64,000 nucleotides of DNA. Origin: an uncultured Porphyromonadaceae bacterium (GTDB lineage Bacteria; Bacteroidota; Bacteroidia; Bacteroidales; Muribaculaceae). Position 1 is the stretch's first letter; every line of letters begins with the position of its first letter. Below, piece by piece: positions 1 through 64,000 of the stretch. The stretch covers positions 5,416-69,415 of the forward strand of contig URII01000004.1 of assembly GCA_900547825.1 (NCBI GenBank), written 5' to 3'. Both the position numbers and the translations under genes were made by a program. Under the pieces are notes generated by a model that was not told the origin of the DNA, searched no databases, and saw only the letters and a list, made by a program, of their open reading frames with translations.

Positions 1-1
1 G

Positions 2-493
2 ATATCCTATGCTCCAGAGCTCAACACCCTGGTAAAAACAGTGACACGTCCCGGAACTCTTGACATTATGCTGGATTATGACGCTATCGAAAAAACCTAC
101 AGCGACGTGAGGATAGAGTCAGATGTCAGAATAACGGTTATCCTGCCACGCCCGGCAAAACAGATCAATGCGCCCGCTGCCGGATCCCTGACAATCACGG
201 GAATGGCTGCCGACACCCTGAACATCAACAATCTGACGCGCGGTCTTGAAATCGACAAAAGCCGTATCGGTTTCATATCCCTGCACACCCTGGATCATGG
301 CTGGATCAAACTTTCCAACCACACCTCGGTAGGCTGCCTCGACTGGCACTCCGCATCAAAGGATGTAAACCAATCGTCGCTCATCGTATCCGAAACATCC
401 GAACTCAACGGTCTCAAATGGCGCAGTGACAATCCCAAGGGTTTTCTTGAATCGACCTTTCACGGAGCGACCACACTCAAGAACATAAACTAA
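2..493 (+). CDS. Hypothetical protein, C-terminal part (gene begins upstream of the window)
   Basis: The frame is open from the window edge, with no stop in codons 2-40. The track start at 41 is a GTG. Stop at 491-493. The alternating beta-strand-like pattern (SDVRIESDVRITVILP, LTITGMAADTLNINNL) is reminiscent of DUF2807/GIN-type repeats, but I recognise no firm motif. Confidence 0.5.
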   Translation: MSYAPELNTLVKTVTRPGTLDIMLDYDAIEKTYSDVRIESDVRITVILPRPAKQINAPAAGSLTITGMAADTLNINNLTRGLEIDKSRIGFISLHTLDHGWIKLSNHTSVGCLDWHSASKDVNQSSLIVSETSELNGLKWRSDNPKGFLESTFHGATTLKNIN

Positions 494-536
494 CTATCAG
501 CAAAAAACAATTAACGACAGCTTTTTCAACAATTAC

Positions 537-568
537 ATGCGGCGGCAGTCTTCGGATTGCCGCCGCAT
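537..568 (+). terminator. GC hairpin downstream of the first ORF
   Basis: 11-bp stem ATGCGGCGGCA / TGCCGCCGCAT with an apical C-UUCG-G element. No clear T-tract follows. Confidence 0.45.
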
Positions 569-653
569 CACATTTCGCTACATCCCATGACAAAAAGTTT
601 GCAATGATGAATATTTTTTTCATTAAAGACATCTTCAATACATAAATAAACAT

Positions 654-661
654 TATCTTTG
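654..661 (+). promoter_or_regulatory. Bacteroides-type -7 promoter box (TATCTTTG)
   Basis: Matches the TAnnTTTG consensus, 44 nt upstream of the ATG at 705. Confidence 0.45.
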
Positions 662-704
662 TGGGCAGATATCCATAAAACTCATTTACACATTCCCACA
701 TCAC

Positions 705-3700
705 ATGAGAACAACCCTACTAATTGCAACCTTGGCAGCATGTTCGCTAACAGCAACAGCAGAAATTCCGCATGCCAAAAGCCACACATTACATGCAGAA
801 GGCATGACATTTGCCACGTTAGTCAACCCGGGACTACTACTGAAGCATGGCGACCGGATAAAGGAAACGTCCACTCCTGCAGGAGTTACAAAAGCTGTAA
901 AACATGAGGCTGGCGCACCTTTCACAGTGCCCTGGTCAAATGATTTCTCATCACCCGACATCAGTGCATTCACAATAATTGACGGTGACAACGACGAGCG
1001 GATATGGGAATATGATTCCGAAAACGAATGCATGAAGTCAGGAAGTACGAAAAGTGGCGTCATCGACAAGGACGACTGGCTGATCACTCCGGGACTGTTG
1101 CTTGAAAAAGGGAAAGTCTATACCATAAGCATGGATCTATGGCGCCGGAGCGCACGCTATGAGGAACGGGCGGAGGTATGGTTAGGTTCAGCTCCGACAG
1201 CCGCCGGAATGACCCGAGTGCTGCTCGAACGCACCAACCTTCAGGAGGACTCACCGAAAGAATACACATTCGAAGTCACAGTACAGGAGACAGGAGCCTA
1301 TTATATAGGAATACATGCAGTGAGCGAGCCGCTGCGATGGACAATGTATGCCGACAACATAAAGGTGGACTGCACATCATCCGAATCGGCCCCCGCAGCC
1401 ATAGCCGATTTTGCTCCGGTAGCCGATATTCACGGCGCAGCGAAAGTGGATATAACATTCACCGCCCCTTCCACCACCTACGATAACGGGCAGCTGACAT
1501 CAATTTCAAAAATAGAAATCAGCCGCGACGGAACCGTGATAAAGACTTTCGAGAATCCGGCCCCGGGGACCGCGCTTACCTATACCGACGATCCTGTTAC
1601 GGAAGGCATGCGTGTATACACCGTGACGGCCTCCAACGGAGCAGGACAGAGCCAGCCCGTATCAGAGCAGGTATATGTGGGATTCACCACCCCCAAGGCT
1701 CCCGCCAAAGCCACAATTACCGAGGATCCCGAAATGTTGGGCATGGTGAAAGTGGCATGGGAACCGGTAACCGAGGACATTTACGGCAAAATATATCCGG
1801 AAGGCACAGTAACTTACTTTGTGGCCGATGCCACCTCAATAGTCCAGCGCGACATAACCGGAACATCAATTGACGTACATGCCGTGCCCGAAGGACAGGA
1901 TTTCGCCTACTACGGAGTATTCACCCGCACCGGACGATATGGCCAGAGTGCCGGATATGCCAATACCGGCATGATACCTGTAGGCGAACCGTATGCCATA
2001 CCTTTCTATGAATCGGCTCCGGGAGCTGACCTGTCATTCCACTGGGGCAAGAAGAATCTGTCGGAAGAATCGGACTGGGGAACCCTTGACCTCGAATCGT
2101 CGGGCGGCTCCATCGACGCTTTCGACGGCGACGGCGGCTATATCGGTTCATTATGTAAGAAATCAGGCGACCGCACACGCCTCATGAGCGGCAAGGTCGA
2201 CATAAGCTCCGCTAAAAATCCATATCTGCGTTTCGCATATTGGGCCTGGGAGGAAAATGACAAGCCGGAAACCATAATTGTAATGGCACGCGAAGCCGGC
2301 GATCCAGAGGAATTCGCTACGATAGCCACATTCTACACCACCGCCCCCAAAGGTAAAGGCGGATGGCAGCGTGTATTCATACCTCTCGACGCCTATAAGG
2401 GCAAGACCATACAGATAGCATTCGAAACCGTAATGGGCAACCATTTCTATACAATGTTCGACGCCATAACGCTCTACAATGTGCATGACCACGATCTGGC
2501 CGTGACAGGTATTGTGACCCCCTCAAGAGTAAAGACAGCCGAAACACATGAGGTTACTGCCGAGATAGAGAACCGCGGCGTAAACACCGAAAACGATTAC
2601 ACAATAGACCTTCTGCTGAACGGGCAGCCCGTGAAGACCCTTTCCGGCACCCCGATAAGCCTTGGCGAGTACCGCACATTCACATTCACAAACGAACTCG
2701 GCGTCAACAATCCCAAAGAGTGTGAATACAAGGTACGTGTCAATGTTGACGGTGACGGCAACCTTGACGACAACGAATCGGAAACCAAAGTCACATTCCT
2801 TACCCTCCCCAACTATCCCACTGTGCCGGGACTTAACGGATCAGTGGACGAATCCACAGGAAATGTACTGCTCACCTGGGAGACACCCGATACCTCCCGG
2901 CCCAAACCCGAGCCTACCTTCGACAGCTTCGAGGATTACGAATCATTCGCCATCGACAACGTGGGCGACTGGACAATGCACGACCTTGACGGCGAAGAGA
3001 ACTATGTGATAGAGGACAATGAGTTCCCGCACAACGGTGAGGCGTTCAGCTTCATAGTGCTCGACACTCGGCGCATGCAGACACCTTATCAGGCCAATTC
3101 CGGAGTGAAAGCCATGGTTTCGTTCCCATCGACCAAAAATGAAAACAACGACTGGCTAATCACCCCAATGCTGTGGGACGGCGAACAGGAGATCACCTTC
3201 TTTGCCAAAAGCCACATAGGCCTCTACGGTCTCGAATCGTTCGATGTGCTCTACTCCACAGCAGGCACAAGCCCGTATGAATTCACCCGCATAGGAGGCG
3301 AAAAAGAGGTGCCCACCACATGGACCCGATACACCTACACTGTTCCGGAAGGCACGAAATACTTCGCCGTGCGCTGCACATCAAAGAACATGCTGGCATT
3401 CATGGTGGATGACTTCGAGTTCCTTTCCGCTTCCTCACCGCTGCCCGACCTGACTATCAAAGGATACAACGTGTACCGCGACATGATCCGGCTCAATACC
3501 GAACTGATTGCCGGGAACACATTTACTGACAACCAGCCTGTAAACCGTCAGCACACCTACCACGTGTCAGCCGTATATAATGCGGGAGAGTCGCAGCTTT
3601 CCGACCCGTGCGACCCGTTCCTGTCGGGAATTGACACCATAGGACCCGACACTGCCGGCACTGCCGTGAAAGTACTCGGAATGAAAGGCGCAATCACAGT

Positions 3701-3854
3701 TACCGGCGCCGACGGCTCCCGGGTGGATGTATTCAATGCCACAGGTGCTCTTGTATTCTCATGCTCGGGGCGCAACTCCCTTACTGTTACGGTAAATGCC
3801 GGTGTATATATGGTGAAAGTAAACGGCACGACACATAAAGTACTCGTGCGTTGA
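705..3854 (+). CDS. Large secreted multidomain protein with choice-of-anchor J / cleaved-adhesin-like modules and a T9SS C-terminal sorting tail
   Basis: 1049-aa ORF with signal peptide MRTTLLIATLAACSLTATA. Two modules carry the DDWLITP / NDWLITP signature. Also Fn3-like repeats, a MAM-like module and a CARDB-like segment (HDLAVTGIVTP...). The C-terminal beta tail ...GVYMVKVNGTTHKVLVR is typical of T9SS type A CTDs. Clear paralogy to the genes at 42103-51127. Confidence 0.85.
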   Translation: MRTTLLIATLAACSLTATAEIPHAKSHTLHAEGMTFATLVNPGLLLKHGDRIKETSTPAGVTKAVKHEAGAPFTVPWSNDFSSPDISAFTIIDGDNDERIWEYDSENECMKSGSTKSGVIDKDDWLITPGLLLEKGKVYTISMDLWRRSARYEERAEVWLGSAPTAAGMTRVLLERTNLQEDSPKEYTFEVTVQETGAYYIGIHAVSEPLRWTMYADNIKVDCTSSESAPAAIADFAPVADIHGAAKVDITFTAPSTTYDNGQLTSISKIEISRDGTVIKTFENPAPGTALTYTDDPVTEGMRVYTVTASNGAGQSQPVSEQVYVGFTTPKAPAKATITEDPEMLGMVKVAWEPVTEDIYGKIYPEGTVTYFVADATSIVQRDITGTSIDVHAVPEGQDFAYYGVFTRTGRYGQSAGYANTGMIPVGEPYAIPFYESAPGADLSFHWGKKNLSEESDWGTLDLESSGGSIDAFDGDGGYIGSLCKKSGDRTRLMSGKVDISSAKNPYLRFAYWAWEENDKPETIIVMAREAGDPEEFATIATFYTTAPKGKGGWQRVFIPLDAYKGKTIQIAFETVMGNHFYTMFDAITLYNVHDHDLAVTGIVTPSRVKTAETHEVTAEIENRGVNTENDYTIDLLLNGQPVKTLSGTPISLGEYRTFTFTNELGVNNPKECEYKVRVNVDGDGNLDDNESETKVTFLTLPNYPTVPGLNGSVDESTGNVLLTWETPDTSRPKPEPTFDSFEDYESFAIDNVGDWTMHDLDGEENYVIEDNEFPHNGEAFSFIVLDTRRMQTPYQANSGVKAMVSFPSTKNENNDWLITPMLWDGEQEITFFAKSHIGLYGLESFDVLYSTAGTSPYEFTRIGGEKEVPTTWTRYTYTVPEGTKYFAVRCTSKNMLAFMVDDFEFLSASSPLPDLTIKGYNVYRDMIRLNTELIAGNTFTDNQPVNRQHTYHVSAVYNAGESQLSDPCDPFLSGIDTIGPDTAGTAVKVLGMKGAITVTGADGSRVDVFNATGALVFSCSGRNSLTVTVNAGVYMVKVNGTTHKVLVR

Positions 3855-3880
3855 CCGCCGACAACATAACCCTCAATACT

Positions 3881-3911
3881 GCCGCCCGGATTCTCAAATT
3901 ATCCGGGCGGC
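3881..3911 (+). terminator. Hairpin terminator after the 705-3854 gene
   Basis: 11-bp stem GCCGCCCGGAT / ATCCGGGCGGC with a 9-nt loop, 27 nt after the stop. Confidence 0.6.
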
Positions 3912-3947
3912 AAACATATATAATTTGGGATAGCCCGGATTTCTTCG

Positions 3948-3955
3948 TAAATTTG
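3948..3955 (+). promoter_or_regulatory. -7 promoter box (TAAATTTG)
   Basis: TAnnTTTG match 18 nt upstream of the ATG at 3973. Confidence 0.45.
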
Positions 3956-3972
3956 CCCTAAACAACAGATAT

Positions 3973-4965
3973 ATGGACACCACCACAGAGAAACGCCCCA
4001 TGGTGAGCGTGGTAATGATCACCTACAATCAGGCCAAGGAGATAGCCACCGCCATAAAAGGCGTGGTGAGACAACGCGCGGATTTTGACATTGAGCTAAT
4101 AATATCGGATGACGCATCCACTGACACCACCTATTCCATAGCCGAAGAGTGGCAGCGCCGCTACCCCCACATCATAAAACTTTACCGCAATGCCTCCAAC
4201 ATAGGGCTACAGGCCAACTATATCAAGGCTTTCAGCTACTGCCGGGGACGTTACATGGCACTCTGCGACGGCGATGATTACTGGATCTGCCGACGCAAGC
4301 TCGCCATGCAGGTGGGCTATATGGAACAGCACCCTGAATGTGCGGTGACATTCCACCGTATGATAAATTTCTATGAAAGCGACCGGACCATGAGCCTGAG
4401 CAACGGCGGTCAGTCCGTGCTTACCGACATACGGGATCTGAGCCGCGCCAATTTCATAACCAACGCATCAGTGCTCTACCGCAAGGATGCTGTGGATCTG
4501 ACCGGGCTGCCGGCTTGGATCAGGGACATACGGCTGCTCGACTATGCCATGCACATGCTCTATGCCGCCAACGGCACAATACGTTATTTCCGACGTCCCA
4601 TGGGTGTGTACCGCATAAGCGGAGCCGGAGGCACATGGAGCAGGGCCGAACGCTACACCCAGCTCAACATGGCCCTGAAAGTGCGCGAGCACCTCATGAA
4701 ACACTTCGCCCACCGGCCCGATATAACCGAAGGACTCCGTAATGCCTCGGTCAACATACTGCTACACATGGCCGTGGCTGCCGAAGGTGATACCGAGCGG
4801 GAGGATTATGTACGAAACCGGTTGAAAAAATATCCAGGCTACTCCGATGACGCGGCCATCGACGCTGCCGTGGCGCGGATTGCCTCGGCACCCCCGCGCC
4901 GGAAACCGTTTCTGTCGCGCCTTCGCGCCGCCATCTCCCGCCTCATCCCCCTACCGCGCCCATAG
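3973..4965 (+). CDS. Family 2 glycosyltransferase
   Basis: The N-terminus VSVVMITYNQAKEI...LIISDDASTDTT...CDGDDYW is the classic GT2 (GT-A, DxD) signature. Confidence 0.85.
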   Translation: MDTTTEKRPMVSVVMITYNQAKEIATAIKGVVRQRADFDIELIISDDASTDTTYSIAEEWQRRYPHIIKLYRNASNIGLQANYIKAFSYCRGRYMALCDGDDYWICRRKLAMQVGYMEQHPECAVTFHRMINFYESDRTMSLSNGGQSVLTDIRDLSRANFITNASVLYRKDAVDLTGLPAWIRDIRLLDYAMHMLYAANGTIRYFRRPMGVYRISGAGGTWSRAERYTQLNMALKVREHLMKHFAHRPDITEGLRNASVNILLHMAVAAEGDTEREDYVRNRLKKYPGYSDDAAIDAAVARIASAPPRRKPFLSRLRAAISRLIPLPRP

Positions 4966-4980
4966 GATTCTATTAAAACG

Positions 4981-5025
4981 GGCGGTTCCGCGCCACGGCT
5001 TATTGCCTGAGGACGCGGAACCGCC
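4981..5025. terminator. Bidirectional hairpin between the convergent GT2 and rpoD genes
   Basis: 12-bp perfect stem GGCGGTTCCGCG / CGCGGAACCGCC with a 21-nt loop. Confidence 0.6.
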
Positions 5026-5048
5026 TGAATCTTTATATTATAATGTAG

Positions 5049-5909
5049 TTACTGCCCGAGGTAGGTTTTGAGCAGGCGGCTTTTCTGGCCTTTCAGGCGA
5101 CGGATAGCCTTTTCCTTGATCTGACGCACACGCTCGCGCGTAAGATCAAACTTGGCACCGATCTCCTCAAGGGTCATTTCCTGACACCCTATGCCGAAGA
5201 ACATCTTGAGTATCTCGCGTTCGCGCTCATGAAGCTGACGCAAGGCGCGGTCCACCTCTTTCGACAATGACTCCTGAGTAAGAGTGCTGTCTGCCATGGG
5301 CGAATCATCGTTAGTGAGCACGTCGAGGAGACTGTTGTCCTCACCTTCCACAAAAGGAGCGTCGACGGATATATGCCGCCCCGACACCTTTAGCGAATCG
5401 GCTATTTTTTCCACAGGCACATCAAGACGCTCGGCAAGCTCCTCGGGCGACGGGCGACGCTCGTTTTCCTGCTCGAACTTCTGCAATGCCTTGGATATTT
5501 TATTGAGGGAACCCACCTGGTTGAGAGGCAGGCGCACTATGCGCGACTGTTCGGCCAAAGCCTGAAGAATCGACTGACGGATCCACCACACGGCATAGGA
5601 AATGAATTTAAATCCGCGCGTCTCGTCAAACTTCTGTGCCGCTTTAATCAAGCCGAGATTGCCTTCGTTGATAAGGTCGGGCAAGCTGAGTCCCTGATTC
5701 TGGTACTGCTTGGCCACCGACACCACGAAGCGTAGGTTGGCACGGGTGAGCTTGTCGAGGGCGCGCTCATCGCCTTCACGAATCTTTTGCGCGAGCTCCA
5801 CTTCCTCCTCCACGGAGATCAGATCCTCACGGCCTATTTCCTGAAGATACTTGTCAAGCGAGGCGCTCTCGCGGTTCGTAATTGATTTTGTGATTTTAAG
5901 TTGTCTCAT
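5049..5909 (-). CDS. rpoD: Primary RNA polymerase sigma-70 factor (Bacteroidota short form)
   Basis: 286 aa. Regions 2-4 are recognisable ([67 protein letters not shown]). The short length without region 1.1 is typical of Bacteroidota SigA. Confidence 0.95.
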
Positions 5910-6112
5910 GCTTGGGGAATAATTACCTGAGATTTAAACGCGCGAATTTAGCCATTATTTCGCACCCGGCCAAACTTTAACCGTTATTTCACTTTATTTT
6001 ACCTTCATATAAAGCTTACAATATAGGGAATGATGGGATTGCGCAGTCAGGAGGATTGTGGGCCAATGGTTAACAGAATGTTAAAAGCGTTTGTATTCTT
6101 AAATATATTTTT

Positions 6113-6120
6113 TATTTTTG
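6113..6120 (+). promoter_or_regulatory. -7 promoter box (TATTTTTG) ahead of the oxidoreductase operon
   Basis: TAnnTTTG match about 70 nt upstream of the ATG at 6191. Confidence 0.4.
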
Positions 6121-6190
6121 TGCAATCAATCTGATTTGATCCCATAAACAACAATCTGAATTACCTAACCGCTAAACACAAAATCTGATT

Positions 6191-6418
6191 ATGGCTAAAG
6201 TACATGGCGCTGTAGACATCAACATCGATCGCTGCAAAGGTTGTGACCTGTGCGTGGTCGCTTGTCCGGCCGACGTCCTGCTCCTCCAGCCCAAGGAGGT
6301 CAACGACCGCGGCTATCATTTCGCCTTCGCGGCCCATCCTGAAAAATGCGTGGGTTGCGCCGCATGTGGCGTAGTATGTCCCGACGGCTGCATAACTGTC
6401 TATCGTGTAGTGGAATGA
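6191..6418 (+). CDS. 2-oxoacid:ferredoxin oxidoreductase, delta (2x[4Fe-4S] ferredoxin-like) subunit
   Basis: 75 aa with two CxxCxxCxxxCP motifs (CKGCDLCVVACP, CVGCAACGVVCP). First gene of the four-gene operon. Confidence 0.85.
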   Translation: MAKVHGAVDINIDRCKGCDLCVVACPADVLLLQPKEVNDRGYHFAFAAHPEKCVGCAACGVVCPDGCITVYRVVE

Positions 6419-6493
6419 CCGTAGACCACGGCTTTCCCGACAAACCATCAAACTAATCAACAATCCACCCCACACACCCTAAAACATTTCCTT

Positions 6494-7582
6494 ATGGAAG
6501 AAGTAAAATTGATGAAGGGTAACGAGGCCATCGCCCACGCCGCAGTGCGTTACGGCTGCGACGGCTATTTCGGATATCCCATCACCCCTCAAAGCGAAGT
6601 ACTTGAAACCCTTGAAGAACTCATGCCCTGGGAAACCACCGGTATGGTAGTGCTTCAGGCCGAGAGTGAAGTGGCCGCCATCAACATGGTTTACGGTGGC
6701 GCCGCATGCGGCAAAGCCGTGATGACCTCATCGTCATCGCCCGGTGTCAGCCTCAAGCAGGAAGGAATATCATATATCGCCGCAGGCGAACTGCCCGCCC
6801 TTATAGTAAATGTGATGCGCGGCGGCCCCGGCCTCGGTACCATCCAGCCCTCACAGGCCGATTATTTCCAGGCCACCAAAGGCGGAGGCCACGGCGACTA
6901 CCACCTTATCGTGCTCTCACCGTCGTCAGTTCAGGAGATGGCCGATTTCGTAGGCTTAGGCTTCGACCTTGCTTTCAAATACCGCACTCCCGCCATGATC
7001 CTTGCCGACGGTATCGTAGGCCAGATGATGGAGAAAGTGGTTCTTCCCGAACCCCGCAAACGCCGCACTGACGCTGAAATAGCCGAACAATGCCCCTGGG
7101 CTGTAACAGGCCGTCCGAAAACACGCCGCCCCAATGTTATGACCACTCTCGAGCTTGAGAGCGCGGCAATGGAGAAAAACAACGAACGCCTTCAGGAAAC
7201 CTATCGCCGTATAGAAGAAAACGAAGTGCGCTATCAGGAATATTACACCGACGATGCAGAGTATCTCATGGTGGCATTCGGCAGTATAGCCCGTATATGC
7301 CTCAAAGCCATAGAGGAAGCCCGTGCCCAGGGCCTCAAGATCGGGCTCATTCGCCCCATCACCCTCTGGCCGTTCCCGACCAAAGCCATAGCTGACCTGT
7401 CGAAGCGGGTAAAAGGCATCCTGACGGTGGAACTCAACGCCGGACAGATGATAGAGGACGTGAAACTCGCCGTAAACGGCCGGGTGCCCGTGTACCACTA
7501 CGGACGCATGGGCGGTATCGTGCTCAACCCTGCCGAAATTCTCGAGGCTTTCAAACGCGATTTCCCCGAAGCCGGGAAATGA
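6494..7582 (+). CDS. 2-oxoacid:ferredoxin oxidoreductase, alpha subunit (KorA/VorB-like)
   Basis: 362 aa. The N-terminus MKGNEAIAHAAVRYGCDGYFGYPITPQSEV is typical of the POR/KOR alpha family. Substrate not assignable from sequence. Confidence 0.88.
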   Translation: MEEVKLMKGNEAIAHAAVRYGCDGYFGYPITPQSEVLETLEELMPWETTGMVVLQAESEVAAINMVYGGAACGKAVMTSSSSPGVSLKQEGISYIAAGELPALIVNVMRGGPGLGTIQPSQADYFQATKGGGHGDYHLIVLSPSSVQEMADFVGLGFDLAFKYRTPAMILADGIVGQMMEKVVLPEPRKRRTDAEIAEQCPWAVTGRPKTRRPNVMTTLELESAAMEKNNERLQETYRRIEENEVRYQEYYTDDAEYLMVAFGSIARICLKAIEEARAQGLKIGLIRPITLWPFPTKAIADLSKRVKGILTVELNAGQMIEDVKLAVNGRVPVYHYGRMGGIVLNPAEILEAFKRDFPEAGK

Positions 7583-7647
7583 CAACGCGCCACATGGCCT
7601 GAACTTTATTCCTAAAACTCATCCCAACATCTATCGCACAGTTAGTT

Positions 7648-8415
7648 ATGACTATCGAAGATATCAAAAAACCTGAAAACATCGTCTACAAGCGCCCCGA
7701 GCTGCTTAACGACAATACCATGCACTACTGCCCCGGGTGCTCCCACGGAGTAGTCCACAAACTCGTGGCGGAAGTGATCGAGGAACTTGGCCTCGAAGAG
7801 AAGACCATAGGTGTGGCCCCGGTAGGCTGCGCCGTGTTTGCCTACAATTATATTGATGTGGACTGGATCGAAGCAGCCCACGGACGCGCTCCCGCCATTG
7901 CATCGGCAGTGAAGCGCCTTATGCCCGACCGCATGGTGTTCACCTATCAGGGCGACGGCGACTTCGCCGCAATAGGCACTTGCGAATCAATCCATGCCGC
8001 CAACCGAGGCGAAAACATCGTGATAATATTCATCAACAACGGTATATACGGCATGACCGGTGGCCAGATGGCTCCCACCACCCTTGAAGGAATGAAAACC
8101 GCCACCACCCCTTACGGACGCCGCGTGGATCTCAACGGTTATCCCCTGAAAATAAGCAACCTGCTCTGCGAACTCGACGGCACATGCTACGTTACACGCC
8201 AGAGTGTGCACACCGCAGGCGCCGTGCGCAAAACCAAGAACGCGCTCAAAAAAGCATTCCAGAATGCCATGAACGGCTGCGGCACCTCCGTGGTGGAAGT
8301 TGTGGCAACCTGCAACTCGGGATGGAAAATGTCGCCCGACAAATCCAACAAATGGATGGAGGAGCACATGTTTGCCAAATATCCCATGGGTGATCTCAAA
8401 AACACCGTCAAGTAA
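7648..8415 (+). CDS. 2-oxoacid:ferredoxin oxidoreductase, beta (TPP-binding) subunit
   Basis: TPP motif GDGDFAAIG...IIFINNGIYGMTGGQ and an N-terminal CPGCSHG cluster ligand motif. Confidence 0.9.
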   Translation: MTIEDIKKPENIVYKRPELLNDNTMHYCPGCSHGVVHKLVAEVIEELGLEEKTIGVAPVGCAVFAYNYIDVDWIEAAHGRAPAIASAVKRLMPDRMVFTYQGDGDFAAIGTCESIHAANRGENIVIIFINNGIYGMTGGQMAPTTLEGMKTATTPYGRRVDLNGYPLKISNLLCELDGTCYVTRQSVHTAGAVRKTKNALKKAFQNAMNGCGTSVVEVVATCNSGWKMSPDKSNKWMEEHMFAKYPMGDLKNTVK

Positions 8416-8438
8416 TCTTAAATTATCCAACTACCGAC

Positions 8439-8981
8439 ATGAAACAAGAAATCATAATAGCCGGATTCGGCGGTCAGGGCGTGCTTTCCATGGGAAAAAT
8501 ACTCGCCTATGCCGGCCTGATGGACAACCTTGAAGTCACCTGGATGCCCGCTTACGGCCCGGAACAGCGCGGCGGAACGGCCAACGTGACCGTGATCCTC
8601 AGCGACGAACCCATTTCATCGCCTGTGCTCGACACCTACGACGCTGCCGTTATCCTCAACCAGCAGAGTCTTGATAAATTCGAATCGAAAGTGAAACCCG
8701 GCGGAGTCCTCATCTACGACCCCTACGGTATCCACCACCGCCCCACCCGCACCGACATACGCTGCTATGCCGTAAACGCTATGGATGTGGCTCTTGAGAT
8801 GAACAACACCAAGACTTACAACATGATCCTGCTCGGATGCCTGCTGAAAGTAATTCCCGTGGTGCCCATTGACGCTGTGCTCAAAGGCCTCCAGAAAACC
8901 CTTCCCGAACGTCACCACCACCTCATTCCGCTCAACCGCGACGCCATCATGCGCGGCATGGAGCTGATAAAAGAGGACTGA
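8439..8981 (+). CDS. 2-oxoacid:ferredoxin oxidoreductase, gamma subunit
   Basis: 180 aa. IIIAGFGGQGVLSMGKILA...GPEQRGG is typical of the POR gamma domain. Confidence 0.88.
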   Translation: MKQEIIIAGFGGQGVLSMGKILAYAGLMDNLEVTWMPAYGPEQRGGTANVTVILSDEPISSPVLDTYDAAVILNQQSLDKFESKVKPGGVLIYDPYGIHHRPTRTDIRCYAVNAMDVALEMNNTKTYNMILLGCLLKVIPVVPIDAVLKGLQKTLPERHHHLIPLNRDAIMRGMELIKED

Positions 8982-9004
8982 CCGTAAAATATCGGACCAA
9001 AAAC

Positions 9005-9037
9005 GGAGCGGGCCTAAACCCGCTCCATTCTTTTGTT
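9005..9037 (+). terminator. Rho-independent terminator after the oxidoreductase operon
   Basis: 8-bp stem GGAGCGGG / CCCGCTCC followed by ATTCTTTTGTTT. Confidence 0.7.
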
Positions 9038-9085
9038 TAATAAGCGTTTGCAAACCGCACGCTAAAAAAATATTCACAGCTGCCT

Positions 9086-11719
9086 ATGGCTAAAAAAGTG
9101 GTTGAGACCCCGTTGATGAAGCAATATTTCGAGATGAAAGCCAAACATCCCGACGCCATATTGCTTTTCAGGGTAGGAGATTTTTACGAGACTTTCTCCG
9201 ACGACGCCATCGCATCGTCGGAGATTCTTGGTATAACGCTGACACGCCGTGCCAACGGATCGGCACAGCATGTGGAGCTCGCAGGCTTTCCACACCATGC
9301 CCTCGACACATATCTGCCTAAATTGGTAAGGGCCGGCAAACGTGTGGCGATATGTGAACAGCTCGAGGATCCCAAACTCACAAAAAAACTTGTGAAACGC
9401 GGCATCATAGAGCTGGTGACTCCGGGCGTGGCCATAAACGACAACATACTTGACCACAGACAGAACAACTTCCTCGCGGCCCTGCACTTCACAAAGGACC
9501 GCACGGGGATCAGCTTCCTTGACATATCCACCGGCGAATTCATAGCTGCCGAGGGCAACGACGACTATGTGGAGAAACTGCTCACACGTTTCGCCCCCAA
9601 GGAGGTGCTCGTGGAGCGCGGCAAACGGGGCGCTCTCGAAACCCGTATGCCGGGACGCTTTCTCGTGTCGGAACTCGACGACTGGATATTCACATCCACC
9701 GCCGCTATGGACAGGCTCCTGAAGCAATTCGAGACCGGGTCGCTTAAAGGGTTCGGCATCCACAAAATGGAACTTGCCGTTATAGCAGCAGGAGCCGTAC
9801 TCCATTATCTCGACATAACGAGCCACACCAGCATAGGGCACATCACATCGCTGTCGCGCATTGACGAGAATACCTATGTACGGCTCGACAATTTCACCAT
9901 CCGCAACCTCGAGCTTGTCAGCGCCATGGGCGAGGAGGGGCACAGCCTTCTGGATGTGATTGACCGCACAGTGACCCCGATGGGCGCCCGGATGCTGCGC
10001 AGATGGATACTGTTTCCGCTTATCGATGTGACCGCCATAAACCGGCGCCTTGATGTGGTGCAATACTTTTTCCGCGATCCCGACGAGCGTGAGGCCGTCA
10101 CCTCAGCCCTCCAGCAGGTAGGTGACCTTGAACGCCTGCTCGGCAAGGTGGCCACAGGGCGCATCTCGCCGCGGGAGGTAGGGCAACTCCGTAATTCGAT
10201 GGAAGCGCTCGTGCCGGTAAAGCAGATGTGCGGCAGCGCCGATGAGCCGGCACTCCGCGCGTTGGCCGACCAGATCAACACGTGCGATTCGCTGCGGAAC
10301 CGTCTTGCCGCCGAAATCGTCGATGATCCCCCCGGAGCACTCGGCCGTGGGCATGTGATACGCGAAGGAGTGGATCCGGAGCTTGACGAACTGCGCTCCA
10401 TAGCTTCTTCCGGAAAAGACTACCTGCTGAAAATCCAGGCCCGCGAAAGCGAGGCCACAGGCATATCGTCGCTCAAAGTAGGATTCAACAACGTGTTCGG
10501 GTATTATATAGAGGTGACCAACACCCACCGCGACAAAGTGCCCTCCGACTGGATACGCAAGCAGACTCTTGTCAACGCCGAGCGCTACATAACCCCCGAG
10601 CTGAAAGAATACGAGGAGAAAATACTCGGCGCTCAGGACAAGATCGACACGATAGAAGCCCGGCTGTTCAACTCGCTCATATCGGATATAGCACAATTCA
10701 TACCCACAATGCAGCTTGACGCATCGATGGTGGCGCGAATAGATGTATTGGCCTCATTCACCACCGCAGCCATCGAGAACCGCTACAACCGCCCGATAGT
10801 GGACGACTCACTGTCCATCGACATTGTCGAAGGGCGCCATCCGGTAATCGAAAAGCAGCTGCCTCCCGGCGAAAGCTATATAGCCAGCACCGTAAGGCTC
10901 GACAATGACCATACACAGGTTATGATGATAACCGGCCCTAACATGTCGGGTAAATCGGCACTCCTGCGCCTCACGGCCCTCAACACACTCATGGCGCAGA
11001 TAGGCTGTTTCGTAGCCGCCGATTCGGCGCGGATAGGTGTGGTCGACAAGATATTCACCCGTGTGGGGGCAAGCGACAACATATCGCTCGGCGAATCCAC
11101 ATTCATGGTAGAGATGATTGAAGCCGCCTCGATCCTCAACAACATGTCACGCCGCTCGCTTATCCTGTTCGACGAGCTGGGCCGCGGCACATCCACATTC
11201 GACGGCATTTCCATAGCCTGGGCCATCGTGGAGCATATCCACAACCACGGCGAGTCACATCCCAAGACCCTGTTTGCCACCCACTACCACGAACTTAACG
11301 AAATGGAAGGGCTGCTCGAGCGGATCGTAAACTACAATATCGCCGTGCGCGAGATCGACGGCAAGGTGGTGTTTCTGCGCAAACTTGAAAAAGGTGGTTC
11401 AGAACACAGTTTCGGCATACATGTGGCCAAACTCGCCGGAATGCCCCGCTCCATAGTGCGGCGCGCCGATGAGGTGCTGAAACGCTTGGAGGCAAACAGC
11501 GCGGGCGATGCGCTCACCCAACGTGAGAATGTGCGGCGCACCTTGGCCGACTCCAACCGACCGGCCGAAGCGGGCGTACAGCTGTCGTTTTTCCAGCTCG
11601 ACGACCCTGTGCTCGAAGATGTGCGCGACCAGATTCTTGGCATTGACATCAACAACCTCTCCCCTCTTGAGGCCCTCAACCGGCTCGCCCAGATAAAAGA
11701 AATAATCACCGGAAAATAA
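9086..11719 (+). CDS. mutS: DNA mismatch repair protein MutS
   Basis: 877 aa. N-terminal [30 protein letters not shown], Walker A GPNMSGKS, and FATHYHEL near the C-terminus. Confidence 0.97.
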
Positions 11720-11723
11720 ATTT

Positions 11724-11757
11724 CCACCACAGAAACTACCAACAGTCTCTGTGGTGG
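11724..11757. terminator. Hairpin between convergent mutS and the small lipoprotein gene
   Basis: 10-bp stem CCACCACAGA / TCTGTGGTGG. A second weaker hairpin follows at about 11773-11810. Confidence 0.55.
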
Positions 11758-11853
11758 TATAAAACGAAAAAGCTGCCACATGCGGAACTATCATCCGTCA
11801 ATGTGGTAGCTATTTCTCTTCGTTAGAAGCGGTTGCTTTCTATCGAACCCTGA

Positions 11854-12054
11854 TTATTTTACAGAGTCAGCGGGAGCGGCAACAGAGTCAGCGGGAGCGA
11901 CAACAGAGTCAACAACTTCCTCAACTACTGTCTCAACAACAGTTGCTGAATCAAGAGCAGCTGAATCAGCAGCCTCAGCTTTCTTGTCAGAGCTGCCACA
12001 TGAGAAAAGAGATGCGCTGAAAGCAACAGCGAGCAGTAAAACTAACTTTTTCAT
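11854..12054 (-). CDS. Small acidic repeat lipoprotein
   Basis: I moved the start to the internal ATG at 12052-12054, which gives MKKLVLLLAVAFSASLFSCGSS (lipobox). The A/D/S/V-rich mature part ends in APADSV heptad repeats. A promoter box lies 54 nt upstream. Confidence 0.6.
   Translation of the reverse strand: MKKLVLLLAVAFSASLFSCGSSDKKAEAADSAALDSATVVETVVEEVVDSVVAPADSVAAPADSVK
11861..11911. repeat. 21-bp tandem repeat, about 2.4 copies, in frame inside the lipoprotein gene
   Basis: ACAGAGTCAGCGGGAGCGGCA / ACAGAGTCAGCGGGAGCGACA / ACAGAGTCA, read directly. Confidence 0.9.
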
Positions 12055-12107
12055 TTTCGATAAGTAATTAAATAATAAAACAATTTTGTTTAGCTTCAAA
12101 AACACCG

Positions 12108-12115
12108 CAAAGGTA
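12108..12115 (-). promoter_or_regulatory. -7 promoter box (TACCTTTG on the minus strand)
   Basis: Plus-strand CAAAGGTA, upstream of the lipoprotein start at 12054. Confidence 0.45.
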
Positions 12116-12237
12116 ATACAAAAAACTAACCCGCCAAACTTTTTTTAGGATTTTTTTTGTGGCCCAATATGAACTGATAAAATAATCTTAAATTTTGTAG
12201 ATTTTTTGCTCACCCTTTAACGTTTCGTGCAATATTT

Positions 12238-13941
12238 TCAGGCCTCACTGCGTATCTGCGCCACCAAGGCATTGGCCGTGGCCACAGCTTTAGTGATATG
12301 GTCGCAGATATGGTCCTCGCCAAGAAGACGGCTTACGCCGGCTGCCTCTAATGAGTGGCGCACATTGTCGTTGACTCCCGACAGCACCACGTGGATCCCC
12401 TCGCTTTGCGACGACTTAATGAGAATCTCAAGGTTATGTATGGCCGTGGAGTCAATAAACGGCACCTTGCGCATGCGGATAATGCGCACCAGCGGCTTAT
12501 CGGCCAAAGTGGAACGCATCATCTCGTCAAACTTGGTGGCCACGCCGAAAAAGAACGGCCCGTCGATCTCATACACCGACACACCTTTAACAACGTCGAG
12601 CACTTCATGCACAGTGAGGTCGGTGCCTTCGGCTGCATCAAGCTGATCGCCATACACCTTTATGGAGGTGTTCTCCATAACGCGGCGCAGGAACAGGATC
12701 ACGGCAAGCAGCAAGCCGATCTCTATGGCTATGGTGAGGTCGAATATCACCGTGAGCAGGAATGTGACCACAAGCACGGATATGTCGCTCCCGGGATTAT
12801 GGAATATGGCCCGGATAGTGCGCCAGCCGCTCATGTTGTAAGCCACCACGATAAGCACAGCCGCGAGACAGGCCATAGGTATCTCGTTGATCAGCGGCAT
12901 AAGGAAAAGGAATATCAGCAGCAACACAAACGTATGCACTATGCCGGCCACAGGCGTACGGCCTCCGTTGGATATATTGGTCATGGTGCGGGCTATGGCG
13001 CCGGTAACAGGTATTCCGCCGAAGAAAGGCACCACGATATTGGCCACCCCCTGCCCTATCAGTTCGGTGTTGCTGTTGGTGCGCGAACCCGTCACACCAT
13101 CGGCCACCGTGGCCGAGAGCAACGATTCTATGGCTCCGAGTATGGCGATTGTGAATGCGGATGGTAGCAGCATATTTATGGTAGCCATGTTAAGCGCGAA
13201 ACCGTGAGGTTGAGGAATATCAGTGGGCAAATTGCCGAACCGGTCACCTATTGTTTCCACCACACCGTGGCCCGTCACACATTTAATTATATATACAGCA
13301 GCCGTTACCACTATTATGGCGAGGAGTGCCCCCGGAATTTTCTTGGATATGTAACGCGAACCGATTATCACCACAAGCGAGCCGACACCTACAAGCAGCG
13401 TAGGCCAGTCCACGGAACCGAAATTATTGATATACATCCACCATTTAGGCAGAAACTCACTCGGAATATTGCGCAGGCCAAGGCCGAAAAAGTCATTTAT
13501 CTGCGTGGAGAATATGGTAAGCGCGATACCGGCTGTGAACCCCACCACAATAGGATACGGTATGAACTTTATCACCGTGCCGAGATGGAACAACCCGAGC
13601 ATGACCAGTATCAGACCGGCCATGAGCGTGGCCACAGCCAATCCCTCCAAACCGTAAGTGGCTATTATGTTGTAGACTATTACTATGAACGCTCCTGTGG
13701 GGCCTCCGATCTGCACACTGTTGCCTCCGAGAGCCGACACGAGGAAACCACCTATGATGGCAGTTACGAGTCCCACCGTAGGACTTACGCCACTCGCTAT
13801 GGCGAACGCTATGGCAAGCGGCAGAGCCACTATGCCCACCACCACTCCGGCAGTCAGGTCATCCTTGAATTTAGAAAACGAATAATGCCGCAGGGCCGAA
13901 ACGAGCTTCGGCCTGAAATCAACTGCTCCTGAAAATGTCAT
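12238..13941 (-). CDS. SulP family inorganic anion transporter with C-terminal STAS domain
   Basis: I moved the start to ATG 13939-13941 (MTFSGAVDFRPKLVSAL...). The multi-pass hydrophobic core carries AGVVVGIVALPLAIAFAIASG. The C-terminal STAS-like part reads VYEIDGPFFFGVATKF...VPFIDSTAIHNLE. Confidence 0.9.
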   Translation of the reverse strand: MTFSGAVDFRPKLVSALRHYSFSKFKDDLTAGVVVGIVALPLAIAFAIASGVSPTVGLVTAIIGGFLVSALGGNSVQIGGPTGAFIVIVYNIIATYGLEGLAVATLMAGLILVMLGLFHLGTVIKFIPYPIVVGFTAGIALTIFSTQINDFFGLGLRNIPSEFLPKWWMYINNFGSVDWPTLLVGVGSLVVIIGSRYISKKIPGALLAIIVVTAAVYIIKCVTGHGVVETIGDRFGNLPTDIPQPHGFALNMATINMLLPSAFTIAILGAIESLLSATVADGVTGSRTNSNTELIGQGVANIVVPFFGGIPVTGAIARTMTNISNGGRTPVAGIVHTFVLLLIFLFLMPLINEIPMACLAAVLIVVAYNMSGWRTIRAIFHNPGSDISVLVVTFLLTVIFDLTIAIEIGLLLAVILFLRRVMENTSIKVYGDQLDAAEGTDLTVHEVLDVVKGVSVYEIDGPFFFGVATKFDEMMRSTLADKPLVRIIRMRKVPFIDSTAIHNLEILIKSSQSEGIHVVLSGVNDNVRHSLEAAGVSRLLGEDHICDHITKAVATANALVAQIRSEA

Positions 13942-14051
13942 ATTATATATAATGTGATTTGATTGTAGACTTAAAAACAGAATGAGCCGTGCTGGCGTAC
14001 GTGCATGGCTCATGGTATAGCGCGGGGCCTCCCCCGTCAAATTTCAGGCTG

Positions 14052-14072
14052 CAAAGTTAAGCAATTATCCCG
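14052..14072. repeat. Left copy of the imperfect direct repeat flanking the AT-rich insert (CAAAGTTAAGCAATTATCCCG)
   Basis: Compare 21886-21904, CAAAGTTAATCATTTCCCG: 18 matching positions, with the first 9 identical. Its first 8 nt also read as a minus-strand TAACTTTG -7 box upstream of the SulP gene. Confidence 0.5.
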
Positions 14073-14148
14073 ACCCGTCAAAATCCCTAAAACTCCCTGC
14101 CCGGCAATTAACACACAAGCATCATATATGGCTATGCAGTCCGTAAAA

Positions 14149-15210
14149 CTACTCTTTTCCTACTGATGGTATTTCCCACCAGCCGTTGCGGCGCCCGTTA
14201 CGGCGAATGATAATGCCGCGCGCCGCGAGAGAGGAGGTGATTCGTTTTACAGTGGCTGTTGATTTCTTTATTCCTTTTGCAAGTTCCATTTGGGTGATTT
14301 TGGAATTGGCTGTTATCAACCGCAGAACCGACAGTTCTTCCAAAGTACAGTTCAAAGTATCAAATTGAGACTTTGAATCATCAGTAGTGATACTTTGAAT
14401 ATTCGAATCACCGGCACTTACAAGCATTGAGCGGTTGCTTAGTTCATTTGACTCACCAAGAATCACGTTACGGAGGAATAGTTCAACAAACTCGGTTGTA
14501 GGCTGAATATTCAGTCCTTTATAGGATGCACGGACAAGAGCGTTGCGGAAATACCATGAATGACGCTTGAACATCTCGTTTGAAGCTTGTACGCCCATAG
14601 AGCGCAGATACTTTATCAAGAAGACAGCCGTAGTGCGTGTGTTCCCCTCCCTGAAAGGGTGTATTTGCCAAAGGTCGGCAACAAAGCCGGAAATATGCCG
14701 TATTATTTCATTGATTTGCAGCCCGGTATAATCAAATCCCTTTTCCTTGTCAAGATCATACTCAATCGCCTCCCGAAGATTGAAAGCCGGTTGATAACTG
14801 ACGGACGCATCGCCTCCCAATACCCATTCTTTCTTCGAGATATCCACGTCGCGGATCTTGCCCGCAAACTTGAATATCCCCTCAAATATACGTTTATGAA
14901 TCGTAGTGAGTCCCACCACGGAGAAAGCAAACGAGGGTTCATTGATGATTTTCGCTATATTGCTGCTTGCCACGTCGGCCTCTTCATCAACGGCATCATG
15001 AGCCGATTTTGACTGATAATACTGTCTGATAAGAGCCCGCGCCTCATCAATGCTCACATCGCCTTCGATATGGCGGCGTGCGGTTTCGACAAGATAAGGC
15101 GACACCTTCAACCCATCGACATCCTGCAAGCCAATAGCCGTCTGCCAAGCGTCAGCCTTCTCCCGCTGCCCCAGTTCACCATGCACTATATACTCATCAA
15201 ATTCGCTCAT
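14149..15210 (-). CDS. Fic family protein with C-terminal winged-helix domain (non-canonical Fic motif)
   Basis: 353 aa. The Fic motif region reads IHPFREGNTRTTA. The C-terminus SVLRLITANSKITQMELAKGIKKSTATVKRITSSLAARGIIIRRNGRRNGWWEI is wHTH-like. Confidence 0.85.
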   Translation of the reverse strand: MSEFDEYIVHGELGQREKADAWQTAIGLQDVDGLKVSPYLVETARRHIEGDVSIDEARALIRQYYQSKSAHDAVDEEADVASSNIAKIINEPSFAFSVVGLTTIHKRIFEGIFKFAGKIRDVDISKKEWVLGGDASVSYQPAFNLREAIEYDLDKEKGFDYTGLQINEIIRHISGFVADLWQIHPFREGNTRTTAVFLIKYLRSMGVQASNEMFKRHSWYFRNALVRASYKGLNIQPTTEFVELFLRNVILGESNELSNRSMLVSAGDSNIQSITTDDSKSQFDTLNCTLEELSVLRLITANSKITQMELAKGIKKSTATVKRITSSLAARGIIIRRNGRRNGWWEIPSVGKE

Positions 15211-15226
15211 ATTCCTTTTGGTATAT

Positions 15227-15967
15227 TTATTTGCAATTCACTTTCCAATAGCCTGATTTATTGCTTCCGACGCGCTGCACCAATTCTTGTTCTTTCAGTG
15301 AACTGATAATTTTTCTGACAGCACGGTCCGTAATTCCAATTTCTTTGGCTATTGCGGATGCTGTGAGGTTAGGTCTTTTCAGCAATAGGTCAAGAACATT
15401 AGATTCTGATTTATTAGGAACTTTGTGAGGAACTTTATTAGGAACTTTTTCCGTTTCCTTATGCTTTTCAAGTGTGTCACGGATTTCTGTCAGCATAAAG
15501 TCAATGAACGGTCCCGATTGTCCGGCGGCAGTGGAAACGGCAATTGCATCATAGTATCGTTGTTGATTGGAGAAAACCATATTTTCCACCGGTAGATGTT
15601 CAAAAACGGGATTAAGCCTACCCAATATAAGTGATTGCCATAATCTCCCGGTACGTCCGTTGCCATCGCTGAACGGATGGATAAAGCTGTAAAGTTCATA
15701 CGCCTTGATTGCATTCCTCACCTCCTGAATCTGACGTATCGGGGCAACTACATTCTTGCCGTTGATAATATCGGCTACCTCATCTTCCGACAACGTATTG
15801 CCCTCAATGGCAAGAGAACTATGGATAGTCTTGATACGATTCGCCTTGCGCAGACGCAATCCGTCCTCATTTTCAAGAGCGATGGCATACCGCTCAAGCA
15901 GAGCCGAAATCTCAGCAATGAGATTGATTGCCAGTGGTGAAACTGTAAATGGAGGTGCTTGCATCAT
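15227..15967 (-). CDS. Short Fic family protein with C-terminal wHTH, probably carrying an internal deletion
   Basis: 246 aa. The inhibitory-helix motif SLAIEG (aa 51-56) and the canonical HPFSDGNGRTGR (from aa 97) are only about 40 aa apart. The C-terminal wHTH reads LTASAIAKEIGITDRAVRKIISSLKEQELVQRVGSNKSGYWKV. Confidence 0.75.
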   Translation of the reverse strand: MMQAPPFTVSPLAINLIAEISALLERYAIALENEDGLRLRKANRIKTIHSSLAIEGNTLSEDEVADIINGKNVVAPIRQIQEVRNAIKAYELYSFIHPFSDGNGRTGRLWQSLILGRLNPVFEHLPVENMVFSNQQRYYDAIAVSTAAGQSGPFIDFMLTEIRDTLEKHKETEKVPNKVPHKVPNKSESNVLDLLLKRPNLTASAIAKEIGITDRAVRKIISSLKEQELVQRVGSNKSGYWKVNCK

Positions 15968-15969
15968 AA

Positions 15970-16119
15970 CTAAGGGTTAGTATAAATGTGATGGTTGTCG
16001 ATATTGAGAAACGCACACGCCGAATGCATACCGTCTTTCAACTCGTCGGTAATCTTCTTCAGTTCCAAAGTCCGCGATTCGTCCTCCGCAATCAATGCCT
16101 TTATATCATCAATAGTCAT
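15970..16119 (-). pseudogene. 49-codon stub of an AlbA_2-type (Schlafen/AlbA_2 DNA-binding, ATP-binding-protein family) gene
   Basis: My own translation is MTIDDIKALIAEDESRTLELKKITDELKDGMHSACAFLNIDNHHIYTNP*. It matches the usual N-terminus of the about 400-500-aa Bacteroides AlbA_2/HATPase_c_4 proteins and then stops. Below the 60-aa cut-off of the ORF track. Confidence 0.5.
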
Positions 16120-17798
16120 CCTGCTAATTCTTTGATAAAGTCGTTAATTATTTCAGGAGATTTAAGTTCATATCGACTCATCAAGAAAACCGAAAATGAA
16201 ATATCTTGACAATGTAAAAGTTCCGTAAAAGTATAACTATACCCAGACAAACGTTTTTGACAATAAGCATGGTAATTTTTAATCTCAGAAAAAATATCGA
16301 TCATACCACTCTTGATTAAGTCTGACGCTAATATAAATGTATCCATATCCAATACAGTAATGGGATGAGTAATGGTATTCAATTCATCCTTTATAGCCTC
16401 ATTTAGAAGTCGATTGAATCCATCTGAAGAAAAATTGTAATCATCACACAAAAGTATTGGGTATACTTCAAGATTTTCTAAATTGATTTCGTCCCAAAGA
16501 AATTGATGTTTCTCTATTCTATCGCAATTTCTAAGAAGTTGGCCCGTGCCATGATTTCCAATTAAACTCTTATAAACTACCTTCGCGCACTCGGATGGAT
16601 TTAATATAGCCTCTTGGCTAATCATCATTCCTTTACATTCAAATAATAAAATTTTATTGTCTTTTCTAAAATATCCATCTGGAGGCGAATTTGTCAGGCT
16701 TTCAAAAGAGCATTTCCCATATGAGGGCAACAGTTTATACATTTGCTTCGCATACTTGATTCGGTTATGACAATCTGTATCTGTCAATAAAAGTCCCTCC
16801 TTACAGAATGTATATTCCAACAAACCAGTAAATAGAAAATTCTGAATAAATTCAGTTGTGAATGCTACCTGAAAATTTTTAAATACACCTGTCTCCGAAT
16901 TTATTTTAGAGAGCGCAAAACGAAAGTGTAAGTAAAACAAGTTACTTACAAACACATTCGATATCACCCCATAATGATAATTGCGTAACTTTACAAAAGG
17001 CTTATTCTTAAATGCAGTATAATCAACATTCTCTTTTAGTGAGACTATTTCCTCCAATGTTAGTGATATTCTATCTAAAAAATCCGTCATATATCCTTTG
17101 GAGTGAAACCTAAAAATGACATTCGTTTTGCGCGGCTCAAAAGGTATATCTTTAGTAAGATAATCAATTATATTAATATAATCCGCAAAAGATGAGAGAT
17201 TATGTGTGTTTAGAAAGGTATCACGCAATTTTCGCCACTTGTCAGAAGATGTATTGAAAAAACGATTAAGCATGAGTGCTCTATAAAATGTTGAGTATAA
17301 GCTTATCCTTGGGTCTATTTCATATTTTTTTGACCTGATATGTTTGTAAAATTTATCACCCGACTTATCTTTGAATCTTGGATTATTTTTTAATAATTCA
17401 CTATTTATCTTCAGAATAGCAAGTAACAACGCAAAGTTAATCTCAAAGATATTTCTTGGACTTTTGAAATCTTTTGGAGAAATGCTGTATGCGTTTTTAA
17501 GGAGTTCTAAACCTGTTTGAACATTAGTCAATTCAAGTTCATATTCTGCATTATGAATTGGTCTGTTCAATAGCTGTTCTATAATATCTGGTGGTAATGT
17601 TGTTTCAAAACCAAGATTATGGATAGTTTCATCAGCAGGAATATCCTTTGTCGTATTCGATAATAGCAGTCCAATACGAATAGCATGCTCACGTGGTACA
17701 TACTTCAGTAAATCTTTAGCATCCATTTCTAATGGTTTATCGCCAAAGACATCATCGAAGTTTAAGAGTAGTTTATCAACGATTTCCATACAAATCAA
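16116..17798 (-). CDS. Uncharacterised 560-aa protein with a C-terminal PD-(D/E)xK nuclease-like motif, in an operon with the R-M-S enzyme
   Basis: Long AT-rich ORF 12 nt downstream of 17811-21668 on the same strand. Residues about 372-420 read PPDGYFRKDNKILLFECKG...GTGQLLRN (D374, E387, K389, Q420 by my count). I recognise no family for the first about 365 aa. An alternative start is the ATG at 17789. Confidence 0.8.
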   Translation of the reverse strand: MICMEIVDKLLLNFDDVFGDKPLEMDAKDLLKYVPREHAIRIGLLLSNTTKDIPADETIHNLGFETTLPPDIIEQLLNRPIHNAEYELELTNVQTGLELLKNAYSISPKDFKSPRNIFEINFALLLAILKINSELLKNNPRFKDKSGDKFYKHIRSKKYEIDPRISLYSTFYRALMLNRFFNTSSDKWRKLRDTFLNTHNLSSFADYINIIDYLTKDIPFEPRKTNVIFRFHSKGYMTDFLDRISLTLEEIVSLKENVDYTAFKNKPFVKLRNYHYGVISNVFVSNLFYLHFRFALSKINSETGVFKNFQVAFTTEFIQNFLFTGLLEYTFCKEGLLLTDTDCHNRIKYAKQMYKLLPSYGKCSFESLTNSPPDGYFRKDNKILLFECKGMMISQEAILNPSECAKVVYKSLIGNHGTGQLLRNCDRIEKHQFLWDEINLENLEVYPILLCDDYNFSSDGFNRLLNEAIKDELNTITHPITVLDMDTFILASDLIKSGMIDIFSEIKNYHAYCQKRLSGYSYTFTELLHCQDISFSVFLMSRYELKSPEIINDFIKELAG

Positions 17799-17810
17799 GA
17801 CTAAACATAT

Positions 17811-20800
17811 CTAATTAAGATATTTATCAAGAATGGCTTGTTTCTTAGACGGAATCTGTGCCTGTATACCACGAAGCCTTGCTATTTCAGTATCAATAGC
17901 TATAAACTCGGATGCGATTCTTCGCTGTTCCTCTATATCTTTTGGTAAGACTATCTCAAATTTTTCAATTGTATCTTTACGACCACGAGGCATCTTCATA
18001 CCGGAAACATCCTGCATGATATAATCAAAAAACTCGTTTCTACGGAGGGCGTAATATACGAATGCTGAATCAACCTCTTGGGGATTGAGATTGTGTAACA
18101 CCAAAACATCAGGGTTGCATCCGCCCTCTCTATCTGCAAGCCAAAGTTTCTTAAGATAGGGTCTAATATTTGACAATAATATATCCCCCGGATAATAGGC
18201 TATCACGTTTGTGATTTCAGGCAAACCATTATACGGTCTTACACCTGCACATTCTGGAAGCATGTTATCCGTACTCACAAATGAGTCCGCTGCAATTTGA
18301 GAATATGGAATTCTCTCATTGGCGAAGGGCATTATTCCTGCCAAAGATATGTTATTCCCATTAATGTTGTTCTGCAATGAAAGTATCCTTGCGTTCAATT
18401 CTTGTATTTCATCTTCAATTATACGGTATTCCCTATCTAATTGAGAACATTCTTGCACAATTTTATTCTGGATTGCCGTGTTTGGTTTAGGGATGAAATA
18501 GTTTTTCAGATATTTAAAATGACGTTCATATTTCCCGTGATTAATTATATCAAGGGAACTTAGGTAAAAATACAAATATTTGAGCGAAATAGAAGAATCT
18601 GAAATTTTTATAAGTTGGGTTCCATCAGCTCCTCTTACAAAAGGCTCATCCAAATATTTAAAGGTGCATGAGTGATCGCCGAATACAATCAATGGCACAT
18701 CTGTGATTGGATTATCATCATAATATCCTGACACCACGATACCTTTTTCTTGGGTAATGACCGGATACCTGCCTGTTTCTTGAATCTTATTCGTGTCGAT
18801 TTTTGTGGTTTCACCATTAATTCCATCTAAAATATCGCCTAATTTTACGATTGGATACTTTGTTTTCGGTCTGAATGAGAAAGCAAAGTTGGTTTTGAAT
18901 TCTTTCTTAAACCCTACGGACTTGAAGTCAAGCATATCCACTAAATTCCCAAAAGTGCAATACTCTCCGCAATCATCAGGGATGATATAATCCTCCCCTA
19001 TAAAATTACAGCGAATCAGTGAGTTGATTTTATTTGAATCAGCGAGGTTGTCTGGGTTAAATAGAGGTGTTACAATACCATTGATGCCTCGAATCTGTTG
19101 CATCGTGTCATCGTCAGCCTCATTATCGGAATTACCATTCTCTGTTGAATTTGTGGATGTGCCAATATGAAGGTATTTAATTCCCTCATTCCCTTTAGTA
19201 TTGCTCCATTCATATCCGAGGAATTTTTTCCCTTCAGATGTACCTGATGGCATATTTACGATAAGAACCGGACAAGGAGCATTATATGCCAGCATGAAAA
19301 AGAATAATTTATCTTGTTCGATGGATTTTACAAAAGAATGAAATGTCTCACGTCTGATTTTATCCTGTTCTTCTGCCCTCTTGTTTTTGAATGCCTTTGA
19401 TTTCTCCTGTGATTTGAAACGGGTGCGGATTTTCTTAGCTGCTTCAAGTACGCCCGACATTGCATTTCTACCGTTACCGAAGAAAGCACGATGGTACGAC
19501 TTAAACATTTCAGTAGACTGGAGAGAGTCCTCTATATAACCTTTTAAGAAGTGTTTGTAGTCATCCATATTGTATCCCATATGACAGCAATAGGCCGCGA
19601 GTAAATGGGAATCTTTATAAATAGAATCGGTTTCAGCACGTCCGCTGAACCAATCTTCCATTCGGCACCAATAATGCTCGGATTCGGATGTATTGGTTTC
19701 CTTGCGACGAAGGAACAGCACAACTGTATTCGTACTCGTTTTCCCAAATGTGCCTTTATCAAACTTCACCAAAGATATCAAATCAAACGATTTAAGAATC
19801 ACCTCTCGTGCACGAGTATAAATTCCATCCTTCGTGAGAACAGATACTGGCAATACAATAGCTGCCACACCGCCAGATTTTAATAACTGCGCAGCCCGCT
19901 CAATAAAGAAAGTTTCGATGGCATTGTTCTTGTCAACATTTATGTCATCGTTGAAAATTGAATAACGTTTGCGTTGTTTCTCCGATAACGTTTCTAAGAA
20001 TCCTGAAACCGAATATGGCGGATTCGCAACAAGAACATTGAACGTTCCATCTCTCAGTTCATTAATTTTTTCAAGTGCATCCGCATATATGATGTTTGTA
20101 TCATCGTGGCCATACATGAAAGCAGATACTTTGGAAACTTTTGATAGACGGTATTCCTTCTCGATACCATATATGTTGGCATAGAAATCTTTCAGTCTAT
20201 TATTTCCGTGGTATTTCCCCACAAATTCTTTGATACGAAAAGCATATTCAGTAAGGAAATGTCCTGCGCCACAAGCATAATCTATGGCTAATGGCGGTTC
20301 CTGATTGTTCTTGATGATGTTTTCAAGAGGCAAGGAAGAAACAATGAAACGGACAATAGGCATCGGGGTGAAGAATTGCCCTTCGCTTTGTTTTACTCCC
20401 TTGTTAAGAAAACCCTCAAACAGGTCTCCAAGAAGCTGGTTTTGGTAGTTCTCGCTTGTACGAAGGCGTATGTCTTGGAGCATTTTTACAATCTTTCGCA
20501 ATACAATGGCATTCTGCTTAAACAACCTTTCGTTATGCACACTGATAAAAGCAAAATCGTTGTCAGAAAAGAACTTCAACGCGCGGAAATATTCCTTGAT
20601 TGTCTTTTTAGTAGCATCAAGGTCATTTACCACCCATCGGAATGCTTTATCAATTTCGCTATTCTCAATATATGTTACATCCTCTCCAAGGAATTTCTTC
20701 ATACCGTCACGATAGAGCCTTTGCAAACGATCCTGAAGAGAGAAATCATCATCATAAGAGGTGCCTTTCCAATAGAAATGCAAGTCATTCGGATTGTTGG

Positions 20801-21668
20801 TCTCGTCAACTACTTTAGCTAAAAACAGATTGACAAGTTTATCAAATGCGTTCTCATGGCTACCTACATTGTGTTGACGCAAGATAACGGCAAATTCATT
20901 GTATTTTTTCTTAATTTCCTCGGAGTCAACCTCCCTCAAATCGCTGTTTGCATCGTAAGAATTTTCTCTGACATCAAATTTTTTGTCAAAAGCACCTCGT
21001 GTCAAATAATCATATTCATAGGTGTCTTTCCAAACATTGAAATATTCTCGGTAATCTCCGCCATTTGATGTAACTGAAGAATAACTTATCAAATCTTTAT
21101 CTGAAGATATACGGTCTTCATTATCAGTCATCTTAATTACTCGATAAGAGGACTGAGAACAGCCATTAACAATATCAGCGGTATATAAACATATATACTG
21201 AGCTTGACGATAAGAATTGTAATATCTGAAGAGTTGCCCTCCGTCAAGCAACATTCTTTGCCATTCTTTGCTATATTCATCTCTATCGTCGCCCGTCGTT
21301 TTGCATTCAATCAACATAAATGGGACACCGTCATTGCCCGTTATGAGAATATCACCATAGTAATTCCCATCCTCTCTTCCACCTGGTGTTTTAGGCTCTA
21401 AAACGATATTAGATGGATGGTAGCCAATCTTCAGCAACTGGCAAACACACTCCAATACCACAAAATTTTCATTATCGGAAAAATTTAGGGTAGTAGCTCT
21501 TTCAATTTTAAGTTCTTTTGGATATATGATTTGAAGGGTAGAAAAATCTACGGATATTTGCATGTCGTTTTCAAGAAAACGTCGTGTCATAACATCATTG
21601 ATACTTGTAACATCTCTTGCAAATTCCAATGAATACAACAATTCTCGTAAATTATCCTTCGTAATCAT
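17811..21668 (-). CDS. Single-polypeptide restriction-modification-specificity enzyme (Type IIB/IIG-like: PD-ExK nuclease + gamma-class N6-adenine methyltransferase + two HsdS-type TRDs)
   Basis: 1285 aa. N-terminal GDILITGNDGVPFMLIECK...GGQLFRY (D106, E121, K123). FFTP (432-435), AdoMet motif DYACGAGHF (463-471), catalytic NPPY (549-552). The C-terminal third has two HsdS-like target-recognition domains (YPIVKLGDILDGINGETTKI..., ISLAGIMPFANERIPYSQIA...), each followed by a coiled-coil conserved region. Confidence 0.9.
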   Translation of the reverse strand: MITKDNLRELLYSLEFARDVTSINDVMTRRFLENDMQISVDFSTLQIIYPKELKIERATTLNFSDNENFVVLECVCQLLKIGYHPSNIVLEPKTPGGREDGNYYGDILITGNDGVPFMLIECKTTGDDRDEYSKEWQRMLLDGGQLFRYYNSYRQAQYICLYTADIVNGCSQSSYRVIKMTDNEDRISSDKDLISYSSVTSNGGDYREYFNVWKDTYEYDYLTRGAFDKKFDVRENSYDANSDLREVDSEEIKKKYNEFAVILRQHNVGSHENAFDKLVNLFLAKVVDETNNPNDLHFYWKGTSYDDDFSLQDRLQRLYRDGMKKFLGEDVTYIENSEIDKAFRWVVNDLDATKKTIKEYFRALKFFSDNDFAFISVHNERLFKQNAIVLRKIVKMLQDIRLRTSENYQNQLLGDLFEGFLNKGVKQSEGQFFTPMPIVRFIVSSLPLENIIKNNQEPPLAIDYACGAGHFLTEYAFRIKEFVGKYHGNNRLKDFYANIYGIEKEYRLSKVSKVSAFMYGHDDTNIIYADALEKINELRDGTFNVLVANPPYSVSGFLETLSEKQRKRYSIFNDDINVDKNNAIETFFIERAAQLLKSGGVAAIVLPVSVLTKDGIYTRAREVILKSFDLISLVKFDKGTFGKTSTNTVVLFLRRKETNTSESEHYWCRMEDWFSGRAETDSIYKDSHLLAAYCCHMGYNMDDYKHFLKGYIEDSLQSTEMFKSYHRAFFGNGRNAMSGVLEAAKKIRTRFKSQEKSKAFKNKRAEEQDKIRRETFHSFVKSIEQDKLFFFMLAYNAPCPVLIVNMPSGTSEGKKFLGYEWSNTKGNEGIKYLHIGTSTNSTENGNSDNEADDDTMQQIRGINGIVTPLFNPDNLADSNKINSLIRCNFIGEDYIIPDDCGEYCTFGNLVDMLDFKSVGFKKEFKTNFAFSFRPKTKYPIVKLGDILDGINGETTKIDTNKIQETGRYPVITQEKGIVVSGYYDDNPITDVPLIVFGDHSCTFKYLDEPFVRGADGTQLIKISDSSISLKYLYFYLSSLDIINHGKYERHFKYLKNYFIPKPNTAIQNKIVQECSQLDREYRIIEDEIQELNARILSLQNNINGNNISLAGIMPFANERIPYSQIAADSFVSTDNMLPECAGVRPYNGLPEITNVIAYYPGDILLSNIRPYLKKLWLADREGGCNPDVLVLHNLNPQEVDSAFVYYALRRNEFFDYIMQDVSGMKMPRGRKDTIEKFEIVLPKDIEEQRRIASEFIAIDTEIARLRGIQAQIPSKKQAILDKYLN

Positions 21669-21885
21669 AGTTACAGCCTCAAAAGTGAAAATTCCAATGT
21701 AGCATACGAGGCTGACCTCCTCGAGCTATGCTCGCTTCGCCACTACGAAGAATGCCTTAAGCGACTACGTTGGAGCTTCCAATGTTTTGTTTACGGCTTG
21801 CGCCATTATGTCGTTGTTATATTATTCTTTGCCAAGGCAAAACGCCAAGGCTATGAGGTCATTTCGCATCATGATGCTTAGATTA

Positions 21886-21904
21886 CAAAGTTAATCATTT
21901 CCCG
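21886..21904. repeat. Right copy of the imperfect direct repeat flanking the insert (CAAAGTTAATCATTTCCCG)
   Basis: See 14052-14072. The first 8 nt also form a minus-strand TAACTTTG -7 box about 215 nt upstream of the R-M-S start codon. Confidence 0.5.
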
Positions 21905-21966
21905 TGAAATTTTTGGCCTGCAAACCCTATTTTATGCGTTGATAATCGCGTTATTGGCTTGATTGG

Positions 21967-23238
21967 TCAGTTTTTTGTGGTGGAGGGGAGCTTTACGGAA
22001 AGGGCCACGATGATGGTGACGGCGCAGCAGAGCATTGTCCAGATGAAGAAGTTGAAGTAGCCCACGGTTTCCTGCAACCAGCCGGCCCACATTCCGGGCA
22101 CCATCATGCCGAGGGCCATAAGTCCGGTGGCTATGGCATAATGGGATGTACGCCACTGGCCGTCGGAAAAATGAATCAGATAGAGGGTATAGGCCGTGGA
22201 TCCGAAACCATAACCAAACTGCTCTATCAGCACACATAGATTGACGGTAAGCAACGACGGCGTGACACCGCAACTGAGATACACGAATGTAAGGCAGGTG
22301 AGCGACATGCTCCACGCCATGGGCATCATCCACCGCCGCAGGCCGCCACGGCTCACAGCCCAGCCGCCGGCCACTCCTCCGGCGAGCAAAGCTCCCACTC
22401 CCACTGTTCCGTAGGCCACTCCCACCTGGGCGGTTGTAAGCCCGAGGCCACCGCTCTCAGGCGAGTCGAGCAGAAAGGGGCTTATAAGTTTCACCAACTG
22501 GGCTTCCGGGAAGCGGTAGAGAAGCATGAACAGCAGGGCCGTAACAGCATGGGGCTTGGTGAAAAAGGTTGTAACCGAAGCCTTGAAATCGGCAAAAACA
22601 CCAGCCACCGTATGAGGCGACGCACTGTGCCTGTCGACGGCAGGACGCGGCAACACAAAGCTGTGGTAGAGTGCCATGACCACAAACGCCACCGAAACGG
22701 TCCCAAGCGTTATCTGCCACGCCCTCGTTATTCCGGCGCCAGCTTCAAGCCACCCGGCCATAACCACAAGTGCGCCCTGCCCGGTGATCATGGCAAGCCG
22801 GTAGAAAAGCGTGCGTATGCCTACAAACAACGACTGGTCACGCTGTGAGAGGCCCATCATATAAAAGCCGTCGGCGGCTATGTCATGCGTGGCCGACACG
22901 AAAGCGAGCAACCAGAAAACAGCCAATGTGGCCGCAAAAAACGATGGCAACGGCAACAACAGCGCCACACCGGCAAAACAAGCGCCAACAGCCCACTGCA
23001 TGGCTACTATCCAACGGCGCTTTGTGGAAAACATATCCACAAACGGACTCCACAGCGGTTTTATGACCCAAGGCAGATAAAGCCATGCCGTGTAGAGGGC
23101 TATATCAGCGTTCCCAACCCCGAGGCGCTTGTACATTATCACAGCGAGGGTCATCACGGCCACATAGGGCAACCCCTCGGCAAAATAAAGGGTAGGCACC
23201 CACCGCCACGCATTGAGCTGCTGCTTCCGTGAGTCCAT
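21967..23238 (-). CDS. ampG: AmpG family muropeptide MFS transporter
   Basis: 423 aa. WRWVPTLYFAEGLPYVAVMTLAVIMYKRLG...LPWVIKPLWSPFVD is the AmpG signature region. 12-14 predicted TM helices. Confidence 0.85.
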   Translation of the reverse strand: MDSRKQQLNAWRWVPTLYFAEGLPYVAVMTLAVIMYKRLGVGNADIALYTAWLYLPWVIKPLWSPFVDMFSTKRRWIVAMQWAVGACFAGVALLLPLPSFFAATLAVFWLLAFVSATHDIAADGFYMMGLSQRDQSLFVGIRTLFYRLAMITGQGALVVMAGWLEAGAGITRAWQITLGTVSVAFVVMALYHSFVLPRPAVDRHSASPHTVAGVFADFKASVTTFFTKPHAVTALLFMLLYRFPEAQLVKLISPFLLDSPESGGLGLTTAQVGVAYGTVGVGALLAGGVAGGWAVSRGGLRRWMMPMAWSMSLTCLTFVYLSCGVTPSLLTVNLCVLIEQFGYGFGSTAYTLYLIHFSDGQWRTSHYAIATGLMALGMMVPGMWAGWLQETVGYFNFFIWTMLCCAVTIIVALSVKLPSTTKN

Positions 23239-24443
23239 CAGCTGTAGATCTTTGTAAGTTGACTGCCGGGAAAATAGTGGGCCAGAATATCACGGTAGCC
23301 ATAACCTTCCGCAGCCATCTGCGCGGCCCCTATCTGACACAGCCCCACACCGTGGCCCCACCCTGCGCCATGAAGTGTGAAGCCGGCAGGATGGCCCGAA
23401 CTGTCGTGAGGGTGAGCAGCGACGGTAAAAGCAGAGCTGTAGAGATGTGTTTCGGAAAGCGTGCGCCTGATCATCAGCTCCTTTCCTATCACCACCTCCC
23501 CGAGCGTGCCGCGCACAAGAAGGCGCACTATGCGGCCGCTGCGGCCCCGCTCCAACGGGCGCAGTTCCACGATCTCGCCCAACTGCACCTCAGATAACCT
23601 GCGGGCCACAATGGCCGACAGTTCCGCACGGGTATAGGTTACCGACCACCGGTAGAAATCGCGGGTGGCCTGATCATAATCGTTAAGCACCTGACACAGC
23701 GTACGTTCGGTGGCCCGTCCGCAGAATGCGTCAGGGCGCCCTTCAATCCACTCAGCAGCGTTAGCCTCATCCGTAAGGTCAGGCAGCCCGGACAGTTCCG
23801 AGTCACGCTTGGCTTGCAGATAGGAATGTTCCTCGTCGCCGCTCCAGCAGGCACCGAACTCCTCCATTGCCCCACCGCAACATTTCGAGAAGCGGGCATC
23901 GCACAGGCGCCCGCTGCCGTCAGTAAGCACAAGGCCGCGGGTGGCGTCAACAGCCTCCATGACAACAGGGCGGTAAGCGTTCGTGACACCCTGATAACGC
24001 TGACAATGGTCGTCGGCGCACACATCAAACAGGTCATGATCCTCACGGTCCCACCACCGTATTATCTCTCCATCGGCCTCTCTACATACATTACCGCCGG
24101 CTCTGACCGCACCACGGCTCTCTATCTGCGAAAGCAGCCATGAACGCGAAATCACAGCATGGGCTTTAAGGAGTTCGGAGGAAGCCCCGGCACTCATTTC
24201 CGATGAAATAACACTCCGGAGATATTCCTCCACACCCACCCGGTTTATCGCCACAACTCCAGTGGAAGTATGTTTAAGCCTGAGCTGACCGGAAAATGTA
24301 AGGTCGCGCTGCTGCTGCCAATGAAAACCGATCCCTATCGTGACACCTTTAAGCCTGAAACGTTCAGGTCCTACGGTTTCAACCTCAATCTCAGGGGTTT
24401 CCATTATGCCTACATCAACGGTAGGTTCCTTGTCATATCGCAT
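23238..24443 (-). CDS. SpoIID/LytB domain protein (cell-wall lytic-transglycosylase/amidase-enhancer family)
   Basis: I chose the start at ATG 24441-24443 (MRYDKEPTVDVGIM). ...EEYLRSVISSEMSAGASSELLKAHAVISRSW...DDHCQRYQG... is typical of SpoIID/LytB. The stop overlaps the ampG start by 1 nt (TGATG). Confidence 0.8.
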   Translation of the reverse strand: MRYDKEPTVDVGIMETPEIEVETVGPERFRLKGVTIGIGFHWQQQRDLTFSGQLRLKHTSTGVVAINRVGVEEYLRSVISSEMSAGASSELLKAHAVISRSWLLSQIESRGAVRAGGNVCREADGEIIRWWDREDHDLFDVCADDHCQRYQGVTNAYRPVVMEAVDATRGLVLTDGSGRLCDARFSKCCGGAMEEFGACWSGDEEHSYLQAKRDSELSGLPDLTDEANAAEWIEGRPDAFCGRATERTLCQVLNDYDQATRDFYRWSVTYTRAELSAIVARRLSEVQLGEIVELRPLERGRSGRIVRLLVRGTLGEVVIGKELMIRRTLSETHLYSSAFTVAAHPHDSSGHPAGFTLHGAGWGHGVGLCQIGAAQMAAEGYGYRDILAHYFPGSQLTKIYS

Positions 24444-25371
24444 AGGACAGTATATCAAGTATGAATTTATCAACCTGCTGCTTGCCGAGCGACACCTCGG
24501 CGAGCAACGATTTCAGGCGGTCAGAGTCCATCAGCCGGTAGTCACGCTCGTTGACTGTGATCACACATCCCGCCACATCGGCAGCTCCCGGGCTGAACAT
24601 AGTAGTGCCCTCGCCTCCCCCGGCATTATACGAAGCCGGGCGATGGGCGCCGCGTGGAAATACAGTAATGCAGTCCTTTCCGCCATCATGCCACGCCATG
24701 ATATTGACCATCGGTTCCTTTCCCTGCGCCGCAGGCAGCGAATCAAGCACGGCATACACAGCCGGAACTATATCCGTGCCTTCTATCTTAACGGGGGTGA
24801 CGGGCATATCGGGGTGTAAGATTATGCGCCAGCCGGGAGCTTCCCTGAGTTTAAGGCGCTTGGTGCGGACAGGTCGCAGAGCGGGGAAATAGTCCAGCGG
24901 CGCAGCCTGAAAATGGAAATGGTCGGGAGCCGAAGCCCCACACTCAGGCCCGTTGTAGAACACAGCCATGCCGGGAAGCAAGCGCGCCAGCTCCACCATA
25001 CGTTCCACATTGCCCTGTATGGACTGGGCCGTATGCTCCGGATGGATTATAGTGAAATGCTCCACCGTTATTGGAAAAGGATTCACACAGAGATCAAAAC
25101 CGGCCACGCTCAACCGCTCCTGCTCCGCAGGCCGGTTGGCACGGCACAAAAAGCATGGGCGTGCGGCTATGGCATCACGGCTCACGTCGGCCCGTGCGCT
25201 GACCTGGCGCGCCCGGTTGAAATAAACGTAGTAAAGGTTATGGTCTATCGATACGCTTGTCTTCTCTACACCAGAGAGTTCACGACAACGGACTGAAAAT
25301 TCAGGCCATGATTCCATCTGCCGTCCGTAAAGCTGCTTTACCGCATCGATCTTCGTGCCGAGAGTTCCCAT
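24433..25371 (-). CDS. DUF4922-like protein of the HIT/GalT superfamily (predicted sugar-1-phosphate nucleotidylyltransferase or phosphorylase)
   Basis: 312 aa. CFLC (aa 73-76) and HFHFQ (aa 151-155) mirror the CxxC zinc site and HxHxQ active site of GalT / Ap4A phosphorylase / GDP-L-galactose phosphorylase. Confidence 0.65.
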   Translation of the reverse strand: MGTLGTKIDAVKQLYGRQMESWPEFSVRCRELSGVEKTSVSIDHNLYYVYFNRARQVSARADVSRDAIAARPCFLCRANRPAEQERLSVAGFDLCVNPFPITVEHFTIIHPEHTAQSIQGNVERMVELARLLPGMAVFYNGPECGASAPDHFHFQAAPLDYFPALRPVRTKRLKLREAPGWRIILHPDMPVTPVKIEGTDIVPAVYAVLDSLPAAQGKEPMVNIMAWHDGGKDCITVFPRGAHRPASYNAGGGEGTTMFSPGAADVAGCVITVNERDYRLMDSDRLKSLLAEVSLGKQQVDKFILDILSYAI

Positions 25372-26660
25372 GTGCGTAAACGGTCCTTATAGAAATTGAA
25401 TCTGTTGATTTTTTCAGGCGACGGCGAAGCGTCGGAATTACCCGTCCACCGGCGGCAAAGATAAAGTTCGTCGAATATGCGCCCTATCCTGTACTCCCTT
25501 GATATTCTGAGGGCCATAGCGTAATCCTCGCCGTACGACACGTCAGGCATTCTCAGGCGACGCGCCAATGAGGTAAGGAAAGCCCGCGGCGCCCCCATTC
25601 CGTTGATGCGTAGCAGATTGTTGGGGCCGTTGCTGTCGGTCCACTCCGCATGGTCTATCAGACCGGGGGGCAGAGTATTCAGTTCAAAATCAGTCAAGCG
25701 ATAGCTTCCCACCACCATGGCATAACGCCCCTCGCGGAATTTTGCCACAACACGCTCCAAGACATCGGGGCCGCTGTAGAGGTCATCGCTGTCGAGCTGC
25801 ACAGCAAAACGCCCGCACTGCCCATGGTCAAACGCCATATTCCAGCAGCCACCTATCCCCAAACCCTCATGGTCAGGCCTTATATGCACCAGCCGGCTGT
25901 CGGAGGCGGCAATACCGGCCAGCAGTTCGGTAGTGCCGTCGGTGGAGAAATTATCCACCACAATGACATTGAACGGAAATGACGCTTTCTGAGCCAGAGC
26001 GCTGCGCACTGCATCGCCCACTGTAGACACGCGGTTCCTGACAGGTATCACCACCGAGGCCTCCACCGGAAACTCACCTGAGTCGATATCGGCTTCCGCA
26101 GCATCCAATCCGTTGATATAGCCGCCGGTGCGCCTGAGATAATCCGTCACCGCCTCCTCCCGTTCAATCTGGGCGGAGCGGTTGCGCGGATCCACATAAT
26201 CGAACTGCGAGCAGTCAGCCGCAGTGTCAGCCTCATAAAGAATCTCAGGTATACGGACTATAGGCCCGCGCTCCGAGAGCCTCAGCCGCAGGTCATAGAA
26301 TCCGGCAGTAAGATAGCCGCAACGCTCCATAGCCACCGCACAATCCTTAAGTGTTTCTGTGCGCACCATCACCATCAGTCCGAAATCAAAATCATCACGC
26401 AGCGATCCCGGTTGGCAATCGATCAGCTCCACACCGCGCCCTGCGGCTATGTCATGGAAATGGGCATATACCATGGTCGCACCCGTATCATCGGCAACAC
26501 GCATCATACGCTCCGCCATTCCGGGGTGCGGTACAATACGGCAAGGGTTTGTGAGCAACATAGTGTAGCGTCCGGAGGCACTCCGGGCCGCACGGATCAC
26601 ATCGTCAACCGATACTATAAGCGGAGCATCAACCGCACTGTCATTCATCGCCATCAGCAT
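25338..26660 (-). CDS. Two-domain glycosyltransferase (C-terminal GT2 domain)
   Basis: 440 aa. The C-terminal half VVIPVRNRVSTVGDAVRSALAQ...VIVVDNFSTDGT...QLDSDDLY is GT2. The N-terminal about 190 aa is also nucleotide-sugar-transferase-like but degenerate. Confidence 0.8.
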   Translation of the reverse strand: MLMAMNDSAVDAPLIVSVDDVIRAARSASGRYTMLLTNPCRIVPHPGMAERMMRVADDTGATMVYAHFHDIAAGRGVELIDCQPGSLRDDFDFGLMVMVRTETLKDCAVAMERCGYLTAGFYDLRLRLSERGPIVRIPEILYEADTAADCSQFDYVDPRNRSAQIEREEAVTDYLRRTGGYINGLDAAEADIDSGEFPVEASVVIPVRNRVSTVGDAVRSALAQKASFPFNVIVVDNFSTDGTTELLAGIAASDSRLVHIRPDHEGLGIGGCWNMAFDHGQCGRFAVQLDSDDLYSGPDVLERVVAKFREGRYAMVVGSYRLTDFELNTLPPGLIDHAEWTDSNGPNNLLRINGMGAPRAFLTSLARRLRMPDVSYGEDYAMALRISREYRIGRIFDELYLCRRWTGNSDASPSPEKINRFNFYKDRLRTWELSARRSMR

Positions 26661-27483
26661 GATATTTTACAAGTCCGGGCACCGAGCTGCGCTCTATTTT
26701 AGATATCTCTATGCCGATGGTGGAAGCGGCGCGGCGCAATATATCGCTGTACACACATGCCACTGACCCGACAAAACATATGGGAATATCCCGATAGTCA
26801 TAACGGGCCACATTGCGCATGAAGAAACTCATAAAACTGCTGTAGACGAGCTGATAAACATATGCATCATCCAACATTTCCTGAAGGAAAAACGAATAGC
26901 GCGACAACGCCCTGTTAGGCAGCGGATCTATATACACTGCATCCATTATACGGTCAGGACCGGTTGCGAAATGCTCATAGAAGCGGTGGATCACATGCTC
27001 CGGAGCAAGCCCCTTTATACAGTCGGACACAAGCTGCTTCCCGAGGTATGCGCCGCTCCCTTCATCGCCGAGAATAAACCCGAGCGACTTCACATTTTCG
27101 GTTATGTCGTGGCCGTCGTAAAGACAGGAGTTGGAGCCGGTGCCGAGAATGCAGGCCATTCCCCGCTCCCTGACGAGAAGTCCGCGTGCGGCCCCGAGAA
27201 GGTCACTTTTCACCGTGACCGGGGACCGGAACTGCGCCACAAGCGACGACTCCATGATCTTGTTGCGGCTCTCGTTGGCACATCCGGCGCCATAGAAATA
27301 AACATGCTCCCAACGGCGCCTGAAGAACTGCTCAGGCAGCTGGAGCCTGATGGTGTGGGATATCTCGCGGCGCGACTGGAAATAGGGATTCAGGCCTTCC
27401 GTGAATGCGTGCTCCACAATTGTATGGCCGTCAACGAGAACCCACTCGGTGCGGGTGGACGAACTGTCGGCTATGATTTTCAT
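26641..27483 (-). CDS. BadF/BadG/BcrA/BcrD-type ATPase, N-acetylglucosamine-kinase-like sugar kinase
   Basis: 280 aa. MKIIADSSSTRTEW..., ILGTGSNS, GFILGDEGSGAYLG are ASKHA-fold kinase motifs. First gene of the five-gene operon. Confidence 0.8.
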   Translation of the reverse strand: MKIIADSSSTRTEWVLVDGHTIVEHAFTEGLNPYFQSRREISHTIRLQLPEQFFRRRWEHVYFYGAGCANESRNKIMESSLVAQFRSPVTVKSDLLGAARGLLVRERGMACILGTGSNSCLYDGHDITENVKSLGFILGDEGSGAYLGKQLVSDCIKGLAPEHVIHRFYEHFATGPDRIMDAVYIDPLPNRALSRYSFFLQEMLDDAYVYQLVYSSFMSFFMRNVARYDYRDIPICFVGSVACVYSDILRRAASTIGIEISKIERSSVPGLVKYHADGDE

Positions 27484-27517
27484 GCTCGGTAGTGATGATG
27501 AGGTTTACTTATACGGA

Positions 27518-27525
27518 CAAATTTA
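27518..27525 (-). promoter_or_regulatory. -7 promoter box (TAAATTTG on the minus strand) for the five-gene cell-wall operon
   Basis: Plus-strand CAAATTTA, 35 nt upstream of the start at 27483. Confidence 0.45.
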
Positions 27526-27601
27526 GCGTTTTTTTCGTCCTCGTCAAAGAATTTATGCTTACATTTACAATCTGTTTCAAGTCAGAAAAGTATAACCACA
27601 T

Positions 27602-28231
27602 ATGGAAACCATCGACATAATAACCCGTTATTTCCCCGATCTTACCATTCGGCAAAAGGAACAGCTCGAGGCTTTGCCCCCGCTATATGCCGAATGGAAC
27701 GCCAAGATCAATGTAGTTTCGCGGCGCGACATCGACAATCTCTATTCGCGCCACATACTGCATTCACTGGCCATAGCGAAATTCATGACTCCCACACCGG
27801 AAACCTCTATTCTCGACCTCGGCACCGGAGGCGGTTTTCCCGGCATTCCGCTCGCCATAATGTGGCCTCAGTGCCGCTTCCATCTCATTGACCGGATCGG
27901 CAAGAAAATACGTGTGGCCGAGGCTGTGGCAGCAGCCACGGACATAGAGAATGTCACACTGCAACATGGCGACTCGGGCGAATGCCACAGCAAGTTCGAC
28001 TATGTGGTGAGCCGGGCCGTGATGAGTCTTGACGCACTTGTGAGTGCCGTGCGGAAAAATATAGCGTCCGTTACAGCCAACACACTCCCGCCGGGTGTTA
28101 TATGTCTGAAAGGAGGAGATCTCGCAGCCGAAATAGCCGCCACACATCGTCCGGTTATAGAGGTGCCGCTTACCGACTGGTTCGGCGAATCCTTCTTCGA
28201 GACAAAAAAACTTCTCTATGTCAAACTCTAA
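27602..28231 (+). CDS. rsmG: 16S rRNA (guanine527-N7)-methyltransferase RsmG
   Basis: 209 aa. ...WNAKINVVSRRDIDNLYSRHILHSL... and the SAM motif ILDLGTGGGFPGIPLAI. Confidence 0.9.
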   Translation: METIDIITRYFPDLTIRQKEQLEALPPLYAEWNAKINVVSRRDIDNLYSRHILHSLAIAKFMTPTPETSILDLGTGGGFPGIPLAIMWPQCRFHLIDRIGKKIRVAEAVAAATDIENVTLQHGDSGECHSKFDYVVSRAVMSLDALVSAVRKNIASVTANTLPPGVICLKGGDLAAEIAATHRPVIEVPLTDWFGESFFETKKLLYVKL

Positions 28232-28253
28232 CATCCACCCTAACCCATAAGGC

Positions 28254-28898
28254 ATGTTGAAAATAAAATCATTTGAATTCAATCCGTTCGGCGAAAAGAC
28301 TTATCTCGTATGGGATCCCGACACCCTACAGGCCATGGTGATCGATCCGGGAATGAGCAATGCGGCAGAGAGAGACGAATTCGACCGGTTTGTGGCGCGT
28401 GAGCACCTTAATATCAAATATATGGTCAACACCCACCTCCACCTTGACCACACCTGGGGCAACGACCATGTTACCGACACATACGGAACCGCTACGTCAG
28501 CCTCTCCGGCCGATGCGATGCTCGGGCGCCGGCGTGCCGAACAGGCGCAGATGTTCGGTATGCGTGAGCATATGAAACCCCTTGACATAACCCACCATCT
28601 GCACGACGGCGACCGCATGGCGCTTGGAGGATACACATTTGAGGTGATCAGCGTTCCCGGTCATTCACCCGGAGGTCTGGCGCTGTATTGCCCCCAAGGG
28701 GGAGTGCTGTTCTCAGGTGATTCGCTATTTGCCGGATCAGTAGGGCGCACCGACCTGCCGGGAGGCGACATGAACACCCTGCTTGACGCCATCACCGCGA
28801 AACTGCTCACGCTGCCCGAAACCACAACAGTATTTCCGGGTCACGGCCCATCCACCACCATAGGGCGCGAACGGTCATCAAACCCGTTTTTACGCTGA
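28254..28898 (+). CDS. MBL-fold metallo-hydrolase (glyoxalase II-like)
   Basis: 214 aa. NTHLHLDH (HxHxDH), VPGHSPG, GDSLFAGSVGRTD. Confidence 0.85.
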   Translation: MLKIKSFEFNPFGEKTYLVWDPDTLQAMVIDPGMSNAAERDEFDRFVAREHLNIKYMVNTHLHLDHTWGNDHVTDTYGTATSASPADAMLGRRRAEQAQMFGMREHMKPLDITHHLHDGDRMALGGYTFEVISVPGHSPGGLALYCPQGGVLFSGDSLFAGSVGRTDLPGGDMNTLLDAITAKLLTLPETTTVFPGHGPSTTIGRERSSNPFLR

Positions 28899-28925
28899 CA
28901 TCTGTTTATCCGACAATATACAGTT

Positions 28926-28962
28926 CACCCCGCATCAGATCCCGAAAATCCGGTGCGGGGTG
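28926..28962. terminator. Bidirectional hairpin between convergent genes
   Basis: 9-bp stem CACCCCGCA / TGCGGGGTG. Confidence 0.55.
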
Positions 28963-28988
28963 TAATTCTATTTATCGATCAGGGGATA

Positions 28989-29753
28989 TCAGCGTGTAAA
29001 TTCCATACGGTCAAGACAGAAATATGCCGGGCTGTTCATGCCCCACTGTCCAGAGTCGGTGGAAGTCATCTGGAAATAAATATAATTTACTTCGCCAAGC
29101 GGCTTCAGATCGATCTTGCGCCACGAATCGAGAATAACACCGTCGGCGGCAAGGTCAACATTCACGGTGCCGGTGATGCGGCTGTCCTTTACGCCATGGA
29201 TGATGAGCACACAGCGGTCAGTGGCAGTGAACGGACGGCTGAAAGCAGTGCCGTTCTTCATAGCCCAATAAGCATAGTTGCTGTTGGTGACATAGATGCT
29301 CTTGGGTGAGAATTTAGAGCCTTCCACAGCTTTGATGGCACATGTGGGGTTTTCAGGGATGGCTTCAGTACTCTCCATTACATCCCAGCAGCCGAGCACA
29401 AAAGGAGTGCCTTTGCCTGACAGTCCGCCTCCGGTCACAGAGCCCCACTGATAAGTAATCCAATCGCCGCCATCGGTGTGGTCGGCATTGTCGGAGCTGC
29501 GTGACGGGCAGAATCCTTTCCAGGAATAATACTTCACACCGTCCCATTCCGTCATGGTCCAGCTGTGAGAGAAACCAAGACCACTGACGGTGAAATCGCC
29601 CGACGAGTAACAGTCGGCCCAGGCGCCGTCCGTATCGTAATTCACTGCTTCGGACGAAAGATTGGTTGTTACGGTTGAGTCGTCATCGTCGCTGCACGAC
29701 GAGAAAGTCAGGGCGGCCAAAGCCACCGCTGCAATAAGTTTGAAACGTTTCAT
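28989..29753 (-). CDS. Surface lipoprotein, possibly DUF4465 family
   Basis: The lipobox MKRFKLIAAVALAALTFSSCSDDDD supports the lipoprotein call. The W/Y/G-rich beta-type sequence (YYSWKGFCPSRSSDN..., YQWGSVTGGG) resembles DUF4465 from memory only. Confidence 0.5.
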   Translation of the reverse strand: MKRFKLIAAVALAALTFSSCSDDDDSTVTTNLSSEAVNYDTDGAWADCYSSGDFTVSGLGFSHSWTMTEWDGVKYYSWKGFCPSRSSDNADHTDGGDWITYQWGSVTGGGLSGKGTPFVLGCWDVMESTEAIPENPTCAIKAVEGSKFSPKSIYVTNSNYAYWAMKNGTAFSRPFTATDRCVLIIHGVKDSRITGTVNVDLAADGVILDSWRKIDLKPLGEVNYIYFQMTSTDSGQWGMNSPAYFCLDRMEFTR

Positions 29754-29781
29754 TGTGGATTATAGATAATTTATGATAGGG

Positions 29782-30357
29782 TCAATCTATAGCCATGACC
29801 TGACCTGCCGCGGGAGCGACAGGCTGCACGGTCTTCGACGAATCAGGCCGCGCCTTGGCTGTATCGGCAGGAGCGTCAGGTTTGGTCAGATCGCCACCGT
29901 TGATAGCGTCATATTCGGCAAGGCGTGCGCGGAAATGCCTTACGAGGCTGTCGACATTAAACACCGGATTGATCTGTCGTGCGCTCTCCAACGCCTCACG
30001 CATCCCTTTGCTGTCGCGTCCGAGCGAGAGGTCATACACATCGACAAACTTCCGGAGCGTGATCAGATCCTTCTGAGTGTCCCCTTTCTCCACGGCATTG
30101 TTGTGTATTTCCAGATAAGCCAGGAGCACAGCCACAGTCTCACCGTTGGTAAGCTCATCCACATCTATGGCCATAGAATCGGCAATGGAACCTGCATTCC
30201 CCAGATCCTTGCTGCGGATGGCTTCATATAATTGAGAATCCTCCAGGTCATCACTGATGGCCGAACTGTCGTTTCCCCCGCCGGAGCATGACACAGTTCC
30301 CGGCAGCAACATGGCTGCCAGGGTATATCCGGTCAATTTAGCTGTTAACTTGTTCAT
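29782..30357 (-). CDS. Hypothetical helical lipoprotein
   Basis: Lipobox LLPGTVSCSGGG. Sits between the ECF sigma gene and the previous lipoprotein gene on the same strand. Confidence 0.6.
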   Translation of the reverse strand: MNKLTAKLTGYTLAAMLLPGTVSCSGGGNDSSAISDDLEDSQLYEAIRSKDLGNAGSIADSMAIDVDELTNGETVAVLLAYLEIHNNAVEKGDTQKDLITLRKFVDVYDLSLGRDSKGMREALESARQINPVFNVDSLVRHFRARLAEYDAINGGDLTKPDAPADTAKARPDSSKTVQPVAPAAGQVMAID

Positions 30358-30429
30358 GTAGATATATTGCGAATTATACGGGGCAAAGATACGAATTTTT
30401 TATATCCCTCCATAGCCCGCGACAACATA

Positions 30430-31020
30430 TCACACCGTAAGCTCTATATTGTTCTCGCTGGCTATACGCCGCATGTTGATCAGAGCGTAACGCATACGCC
30501 CCAATGCGGTGTTGATGCCTGTGCCCATAGCTTCGGCTATCTCCTTGAACGACATGTCACGGTAAAAACGCATTTTCAGCACATCACGCTGGGCTTCGGG
30601 AAGCGCCTCGATAATGCGGCGCACATCGTCGTGAAGTTGCAGTTCCGACATATTATCCTCCACACAAGGCTCGCAAAGTTCGGCCCTGTTCAGTATATTT
30701 CCGTCCGATTCATCGGCCGAAACAGTGCGCTCGCCTTTTTCCTGACGGAAATGGTCTATGATAAGATTGTGGGCTATGCGTGTGAGCCATGCCGAGAATT
30801 TACCGGATTCGACATAGCGGCCCTGACGTATGGTGGTTATGACCTTGACGAACGTTTCCTGAAAAATGTCGTTGGCAAGGTCGCGGTCATTTACAATGCG
30901 GTTGATATATGTGAACACACGATTCTGATGACGCTTCAGGAGCTCATCGAATGCTTTATTGTCGCCGTTTGCGTAGGCTTCCACCAACCTTGTGTCGGTC
31001 AGTTCAGATGTCTTTTGCAT
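30430..31020 (-). CDS. ECF-type RNA polymerase sigma-70 family factor
   Basis: 196 aa. Region 2 (DLANDIFQETFVKVI...FSAWLTRIAHNLIIDHFR) and region 4 (LPEAQRDVLKMRFYRDMSFKEIAEAMGTGINTALGRMRYAL). Confidence 0.9.
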   Translation of the reverse strand: MQKTSELTDTRLVEAYANGDNKAFDELLKRHQNRVFTYINRIVNDRDLANDIFQETFVKVITTIRQGRYVESGKFSAWLTRIAHNLIIDHFRQEKGERTVSADESDGNILNRAELCEPCVEDNMSELQLHDDVRRIIEALPEAQRDVLKMRFYRDMSFKEIAEAMGTGINTALGRMRYALINMRRIASENNIELTV

Positions 31021-31158
31021 TTACTCTTTTTGTTTTGATTAGAGTAGAGTTGAGCGATAGGCAGTTACGTGTTAAATTGGTGTTATTGTCCGGCAGTGTG
31101 ACAAAGGTTGTGATAATAATTCCGCTTCCTGATCCGTTATACTTTTCTGAAAGCTGTG

Positions 31159-31166
31159 CAAAGATA
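31159..31166 (-). promoter_or_regulatory. -7 promoter box (TATCTTTG on the minus strand)
   Basis: Plus-strand CAAAGATA, about 140 nt upstream of the sigma factor start. Confidence 0.35.
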
Positions 31167-31286
31167 ATGAATTTGCTCAGTAAAAACATATCCCTATCCT
31201 CTTTTTTAAGAATATTAAGGTCATTTAGCATACTAAACCCCATATACGGCACGTTTAAAGGTTACATAACATCACATTAACCCCTA

Positions 31287-31490
31287 ATGCCTATGGAAGA
31301 AAGCTCTACTCAGTCAATTCTCTCCACTATTATCCCAAACGAACCGATGACGTATGAACCCGTCAAGGCCGGCGAGTCCGGCACTGATGCCCCGCGTCAG
31401 TCAACCATTGAATTCATTCGCAGCTTTGCCCGCTGCTATGTGGCCGTTCCCTCGCTTCCGGCAGGCCTGAACGGCATGATACTGAACTGA
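31287..31490 (+). CDS. Possible small protein (67 aa), unknown function
   Basis: ORF with backbone-like composition, followed 20 nt later by a perfect 17-bp hairpin plus T-run. No recognisable motif or promoter box. Confidence 0.3.
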   Translation: MPMEESSTQSILSTIIPNEPMTYEPVKAGESGTDAPRQSTIEFIRSFARCYVAVPSLPAGLNGMILN

Positions 31491-31509
31491 TCCCCATTAC
31501 AACCCATCA

Positions 31510-31559
31510 ACGCACGGTGTGCAGCCACAACATAATCCGGCTGCACACCGTGCGTTTTT
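31510..31559 (+). terminator. Strong rho-independent terminator
   Basis: 17-bp perfect stem ACGCACGGTGTGCAGCC / GGCTGCACACCGTGCGT followed by TTTT. Confidence 0.8.
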
Positions 31560-31630
31560 AATATCCCGATAATAATACGATAAAAGGCGCATCCCGGAGG
31601 ATACGCCTTTTATTATTAGATGCTGTAGGA

Positions 31631-32524
31631 TCAGCGGGTCATTGTTATAGACTGCAGGTTTCCGAGAATGTAGAGACCGGCATCCGTGCGCCACAACAGA
31701 AGGATTTCCTTACCTTCCTCAAATGTAAGCACATGGGTATCGTCATCCCATTCAACCTTGATTGAGCCGCTTGCATTGAAGCTTGTGAGGACACCATTTT
31801 CCCAAACAGGTTCAACTGCCTGTACTACACCGCTTCTTTCGCCACTCTCATAAGTGCCGATTTCAGAACCGTAGTTGATGGTGAGATAACCCGAGTTGGT
31901 CATGTCATTGAATGTGTAGTAGAATGGCATAACCAGGCCTTCGATTCCCATCCAGCCTTCGGCATTGAGAAGCACCTCGTAGCCAGGCTCATCCTCTGAG
32001 AAACCGGTCATATTGACGGTAAACGAGCTGGGAGTTCCATCTTCAATATAATTGACTTTCCATTCGCCCTGGAGGCGGTTGTACATTACATTGTCGTTGT
32101 CAATGATTGTTACAAGAGTCGAGGCATTTTCGCCTACCGATCCGCCCTGCACCTTTGTTATGGTAACGAGGAATGTGCGGTCGCCTGTATACTCAAGGTC
32201 ATCGATTATACGGATTTCGGCATCCACATCCTTAACGCCTTTGGGGATGTTGATCTCATCATCCGTAAGGATCATGTGGAAATTGTTGATAGCGGGATTC
32301 TCGCCTGTTTCCTGAACTTCGATAGTGATCTTTACGGGGCCGTTAGCCTCACCTTCGAGTTTGATAGGAACTCTGAGCATGCCCTGCTGCTCCTTGGCGT
32401 CAACCTGAAGGTCGGCCATAGAGACGGTCACACCTTCCCTATTGTTCCACTTTTGGTCATCGTCCGAGCAAGCGGTCAGGGTTGCTGCGGCGAGAGCTAA
32501 AGCAAATATTTTGGTCAGTTTCAT
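31631..32524 (-). CDS. Calx-beta domain surface lipoprotein (PUL accessory protein)
   Basis: Lipobox AAATLTACSDD. GMLRVPIKLEGEANGPVKITIEV...DDLEYTGDRTFLVTITKVQGGSVGENASTLVTIIDND is a Calx-beta-type module. Lies directly downstream of susD. Confidence 0.7.
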   Translation of the reverse strand: MKLTKIFALALAAATLTACSDDDQKWNNREGVTVSMADLQVDAKEQQGMLRVPIKLEGEANGPVKITIEVQETGENPAINNFHMILTDDEINIPKGVKDVDAEIRIIDDLEYTGDRTFLVTITKVQGGSVGENASTLVTIIDNDNVMYNRLQGEWKVNYIEDGTPSSFTVNMTGFSEDEPGYEVLLNAEGWMGIEGLVMPFYYTFNDMTNSGYLTINYGSEIGTYESGERSGVVQAVEPVWENGVLTSFNASGSIKVEWDDDTHVLTFEEGKEILLLWRTDAGLYILGNLQSITMTR

Positions 32525-32570
32525 AATTTGATTCTTGATTTTCAGAATTTAAATAATATTTCCGTCCGGA

Positions 32571-34139
32571 TTAATAACCGGGGTTCTGCTGACCCTTGAG
32601 CTGCGGGTTGACTTCCATTTCCGATGAAGGAATGGGCCATACGTAGCGGTGGTCATTCTCGGTGTAAACCACATTGCGGCCTGCACGTACGAAACAGGGA
32701 ATGATGTTGTCCGACGAGAAGGGATAATCGGCTGTAGCCTCAACGCGTGAGAAGCCCTGCTTCCAGCGACGGAGGTCGCTCATACGGTGACCTTCACCGA
32801 TAAGCTCGCGGTGACGTTCAAGGCGTATCTGGGCTGTAAGCTCATTGCCTGAATAGGTCTGATCCTGCCAGCGGGTGATACGACGCTTGCGGAGATCGTT
32901 GAGATACTTGTTGGCATCGCCATCCAGTCCGAGTGCATCCGAAGCTTCGGCCACGATAAGGTAGCTTTCGGCAAGACGGAAATATTTGGAAAGGTTGCGG
33001 CGGTAGTTGGTACCGGTAACGAGGCTTGAGTTGCCGGGATATTTCCAGAATACTTTTGCTTCATAGAAAAGGCCGTTGATCTCAAGATCCCATGTGTTGA
33101 AGTAGCCGGGGTCACGGGTAGTGTTCTTGCCACGGACGTCGTTGTCGTCATAGAGGCTGAGTGTTGCGGCTGTGGGGATGTACCATGCGTTCTTTGTATT
33201 CTCATAAGCGAGATAGGGAGTCGATGTGCGGGGAACGCCTGACGACTGCTGTGCATCACCGTAGGGAACGAAAATCAGTTCCGAGCCCTGGTCGCTGCTC
33301 CACATCTTGATGAATGAAGCGGTGGTGGCAAGGGTGTAACGGCCGCAGTTGATCAGTTCTTTCGACTTGCTGATGGCTGTTTCATAATCGCCGGTGAGCA
33401 GAGCTATACGAGCCTGAAGAGCCTTGACCACGTCAGTATTGATCCAATATGAGTTACGTCCGCGGATTTCGCTGACTTCAGATCCGAGATATTCCTCATA
33501 TTCGGTCAGACCGTCGAAAGCCTCCTTGAGATCGACATTGAGGATCAGGTTCATTGTCTCGGCCATTGTTGAGCGGCCGGGATACTTCGACTGTATGCCT
33601 TCGGGCTTATACTCCGTAACCAACGGAAGACCGAGAGCCGGCTCATTGGCCTTTTCAGGAGTGTATGCCTGGCAGAAATGGTCGAACATGTAGAAATAAT
33701 AGTAGGCACGGGCAAACTTGGTCTCTGCCTTGAAGCGCTTGAATTCCTCGCGGTCAGCATCGGTAAAAGATTCATTGCTGATAGCCGGCTCAAGTTTCTC
33801 AAGCAGATAGTTACAGTTTGCGATAGCTCCATACAGGCCTGCCCATACGGATTCGATATCGGAGTTATTGGAGTAGATCGTACCGTTATTGAACTGGCCG
33901 AGCTGGTTACCGTTGGAGATCAGTCCGATGAAATCGTCCATCTGGATCTCTGTGGCGTAGATATAGGAGCCGCCACCAAGCGCACGCAGATTTGAGTAAA
34001 TGCCGTTGCGGAAACGATAGAAATCGTTGTAAGTCTGGAGGGCGTCACCCTCGGGGAGCGATCCGATGGGCTCCTTGTTCATGTCGCAGGAGGTCAGAAG
34101 TCCGGCGCAGAGGGCTATTGATAGAAATATCTTTTTCAT
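32571..34139 (-). CDS. SusD/RagB family nutrient-binding outer-membrane lipoprotein
   Basis: 522 aa. Lipobox GLLTSCDM. TPR-like helical region with ...RAYYYFYMFDHF... and ...RLERHRELIGEGHRMSDLRRW... Follows susC by 20 nt. Confidence 0.9.
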   Translation of the reverse strand: MKKIFLSIALCAGLLTSCDMNKEPIGSLPEGDALQTYNDFYRFRNGIYSNLRALGGGSYIYATEIQMDDFIGLISNGNQLGQFNNGTIYSNNSDIESVWAGLYGAIANCNYLLEKLEPAISNESFTDADREEFKRFKAETKFARAYYYFYMFDHFCQAYTPEKANEPALGLPLVTEYKPEGIQSKYPGRSTMAETMNLILNVDLKEAFDGLTEYEEYLGSEVSEIRGRNSYWINTDVVKALQARIALLTGDYETAISKSKELINCGRYTLATTASFIKMWSSDQGSELIFVPYGDAQQSSGVPRTSTPYLAYENTKNAWYIPTAATLSLYDDNDVRGKNTTRDPGYFNTWDLEINGLFYEAKVFWKYPGNSSLVTGTNYRRNLSKYFRLAESYLIVAEASDALGLDGDANKYLNDLRKRRITRWQDQTYSGNELTAQIRLERHRELIGEGHRMSDLRRWKQGFSRVEATADYPFSSDNIIPCFVRAGRNVVYTENDHRYVWPIPSSEMEVNPQLKGQQNPGY

Positions 34140-34159
34140 AATGTAATTACTCTATAAAG

Positions 34160-37100
34160 TTAGAAAGTTACTTCTACACCGAACTCATACTGACGGGTAT
34201 TGGGGTATGCGAATATCGTCAAGTTGCCCTCCGGCTCGGGATCATAGCCGGTGAAGTCAGTGATGGTCCAGAGGTTACGTCCGGTAAAGTGGAATGTAAC
34301 GTTCTCTAAGTAGATTTTTTTGAGGATAGATTTGGGAAGGCTGTAGTTTACAGTCAGGTTCTTCATACGCATGAACGAAGCGTCCTCGATCAGGCGGGTG
34401 TCGAACTGGACTTCTTCACCGTAAGCAGGGATATCTGTAACCTGTCCTTCATGTGTCCATACATTGAGCATGGCGGTGGACTGGTTCATCTGGGTACCCA
34501 TGTTGGCGTTGTTTACGAAATAGAGGTCGTTGTTGGTCATATACTTCTTGGCCTGCCATGCGAAGTCAGTGTGGAGGGAGATGTCACGCCAGCGCACGTC
34601 GAAACCGAAACCACCGTTCCAGGGTGCATAGAAGCTCTTGCCTGTGAGGCGGGCGTCGCGCTCTTCGTTGTAAACCTTGGTTACGTTGCCGTTGATATCA
34701 AGCCACATCTGCTTACCATCGCGGGGATCCACGCCGAGATAAGGCACAGCATAAAGTTCGCCGTAGGTATGACCCACCTTGAGCTGCATGCCATAGTCGG
34801 GCAGTGAGAATTCATCCTGACCGTTGAAGAGCTCGGTAATGGTGTTCTTGTTGTAGTTGAAGTTGACGCGCGCACCTACATACCAATCTTTGCTCTTATA
34901 GATGTCAGCTTTTACGTCAACGTCGATACCCACGTTCTTCATCGAACCTACGTTGGATGAGTTGCCGCCGAAACCTGTTGTGTATGACCAGGGCACTGAG
35001 AGGATCATGTCCTTTGTCTCTTTACGGTAAACGTCAACGTCGAAGTTAACGCGGTCGAAAATGCCGAACTGGAGACCGAAGTCGAATGCACGTACAGTTT
35101 CCCATGTAAGGTTCTTGTTAGGAGCCTGGGCGAGGAAAAGGGTTCCCGAGTTGTCGGGTCCGTAAGGAACGCTGCCGCTGCTTACCAATCCGAAGTATGC
35201 ATAGTTGCCGATCGAGGAGTTACCGGTGGTACCGTAGCTGAGGCTTACCTTAAGATCGGAGAGCCATGTATAAGGAGCGAGGAACGATTCGGCTTTGGCA
35301 TTCCACATGGCGCCCACGCTGAAGAAGTTAGCCCAACGGTGACCGGGAGCAAACTTGGAGCTACCGTCGCGGCGGAATGTAGCATCAAGGAAGTATTTTC
35401 CATCATAGTCATACGAACCGGTGAGGAAGTAAGAGTTGAATACCTCTTCTGACACACCTTCACCCACGTTATCCATTGTTATCTCAGTACCCTGACCAAG
35501 AAGCATCTGACGTTTGTCGCTCTGGCCGTCGCTGGATACATAGAAGTTGCGGTCCTTGGTGATGATGGCTTCCTGACCGAGCAGGAACGAGAAGTTGTGC
35601 ATGTTGTTGAGATCGAAACGATACTCGGCAGTGTTAGTGTAGGTGAACGAGTAGTAGCGTTCGAAGCCTTGCGAGTTGAAAGGAGTGAAGTAGAACTGCT
35701 GTCCGCCGGTGGGAACGAAGCATTCATCGCCCATAGGTGTCACGAATGCATCCACGGGATACTGGAGGTTCTTATAGGTGTAATCAAGAGCGTCAACAGC
35801 CTGCTGTGCCTTGATGGTGAGACCCTTGATGGGGTTGATCTGCTCGTAGAGCACCACGTTGGCGGTCACTTTGTCCTTCCAACGCGAACGGGTGGAGTTC
35901 AATGCCTCGGGTGAGTAAGTGCCTGAGTAGTGATAGTATTTGGCTTTGTCACCGAAGACGATCTTGCCGTTCTCATCAAATGTATAGTAACGGGGCGAAT
36001 CGTAAGGGAGCATGTAACGGGCAAGGAACACAGGGTTGTTGATGTTGTTGCGTGCTCCGTCGTTGAATGCGTTGGTCTCATACTTTGTGTAACCGAGGTT
36101 GCCCTGGAAGCCTACGCGGAACCAGTTGTTGACCTTGGCGTTGATGCTGGCACGGAGAGCCTCGCGGCGCATACCTGACTGGTCAATGATACCGTCAGCG
36201 TCATAGTGGTTGAGCGACAGGAAGTAGCTTACTGACTCAGAACCGCCCTGGATGCCGGCCTCAAGTGAATATGTGAGGGCATGGCTGTCAAAGATCTCTT
36301 TACGCCAGTCGGTGGAGATATTATATGTGTCGACAAGATTACGCACTTCATCGTCCACGGGAACACCGATAAGGTCGCGGAACTTGATATACTGCTTGGA
36401 GTTCATCATGTCAATGTTGTCAGGGGTCATCTGCGACCAACCAACGTTGGCACGAACAGTGACACGGGCTTTTTCGCCGTATTTACCCTTCTTGGATGTG
36501 ATCACGATAACACCATTGGCGGCACGAGAACCGTAGATAGCCACAGAAGCTGCATCCTTGAGCACGGTGATGCTCTCAATATCGGAAGGATTGAGAGTTG
36601 TGAAGATAGCGGAAGTGACAGGAGCGCCGTCGAGGATAAACAACGGGGTGTTGCCGGCCTCAATGGAGTTCACACCGCGGATACGGATTGAGTTGGACAC
36701 GCTGGAGGGGTCACCAGAGCTGGAGAGCACCGACAGACCGGCCACCTGACCGGCGAGTGCGTCAACGAACGTGGCGGCGGGAGTGTCCTCGATCGCCTCG
36801 CTGTGAACCACCGAAACGGCGCCCACAACAGAGCCGATTTTCTTTCCGGAGCCGTAACCGGTCACGACAACCTCGTCGAGACGGTTGTCACCGGCGGACA
36901 GTTTGATGGTCATGTTGTCAGACACGGGGAGAGTTTGCGGCTGCATTCCCACATATGACACCTTGATCTGGGTCACCTTAGTGGGGATAGTCACTGAAAA
37001 CTTTCCGTCGATGTCGGTAGCAGTGCCTTGACCGCCACCTACAGGCAGAACTGTTGCGCCTACCAAAGGCTCATCATCTTCTGCACTGACAACCACACCC

Positions 37101-37177
37101 TTGACGGTGCGCGTCTGCGCCGACGCACACAACGACAAAGAAAGGATTGCCGTGAGTAATAGAAACAGCTTTTTCAT
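34160..37177 (-). CDS. SusC/RagA family TonB-linked outer-membrane transporter
   Basis: 1005 aa. N-terminal carboxypeptidase-regulatory-like VKGVVVSAEDDEPLVGATVL, a plug (VVVTGYGS...), and a beta-barrel ending ...YEFGVEVTF. Confidence 0.95.
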   Translation of the reverse strand: MKKLFLLLTAILSLSLCASAQTRTVKGVVVSAEDDEPLVGATVLPVGGGQGTATDIDGKFSVTIPTKVTQIKVSYVGMQPQTLPVSDNMTIKLSAGDNRLDEVVVTGYGSGKKIGSVVGAVSVVHSEAIEDTPAATFVDALAGQVAGLSVLSSSGDPSSVSNSIRIRGVNSIEAGNTPLFILDGAPVTSAIFTTLNPSDIESITVLKDAASVAIYGSRAANGVIVITSKKGKYGEKARVTVRANVGWSQMTPDNIDMMNSKQYIKFRDLIGVPVDDEVRNLVDTYNISTDWRKEIFDSHALTYSLEAGIQGGSESVSYFLSLNHYDADGIIDQSGMRREALRASINAKVNNWFRVGFQGNLGYTKYETNAFNDGARNNINNPVFLARYMLPYDSPRYYTFDENGKIVFGDKAKYYHYSGTYSPEALNSTRSRWKDKVTANVVLYEQINPIKGLTIKAQQAVDALDYTYKNLQYPVDAFVTPMGDECFVPTGGQQFYFTPFNSQGFERYYSFTYTNTAEYRFDLNNMHNFSFLLGQEAIITKDRNFYVSSDGQSDKRQMLLGQGTEITMDNVGEGVSEEVFNSYFLTGSYDYDGKYFLDATFRRDGSSKFAPGHRWANFFSVGAMWNAKAESFLAPYTWLSDLKVSLSYGTTGNSSIGNYAYFGLVSSGSVPYGPDNSGTLFLAQAPNKNLTWETVRAFDFGLQFGIFDRVNFDVDVYRKETKDMILSVPWSYTTGFGGNSSNVGSMKNVGIDVDVKADIYKSKDWYVGARVNFNYNKNTITELFNGQDEFSLPDYGMQLKVGHTYGELYAVPYLGVDPRDGKQMWLDINGNVTKVYNEERDARLTGKSFYAPWNGGFGFDVRWRDISLHTDFAWQAKKYMTNNDLYFVNNANMGTQMNQSTAMLNVWTHEGQVTDIPAYGEEVQFDTRLIEDASFMRMKNLTVNYSLPKSILKKIYLENVTFHFTGRNLWTITDFTGYDPEPEGNLTIFAYPNTRQYEFGVEVTF

Positions 37178-37302
37178 ACTAAAAACAATTAGACATAAAA
37201 TTAAAAATTTTTCAACAATTTCTTATAATTTAAGCACTTATCCCCCAAGTAGTGGAATAATGACCGGCTTAAAACACGGGTTTCATGCAAGTGTTCCGAT
37301 TG

Positions 37303-37310
37303 CAAAGTTA
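37303..37310 (-). promoter_or_regulatory. -7 promoter box (TAACTTTG on the minus strand) for the susC-susD-Calx-beta unit
   Basis: Plus-strand CAAAGTTA, about 125 nt upstream of the susC start. Confidence 0.4.
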
Positions 37311-37552
37311 CACTTTTTTGCAAAATAACAACTAAATGAAGTATAAATTTTCGGGATTTAACATTCCCGGTTTTGTTAAATTTCCCTTGCATTTCTCCGG
37401 TTCTCCATATCCTGCCAAACTGAAAGGCCACCCCCTTAATATAATAATGTGTATTTTAACACAACATTTATTCATTTGCCACGTTACAAAAATAAATATG
37501 CACCTTTCAACATTATTACTGACTATCCCGACTAAGCATCAATCCAAAAAAC

Positions 37553-38317
37553 ATGAACAATCTCAAATCCACAATGACATTCCGTTACACACTGACGGCA
37601 GCCGACCTTGATCCGCAGGGGGAACTTCCGCTGTCGCACCTCGTGAAAATGATAATCGAGGGATCCACACTCCATGCCAACGACCTCGGCGTGGGATATG
37701 ACCGGCTTATAACCCGTGGCCACGCATGGGTGCTACGCCGCCTCAGCCTCGGAATCGCACGAATGCCGGGAATGGGGGACTCGTTTTCAATGACAACACG
37801 AGTGGAAAGCGTAGGCCCTCTTTCATCGGAACGACTCTTCGAACTACGGTCCGACTCCGGAGAAATCCTTGTGCTTGCCCGCACATCCTGGGTAGTGATC
37901 GATGTGATGAAGCGCCGGCTGGTTCCGTTAGGCGACCTCACAGAACTTAATGCCATAGCATCACAGTTCGAGCCCAATGTAGCACATGGCCCACGCCCGA
38001 GAGTGTCGCGCACCCCCGACAGAAAATTCAGCATAAATGTGCGTTACAGCGATCTGGACATCAACCGGCATGTCACCACATCGCGCTATGTGGATTATGT
38101 GGACGACGCATTCACCCCCGAATGGCACTCCACCAACCGAATAACAGCGCTTGACATATCATTCATGAGGGAGACAATGCCAGGCGAACCGATGGAAGCA
38201 TCAGTGACTGACGGTAACAGCCATTCGCAGATCGATATGCTCTGCAGCGAAACCCCACACGTAATAGCAACCGTCAGCTATGTCTCCCGCTACCCATGTA
38301 AAAACCAGGAAATGTGA
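37553..38317 (+). CDS. Acyl-[acyl-carrier-protein] thioesterase
   Basis: 254 aa double hot-dog pattern. ...ADLDPQGELPLSHLVKMIIEGSTLHANDLGVGYDRLITRGHAWVLRRLSL... and a second half with RYSDLDINRHV. Confidence 0.8.
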   Translation: MNNLKSTMTFRYTLTAADLDPQGELPLSHLVKMIIEGSTLHANDLGVGYDRLITRGHAWVLRRLSLGIARMPGMGDSFSMTTRVESVGPLSSERLFELRSDSGEILVLARTSWVVIDVMKRRLVPLGDLTELNAIASQFEPNVAHGPRPRVSRTPDRKFSINVRYSDLDINRHVTTSRYVDYVDDAFTPEWHSTNRITALDISFMRETMPGEPMEASVTDGNSHSQIDMLCSETPHVIATVSYVSRYPCKNQEM

Positions 38318-38377
38318 ATTTAAGTTATGTAACGCATTTTATCTCTCACAATTCGTTGAAAATCCAATCTTTTCATT

Positions 38378-38385
38378 TATCTTTG
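38378..38385 (+). promoter_or_regulatory. -7 promoter box (TATCTTTG)
   Basis: TAnnTTTG match 57 nt upstream of the ATG at 38442. Confidence 0.45.
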
Positions 38386-38441
38386 TGTTTGCAACATAAC
38401 ACAACCCAATCAGCTAACCAATATCCCATTTATAAACTACA

Positions 38442-40046
38442 ATGAGAAAAGCCATTTTATCATTAGCAGTGGTGCTCGGAGCGTCGGTAGGCGCCAATGC
38501 ATCACCGGTGACAGCTCCAGTGGCTCAGGACGTGGCCAAGCAGTTCATGAAAGGCCGCGGAGTCAATGTGAAAGGAGTAAAATCCACCCAAACGGTAGAG
38601 AACGCCTATTACATCATCAACTTCACTCCCGGAGGCTGGGCCATAGTGAGCGCAGATGACACCACCACCCCGATCCTCGGCTATTCCGAATCGAGCAGTC
38701 TGGATTGGCATACCATTCCATCCAATATGCGCGGCGTCCTCGCCCAATATAAGGATGTGGTGAAAAGCAACGCCGTGGGGCGCCGTCAGGCTGACCGCCG
38801 CTGGACATCAAACATGGCGCTTACTTCGCGTTCAGGCGTGAAGATAGAGCCGCTTATCAAGGTGAACTGGAACCAGTCGTCGCCTTTCAACAAATACATT
38901 CCCGGCAACATGCTCGTGGGATGCCCCGCAGTGTCGCTCTCACAAGCTATGAGCGTACAGCAGTGGCCTGACAAATTTTCAGGCACAGCTTCCTATTACA
39001 GCAGCTCGGCAGGAGCTACGCTGACAGTGAGCGAAAGCGAGGAACGCGCCTACAACTGGGCCGACATTCTCAGCGGCCGCAACCGCTACGACGAAGTAGC
39101 CCGTCTGCTCTACCATGCCGGTGTGGCCCAGCAGATGAATTACGGAATGACAGGCTCAGGCATTCCGTCAAACGAGATATCCCGTATGACCAATGCCCTC
39201 AAACGCCACTTCCGCTATGGCAATGATGTGGCCTACTATTGGCGCGACAGCTATCGCGGCGATTGGGAGCAGCTTCTTATCAACGAACTCGGTGCCGGAC
39301 GTGCAATAATTTACAATGCCATCGGCGGAACAGGAGCCGACACCTACGGCCACAGCTTCAACTTCGACGGCCTTGACGATCAGGGCAACTTCCATGTGAA
39401 CTGGGGCTGGGGCGGCTACGGCAACGGCTATTTCAGCGTAAACGCCCTGACCGACGCCCAGATAGGCCAGAACTATGACCGCATGCACGTGTGTGTGATC
39501 GGTATCGGAAGCCCCAACCGCAGCCTGCGTTCCATGACAATGAGCAACACCACCATCGAGTCAGGTCTCGGAGCCGGCGCAGCTGTGGCCCAGGCCCTCG
39601 TGAACGGTGAAAAAGCCCAGTCGACATTCTCGTTCTCACTTTCAGGAGTCAACGGTGAGACTGTTCCGTTCACAATCAACAACGAAGGCATTCTCTATGC
39701 AAACGCAGCCCTCAACACAGGCGACACCTACTCAATAGAGATCACTGTGAAGGACAATGCATCGGGCACATCGCTCACACAGGGCTTCAATTTCGAGGTA
39801 GCAGCTCCCCAGCCTCTGGCCAAAGCCACATCGATAGCCTATAACCGCACCACAGGCACATTCTCCGTGCTTACCCGCTTCAACGTGTCCTACACCATCA
39901 CCAACCCTTCTGGCCAGGTGTCACGTCAGGGCCGTCTTGACCTTCCCGACTTCGAATTCTCGGCCGCCGATCTTGCCAGCGGCGTGAATACTCTTCGCCT
40001 CAACTGTGGAAACGAAACCAAGGAAATCAAAATCGTAAAAAAATAA
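38442..40046 (+). CDS. C10 family (streptopain/SpeB-like) cysteine peptidase with N-terminal Spi-type propeptide and T9SS-like C-terminal tail
   Basis: Propeptide ...AYYIINFTPGGWAIVSADDTTTPILGYSE. Catalytic Cys context NMLVGCPAVSLSQAM. His context GHSFNFDG...FHVNWGWGGYGNGYF. Tail ...GVNTLRLNCGNETKEIKIVKK. Confidence 0.8.
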   Translation: MRKAILSLAVVLGASVGANASPVTAPVAQDVAKQFMKGRGVNVKGVKSTQTVENAYYIINFTPGGWAIVSADDTTTPILGYSESSSLDWHTIPSNMRGVLAQYKDVVKSNAVGRRQADRRWTSNMALTSRSGVKIEPLIKVNWNQSSPFNKYIPGNMLVGCPAVSLSQAMSVQQWPDKFSGTASYYSSSAGATLTVSESEERAYNWADILSGRNRYDEVARLLYHAGVAQQMNYGMTGSGIPSNEISRMTNALKRHFRYGNDVAYYWRDSYRGDWEQLLINELGAGRAIIYNAIGGTGADTYGHSFNFDGLDDQGNFHVNWGWGGYGNGYFSVNALTDAQIGQNYDRMHVCVIGIGSPNRSLRSMTMSNTTIESGLGAGAAVAQALVNGEKAQSTFSFSLSGVNGETVPFTINNEGILYANAALNTGDTYSIEITVKDNASGTSLTQGFNFEVAAPQPLAKATSIAYNRTTGTFSVLTRFNVSYTITNPSGQVSRQGRLDLPDFEFSAADLASGVNTLRLNCGNETKEIKIVKK

Positions 40047-40057
40047 GCACATAAGCC

Positions 40058-41194
40058 ATGAACAAGAAATTATATATAGCTATCGCAGGTCTTTCCATGA
40101 CCGTTGGACTCGGTCTTACCTCCTGCAGCGACTCTAAGAACGATAATGGCGGCGGAGGGGGCGGCAGCTCTCAGGAAGGTGTACCCATCACACTCCAGGC
40201 CGACCTGCTGCTCAAGTCCTCCCCTACCCTTGAATTCAAGGATGCCGATGAAATGAACGTCTATGCCAAGGCTACCCGCGACATCACGGGCAAGGATCTG
40301 GTGAGCGGTATCAAAGCCATCAAGAAAGGGGACAAATGGGAACTCACTCCCGAAGTGCGCATAACTGAAGGCCAAAACGCCTATATCTTCGCTGCCGCAC
40401 CTTACGACCCCTCCTATACCAATCCGCAGGAAATCCCCGTGGACATGGCCAAACAGGTAGATCTGCTCTATTCCGGTGCCGTAGTGGCAGCATCGTATCA
40501 GTCTAACAGCCCCAAGGTCACGATGAAACATGCCCTTTCGCTTGTGACGCTCAACATCTCGTCAGAGGGCTACAGCGGAAGCGGACAGCTCACCTCTGTG
40601 GCAATCAACGGCGACGGGGTGTTCACCAAAGGCAAGATGGATGTATCCACCGGTAAGATTACAGGCACTTCCAAGGATCCCGTTAGTGTGGATGTGTCCG
40701 CTACCATTCAGAAAGGCGGTTGGAAAACAGGTCATCCCAATGTATGGGTGATCCCGTTCAACACCAAGACTTCCGAGGCTAACCTCACCGTGACTATTGA
40801 CGGAAAGACCTATGTGCTCGCATTCCCCGAAGTGGAAATGACCACCGGATTCCAGTACATATTCCATCTCGCCCTTACAAACTACGGTCTTGAATTCATT
40901 CCCGGAGCCACACAGAGCATCCGCCTCAACATGGTGGATGAAGGTGTAGCTTCGCCCGAAGGCCACGGTCTCGTGACCATGACCATGTCCTCATCAGCTT
41001 TCACAGCTCCCTATTTCACCGGCGATGACGTGTTCGGCAACATTTCATGGGACGGCGGAAGCAAATCATATGGACCCGGCGCCACCGCCACTGTTCCGGC
41101 CAACTCCAAAGTAGTGGTCGAGACATGGAATTCAACCGGTTTCGAAATCCGTTCACTTGAAGGAGTCGAATCAATCGACCTCTCCCAATATTGA
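40058..41194 (+). CDS. Fimbrillin (type V pilin, Mfa-like_1)-like lipoprotein
   Basis: Lipobox GLGLTSCSD followed by a Gly run. The pattern ...FKDADEMNVYA...WELTP...AYIFAAAPY...QVDLLYS...VTMKHALSLVTLNIS resembles fimbrillin family proteins. 11 nt after the C10 gene. Confidence 0.55.
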   Translation: MNKKLYIAIAGLSMTVGLGLTSCSDSKNDNGGGGGGSSQEGVPITLQADLLLKSSPTLEFKDADEMNVYAKATRDITGKDLVSGIKAIKKGDKWELTPEVRITEGQNAYIFAAAPYDPSYTNPQEIPVDMAKQVDLLYSGAVVAASYQSNSPKVTMKHALSLVTLNISSEGYSGSGQLTSVAINGDGVFTKGKMDVSTGKITGTSKDPVSVDVSATIQKGGWKTGHPNVWVIPFNTKTSEANLTVTIDGKTYVLAFPEVEMTTGFQYIFHLALTNYGLEFIPGATQSIRLNMVDEGVASPEGHGLVTMTMSSSAFTAPYFTGDDVFGNISWDGGSKSYGPGATATVPANSKVVVETWNSTGFEIRSLEGVESIDLSQY

Positions 41195-41225
41195 GACATC
41201 AAGGCTGAATAAGCCATCCTGACAC

Positions 41226-41258
41226 TGTCCCCGCATCTTTAATAAGGATGCGGGGACA
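41226..41258 (+). terminator. Hairpin terminator after the C10/pilin-like pair
   Basis: 12-bp perfect stem TGTCCCCGCATC / GATGCGGGGACA followed by TTAATTTA. Confidence 0.7.
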
Positions 41259-41351
41259 TTAATTTATAAGACACAATGTTTCGTTATGTGAATTAATGTT
41301 ATTGATCCATAATTATAAGTCACACCTATTGTGAAACGCGAATTTATGTTT

Positions 41352-41359
41352 TATATTTG
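41352..41359 (+). promoter_or_regulatory. Orphan -7 promoter box (TATATTTG) in an ORF-free gap
   Basis: TAnnTTTG match. The nearest downstream start codon is 310 nt away. Confidence 0.3.
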
Positions 41360-41365
41360 CATCAC

Positions 41366-41589
41366 TTGATTATAGCAATTAACCCTAAACAAAATATCCA
41401 AGCAGAATCTGAGATACCATAAGCGACACAAAGCAGCAACATGTTTCCACGCTAACGAATGATTACCCTAAGAAATAACGATGTATAGCTAATTAACAAA
41501 TCTCCGACCTACAAACACAACTCAAAGAAATAAGTGAATCATAGGTTAGAAGTCCGTCAGCTCGTGATGAGTCGGCGGTCTTCGTTTTT
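41366..41589 (+). ncRNA. Candidate small RNA or long 5' leader (about 220 nt)
   Basis: Bounded by the promoter box at 41352-41359 and the hairpin plus T-run at 41549-41589. No ORF of 60 aa or more on either strand. Not recognisable as any known RNA family. Confidence 0.2.
41549..41589 (+). terminator. Imperfect hairpin plus T-run
   Basis: GAAGTCCGTCAGCTC GTGAT GAGTCGGCGGTCTTC (two mismatches, two G-U pairs) followed by GTTTTT. Confidence 0.4.
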
Positions 41590-41668
41590 AGGTCTATACT
41601 TCTCAGCCAACCTTACATATCATAGAATTGTTAGTTAACCGACACTGATTGACTTAAACTTTTATGAT

Positions 41669-42028
41669 ATGACACAATATAAGCTTAAACGAGCCTACGA
41701 ACCCCAGTCGCCCGACGACGGTTTCAGAGTCTATATAGACCGTCTATGGCCCCGCGGATTGTCGCATGAAACATTTCATTACGACTTATGGGACAAAGAT
41801 ATAGCACCATCAACAGAGCTGCGCGAATGGTTCCATGCCGATCCTGACAACCGCTGGAGCGAATTTGAAAAACGTTATACCGCCGAGCTGTCCGGTTCAG
41901 CATATTTCGCATCGCTAAGAAATCTTCTCAAACACAAACCGACAGTCACACTCCTTTACTCGTCACACGACGAAAAGAGAAACAATGCCGTGGTAGTGTA
42001 TAATCTTCTTACTAAATCAAAACACTGA
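41669..42028 (+). CDS. DUF488 family protein
   Basis: 119 aa. KRAYEPQSPDDGFRVYIDRLWPRGLS...WDKDIAPSTELREWF is the DUF488 (YeaO-like) pattern. Confidence 0.8.
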   Translation: MTQYKLKRAYEPQSPDDGFRVYIDRLWPRGLSHETFHYDLWDKDIAPSTELREWFHADPDNRWSEFEKRYTAELSGSAYFASLRNLLKHKPTVTLLYSSHDEKRNNAVVVYNLLTKSKH

Positions 42029-42053
42029 AAAGCATTCCATATCTATAAAAGAA

Positions 42054-42076
42054 GAACCGGACAAATTGCCCGGTTC
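42054..42076. terminator. Short hairpin between convergent genes
   Basis: 7-bp stem GAACCGG / CCGGTTC with a 9-nt loop. Confidence 0.4.
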
Positions 42077-42102
42077 CTCATATCTATAACCTCCAACGGG
42101 AT

Positions 42103-45100
42103 TTACGGCACGATAACCTTGACCGCACCGGAAGCACAGGTAACCACATAAACTCCCGGTGCTACAGATATAGAGGTATGTCCTGCCGGCACTCTGACGC
42201 CCGCTGCCACAACGCCTGAGGGTGTCACAACGCGTATATCCGCATCCGCCGGCGAATCTACCACAACAGCGCCCTTGATTGCGCTCACTCTCAATGCCTC
42301 TGATCCCGTGAGCCCTATGCCGGACCATACAGGAACCACTGGCTCACAAAGGGCGGAGACACCTTTGTCGTAAACAGCCTTTACGGCATACTGCGGTTTA
42401 GCGCCTCGTGATGCGAACTCCGTGTCGGTGAACGACGGATCATCCGCACCAGATGTACCTATCAGTTCGCCACCGCACCACACTTCATAGCCGGTAAGCT
42501 CCCAGCGGGGCACACTCATATCGTTGAACGACAGGTCATCCACAAACATAGCGAACGATCCGTCGCTAACACAGTTGACAGCAAAATAGCGGGCACCTTC
42601 GGGAAGGTAATAGCGATATTCCTGCCATTGCCCCGGAAGTTCCACATAGTCGGACGAACCGATGGCAGTAAAAGCAGCCGGATCTGCATCTGTAAGCGAA
42701 TACAACACACGCATACGCTCGGCCGGAGTGTCCTGAAGCGTGAACGAACGCGCGAAGAACGAGATCCACTGTTCGCTGCCGTTAAGTCGAGGCGATATAA
42801 GCCAGTCGTTGTTCACATAATTCATCGATGCGAGGGCCATGAACATACGGTCGCCGGAATGAGGCTCACCCTCGGGCCATATGTCAATGCCGAGAGTCCG
42901 GGCGTTGCACACCTGGAAAGCCTTGCGGGCGGTGGCGTTAGGATATTCGCCGAGATCCTTATTAATATAATGTGTAAGGTCATAGTCGCCGTCCCACATG
43001 GACCACTCACCTATTCCGTCTATAGCCCAGTCGGGATAGCTCTCCACATCGTCGGTGACAGCACCTTGGCGCGAGGGGTCCTGCCATGTCAGCACCACGG
43101 CCTCATCGTTGACAGTAGCCTCAAGTCCGGTAACTCCGGGCACCACGGGTTCCACCACATTCACAACGACCTGACGCGAGTCGTTGGCAGGGTTTGAATC
43201 ATCACGGAGCGTCACAGAGGCCGTGAGGTTCAACACAACCGGCTCAGCCGGCAGATCGAATTCCAAAGGCACCCGCAATTCGGCACCCGAAGCAAGAGTC
43301 TCCACATCCATAGCAGCAAGTTCACCGCCGGAAGCGTCGGCAACCGTAAGCACGGCACCTTCGGCAGCTTCAGCGCCTGCATTAAGAACCGTCACGCTAA
43401 CCTCGGCTTTCTCACCGGCGGCTATACGTGAGGGCACTGAAAACGCACTCACTGCAAGATCATACATAACGCCGTTGTCAACGGTCACATTGTCGAGATA
43501 TATGTCGGCCACACCGTCAACCGTTCCGGCAAAACCGATGCGGATCCAATCCGAATCCTTCCATTGGGCGAGACTTACGCTATAGCGCTTCCAGCCTGTG
43601 GCCGAAGTCCGGGCTATCGGTTCACCTACAGCATTGAATTCATCGGAGCCGGCTGCAAGCAGCAGGCTTACAGAGCCGTCACCTTCACCCTCGGCATGAT
43701 AGAGCCAGAATGAAAGCATGGGATTGTCAAGCCCAGCAAGCGATATCTTCGGCGAATAGAAGTATGACACAGCTCCAACAGGCTCTCCGACACTATGGAA
43801 AGTGGCAAGGCCGCGGTCGCCGTTCTGATCGGATACCGAAGGATTGTAGCCCATCTCATCAAGAGTCCATGAATAATTAAGGGCGGTGGCGCTCTGCGCA
43901 ATCCAAGGGTAATAAGCCATATCGGCTCCTGCAAAGCTCTCGGCGAGCGGAGCGGGATAAGGAGAGCCGAAAAGGGTAAGCTGCGACTGGGCATAGGCTC
44001 CTTTGGTGTCACCGCAATAGGGGGTCACAAGCCACCATTGCGCGGTCTGACCCGACGACGGCACAGCAAAACCCGTATCAGTGAACGCAAGACCGGAATG
44101 TGACTCCGCAACTACAGTGCCGTCACCGCGCACAATTCTATAAGTAAGAGCCGAGGCGTCAAACCATCCGCCGTTGGCTCCGCTTTCAGGAGCCTCCCAT
44201 GTCAGAACTGCATGGCCATCGGTTTCGGTTACCGAAAGATTTCGGACAGCCCCGGGAGCATCCGTACCTACAAATGTACGCACTGTGGCGGCAGCGCTCT
44301 CGCCCACTTCATTTGCCACGGTAACAGTATAGGTATACGATCCCGATTCAGGCACCGATGTGTCAGTCCACGACATGGTCACACCGGGCGTCAAGCCGTC
44401 GGTAAGTTCAGCCACAGCTGCGTCGGCACCGCTGCGCCGGATCACCACCGATGTTATCGACACTAGATCAGCGCCCTCCACATCCTTTTCAGGAAGCGTA
44501 AACGACAAGGTTGCCTCAAGCACGCCTCCGGAGCCCGGTGTGGCTGCAATCTCAGTCACTGCGGCCGGCACACGGCTGTCGAGAGCCGAAATGCCTATGT
44601 TGTCGACATACAGGTGCCACTTGTAAGCATCCGAATAACATTGCACACCGAGATAATACAGTCCGTCGGATTCCACTGTGAATGTTGCCTGACCATTCTC
44701 CCACGAGGTGTTCTTGACTCCGGGATGGTCACCGAGGGCCACATTCATGGCTGCCGGAGAGGGGGCATTGCCGAGCATGACGCGGAAACTCTCATCATAA
44801 GTCTTGCTGTACACACGCCAGTCGTAAGTAACCTTATAAGTTACTCCGGCATGAAGCTCGACTGCCGGCGAGAATAGCCAGTCATCAGCCGCCAGTTTGT
44901 CAGGATCATACTGGTATGACGCACAGCTGAACTGCGAGCTTGAGTACCATTTCCAAGTGGCTCCGCCGTTGACATTATCCACCGTCCAGATATCGAATGC
45001 GTCAGCAGTATCGAATGTTTCGGTAAACGGCACCTGGAGGGCGCCGCTAACGAGCGACTTGGCCGATACGGCAGCCTCGCCTGTTCCCGCTGCCGAGGTG

Positions 45101-46497
45101 GCGCTTACGGTGTAATACACATATGCCATGCCCTCTGGTATGGATGTATCCGTAAACGATGTAGCTCCCAGATTCTCAGCCACTTTCACATTGTCGGGCA
45201 TACGCACCACGGTATACTTCAGGCGGTCGGGATACACAGCGCCTCCGTTCACACCACGGTCAGGAGCGGTCCATGTGATACTGGCCTTTCCGTCAGCAAC
45301 AGTCAGGGTGACGTCAGAAGGCTTCACGGGCACATCCTCACCGCCCCACACATCAAGAGTCACAGGCTGCCCGCGAAGCGACTCGGTGCAGGCCGTAAGC
45401 TTCAGCGTATTGGCACCCTGGGAGAATGTAAGCCGGGGCGACACAGCCTCACTTCCGGGGGCAACGTTGTCAATCAACGTCTCCGCTCCATTCACCGACA
45501 CTATCACCATCAGCGAACCGGTGAGCGGGGCTCCTCCGGCAGTGACAACAGGGGCTGTAAATCTCACAGATCCTTTAAGAGGATCCGACGGATCAAATTC
45601 CACCTTAGCGCCTGTAACTGCATCAGGGGCTTCGGGATCCACAGTGTCGTCCATCATATGAAGACCCGCAAAACAGGCCGTGCCCTCAAACTGCATTACC
45701 TCGGTGACTTCACCGGTATGCGGATTGATGGTATAAAGACCTGACCACCGGCGCTTGTTTGCGCCATAGCCATCCTCCTGAACCACAGCGGCTATCAGGC
45801 GGTCGTTGGCCTCGTCGTAACACATAGAGCTGACCTGCACCGGCACAAGACTCACAAAAGGCGAAAGGCCGGAAGTCTTGATACGGTTTACCTCACCTGT
45901 GCGCGGATCTATCGTCGCCACGTAGTCAAACGCTCCGTAAAGCGCATAAAGTTTACCGGTGCCGTCGGCCGCAATAGCGAAAATGTCGCGTTCGAGAAGC
46001 TTTATCTGAGTGGCCTCGGCGGTAGACAGATTCAGGTAGCCGAAGCGGCTGAACTCATTATAATCCGAATAAAAGAATGCTCCGTAGACACGTCCGGTAA
46101 CCGGGTCGTAAGTCAGATCAGAGGGAAGATTCACATCGTCGGTTTCCTGACGGGTGCCGACAGTGGCCCATGTGGAAGCTGAATACTGCCGGTAGAACAC
46201 CCCGGTGCCATCCATTTCCATACAGTACATCACATTGTCCTTCTTGACTCCGGCCACTACGGACGACATCGATTCAACCCGCTTGAGGCATTTCACAGCT
46301 CCTCCCTGACGCACTTCGATAGAATAAACTCCGGCATCCTTATCGATGGAACCTTCCCAGCGGCTGTCGTAGACTTTCAGACCGCACACCTTCGTGGCCG
46401 GAGGCGGCGGAGTGCCGACGCCCGCCATAAACGGCGCGGCGCCCAGCACAGCCAGAAGGGTTATTGAAAGCGATTTAATTCTGAAATTACATTTCAT
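42103..46497 (-). CDS. Giant secreted multidomain protein (beta-propeller-like N-terminus, choice-of-anchor J modules, Fn3, MAM-like, CARDB-like, T9SS tail)
   Basis: 1464 aa with a signal peptide. DDWLFSPAV and NDWLISPRL modules. YDLAVSAFSVP... is CARDB-like. Tail ...GVYVVTCASGAVKVIVP. Collinear paralogue of the next gene and of 705-3854. Confidence 0.85.
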   Translation of the reverse strand: MKCNFRIKSLSITLLAVLGAAPFMAGVGTPPPPATKVCGLKVYDSRWEGSIDKDAGVYSIEVRQGGAVKCLKRVESMSSVVAGVKKDNVMYCMEMDGTGVFYRQYSASTWATVGTRQETDDVNLPSDLTYDPVTGRVYGAFFYSDYNEFSRFGYLNLSTAEATQIKLLERDIFAIAADGTGKLYALYGAFDYVATIDPRTGEVNRIKTSGLSPFVSLVPVQVSSMCYDEANDRLIAAVVQEDGYGANKRRWSGLYTINPHTGEVTEVMQFEGTACFAGLHMMDDTVDPEAPDAVTGAKVEFDPSDPLKGSVRFTAPVVTAGGAPLTGSLMVIVSVNGAETLIDNVAPGSEAVSPRLTFSQGANTLKLTACTESLRGQPVTLDVWGGEDVPVKPSDVTLTVADGKASITWTAPDRGVNGGAVYPDRLKYTVVRMPDNVKVAENLGATSFTDTSIPEGMAYVYYTVSATSAAGTGEAAVSAKSLVSGALQVPFTETFDTADAFDIWTVDNVNGGATWKWYSSSQFSCASYQYDPDKLAADDWLFSPAVELHAGVTYKVTYDWRVYSKTYDESFRVMLGNAPSPAAMNVALGDHPGVKNTSWENGQATFTVESDGLYYLGVQCYSDAYKWHLYVDNIGISALDSRVPAAVTEIAATPGSGGVLEATLSFTLPEKDVEGADLVSITSVVIRRSGADAAVAELTDGLTPGVTMSWTDTSVPESGSYTYTVTVANEVGESAAATVRTFVGTDAPGAVRNLSVTETDGHAVLTWEAPESGANGGWFDASALTYRIVRGDGTVVAESHSGLAFTDTGFAVPSSGQTAQWWLVTPYCGDTKGAYAQSQLTLFGSPYPAPLAESFAGADMAYYPWIAQSATALNYSWTLDEMGYNPSVSDQNGDRGLATFHSVGEPVGAVSYFYSPKISLAGLDNPMLSFWLYHAEGEGDGSVSLLLAAGSDEFNAVGEPIARTSATGWKRYSVSLAQWKDSDWIRIGFAGTVDGVADIYLDNVTVDNGVMYDLAVSAFSVPSRIAAGEKAEVSVTVLNAGAEAAEGAVLTVADASGGELAAMDVETLASGAELRVPLEFDLPAEPVVLNLTASVTLRDDSNPANDSRQVVVNVVEPVVPGVTGLEATVNDEAVVLTWQDPSRQGAVTDDVESYPDWAIDGIGEWSMWDGDYDLTHYINKDLGEYPNATARKAFQVCNARTLGIDIWPEGEPHSGDRMFMALASMNYVNNDWLISPRLNGSEQWISFFARSFTLQDTPAERMRVLYSLTDADPAAFTAIGSSDYVELPGQWQEYRYYLPEGARYFAVNCVSDGSFAMFVDDLSFNDMSVPRWELTGYEVWCGGELIGTSGADDPSFTDTEFASRGAKPQYAVKAVYDKGVSALCEPVVPVWSGIGLTGSEALRVSAIKGAVVVDSPADADIRVVTPSGVVAAGVRVPAGHTSISVAPGVYVVTCASGAVKVIVP

Positions 46498-46507
46498 GTC
46501 AAACTGT

Positions 46508-49500
46508 TTATTTTACCGCAACCTTGACAACAGAGCGTCCGGCAGCAACCAGATATATGCCACAAGGCATATCCACTCGGTAGCTGTCCGAGCCATGACC
46601 GCGGTAAAGCATACGGCCTGTCGCATCTGTTATAGCCACGGCGTCATTAATACCCACACCGTCGATCATAACCGTATGGCCGGATACCCGTACCGATGGC
46701 CCGTTGTCAGTAACATTGTCCATGCCTACATTTCCTATCACGGCAGTATAGACATTGCTTGCACCGCTCTCACGCGATCCGTAGAGGGCTGTCACCTTAT
46801 AGTCGTAGCTTCCGTCGGCAAGACCTGAGTCAGTCCAGCCGGTTGCTGTGGCAGGCAGATCGGCCACAGCCACACCGTTACGGTAAACCCGGTAGCCGGT
46901 ATGCTGGAGGTTGCCCATAGGCGCGCGTGCCACATAGCTCATATCGTCGAGATAGAAAATGTAATGGTCGTCACTCACGTAATGCACTGCAAAATAGCGA
47001 GCGGAGGCAGGAAGCGTGTATTCGTAGAGAGTCCATGCCACAGGAGCCTCCACAACACCTGAAAGCGAACGGAACGATGCCGGATCGGTATCGATAGTCG
47101 AATACATCACCTCGAACTGTTCAAGCCCGTAAAGCTCAAAGTCGGCAAACGCAGTCTTGGCATAGAAACTTACTTTAGTTCCGCCGTGAACTTCAGGAGA
47201 TATGAACCAGTCGTCATTAGCCGTTCCATAGCTCTGGAAACCGGCCAGAAGTTGCTGTCCGGTGCGCGGACGCCATTCCTCAAGCATGGTTATACCGAGC
47301 ACTCCGGGGTTGAACACCATAAATGCCATAGGTTCGTTGGCATTTTCAAAATATATGTCCTGAAAGCCGTAGGTAACGGCGCCGTCACCGTCGACAAGAG
47401 TGTAATCACCGAAGCCGTCGATGGAGAATGCAGGATAATCCTCAAACCCTTCGGCCACACGCAAAGCATCAGGAGAGCCCCACGACAATGTCACCTTGTT
47501 GTCAACCGCTATTCCGGAAAGCTCGCGCACTTCAGGAGCGTCAGGAGCAGCCACAACAGTCTCTATCGTCTCGGATATATTGTTGGCGGGAACCTTGTCG
47601 GACGAAAGATCTATCACAGCCTCGACAGCCCATGAATCACCTGCCGAAGTAGCCGGTACGGTGAATTCAACAGTGCCGTACTTGCCGGGCTGTAATGCCG
47701 GGCCGTCCTGAACGGCAACCTGCGAGCCGTTGACATTGAGTTTCACTTTATAAGCATTCTCAGCGAAAGCACCGTTATTGTAAACCGTAGCCTTATACTT
47801 CGCGGTCTTGCCCTCCTTGACGGTGGCAGGGCCAGTAAAGGCATACATGGCGAGGTCATGCTCTATCTTGTTGGTGACCGTGATATGGTCTATGTTGACA
47901 TCCTGCCCGTAATCAGCTATTCCGTGGAACGAAAGGCGGATGTAAGGCTGCGCCTTGTAAGCCGAAAGATCATATACATAGGCATACCATCCAGGATAAA
48001 CCGACTCATCATCCACAAATATAGCTTCGTCAAGAGCCACAAAATCGCCCGAAGGCAACATCACTTCCGGTATCATACGGTCCTGATACGGATCATCGCC
48101 ATACTGGCTGTTGTTGGAAGACGAATGGTAGAAATAGAAGGTAAGCTGAGGTATGTCAAACTCGGCGAGATTGAGTTTGGGCGACACAAGACGTCCGGCA
48201 TCGCCTATGAATCCGGAAGTACATTCGAATGTGGCGAGACCGCCGTCGTTGTCGACAGGCGCGCACACAGGATTGGTGCCCTGCGAATAAAGATTCCAGA
48301 GCTGCGAGCGGCCCTTTACAAGATACATGGTCCAGGGATCATTCTGTACAGCGCGGTCGGCGAATCCTTCGGTAAACTCACCCTTATACGGATCGCCGAA
48401 TATTATATGGTTGCTAAGCGCATATGCACCTATGCCTGCGGCAGAAACCGGTTCGATCTGATAATAGATGAAATGCTGTTTTGCAGTGCCGTCAAGGGTA
48501 TTGTCAGTAAATTCCGTTCCGGTGGCCTTGTTGCTTACCATCACATTATCGGAGCGGATTATACGGTAAACCAGTTCGGAGGGATTGACATAACCGCCGT
48601 TCTGACCGGTGGCTGGAGCCTCCCAGCGCAGCACCGGATGGCCGTCCTCCTCCATAAGCACTACATCGGTAGCCGCCACGGGCAGGTCATAGCCCACATA
48701 CACAGTCACTTCGGCTTTCTCTCCGGCACCTGATGAGTTGAACGCCACAACACGGTAGGTATTGAACCCTGTAACGGCATCCTCGTCGGTCCACGAAAGC
48801 TGTGCGCCGGGTGCGGGAGTGTCAAACACATGGATGGCGTCGCGGGCATTGCCACGGTAAACCTCTATGCGGTCAATAGCCGGAAGCGTGACACCGGCGG
48901 CATTGACAGCAGGAGCGGTAAACGAGATAGTGGCCTGTTCGGCTCCTGCCGCACCAGCCACAGCCTGCAGACCTGTCACGGCTGCAGGGGCTCCATTGTC
49001 GGGAACCTCGTCTATCGTCACGTCATCGATGAAAAGATAGTAGCGCTTCTTGGGAGAAGTCATATGGAAGCCCACATAATAGTTGCCGGAGGCCGTGGCT
49101 GTGAACTCCTCTACGAACTGTTTGACTGTCTTATCATTATAATCGGAATATGTTTTTATTACCTGCTGCGACACGGCATTGTTGACAGCACCGTGGGTCA
49201 AGGAAACTGTTTCTTTCTCGCCACGGGTCCACATAGTAAATGTAACACGGTATTTCTTGCCCTGCTCGGCTGTGAACGGAGGCATTATCAGCCAGTCGTC
49301 AGCGGCGTTTTCAGGAGAATATCCGTAAACGGCACAGTTGGCGGGCGTTTTGTCGGGTGTTTCCTGTCCGGCCACTGCGGGGAATTCTGGCGAATACATC
49401 CATCCGCCCCAGTGATATTCAATGTCGAAATCCTCGTTGGCGTCTATAACAGTGCACAGGTCAAAATCAGCTTTTGTCTCGAAATTGAATGTGACAGGAA

Positions 49501-51127
49501 GAGCCGATCCGGCACCTACCGTTACCTCGGCGGTCGAAGCCTCGGCGCCACGACGGTCACCGCAATAGGGAACCACGGTGTAATATACATTCTGCACATC
49601 GAAAGTGCCGGGGTCCGCAACTGACGTGGCCGAAGTGCGTGAAGCCACCATATCGCCGGAGGGCATACGGATCACATCATAGGCCAATGTGGCGGGATCC
49701 ACATAGCCGTCGTTAATACCTTTCACAGGCGCTGTCCATGAAATCGTTGCACCTCCGTCGGCAGTAGTAACGGCAAGATCACCCACGGCAGCAGGCGCAT
49801 CCGTGCCTACAAACCACGACATAGCCACACGCGGGCCTGATCCGGCGCCGTTCGACGGTGTAACCGCAAAGTTATGGAGCCCTTCGGCAAGAGTGACATC
49901 AACAGACTGTACGGAACCTGCCTGAGCTGTTATATCGCGCAGTTTCTGCCCGTCGATCTCTATCTTTACGGAAATATCTCCGCTAAGGGATGTACCTGAA
50001 TAAGTGACAGATGGCACTGTAAACCTGATTTTACCCGACAGCGAGGATCCGGCAAAATCCGTGGTCAGCTCTGTAGCGGCAGCAGGCGCAGCGGCATTGA
50101 CTTCGGGTTCAAGGATGTATATACCTGTAAATTCCTCATTGTTGGTGAAATCAGCAATCTTTGAGGCCGCGCCGGTGGTGGTATTCACCTGATAGAGACC
50201 CGAACGGCCGGTAATCTCCATTGCAGCCCAATACAGTTTGTCGGTAACAGGATCGAAAGTTGCCGACTGCACATATTCGGGATTAAGTCCGGTAAGACCT
50301 ATCGGCGTGCATGAGGCAGATTCTTTGTTGATGCGGTAAAGGGTCGACTCCGTGCCTTTCGATATACCGTAAAGCTCACCGGCCCGGTTGGCCGCAATGG
50401 CAATCAGCGAGGGGGTCTCGGCAATAGGAGTCACCATGCCTGTATAAGTGTCAAGTGTGCCTACTGCCGGAACAAATTTCTCGAGAATCCCCTCCACCAC
50501 TGTTTTCTTTATATAGCATATAACATACACAGTGCCTGTGGTGGGATCGTAGGTCATATCATGAGTGATCTGCGACTGGTCGAAGGTTTCCTGTATGAAC
50601 GAATGGGTGATCCGGCTCCATTGCTTCGTGGCGAAATCATATGTCATGAAGGTCGAGAACGTATAACCCATTTCAGGAGTGTACACATATGAATTATAGT
50701 AATACTTGCCGTCGCCATAAGTACCTCCGCCGTTGGCCTCATAGCTCTGCACAGGGACTTCAAGCACAGGGGTTATGACAGATGAGGCAGTGAACGAATA
50801 TATACCGTAATTGCCGGTGCTTCCCGCCCATGCGTCACTGTATATAAGCGAGCCGTGCAGAGTGGTGCCGTCACCGGGTATGCGCGAGGGGGCAGGAGCA
50901 TCAAGTCTTGCCGGATTCCAGCTGAAAAGCGAAGGCCGGACAGTTTCATGCCGTGCCATTGTGGGAGCTGTCAGGGGCTTCACACCCGCATTGGTTTTGG
51001 TAGGAGGGGCCGGCTGCTCCACCCGCGTACGTTGTCGGACAGGGCTATAATCCGTAGACCGCACTTGTGCTGTTATCGAACCGATTAGGGCCATAGCAGC
51101 CATTACTGTGATAAATCTGTGTTTCAT
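46508..51127 (-). CDS. Giant secreted multidomain protein, paralogue of 42103-46497
   Basis: I moved the start to ATG 51125-51127, which gives MKHRFITVMAAMALIGSITAQ (about 1539 aa). DDWLIMPPF and DDWFISPEV modules. HDLAMYAFTGP... is CARDB-like. Tail ...GIYLVAAGRSVVKVAVK. 10-nt gap to the downstream gene. Confidence 0.85.
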   Translation of the reverse strand: MKHRFITVMAAMALIGSITAQVRSTDYSPVRQRTRVEQPAPPTKTNAGVKPLTAPTMARHETVRPSLFSWNPARLDAPAPSRIPGDGTTLHGSLIYSDAWAGSTGNYGIYSFTASSVITPVLEVPVQSYEANGGGTYGDGKYYYNSYVYTPEMGYTFSTFMTYDFATKQWSRITHSFIQETFDQSQITHDMTYDPTTGTVYVICYIKKTVVEGILEKFVPAVGTLDTYTGMVTPIAETPSLIAIAANRAGELYGISKGTESTLYRINKESASCTPIGLTGLNPEYVQSATFDPVTDKLYWAAMEITGRSGLYQVNTTTGAASKIADFTNNEEFTGIYILEPEVNAAAPAAATELTTDFAGSSLSGKIRFTVPSVTYSGTSLSGDISVKIEIDGQKLRDITAQAGSVQSVDVTLAEGLHNFAVTPSNGAGSGPRVAMSWFVGTDAPAAVGDLAVTTADGGATISWTAPVKGINDGYVDPATLAYDVIRMPSGDMVASRTSATSVADPGTFDVQNVYYTVVPYCGDRRGAEASTAEVTVGAGSALPVTFNFETKADFDLCTVIDANEDFDIEYHWGGWMYSPEFPAVAGQETPDKTPANCAVYGYSPENAADDWLIMPPFTAEQGKKYRVTFTMWTRGEKETVSLTHGAVNNAVSQQVIKTYSDYNDKTVKQFVEEFTATASGNYYVGFHMTSPKKRYYLFIDDVTIDEVPDNGAPAAVTGLQAVAGAAGAEQATISFTAPAVNAAGVTLPAIDRIEVYRGNARDAIHVFDTPAPGAQLSWTDEDAVTGFNTYRVVAFNSSGAGEKAEVTVYVGYDLPVAATDVVLMEEDGHPVLRWEAPATGQNGGYVNPSELVYRIIRSDNVMVSNKATGTEFTDNTLDGTAKQHFIYYQIEPVSAAGIGAYALSNHIIFGDPYKGEFTEGFADRAVQNDPWTMYLVKGRSQLWNLYSQGTNPVCAPVDNDGGLATFECTSGFIGDAGRLVSPKLNLAEFDIPQLTFYFYHSSSNNSQYGDDPYQDRMIPEVMLPSGDFVALDEAIFVDDESVYPGWYAYVYDLSAYKAQPYIRLSFHGIADYGQDVNIDHITVTNKIEHDLAMYAFTGPATVKEGKTAKYKATVYNNGAFAENAYKVKLNVNGSQVAVQDGPALQPGKYGTVEFTVPATSAGDSWAVEAVIDLSSDKVPANNISETIETVVAAPDAPEVRELSGIAVDNKVTLSWGSPDALRVAEGFEDYPAFSIDGFGDYTLVDGDGAVTYGFQDIYFENANEPMAFMVFNPGVLGITMLEEWRPRTGQQLLAGFQSYGTANDDWFISPEVHGGTKVSFYAKTAFADFELYGLEQFEVMYSTIDTDPASFRSLSGVVEAPVAWTLYEYTLPASARYFAVHYVSDDHYIFYLDDMSYVARAPMGNLQHTGYRVYRNGVAVADLPATATGWTDSGLADGSYDYKVTALYGSRESGASNVYTAVIGNVGMDNVTDNGPSVRVSGHTVMIDGVGINDAVAITDATGRMLYRGHGSDSYRVDMPCGIYLVAAGRSVVKVAVK

Positions 51128-51175
51128 TGTATTTTGTTTATGAGTGGATAAATATCTCGTTATTATCAGAGTGTA

Positions 51176-51215
51176 AAGACCGGCCGCCCTGAACATTCAG
51201 CGGCCAGCCGGTCTT
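51176..51215. terminator. Long imperfect hairpin between the second and third giant genes
   Basis: Outer 9-bp stem AAGACCGGC / GCCGGTCTT plus an inner CTGAA/TTCAG stem. The T-run is on the plus-strand side only, so its terminator function for the minus-strand genes is uncertain. Confidence 0.35.
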
Positions 51216-51252
51216 TTATTCATATGTCATGGAGCCTATGCTCCACCCATGG

Positions 51253-54200
51253 TCATTTAACGACTTTCAATGTGTGGACCTTCCCGTCAAGGGTGAATCT
51301 CACAACATAGACGCCTTTCACGAGGCCGTCAAGCGATATGTAGCCTTCGGCTTTGTCAGATGCAAACATCACTTTACCTGATATGTCGGCTATCATCACC
51401 CCGGTGGCCACTCCGTCGAAAGTCAGCGCTCCGGAAGTTCTGTCGAAACCTATACCGTCGGCCAGGATGTTGTCAATACCCACAGTAGATATGTATATGC
51501 CGAAACTGTTCACGGTCACGGCTCCCTGACTGCGGGCATGGAGTCCGAAATTGAGAGCGCCGGCCGGCACATTCACCACAGTTTCCTCACCAGGTTCGGT
51601 ATCATCGGCCTGTACATCGAGTTCTGCAGGATCCACAGCTTTTATATATATCACGTCATTCTGCTTGCTGTTGATGTTGACTGCATCAGCCAGCACGGAT
51701 ACTGTAGCTATTTTCTGCATTCCCTCATATCCTGAAGTTGTTGAATAGCATACATCGAACTCATAAGGAGCAAAGTCCGTATTGCCGTATCCAAGGAACT
51801 CGCTTAACTTGATTTCATAAGTCTTGCCCAACTCCAGTTCCACTTTAGGTGAGACTGCCCAATCATCGGGAGCGGCTGAGGTCTTGGTGATCTTGAGTCC
51901 GGTGCCAAAAACCTCCCATGTGATATCACCATAAGGATAATACGACTGTTTATCACCGTCCACATTATATACACTCCACGTGGAGAATCCGTTGTCGGCC
52001 ACTTCATAGGGCACTTGCAGGCCGCCGCCTATCCATTCCGAAACCACCTCCGGAGCAGCATCAGCCGATTTGCCTCCTTCCGAGTATATCTCAACACGAT
52101 AGGTGTGGCAACCTGGTTCAGCCACTGAGTTGTCAACATATGTGGAAAGCTCGCCGGGAACAAGATTCTCATAGATGGAATCTATCTTCTCACCATTCCT
52201 GAATATGAGGGCATGGCTCAAGTCGGGAGTAACCCCGGGCACATTTGAAGTTGTAGGATTGCGCCATGTTACCGTAGCCGAAAGCACATAATCGGGAGCA
52301 GGCGTAACAGCGAGTTCCGACACAACATCGGGAACAAGTGTCAGGCGGTCAATAGTAACGCCATCAAGTGTCAATTGGTAGGAGGCATATGACAGTGAGG
52401 GCTGCGGAGTATCCATACCCCAGGCAATCTGATATGTGCCGGCCTCATCAATTTTGAAGGCATAATCGGTGCTTGTTGAAGGATCGGATGTGGAATAGCT
52501 TGCACCGGGCTGCTTCTCCTCAAACTGAAGAAAAGTGATGCGGTCAGCGCTGTAAGCCCCGGCCTCAAGGACACCGACCTTATATGTGAGTTTCTGGTTC
52601 GATGTGCCACCTTTCATAAAGAAGTTGACATGATAATAACCCGATTCGAGAACAACCTCGGGCGATATGATCCAGTCGTTGTAACGGCGCTCTCCTTCCA
52701 CAGCGTCAGGCTGTGCGCATACGGCTGTTTCCGAAGCTGAACTTATAGCCCATGTCTTTCCATCGCCATTGGCATCCACAACATCCCATATCGCTACCGA
52801 CGGATCATTATCCTTGAATGTGGTGAAATATGGCAATGCCACCGTTTTCGGGCCGATCCATGTCGATGTCACCGACACTGCACCAGCTGTGGTTCCGGCT
52901 GTAGTTTCTGTAATGACATTAAATGTATATACCCCTGCCTCAAGCACTTCGGCAGTATACTCGGCTGTTCCGCCGGGAAGAGTGGCCAATACCTCGCCAT
53001 CACATTCCACTTTTATACGGTAATCCCCGGCTGCGATCGGATCGCCGGTGGTGGATTCAACAGGACAAGTCCATGTCAGAGTTGCCGTCAGAGCTTTTCC
53101 GGGATCCGGAGTAACGCTGAGTTCAGTCACCTTGGCGGGTGTCATTTCTGTAGCTTTAAGATTGAAATCCTTTATGCTGTAAGAGAACGACGATGGAGCC
53201 TTGCCATGTGTTCGGAATGCGAAATAATAGGTGCCGGGTTCCTGAACCTTGAAGTCTACGGAAACCACATCTGTGTTGGTGTTGGTAAGAGGAAGGCTCT
53301 CATTCAAGCATGTTACCATTCCCTCTATGGAACATTCCGTACCTTGCCATAATTCAAGTTTGGGCTGTGCCGTGGCGCTGCTCACATAGGCATTAGTGGA
53401 TATATTGTAATATCCGGCTTCCGCAATCACAATGGGAGGCGAAATAAGCCAAAAGTCCTCCTGTTTGTTGCTCGTGCCGTAATAATAGGCATATCCTCCC
53501 AGAGAGTTCGACTGCCATTTCCAGCGGTCAGTGGTCGATTCCTGTGCCTCACCTTTTATGGCAGTCCAGAAATCGTCGTAATCCGTCTGTTTGGCAAATG
53601 TAAGGGCTACAGGAAGCGTAAACGGCTCTATCGGACCGATATATTTGCCGGGATCGCAAGTAACCTTTTCGGACTTCACACCGGCCACTTTCACATCGAT
53701 GGCATAAGTATGGAACCCGGGGGTGAGACCCAGAGCCTCGGTATCGTCATATGTAGTCAGAGTTTCGGTGAGTGTCACGAAAGGTGTCTCGGAATCATCG
53801 CGGTAAAGATTGATCTCTTCAATAGTCTGCTCTTCAGTAAAAGGTGTGCCGAGAGTGCTTTGCGTGGGATTTACCCAGTTAAGGGTTACCTTGAGTTCAC
53901 GGTTCGGTGCAACAATAGCATTGAAACTTGAAGGCTTGGCCGGATAGAACACATTTTCAGTGATCATGAAGTCCGTAAGATACAGATTATACATGTTTTG
54001 ATCCGAATAACACCAGAATCCTACATGGTAAACTCCCGATTCCGCAGGAGTGAATGTGTCGGAATGCGGGGTCATGAAACCATTGGATTTATCAGCAAAC
54101 TCAAACAGGGGTTCCGTGGCCTTGAAATTTTCAGGCGTAGGCTCCCCCTTGGCTATATAGGTGTTGAATTTCTCTATATAGTTATGGGTCTGATATTTAT

Positions 54201-55053
54201 AAAGTATCTTATATTCTTTGCCTCCCTCAAGGTAGAATGCGGGAGAAATAAGCCAATCGTCAGCTGCCGACTGGCTGGCGTAAGGATATTTGGCACCTTT
54301 GGTGTCACCGGTCCATGTCTTGGCGTCATCATTGGCGTTCACCACAGTCCAAGCGGCATCAAGCGTGGAATTTTCCGCCAATTTCGATTCATACGGCAGC
54401 GGTGTGGTGTCATCAGGAGGAGTGACGGGATCGTCTGGTCCGGGGGTGACAGGCTGCGACTCGACCTCGGCTATGGCAAATGCCGACACCTGCGGGCATT
54501 TGATCATGTAATTGTAGCAGCGGAACGACAGATAGTAACTGCCCGCAGTCTCGACACTGAAAGTGACGCTTTCACTATTCCACGAAGCCTTATAGAAGCT
54601 CTGTCCGAGGTCAACATACGATTTCAACGTGCGTCCTGTAGAGAGGGCGCCCTCAGCATCATCAATTGGTGAAGTTACCAGCAACATAAGGTCCAGATTC
54701 TGGACCTGAACGGCGGCATCGTTCCACACATTTAAATTATAAGTCACTTTGTAGGTCTTTCCGGCCTCCAGAGTAAACAGCGGCGAGATCAGGAATGAGT
54801 TGTAGTCTTCCGAGCCATTATAATCCCATATACGTGCAGAATCATATTTCACACCACCCACTGTCGAGGTCTGCGAACCTGCTCCCATAACCCATGTAGA
54901 GGCTGTGGTTCCGGCATTCTTCTTGGTCCAGCCGTCATCGTTTTTCACATCACCCAAGGCCGTGAAATTAGCCGGCCCGTAAGGCAACGCCACAGAGGCC
55001 CAGGCCAATGCCGGGAATGCCAAAGCAGCGATTAAAGAGTAGATTTTTTTCAT
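51253..55053 (-). CDS. Giant secreted protein with about five choice-of-anchor J-like modules and a T9SS tail
   Basis: 1266 aa. Signal MKKIYSLIAALAFPALAWA. Repeated signatures SFLISPLF, DDWLISPAF, DFWLISPPI, NDWIISPEV, DDWAVSPKV about every 250 aa, with Fn3-like linkers. Tail ...GVYVVRFTLDGKVHTLKVVK. Confidence 0.85.
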   Translation of the reverse strand: MKKIYSLIAALAFPALAWASVALPYGPANFTALGDVKNDDGWTKKNAGTTASTWVMGAGSQTSTVGGVKYDSARIWDYNGSEDYNSFLISPLFTLEAGKTYKVTYNLNVWNDAAVQVQNLDLMLLVTSPIDDAEGALSTGRTLKSYVDLGQSFYKASWNSESVTFSVETAGSYYLSFRCYNYMIKCPQVSAFAIAEVESQPVTPGPDDPVTPPDDTTPLPYESKLAENSTLDAAWTVVNANDDAKTWTGDTKGAKYPYASQSAADDWLISPAFYLEGGKEYKILYKYQTHNYIEKFNTYIAKGEPTPENFKATEPLFEFADKSNGFMTPHSDTFTPAESGVYHVGFWCYSDQNMYNLYLTDFMITENVFYPAKPSSFNAIVAPNRELKVTLNWVNPTQSTLGTPFTEEQTIEEINLYRDDSETPFVTLTETLTTYDDTEALGLTPGFHTYAIDVKVAGVKSEKVTCDPGKYIGPIEPFTLPVALTFAKQTDYDDFWTAIKGEAQESTTDRWKWQSNSLGGYAYYYGTSNKQEDFWLISPPIVIAEAGYYNISTNAYVSSATAQPKLELWQGTECSIEGMVTCLNESLPLTNTNTDVVSVDFKVQEPGTYYFAFRTHGKAPSSFSYSIKDFNLKATEMTPAKVTELSVTPDPGKALTATLTWTCPVESTTGDPIAAGDYRIKVECDGEVLATLPGGTAEYTAEVLEAGVYTFNVITETTAGTTAGAVSVTSTWIGPKTVALPYFTTFKDNDPSVAIWDVVDANGDGKTWAISSASETAVCAQPDAVEGERRYNDWIISPEVVLESGYYHVNFFMKGGTSNQKLTYKVGVLEAGAYSADRITFLQFEEKQPGASYSTSDPSTSTDYAFKIDEAGTYQIAWGMDTPQPSLSYASYQLTLDGVTIDRLTLVPDVVSELAVTPAPDYVLSATVTWRNPTTSNVPGVTPDLSHALIFRNGEKIDSIYENLVPGELSTYVDNSVAEPGCHTYRVEIYSEGGKSADAAPEVVSEWIGGGLQVPYEVADNGFSTWSVYNVDGDKQSYYPYGDITWEVFGTGLKITKTSAAPDDWAVSPKVELELGKTYEIKLSEFLGYGNTDFAPYEFDVCYSTTSGYEGMQKIATVSVLADAVNINSKQNDVIYIKAVDPAELDVQADDTEPGEETVVNVPAGALNFGLHARSQGAVTVNSFGIYISTVGIDNILADGIGFDRTSGALTFDGVATGVMIADISGKVMFASDKAEGYISLDGLVKGVYVVRFTLDGKVHTLKVVK

Positions 55054-55099
55054 AGAACGGATTTATTAAATAAAATAATTTTTAGCATCATGTAACAGG

Positions 55100-55107
55100 C
55101 AAAAATA
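55100..55107 (-). promoter_or_regulatory. -7 promoter box (TATTTTTG on the minus strand)
   Basis: Plus-strand CAAAAATA, 47 nt upstream of the start at 55053. Confidence 0.45.
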
Positions 55108-55351
55108 ATTATATTATTTAATATCCGCAATTTATAAGCCATGTTTTTTATCTTAATACCACACATTTGACAATTTTATATTAAAATTGCTTTGCAAAGC
55201 CTCCACACCGGCATATCTATTGTACTTTTTCTCAATTTTCCCCATAATTAGCCACATATTTTCCGGCCATAACGGTCAGAAAATCGAATTAACAGCCAAA
55301 ATCAGCAAATTTTTCCACAAGTTATGGATTAAAACATATGTCAGCAGGCAA

Positions 55352-56149
55352 TTATAACCATCCCAAAGCGGCAGTGCGCCCTGAAGCAACAAGCTCCGGA
55401 CGGTGGACATCGCTGTTAACAATCAGAGTAACGCCGGCTTCCTTAAGCCGATCCACATATCTGCGCGACGGGAACATCCTGCCGCTATGGCCTGCATAGG
55501 CCTTGGTGTTTATCTCCACCGCCACGCCGCCCGCAATAACCGCATCGACAAGCCCGTCGGCAAGCTTCCTGTACCAAAGCTCATTCTCTATTCCCGGACT
55601 GAAGTGCGAAGCATTGTGGCCAATCTTGTCAAGATGTCCTACAATGTCGAATCCGCCGGCTTCCACCATAGCCACCGAAGCTCGGTAGAACTCAGTGACC
55701 ACATGGCGGATATCATTGGCGAAATACTTGGCCATCTTCAGGCGGAAACTGTCGAAACGTCCGTCAATATCCACATAACCGTCGGGGCCTTCGATAAAAT
55801 GCACTGAACCTATCGTGTAATCAAGTCCTATCGATGCGAAATAAGGATTCGCCGGCCCCCAGTCCTTCCCGAGCCAGTCAACTTCCATACCGGCAAAAAT
55901 ATCTATCCGGTCACCATATACAGAGCGGAGCCGCCTTATCTCATCTAAATAAGCTGGCACATCCGCAGCCGCCATGTTGCATGGCGACTCTATAGGCAGC
56001 GGCGAATGAGGCGTGAACCCGAAATAGCGCATCCCTGCGCCGATAGCGGCAACAAGAATCTCCTCCATCGGGGCATAGCCGTCGCAGAACTGCGTGTGGG
56101 AGTGGAAATTATAGTCAGGCGTTGACGATACTATCCGGGCGAAGTCCAT
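55352..56149 (-). CDS. PHP-domain histidinol-phosphatase (HisJ family)-like protein
   Basis: DYNFHSHTQFCDG near the N-terminus and later GHLD. The start is uncertain: I prefer ATG 56147-56149 (MDFARIV...) over 56176. Either start overlaps the cstA 3' end. Confidence 0.8.
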   Translation of the reverse strand: MDFARIVSSTPDYNFHSHTQFCDGYAPMEEILVAAIGAGMRYFGFTPHSPLPIESPCNMAAADVPAYLDEIRRLRSVYGDRIDIFAGMEVDWLGKDWGPANPYFASIGLDYTIGSVHFIEGPDGYVDIDGRFDSFRLKMAKYFANDIRHVVTEFYRASVAMVEAGGFDIVGHLDKIGHNASHFSPGIENELWYRKLADGLVDAVIAGGVAVEINTKAYAGHSGRMFPSRRYVDRLKEAGVTLIVNSDVHRPELVASGRTAALGWL

Positions 56150-57569
56150 ATTTACGCATAAAAACAAATGCCGCACCCGCCATGGCTATGATACCGCCGG
56201 CAAGCGATACCGCCCATGGAAGCCCGATACCGTCGCCAGCCACGCCGTTGGGTGCGAAAAGAATATATGTGGTGCAAACACAGGTCATGAACATGGCCGG
56301 GAGCGCCGTTATGTAAAAATTACGTCCATGACGGGCTAAATAAACCGAACATGCCCACAATGTAAACACAGAGAGGGTTTGGTTGGTCCATGCGAAATAC
56401 CGCCAGAGCACATCGAAATTTATCTGCATGAGCAGAAACGTCACAGCTATGATGGGAAGCGTGACCAAGAGGCGTTTCCATAGGCTGCGCTGGTCGATGC
56501 CGAATGCGTCGGCAATAATGAGCCGGAGTGAACGCATGGCAGTGTCGCCCGTGGTGATAGGTGCCGCAACCACGCCGAGCACAGCAAGTATGCCGCCGAA
56601 AGTACCGAGCCATGAGGTACAGATAGTATGTACAAGCGCACCTGCATCACTGCCGTTTTCGGCCATATAACCCGCCAGTCCGTCGTAACCGCCTGTAAAT
56701 GCTATGGCTGCGGCAGCCCATATCAGAGCCACTATGCCTTCCGATATCATGGCACCGTAGAACACAAACCGGCCATGCCGTTCGGTCTTGAGGCAGCGGG
56801 CCATCATAGGCGACTGTGTGGCATGGAAACCCGATATGGCCCCGCAGGCTATCGACACGAACATCATAGGGAACACCGGAGCGTCCTCACCCATGGAATG
56901 TCGGTTGAAAAGTCCCTCGGCCATACCGTCAGGTATTGTGACGCCTGAAAACAGAAGATGCCACATTATGCCTACAGCCATAAACAGCAGCGCGAATCCG
57001 AACACCGGATAGAGATTGCCTATTAGTTTATCCACCGGCAGCAAAGTGGCCAATACATAATAAAGGAATATCACCGCAGCCCAGAACGTAACATCCATAT
57101 AATCCGGGGTCATCATGCCGAGAAGTCCGGCCGGCGTTTTCACAAACACAGCCACTACCATAAGCAGCAACACTGAAGTCAACACCCCCATTATGCGTTT
57201 TATAGAGGTGCCGAGTTCAGTCCCCACCAGTTCGGGCAACGACTTGCCTCCTGAGCGCAACGAGATCATAGCCGATACGAAATCATGCACACCTCCGGCA
57301 AATATGGTGCCGAGCACTATCCACAGAAATGCCGCGGGGCCATACATCACGCCCATTATAGCACCGAAAATCGGACCGACACCGGCTATATTCAGGAACT
57401 GTATAAGATAGACGCGCCATGTTGTCATGGGCACGAAATCCACGCCATCAGGCTGCTCGGCCGCAGGGGTGGGCCGCAGGCTGTCAACTTTAAACACGCG
57501 CTCCACAATCGTGCCATAGATGAAATACCCGGCCACGAGCGCTATCAGCGAAATAATGAATGTGAACAT
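56115..57569 (-). CDS. cstA: Carbon starvation protein A (CstA family peptide/pyruvate transporter)
   Basis: 484-aa polytopic membrane protein. ...PTPAAEQPDGVDFVPMTTWRVYLIQFLNIAGVGPIFGAIMG... is the CstA signature region. Confidence 0.9.
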   Translation of the reverse strand: MFTFIISLIALVAGYFIYGTIVERVFKVDSLRPTPAAEQPDGVDFVPMTTWRVYLIQFLNIAGVGPIFGAIMGVMYGPAAFLWIVLGTIFAGGVHDFVSAMISLRSGGKSLPELVGTELGTSIKRIMGVLTSVLLLMVVAVFVKTPAGLLGMMTPDYMDVTFWAAVIFLYYVLATLLPVDKLIGNLYPVFGFALLFMAVGIMWHLLFSGVTIPDGMAEGLFNRHSMGEDAPVFPMMFVSIACGAISGFHATQSPMMARCLKTERHGRFVFYGAMISEGIVALIWAAAAIAFTGGYDGLAGYMAENGSDAGALVHTICTSWLGTFGGILAVLGVVAAPITTGDTAMRSLRLIIADAFGIDQRSLWKRLLVTLPIIAVTFLLMQINFDVLWRYFAWTNQTLSVFTLWACSVYLARHGRNFYITALPAMFMTCVCTTYILFAPNGVAGDGIGLPWAVSLAGGIIAMAGAAFVFMRKYGLRPDSIVNA

Positions 57570-57600
57570 GCTGTGAATATGGAATTATCTGTAAGAAAAA

Positions 57601-58830
57601 TCATAATCCGTCGGCGGTTTCGGCTCTTACCGCATCGTTGGAAAGCGAACGCAGGCGGGGACGCAGCTGCTCAAGCCTGGCCTCGCTTTCGAGAATGCGC
57701 GCGCCCACACCACGGTCGCCCGTGCGGTACTTCCTGCGCAGCGCGTCAAGTTCTTCCTCCAACGCATCATATTGATCCTGCACACTGAGCAGATCGTGCA
57801 TTATCTCCCGTGCCCGGGAATTGCGGAACTGGTCAAACCGGGTGTAAACCTTTCCTCCCGGCAGAGCGAAATAAAATTCAGCCTCTGCTTCGTGATGGGT
57901 CTCGCGGGAAGCGGCAGCTATGGCCGAACGCACAGCCGAATAATCCTTTCCCGGCTGCTGCGTGGCGGCGATAGAGGTCACCCGGGCCAACGCGCCGAGA
58001 TCAGGAGTATCAGGAGAGTAGTTTTGGCGTAATTCACCGGGGATGAAAGTGTATATGGTGACACTGTCGCCCGGATGGTTACGGTCTGTCGCCCACCATC
58101 CTGCTCCTGTAAGATCATCGATCACAAGCATGAAGTCGTCGTAAGGCGAATTATAGGGCATACCCACATTCTGCGGCTGGAGAAACGAGGTGCCGTCGCC
58201 CCGGCGCGACATGAATATATCGTAACCGCCCATCGAATCATCGCCCGTGGCGCCATAATACAGTGTAACACCGTCGCTCAACATGAACGGAAAATTGACA
58301 TCTCCGCCCGAGGCAAGCTCCCCTTCCACAGCAACAGCCGGGCTGGTGCTTCCGTCGGCGAGCAGATCGGCCGTCATGAGCTGCACGTTGCCCCCGGTGC
58401 TTCCCGAGCCCCACATAAACGATTGCCCGTCGGCAGTGGAGTATACGGAGGTGAACCCTGACGCGTCCAATCCCTTCGGAAGAAGTTCGGCAGGTGTGCC
58501 GATATGTCCCACAGAGGGTGACAGAGGTATATGACGGAAAAAATCAGCACGGCCTACCGTAACGCTGTCTATTATCTCTATGCGCTCCACACGGTCAAGC
58601 ATCTCGCGGGCCCGCTCTGTCTCAGCCCGGAGCCGGTGACCTTCTTCAGGCATATCCTTACGGCTCCGGCGCAATTTCGACTCAAGTTTATCGAGAAGCT
58701 CATCGGCCTGATCGAAATCATATTCAAGATAGGCTTTGCGGGCCTGAGTAAGCAACGGATCCGCCGCGCTCTGGCCCATTGCCAAAGGAGCGCACAGAAC
58801 CATGACCAACGGAATTATATATTTCAGCAT
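57601..58830 (-). CDS. Secreted hypothetical protein with an N-terminal TPR-like helix and a PD40/TolB-like beta-propeller segment
   Basis: I moved the start to ATG 58828-58830 (MLKYIIPLVMVLCAPLAMGQ), consistent with a promoter box at 58870-58877. ...SDGVTLYYGATGDDSMGGYDIFMSRR... resembles PD40 repeats. The function call is weak. Confidence 0.5.
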   Translation of the reverse strand: MLKYIIPLVMVLCAPLAMGQSAADPLLTQARKAYLEYDFDQADELLDKLESKLRRSRKDMPEEGHRLRAETERAREMLDRVERIEIIDSVTVGRADFFRHIPLSPSVGHIGTPAELLPKGLDASGFTSVYSTADGQSFMWGSGSTGGNVQLMTADLLADGSTSPAVAVEGELASGGDVNFPFMLSDGVTLYYGATGDDSMGGYDIFMSRRGDGTSFLQPQNVGMPYNSPYDDFMLVIDDLTGAGWWATDRNHPGDSVTIYTFIPGELRQNYSPDTPDLGALARVTSIAATQQPGKDYSAVRSAIAAASRETHHEAEAEFYFALPGGKVYTRFDQFRNSRAREIMHDLLSVQDQYDALEEELDALRRKYRTGDRGVGARILESEARLEQLRPRLRSLSNDAVRAETADGL

Positions 58831-58869
58831 ATCGGTAAATAACGGTTCGGTCAATGTTAAAGTAATGGT

Positions 58870-58877
58870 CAAAGATA
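58870..58877 (-). promoter_or_regulatory. -7 promoter box (TATCTTTG on the minus strand)
   Basis: Plus-strand CAAAGATA, 40 nt upstream of the preferred start at 58830 and inside the longer ORF-track version of the gene. Confidence 0.4.
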
Positions 58878-58951
58878 CTCACTTTCCGCCAACCCGGCAA
58901 AAAAATCTTACGGCACGTGGCCGCATAAGCCCCACATTAAATAAATTTCGT

Positions 58952-58959
58952 TAAATTTG
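58952..58959 (+). promoter_or_regulatory. -7 promoter box (TAAATTTG) only 4 nt before the start codon
   Basis: TAnnTTTG match ending at 58959, with the ATG at 58964. This implies a leaderless or nearly leaderless mRNA if it is functional. Confidence 0.35.
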
Positions 58960-58963
58960 CAGG

Positions 58964-60121
58964 ATGAACCGTATTATTGTCCTTGTTCTCGCCCTTGCCG
59001 CATGCGTTGCCGCAACAGCCGTACCGTGTGACTCGGTAGTGTCCGTGAGCCTGCTCACATGCGCTCCGGGCTCTGACATATATGAGCTTGAGGGACACAC
59101 GGCCCTGCGTTTCCGCATGGCCGACTCCACCGACATCACAGTGCACTGGGGTGTGTTCGACTTCAACGCTCCGGCTTTTGTATACCGCTTTGTGAAAGGG
59201 GAGACTGACTATATGTGCGGAGCTTCCGACACAGAAAGATTTCTCGACTCCTACGATGTAGCGTCGCGCGACGTGTTTGAACAGGTGCTGAATCTCGGCC
59301 CTGAGGGCAACAAACGCCTTTACGAAGCCGTGTGCACTAATCTCCTGCCGCAGAACCGCGTTTACCGCTACAACTATGTGCTCGACAACTGCGCCACACG
59401 TCCGCTGGCCCTAATAGAGGATGCTGCCGGCGTGCCGGTGGAGATAGAGGAGGACTACCGCGAATCCACCACGTTCCGCCGCATGATGCGCGAATATCAC
59501 CGCAACTATCCGTGGTATCAGTTCGGCATTGACCTGGCCCTCGGATCAGGTATCGACCGGCCCATAACCAGGCGCGAGGAAGGGTTTGCCCCTGTCACCA
59601 TGATGGAGATAGCAGGCAAAGCCCGCGTGAACGGACACCCGCTGACCTCTGAGGCCGTCAGGGTAGTGCAAGGATCCGCCGCCGGAGGCCCGAAGCCCCC
59701 TACCCCATGGCATCTTACCCCACTTGCCGCGGGATGGGCCATATTCATAACCGGCGCCGCCGTAATAATCATAGCAAGAAGGCGACACCGCATGCCCCGG
59801 GTGCTTGAGACAATATATTACACCATAGCGGGATTCGCAGGACTGGTACTGACATTCCTTATCTTCATCTCGGTGCATGAGGCCACATCACCCAACTGGC
59901 TTTACCTGTGGCTTAATCCACTGTGCCTTGCAGGCGCCATACTCATATGGTTAAAAAAATGCAAGCAGGCGGTGGTTTGGTGGCAATTTATTAACTTTGC
60001 AGCAATTATAGCGTTATGTGTCATAGCGGCAGCGGGAGTGCAGTCACTGAATTCCGCATTCTGGCCGCTTATGGCGCTTGATCTGTTGCTGTCAGTCAAC
60101 CGTCTTACTTACCGCAATTAA
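58964..60121 (+). CDS. DUF4105 (Lnb N-terminal domain) membrane protein
   Basis: 385 aa. VSLLTCAPGSDIYELEGHTALRF...HWGVFDFNAPAFVYRFVKGETDYM is the DUF4105 pattern. The C-terminal third is polytopic. Confidence 0.75.
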   Translation: MNRIIVLVLALAACVAATAVPCDSVVSVSLLTCAPGSDIYELEGHTALRFRMADSTDITVHWGVFDFNAPAFVYRFVKGETDYMCGASDTERFLDSYDVASRDVFEQVLNLGPEGNKRLYEAVCTNLLPQNRVYRYNYVLDNCATRPLALIEDAAGVPVEIEEDYRESTTFRRMMREYHRNYPWYQFGIDLALGSGIDRPITRREEGFAPVTMMEIAGKARVNGHPLTSEAVRVVQGSAAGGPKPPTPWHLTPLAAGWAIFITGAAVIIIARRRHRMPRVLETIYYTIAGFAGLVLTFLIFISVHEATSPNWLYLWLNPLCLAGAILIWLKKCKQAVVWWQFINFAAIIALCVIAAAGVQSLNSAFWPLMALDLLLSVNRLTYRN

Positions 60122-60151
60122 CGCATAAACCCTTTACACCGCCCCCACGAA

Positions 60152-61762
60152 ATGGACTCACGGCTCACATCGCCGCTTCAATGCACCACATTATGCCGCG
60201 CCATGGTAATAGCCATGGCCTTGACAGGGTGTCTCGGCGCCTCAGGGGCCACGCCACGCCCTTCGCTTGTGGTGGGAGTGGTAGTGGAGGGCCTCGATGC
60301 CGACTGCATAGAACTGCTGCGCGACTGCTTCGGGTCCGACGGATTCAACCGGCTCCGGGCGCAGGGTATAGAAATCACCGACATGATGTTCGGCCCGGAG
60401 ATGGATGCCACGGCCGCCACCACAATGCTCATGACCGGAACATCACCGGCTGTGAATGGAGTGGGAGCCGCCCTGACTTATGACCCCGCTACAGGACGCA
60501 CACAGCATATATTCCACTCGCCGAAAACATTAGGCAACTTCACCTCGTCGACCCTGAGCCCCGAAGCGTTGGGGGTCACCACCATAGCCGATGAAGTGGT
60601 TCTTGACAGCGACGGAACCGGCCGGGTGCATGTCATAGCGCCGGATTCGCCACAGGCCATAGCGCTCGCGGGCCATGCCGCCAACAGCTCGTTCTGGATC
60701 GACGGCAACACCGGGAAATGGGCTTCGTCCACACACTACAAGGAGGTGCCGTCGGCAGTAAGCAACCGCAACTACCGCAATCCGCTCACGGCAAGGCTTG
60801 ACACCATGACATGGTCCCCCTCCCTGAGCCTTGACCGCTATCCCGATCTACCTCCACACAAGCGGAAATATCCGTTTCGCATAACATTCGACAAAAAAAG
60901 CTGTCCCGACCCCGTGGCAGCATTCATGGCATCACCTAAAGCCAACACGGAGGTCACCGACATAGCCCTTGAATACATATCCTCGGCCACCACAGGCAAA
61001 CGTGGCGTCACCGACATGCTCAACATAGCCTACACCGTCGAGCCGTTCCCCTTCGGACGCGACGGCGACATGCGCCTTGCCTCGATGGACGCTTATGTGA
61101 AACTCGACGCCGAACTGGCCCGGCTCATGAAAGCCATAGACCGTTCGCCCGGCATGAACTCCACGCTGCTGTTCGTGGCAGGAGTTCCCGCACCTTCCGG
61201 ACGTCGCCGCGACGATGATAAATGGACTATGCCCGGAGGCACATTCTCGCCCCGCAAGGCCATGAGCCTGCTCAACATGTACCTGATGGCCATACATGGC
61301 AACGGCGAATGGGTGAGCGGCTACCACAACCGCAGAGTGTACCTCAACCGTGAACTTGCCAAGCAAAGGCAAGTGGACATGAACGCACTGCGACGCGAAA
61401 GCGCCGAATTCCTGACACGGGTCAGCGGAATAAGCGGAGCTGTCACAGCCGACGAGATATATACATCGGCAAAAGGCGAGACGGCACCTTCGCTCCGCGA
61501 CAACATAGTGCCGCGTGATCCTTTCGACATGATAATCACCGTGGCTCCGGGCTGGGAGATAGAAACATCTTCCGGCACCCAACGGCACATAACGGAGTCG
61601 ACAGCCACAGGCGCCTATCCCCTGTTCATAATGGCCCCGGGACGCCAGCCACGGAAAATCGACATTCCGGTGGACGCACGCCGCGTGGCTCCCACCATAA
61701 CACGCCTACTGCGCATCCGTTCACCCAACGGAGCCTCAATGCCGCCGCTGCGCATTGACTGA
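60152..61762 (+). CDS. Alkaline phosphatase / nucleotide pyrophosphatase superfamily protein
   Basis: 536 aa with a signal/lipobox-like N-terminus (ALTGCLG). The layout resembles the AP-superfamily proteins that usually neighbour DUF4105 genes in Bacteroidales. I could not confirm active-site residues by eye. Confidence 0.6.
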   Translation: MDSRLTSPLQCTTLCRAMVIAMALTGCLGASGATPRPSLVVGVVVEGLDADCIELLRDCFGSDGFNRLRAQGIEITDMMFGPEMDATAATTMLMTGTSPAVNGVGAALTYDPATGRTQHIFHSPKTLGNFTSSTLSPEALGVTTIADEVVLDSDGTGRVHVIAPDSPQAIALAGHAANSSFWIDGNTGKWASSTHYKEVPSAVSNRNYRNPLTARLDTMTWSPSLSLDRYPDLPPHKRKYPFRITFDKKSCPDPVAAFMASPKANTEVTDIALEYISSATTGKRGVTDMLNIAYTVEPFPFGRDGDMRLASMDAYVKLDAELARLMKAIDRSPGMNSTLLFVAGVPAPSGRRRDDDKWTMPGGTFSPRKAMSLLNMYLMAIHGNGEWVSGYHNRRVYLNRELAKQRQVDMNALRRESAEFLTRVSGISGAVTADEIYTSAKGETAPSLRDNIVPRDPFDMIITVAPGWEIETSSGTQRHITESTATGAYPLFIMAPGRQPRKIDIPVDARRVAPTITRLLRIRSPNGASMPPLRID

Positions 61763-61839
61763 CGCCATTGCCGTCTATGCGCCCCTCTCCTCCCCTTTTA
61801 AGAAAAATAACACCACCCAAATAACGAATATCAAGAGAA

Positions 61840-64000
61840 ATGTCCTTCAACTCTTTCTTAAGCAAAATATTCGGCAACAAGTCGCAACGTGACCTGCGTG
61901 ACATACAGCCGATACTTAACAGCATAAAGGCCAAATTTCCGGAAATGGAAAAACTCAGCAACGACGAGCTGCGCCAGACCATAACCGATGTGAGAGCCGA
62001 CATTAAAAACGCGATAAAGGCCGACGAAGACGCCATAGCCTCCAACCGCACAGAGATAGAGAAACTTCCTTTCGACGAGCGTCAGCCCCTGTGGGACGAC
62101 ATAGACCGCCGCGAAAAGAACATACTCGACACCATAGAGGAAAAACTTAACGAGCACCTGCCCGTTGTGTTCGCTGCCATACGCGAGACAGCCGCCCGGT
62201 TCGCCGCCAATGAGACAATCGAAGTCACCGCCACCGAAATGGACCGCGACCTTGCAGCCGCCGGCCGCGACTTTGTGAGCATAGAGGGCGACAAGGCCAT
62301 ATACCGCAACCATTGGATGGCAGGAGGCAACGAGATAACATGGGATATGGTGCACTACGAAGTGCAGCTGATCGGCGGCATTGTGCTCCATCAGGGCAAG
62401 ATCGCCGAAATGGCCACCGGCGAGGGCAAAACCCTCGTGGCAACCCTCCCTGTTTTCCTTCGCTCACTCTCAGGCCGCGGCGTGCATGTGGTCACTGTGA
62501 ACGACTACCTGTCAAAACGTGACTCGGAATGGATGGGGCCGCTCTACATGTTCCACGGCTCAAGCGTTGACTGCATCGACAAACACCAGCCCAACACCCC
62601 CGCGCGCCGTGCCGCCTACAATTGCGACATAACCTTCGGTACCAATAACGAGTTCGGCTTCGACTACCTCCGCGACAATATGGCGATGGCGCCCACCGAC
62701 ATGGTTCAGCGCAAACACTATTACGCTATTGTGGATGAGGTCGACTCGGTGCTCATTGACGACGCCCGCACACCTCTTATCATATCCGGTCCGGTTCCCA
62801 AGGGTGACGACCAACTGTTTGACCAGTACAAGTCGAACGTGGAAAAAGTGGTACAGGCCCAGCGCCGGCTTGTGACCCAGATACTTTCCGAAGCCAAGAC
62901 CAAACTTGCCTCTGACGATAAGGAGGTGCGCAAGGAAGGTGCCCTGCTTCTGTTCCGCGCCTACAAAGGCCTTCCCAAAAACGGAGCACTGATAAAATTC
63001 CTCAGTCAGGAGGGCATGAAAAACGTGCTTCTCGAAACCGAGGCATACTATCTTCAGGACAACTCGCGCGAAATGCCCAAAGCCACCGATCCGCTCTATT
63101 TCGTGATCGACGAGAAGAACCGCAGCGTGGAGCTCACCGACAAAGGTATCGACGAGCTCACCGGCAAAAGCGAGGATCCCCAGTTCTTTGTGCTTCCCGA
63201 CATAGCGGCCCAGCTCTCCGAGGTGGAGACCGTGGCCGACGTTGCCGAACGCCAGCGCAGAAAGGATGACCTGATGCAGAACTACGCCATAAAGGCCGAA
63301 CGCGTACACACCGTGACACAGCTTCTCAAAGCCTATACCCTCTTTGAGAAAGATGTGGAATATGTGATCGATGACAACAAGATAAAGATCGTGGACGAGC
63401 AGACAGGCCGTATAATGGAAGGACGCCGTTACAGCGACGGACTCCATCAGGCCATCGAAGCCAAGGAGGGCGTGAAAGTGGAAGCTGCCACGCAGACATT
63501 CGCCACAATCACATTGCAGAACTATTTCCGCATGTACCACAAACTGGCCGGTATGACGGGTACCGCCGAAACCGAAGCCGGAGAGTTGTGGGACATATAC
63601 AAACTCGATGTGGTGACCATACCGACCAACCGTCCCGTGGCGCGCATCGACATGAACGACCGCGTATATAAGACCAAGAAAGAGAAATACGCCGCCGTTA
63701 TCGACGAGATACAGCAGCTCGTGGACGCCGGACGCCCTGTGCTCGTGGGCACTACATCGGTGGAGATCTCCGAACTTCTCAGCCGTATGCTCACCCTGCG
63801 CAAGATACCCCACAACGTGCTCAATGCCAAACTGCACCAGAAAGAGGCCGAGATAGTGGCTCTCGCAGGCAAAGCCGGCACAGTGACCATAGCCACCAAT
63901 ATGGCGGGCCGAGGCACCGACATCAAGCTTCCCGCAGAAGTGAAAGAGGCCGGAGGCCTTGCTATCATAGGCACGGAGCGCCACGAAAGCCGCCGTGTGG
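61840..64000 (+). CDS. secA: Preprotein translocase ATPase SecA (5' two-thirds; continues past the window end)
   Basis: Absent from the ORF track because no stop is reached. My own translation from ATG 61840 is [27 protein letters not shown]..., later [19 protein letters not shown] (Walker A) and [12 protein letters not shown]. Confidence 0.95.

Follow-up and report, generated by a model that had tools for sequence, protein, structure and literature searches.

Nucleases of the PD-(D/E)xK superfamily are built around a core in which an acidic residue stands at the start of strand 2 and a (D/E)xK motif lies on strand 3. Guard effectors of the PrrC/RloC type join an N-terminal ABC-ATPase, carrying a Walker A motif, to a C-terminal anticodon nuclease. 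Upx (PDB 9wuf) is a stand-alone PD-(D/E)xK defence protein of 1212 aa with two nuclease domains, in which further domains buttress the nuclease and regulate it (PMC13099982).

The gene described here lies at positions 16116–17798 on the minus strand of a 64,000-nucleotide window (the whole stretch of DNA that was analysed), and encodes a protein of 560 aa when read from a TTG start (ORF list and sequence). The best structural matches to residues 331–505 are the Type IIS enzymes FokI, Nt.BspD6I and the R.BspD6I small subunit. As in these enzymes, a C-terminal PD...(D/E)xK core is placed behind a large N-terminal region in a protein of ~570 aa, and the existence of tandem-fused family members fits a nuclease that works as a dimer. 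The differences are that the protein has no sequence-profile match, that the structural agreement is limited (TM ~0.37), and that its N-terminal region gives no match to the FokI and BspD6I recognition domains. We reject a Type IIS restriction-modification (RM) system since there is no cognate methyltransferase of matching specificity, the adjacent methyltransferases being parts of complete RM enzymes that vary in type and specificity.

Shedu (SduA, DUF4263/PF14082) likewise combines in one polypeptide a variable N-terminal region and a C-terminal PD-(D/E)xK nuclease, and it is located in defence islands. A preliminary description of this DNA had proposed a protein of Shedu/DUF4263 type, but no match to PF14082 or to the PADLOC Shedu profiles was found at E<=1, and the Foldseek matches are poor (E 0.045–0.35, probability <=0.33). 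Upx gave a weak, non-significant Foldseek match (E 0.07) and can be set aside, as there is no PADLOC match and a protein of 560 aa with one core differs from the ~1200-aa dual-nuclease architecture. The N-terminal nuclease domain of HsdR type (PF04313/PF13588), present also in the neighbouring enzyme, has the same motif grammar, D...h-h-h-E-C-K...G-x-Q-L, but the K-to-Q spacing is 31 aa in our protein and 22 aa in that domain, and there is no Pfam match. Alignment by hhalign against an HSDR_N_2-type alignment places D374, E387, K389 and Q420 in register with D106, E121, K123 and Q145 (probability 2.2%, pairwise E 0.021); at 2% probability we exclude this result as evidence of homology. A further parallel is offered by PrrC/RloC and the other genes that lie inside Type I RM loci, which are non-RM effector genes that keep a stable link to RM operons and are expressed together with them, but the family described here is linked to many RM types and to non-RM defence genes, and a PrrC/RloC-type protein is rejected since neither an ATPase nor a PrrC family was found in it by Pfam, NCBIfam or PADLOC.

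The gene and its neighbours

The ORF is a real, intact gene. Its likelier start is the ATG at 17786, because the homologues begin at MEIVD, and the protein would then have 557 aa. The RM gene upstream ends at 17811, leaving a gap of 12 nt from the TTG or 24 nt from the ATG, and the coordinates bear out the earlier reading that the ORF follows the 1285-aa gene closely on the same strand. The 12-nt gap has no terminator-like site in a scan for sigma-70 promoters and terminators, a scan that is uninformative for Bacteroidota sequence. The GC content is 0.32–0.34 in the ORF and 0.37–0.40 in the RM gene, as against 0.45–0.46 in two Fic genes on one side and 0.49–0.59 in the housekeeping flanks, in agreement with the strongly AT-rich character noted previously for both genes. 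Composition, together with a frame reaching from leader to ORF that recurs at other loci, supports the proposal that the two genes are one acquired unit.

The RM gene (17811–21668, minus strand) encodes a single-chain R-M-S enzyme of 1285 aa, of the Type IIB/IIG kind, that matches PADLOC REase_MTase_IIG over residues 1–1285 (E=0). Its N-terminal nuclease is of HSDR_N_2 type and is joined to a gamma-class N6-adenine methyltransferase and a pair of specificity domains (N6_Mtase, Eco57I and twice Methylase_S in Pfam), and the D106...E121-C122-K123 residues of the nuclease module are invariant in R-M-S homologues. The full-length match and the HSDR_N_2-type module confirm that the neighbour is a self-sufficient enzyme with a PD-ExK module of its own.

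Upstream of the RM gene is a conserved leader (21682–21906, minus strand), and the same element precedes unrelated RM operons in loci L008, L043/44 and L047–50, and weakly in L038/39. The leader holds a sequence resembling the Bacteroidetes-type -7 box, TAACTTTG (21886–21893), and a long stem of 17 bp, in which ~21763–21781 pairs with 21688–21703; after the stem, immediately ahead of the ATG at 21668, comes a U-run. The stem is retained with a different sequence in L038. Folding of the window's copy gives no energetic support in that copy (z = -0.83), and a comparison with Rfam returned no family.

On the other side of the gene, a remnant of 49 codons related to AlbA_2 (Schlafen-like) proteins (15968–16119, minus strand) overlaps the stop codon of the ORF with its ATG, as ATGA. 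Over its first 42 aa it shares 86% identity with the N-terminal end of a 510-aa AlbA_2 protein that follows the homologous gene in L047. Two genes of 246 and 353 aa with Fic and winged-HTH domains in Pfam (14149–15967, minus strand) come next; PADLOC reports PDC-S72 (E 3e-114) and a partial SoFic match, and their GC content is intermediate between cassette and flanks. The Fic genes complete the small defence islet and probably lie outside the unit formed by the RM gene and the ORF.

Family, conserved residues and predicted fold

The preliminary description had called the protein an orphan; an exhaustive profile search instead finds 1049 clusters at 50% identity (E<=1e-3), nearly all of them with proteins of ~550–590 aa, and the named members and genome matches are almost all from Bacteroidota. 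The homologue search returned 26 full-length homologues, and the family HMM aligns over positions 1–547, such that by sequence comparison the protein is a full-length member of a large unnamed Bacteroidota family. Its members are currently annotated only as 'hypothetical protein', and we found no description of the family in the literature. Some copies are fragmented (L019, L028, L033, L036 and L061). Two members, P0038 and P0040, are longer; we rejected a new fused domain as the origin of the extra length, which is a second copy of the same family, so that both are tandem fusions. A tblastn search of 50,697 phage genomes found no member of the family, and a scan of metagenome contigs returned a single short locus.

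Sequence profiles connect the protein to no nuclease family. Searches against Pfam, NCBIfam and PADLOC at E<=1 gave zero families and PHROGs gave none, which agrees with the earlier remark that no motif can be named in the N-terminal region. Ten distant members gave only sub-threshold noise with Pfam. In particular, the protein matches no Pfam or NCBIfam profile for Mrr_cat, NucS, RecB-like or Cas4-like nucleases at E<=1, and the ten members match none either; the first three had been named for such searches in the preliminary description. Sequence searches of the PDB gave no relevant result, whether the query was the single protein or either of two profiles.

Within the family the catalytic-type residues are strongly conserved. 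The motif P-P-D374-G-Y-x-R-x(8)-E387-C-K389 (16632–16685, minus strand), contained in residues 372–389, PPDGYFRKDNKILLFECK, is invariant in close homologues, and G-T-G-Q420 (16539–16550, minus strand), within GTGQL, stands at the start of the helix after the ExK strand. An alignment of 27 close homologues shows D374, E387, K389 and Q420 to be invariant, and of 126 distant members, 123, 126, 125 and 125 respectively retain them; the catalytic triad is thus near-invariant despite overall identities of 20–30%. The bare pattern D-x(8-25)-[DE]xK occurs eight times in the protein and alone is not above chance, and we take the motif as real because its residues are conserved across the family and not because of the pattern itself. 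The residues and coordinates given for it in the preliminary description (D-x12-E-x-K followed by a Q) were correct. A second conserved motif, N257-x-D259-Y-x-x-F-K264-x-x-P267-x-x-K (16989–17030, minus strand), lies upstream of the nuclease core, with D259 present in 124, K or R at position 264 in 125, and P267 in all of the 126 distant members.

The AF2 model of the full-length protein is compact and confident over the whole chain (pLDDT 89.6, pTM 0.89), and a domain-only model of the predicted PD-(D/E)xK nuclease core (residues 331–505; 16284–16808, minus strand) has a pLDDT of 87.5. The core model has five strands, with D374 before strand 2 (375–379) and E387-x-K389 at the end of strand 3 (382–389), followed by helices and a further strand (444–451). 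This order is that of the alpha-beta-beta-beta-alpha-beta core of the PD-(D/E)xK superfamily, and the conservation of the catalytic residues in the 27 close and 126 distant sequences likewise agrees with membership. With Foldseek, the best match of the core is Nt.BspD6I (E 4.7e-3, probability 0.99; BspD6I matches overall E 4.7e-3 to 0.02, probability 0.94–0.99), then the R.BspD6I small subunit (E 0.012) and FokI (E 0.037, probability 0.72), and after these Shedu, Cdn1 and Can2. Both runs against the PDB and the run against viral models (BFVD) are dominated by PD-(D/E)xK nucleases, but no match reaches E<=1e-3, either for the full-length model against PDB and BFVD or for the core, and TM-scores are only ~0.37. 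The N-terminal ~330 aa have no structural match in PDB or BFVD. The top matches are all PD-(D/E)xK enzymes. As judged from the models, the core resembles the BspD6I/FokI cleavage domain most closely, and the family appears to have a restriction-enzyme-type nuclease core, for which nuclease activity is predicted. The conserved PD...ExK...Q residues, the strand order and the Foldseek lists together uphold the suggestion that this is a second, separate nuclease-like protein.

Genomic contexts and exchange of RM modules

In nine of 12 distinct contexts of close homologues the gene comes directly after an RM system, the architectures being Type I, BcgI-like IIB, fused IIB, IIG/IIL and ISP-like; elsewhere a family member follows AbiLi, AbiD or Tmn. 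RM systems of at least six architectures are found among the family's neighbours. Members with a homologous N-terminal region follow Type I hsdMSR and an ISP-like ResIII+Eco57I enzyme, and the family also follows a PLD-SNF2 protein with a methyltransferase, a Type_ISP_C methyltransferase fusion, a split R-M + S system and MmeI. The N-terminal region is homologous also in members without an RM neighbour. The gap to the upstream gene is 0–27 nt in eight contexts. In all adjacent RM systems the methyltransferases are gamma-class N6-adenine enzymes related to those of Type I, and none of these systems is without a nuclease domain of its own, be it HSDR_N_2, PLD, HsdR or a PD..EVK motif. In BcgI-like M+S systems upstream of homologues this PD..EVK motif is N-terminal in the M protein, and we therefore reject the ORF as the missing R subunit of such loci. 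The proposal of an accessory subunit of Type IIB/IIG systems was too narrow, and a dedicated subunit of that kind is rejected, since co-occurrence is not exclusive and Type I, ISP-like, IIL and PLD-SNF2 systems, AbiLi, AbiD and Tmn also stand upstream.

Other defence neighbours include GmrSD, HipA, AbiEii, YhcG, Fic, RhuM, PD-T7-5-like, nSTAND and AAA_15/21 proteins, and this recurrent siting beside known defence genes in several lineages is as expected of an anti-phage defence gene. Metabolic genes, for example those for methylmalonyl-CoA mutase and LodA, neighbour some of the distant members, and none of 26 distant genome loci has a detectable methyltransferase within 10 kb, a count that gives a lower bound for RM linkage as the HMM misses MmeI (L057). 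Overall the association with defence genes is strong; most distant members are without a detectable RM neighbour.

Several comparisons bear on how the gene and its partners change. Two loci have in common only the ~160-nt leader and the gene itself, with unrelated RM genes between them; between L008 and L047, homology stops exactly at the stop codon of the ORF; and between L007 and L038/39 the whole block of RM genes and ORF is swapped between flanks that are 99% identical. Specificity subunits vary beside an unchanged protein, an identical protein (P0014) is found behind an intact and behind a frameshifted M gene, and an intact homologue also stands behind decayed Type I fragments. In L037 and L051, a homologue takes the place of the second gene of a two-gene AbiL system, behind an AbiLi/AriA-like ATPase. 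Islands of RM genes and ORF lie between housekeeping genes in the window and in L009, L040, L043 and L047, with no integrase, tRNA gene or terminal repeats at their borders; in the window the flanking genes are those of a BT1-family transporter and a sulfate permease. Conjugative plasmids also carry family members in their cargo regions, as does an integrative element that occupies five different insertion sites, and the Phocaeicola vulgatus and Hymenobacter copies are on elements with their own integrase or transfer genes.

Possible functions of the protein

The gene is a credible candidate for a new defence gene. We give about an even chance to the prediction that its product is a self-contained nuclease-type defence module co-transcribed with RM systems. 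A C-terminal domain of restriction-endonuclease fold, with a shape like that of the Type IIS enzymes FokI and BspD6I, would cleave by means of D374, E387 and K389, and the helical N-terminal ~330 aa may hold the nuclease in check until they recognise a cue, for example a phage factor or DNA that is unusual or modified. The protein may act as a dimer, of which the tandem fusions P0038 and P0040 are a hint. It has no methyltransferase of its own and would be independent of any one RM type. Because its gene stands farthest from the promoter in defence operons, which in this lineage run from a conserved leader through an exchangeable RM system to the nuclease-type gene, it would be expressed and transferred together with the RM enzyme, adding a second and independent defence layer. 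A modification-dependent back-up nuclease, as suggested in the preliminary description, is a possible reading. The regular position after RM genes and the frame from leader to ORF could also mean a functional tie to RM that goes beyond the autonomous model.

Such a tie could take the form of a guard with the logic of PrrC and EcoprrI, in which the upstream RM complex, AbiLi ATPase, AbiD or Tmn silences the nuclease, which would fire once phage counter-defence disables that partner. The regular place of the gene as the last one, right behind another defence gene and in most close contexts an RM system, the conservation of leader and gene alone around swapped RM modules, and the replacement of the second AbiL gene are consistent with this analogy; however, the range of partners is too wide for a single specific protein contact, members with no RM neighbour share the homologous N-terminal region, intact copies persist beside decayed RM genes, and Pfam, NCBIfam and PADLOC show no similarity to an ATPase or an anticodon nuclease, and we consider it unlikely. 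A partner-agnostic 'tail' nuclease, forming with the leader RNA a fixed frame around exchangeable RM modules in gut Bacteroidales and acting as a back-up executioner released when the upstream RM, AbiLi, AbiD or Tmn system is blocked by phage counter-defence, is a speculative extension that seems to us rather doubtful. It is improbable that the protein is an accessory or second nuclease subunit that docks on a methyltransferase-specificity core common to Type I, IIB, IIG and ISP systems and aids in cutting or degrading restricted DNA: each adjacent RM system has a nuclease domain already, the family also follows AbiD, Tmn and AbiLi, and most distant members are without a detectable RM neighbour, even though the adjacent methyltransferases are all of one gamma-class, Type I-related kind, the tight spacing suggests coupled expression, and the variation of specificity subunits beside an unchanged protein is as expected of a generic subunit.

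An alternative is that the nuclease serves the mobility of the cassette, cutting DNA to promote insertion or exchange of the unit of leader, RM genes and ORF, by analogy with a free-standing homing endonuclease or a TnsA-like enzyme. Islands without integrase, tRNA gene or terminal repeats, the end of homology at the ORF stop codon and the exchange of the whole block all fit such a role. Ordinary homologous recombination would nevertheless account for the swapping of blocks where the flanks are identical, no common target site is evident among the diverse upstream genes and insertion sites, and the P. vulgatus and Hymenobacter copies ride elements with integrase or transfer genes of their own; we think there is little chance that this is its function. 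There remains the view that the protein has no functional nuclease or defence role, being either what is left of a decayed restriction subunit or a protein of structural or regulatory function with a relic motif, with which the want of a significant match to any characterised family and the fragmented copies would agree. Full-length conservation across 1049 clusters, a catalytic triad that is near-invariant among divergent members and a confident, compact fold of the whole chain in AF2 make this highly improbable.

Were the autonomous module to be an active defence nuclease, a name and a function would be given to more than 1000 protein clusters, including those of Phocaeicola vulgatus, Muribaculaceae and Duncaniella, which are abundant gut lineages. 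The N-terminal ~330 aa, for which no relative was detectable, would then be a new sensing or recognition module on a FokI-like cleavage domain, a combination of possible interest for enzyme engineering. If the 'tail' nuclease reading were true, Bacteroidota would possess in this family a general guard layer for their restriction enzymes. The frame of leader, exchangeable RM genes and nuclease-type gene is a concrete and testable example of the swapping of RM specificities in gut bacteria, and it allows a test of whether the RM systems of these bacteria carry a dedicated second line of defence.

The ORF and its neighbors

The ORF list and the sequence place the gene for the predicted PD-(D/E)xK-type protein at 16116–17798 on the minus strand, encoding 560 aa from a TTG codon. 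This confirms the preliminary description, as does the 12-nt spacing from the 1285-aa same-strand gene directly upstream (17811–21668 (-)), which ends at 17811. The TTG start chosen by the ORF caller (17786–17798 (-)) puts an additional MIC ahead of MEIVD, and because all close homologues have MEIVD as their N-terminus, the ATG at 17786 is, judging from the aligned sequences, the more probable start, which would give 557 aa and a 24-nt gap to the upstream restriction-modification (RM) gene. The GC content of the ORF is 0.32–0.34 and that of the RM gene 0.37–0.40, with values of 0.45–0.46 for the two adjoining Fic genes and 0.49–0.59 for the housekeeping flanks.

Over its entire length, the 1285-aa protein is covered by the PADLOC model for Type IIG restriction-methyltransferases (E=0), and Pfam identifies N6_Mtase, Eco57I and two Methylase_S domains together with a weak HSDR_N_2 match at residues 80–125. 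PF13588 is present in homologues of its first 231 aa, in which D106, E121, C122 and K123 are kept, and G143, Q145, L146 and Y149 nearly always. These matches and the conserved nuclease residues bear out the earlier view that this R-M-S enzyme, a single chain of the Type IIB/IIG kind, is self-sufficient.

An AlbA_2 (Schlafen-like) gene, truncated to 49 codons (15968–16119 (-)), has an ATG overlapping the ORF stop codon. Past that stop, 42 codons share 86% identity with the beginning of the intact AlbA_2 gene (510 aa) behind the homologue at locus L047, after which the gene is truncated. Next to it are two genes with Fic and winged-HTH domains (14149–15967 (-)); the 353-aa product matches PADLOC candidate PDC-S72 (E 3e-114), and the 246-aa product resembles a SoFic-like protein shortened at its N-terminus. 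Sulfate permease and MutS genes flank the islet on one side and BT1-family transporter and SpoIID genes on the other, and no tRNA, integrase or terminal repeat was found at the islet.

Family, conserved residues and predicted fold

The ORF product has no matches in Pfam, NCBIfam, PADLOC, PHROGs or PDB sequences. It had been described as an orphan, but a word-seeded search gives 26 full-length relatives (31–97% identity), and when an HMM was run exhaustively against 1.84 billion representatives, 1049 clusters passed E≤1e-3 and 741 passed E≤1e-10, with lengths of 550–590 aa in almost every case. The named members, from Duncaniella, Phocaeicola vulgatus and Muribaculaceae, are all annotated as hypothetical protein. 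Genome matches are to Flavobacterium, Mucilaginibacter, Chryseobacterium, Kaistella, Hymenobacter, Pedobacter, Bacteroides and one Limnohabitans; seven plasmid matches are to Hymenobacter, and none was found among 50,697 phage genomes. In two family proteins, P0038 (871 aa) and P0040 (1185 aa), a pair of family copies is fused in tandem, a hint that the protein may work as a dimer. The second copy in each also has D...ExK...Q. Broken or frameshifted copies (150–300-aa pieces) are present at five loci (L019, L028, L033, L036 and L061), which suggests that the gene decays often.

Residues 372–389 of the ORF product are PPDGYFRKDNKILLFECK, and Q420 lies within GTGQL. The protein has eight matches to the loose pattern D-x(8-25)-[DE]xK, so the motif by itself is no proof; residues 374, 387 and 389 are set apart by their conservation. 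D374, E387, C388, K389, G417, Q420 and some 30 further positions are invariant across 27 close sequences. Among 126 distant representatives (about 20–25% identity), conservation extends to P373 (111/126), D374 (123/126), Y376 (116/126), R378 (114/126), E387 (126/126), K389 (125/126) and Q420 (125/126), and a second, equally conserved motif is located upstream (D259, 124/126; K/R264, 125/126; P267, 126/126). Information content peaks at residues 251–335 and 366–510 and is at its minimum at residues 1–250.

An AlphaFold2 model built with the family alignment (pLDDT 89.6, pTM 0.89) has secondary structure in PD-(D/E)xK order around the motif. Foldseek with the whole model gives no match at E≤1e-3; above that threshold, nearly all entries are PD-(D/E)xK enzymes, including BspD6I, Upx, arenavirus cap-snatching endonucleases, Can2, Shedu, McrC, XPF and LmuA. 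The BFVD search returns restriction-endonuclease, Mrr-domain and VRR-NUC models amid mostly uncharacterised proteins. When residues 331–505 are modelled separately (pLDDT 87.5), Foldseek matches are to Nt.BspD6I (E 4.7e-3, probability 0.99, TM 0.37), the R.BspD6I small subunit (E 0.012, probability 0.99) and FokI (E 0.037, probability 0.72). When its profile is aligned with that of the HsdR-type domain in the window RM enzyme, D, ExK and Q fall in register, with a probability of only 2%. The C-terminal half, we conclude, forms a predicted restriction-endonuclease-fold domain, with a shape nearest to Type IIS cleavage domains. The domain is not assignable to a named family: the proposed membership in Shedu was not supported in profile tests, and neither was membership in Mrr, NucS, RecB-like, Upx or HsdR_N. 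No relative of the N-terminal ~330 aa was detected.

Genomic contexts and exchangeable RM modules

Close relatives occur in twelve distinct contexts, and in nine of these the gene is directly downstream of an RM system on the same strand. Besides the window, with its fused R-M-S gene 12 nt away, the upstream genes encode a 1323-aa ResIII+Eco57I enzyme (L004, 26 nt), PLD-SNF2 with an Eco57I/TaqI_C methyltransferase (L007, 67 nt), Type I hsdM-hsdS-hsdR (L008, 22 nt), a 1039-aa N6_Mtase+Type_ISP_C protein in a two-gene island amid housekeeping genes (L009, 69 nt), HSDR_N_2+N6_Mtase (591 aa) with S (L038/39, 194 nt), an Eco57I-type enzyme overlapping the family gene (L040), and, in two separate contexts, BcgI-like M+S (L043/44, 130 nt in L043 and 10 nt in L044; L047-50, 10 nt). 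The family protein was considered as a missing R subunit and rejected as such, because the M proteins of L043-L050 have their own N-terminal PD...EVK motif. An AbiLi-type ATPase gene (PADLOC E 1e-76) precedes the family gene at L037 and L051, where AbiEii is convergent; at L001 a Fic gene is upstream, with Type I RM, GmrSD and HipA close by.

A leader of 165–225 nt precedes the window RM gene (21682–21906 (-)), and the same leader stands before the unrelated RM operons of L008 (3792–3953), L043/44 (L043, 4564–4731) and L047-50 (L047, 4616–4781), with only a weak match at L038/39 (L038, 722–862). The Bacteroidetes -7 promoter consensus is TAnnTTTG, and the leader contains TAACTTTG, a -7-like box that matches it. 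A 17-bp stem and then a U-run lie immediately ahead of the start codon; the L038 leader keeps the 17-bp stem with a different sequence. An Rfam search with the leader gave no match, and the window copy showed no unusual stability on folding. The leader may be a promoter and attenuator module common to swappable RM cassettes.

L008 (Type I) shares DNA homology with L047/L043 (BcgI-like) only in the leader (81–89%) and the family gene (78% over 1.66 kb, stopping at its stop codon), the stretches being L008 3789–3947 and 9998–11658 against L047 4613–4773 and 7998–9661. Since the two loci have unrelated RM genes in the interval, leader and family gene frame an exchangeable RM module. L007 (3174–12766) and L039 (4401–9711) share a chromosomal hot spot in which an integrase, YhcG, Bro-N, a variable block and Asp-Al_Ex follow in this order; the flanks of L007 and L038/39 are 99% identical, and the differing block is RM plus family gene, with RhuM in L007. 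The two assemblies carry different RM systems and different family variants (39% identical) at this hot spot. Short repeats of 50–84 nt recur there in the intergenic regions behind the integrase, YhcG and Bro-N genes.

Among distant relatives, a P. vulgatus protein (24–29% identical) is encoded 11 nt behind AbiD (PADLOC E 4e-61), in convergent orientation to the gene of a Type ISP RM enzyme. Its location is the end of an integrative element with relaxase and integrase (L052-L056, 7150–16198). The element occupies five different chromosomal sites across different samples, with its defence genes at the very end. Other distant members come after Tmn (E 2e-86; gap of 11 nt) or MmeI. Other neighbors are AbiEii/DUF6088, HigB, AAA_15/21, nSTAND3-TPR, a DUF4011 helicase, GAP1-N1/EAD1, integrases and tra genes, and metabolic genes adjoin a few members. 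A local gamma-methyltransferase HMM found a methyltransferase within 10 kb at 0/26 distant genome loci, a lower bound since this HMM misses MmeI. At L035 (8145–12047) PRPP-synthetase-like and NAMPT-like genes, a NAD-salvage pair within a defence-like cluster, bracket the family member, and the gene boundaries overlap or nearly abut; upstream of the trio is a DUF4011 helicase of 1799 aa that includes an MTES_1575 nuclease domain.

Proposed role

These observations fit best with a putative autonomous, nuclease-type defence gene, because the family is homologous over its whole length, N-terminal region included, with or without an adjacent RM system, the adjoining partners are too varied for a single specific contact, none of the adjacent RM systems lacks a nuclease of its own, and intact copies survive beside frameshifted or fragmented RM genes. 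The gene's regular place at the tail and the frame that it forms with the leader keep alive a PrrC-like guard of the upstream defence genes. Less likely readings of the same position and frame are an accessory subunit, generic to RM systems, and a nuclease for cassette mobility.

As an autonomous nuclease, the protein would use its N-terminal region to recognise a cue and restrain the cleavage domain, which would be FokI-like and probably dimeric. Candidate cues are modified DNA, which would make it Type IV-like, and a phage factor, which would make it Shedu- or Upx-like. In this proposed mode of action it would resemble single-protein PD-(D/E)xK defence nucleases. The unnamed family spans the phylum and combines a familiar predicted catalytic fold with a novel N-terminal region, and its position in operons is unusually regular.
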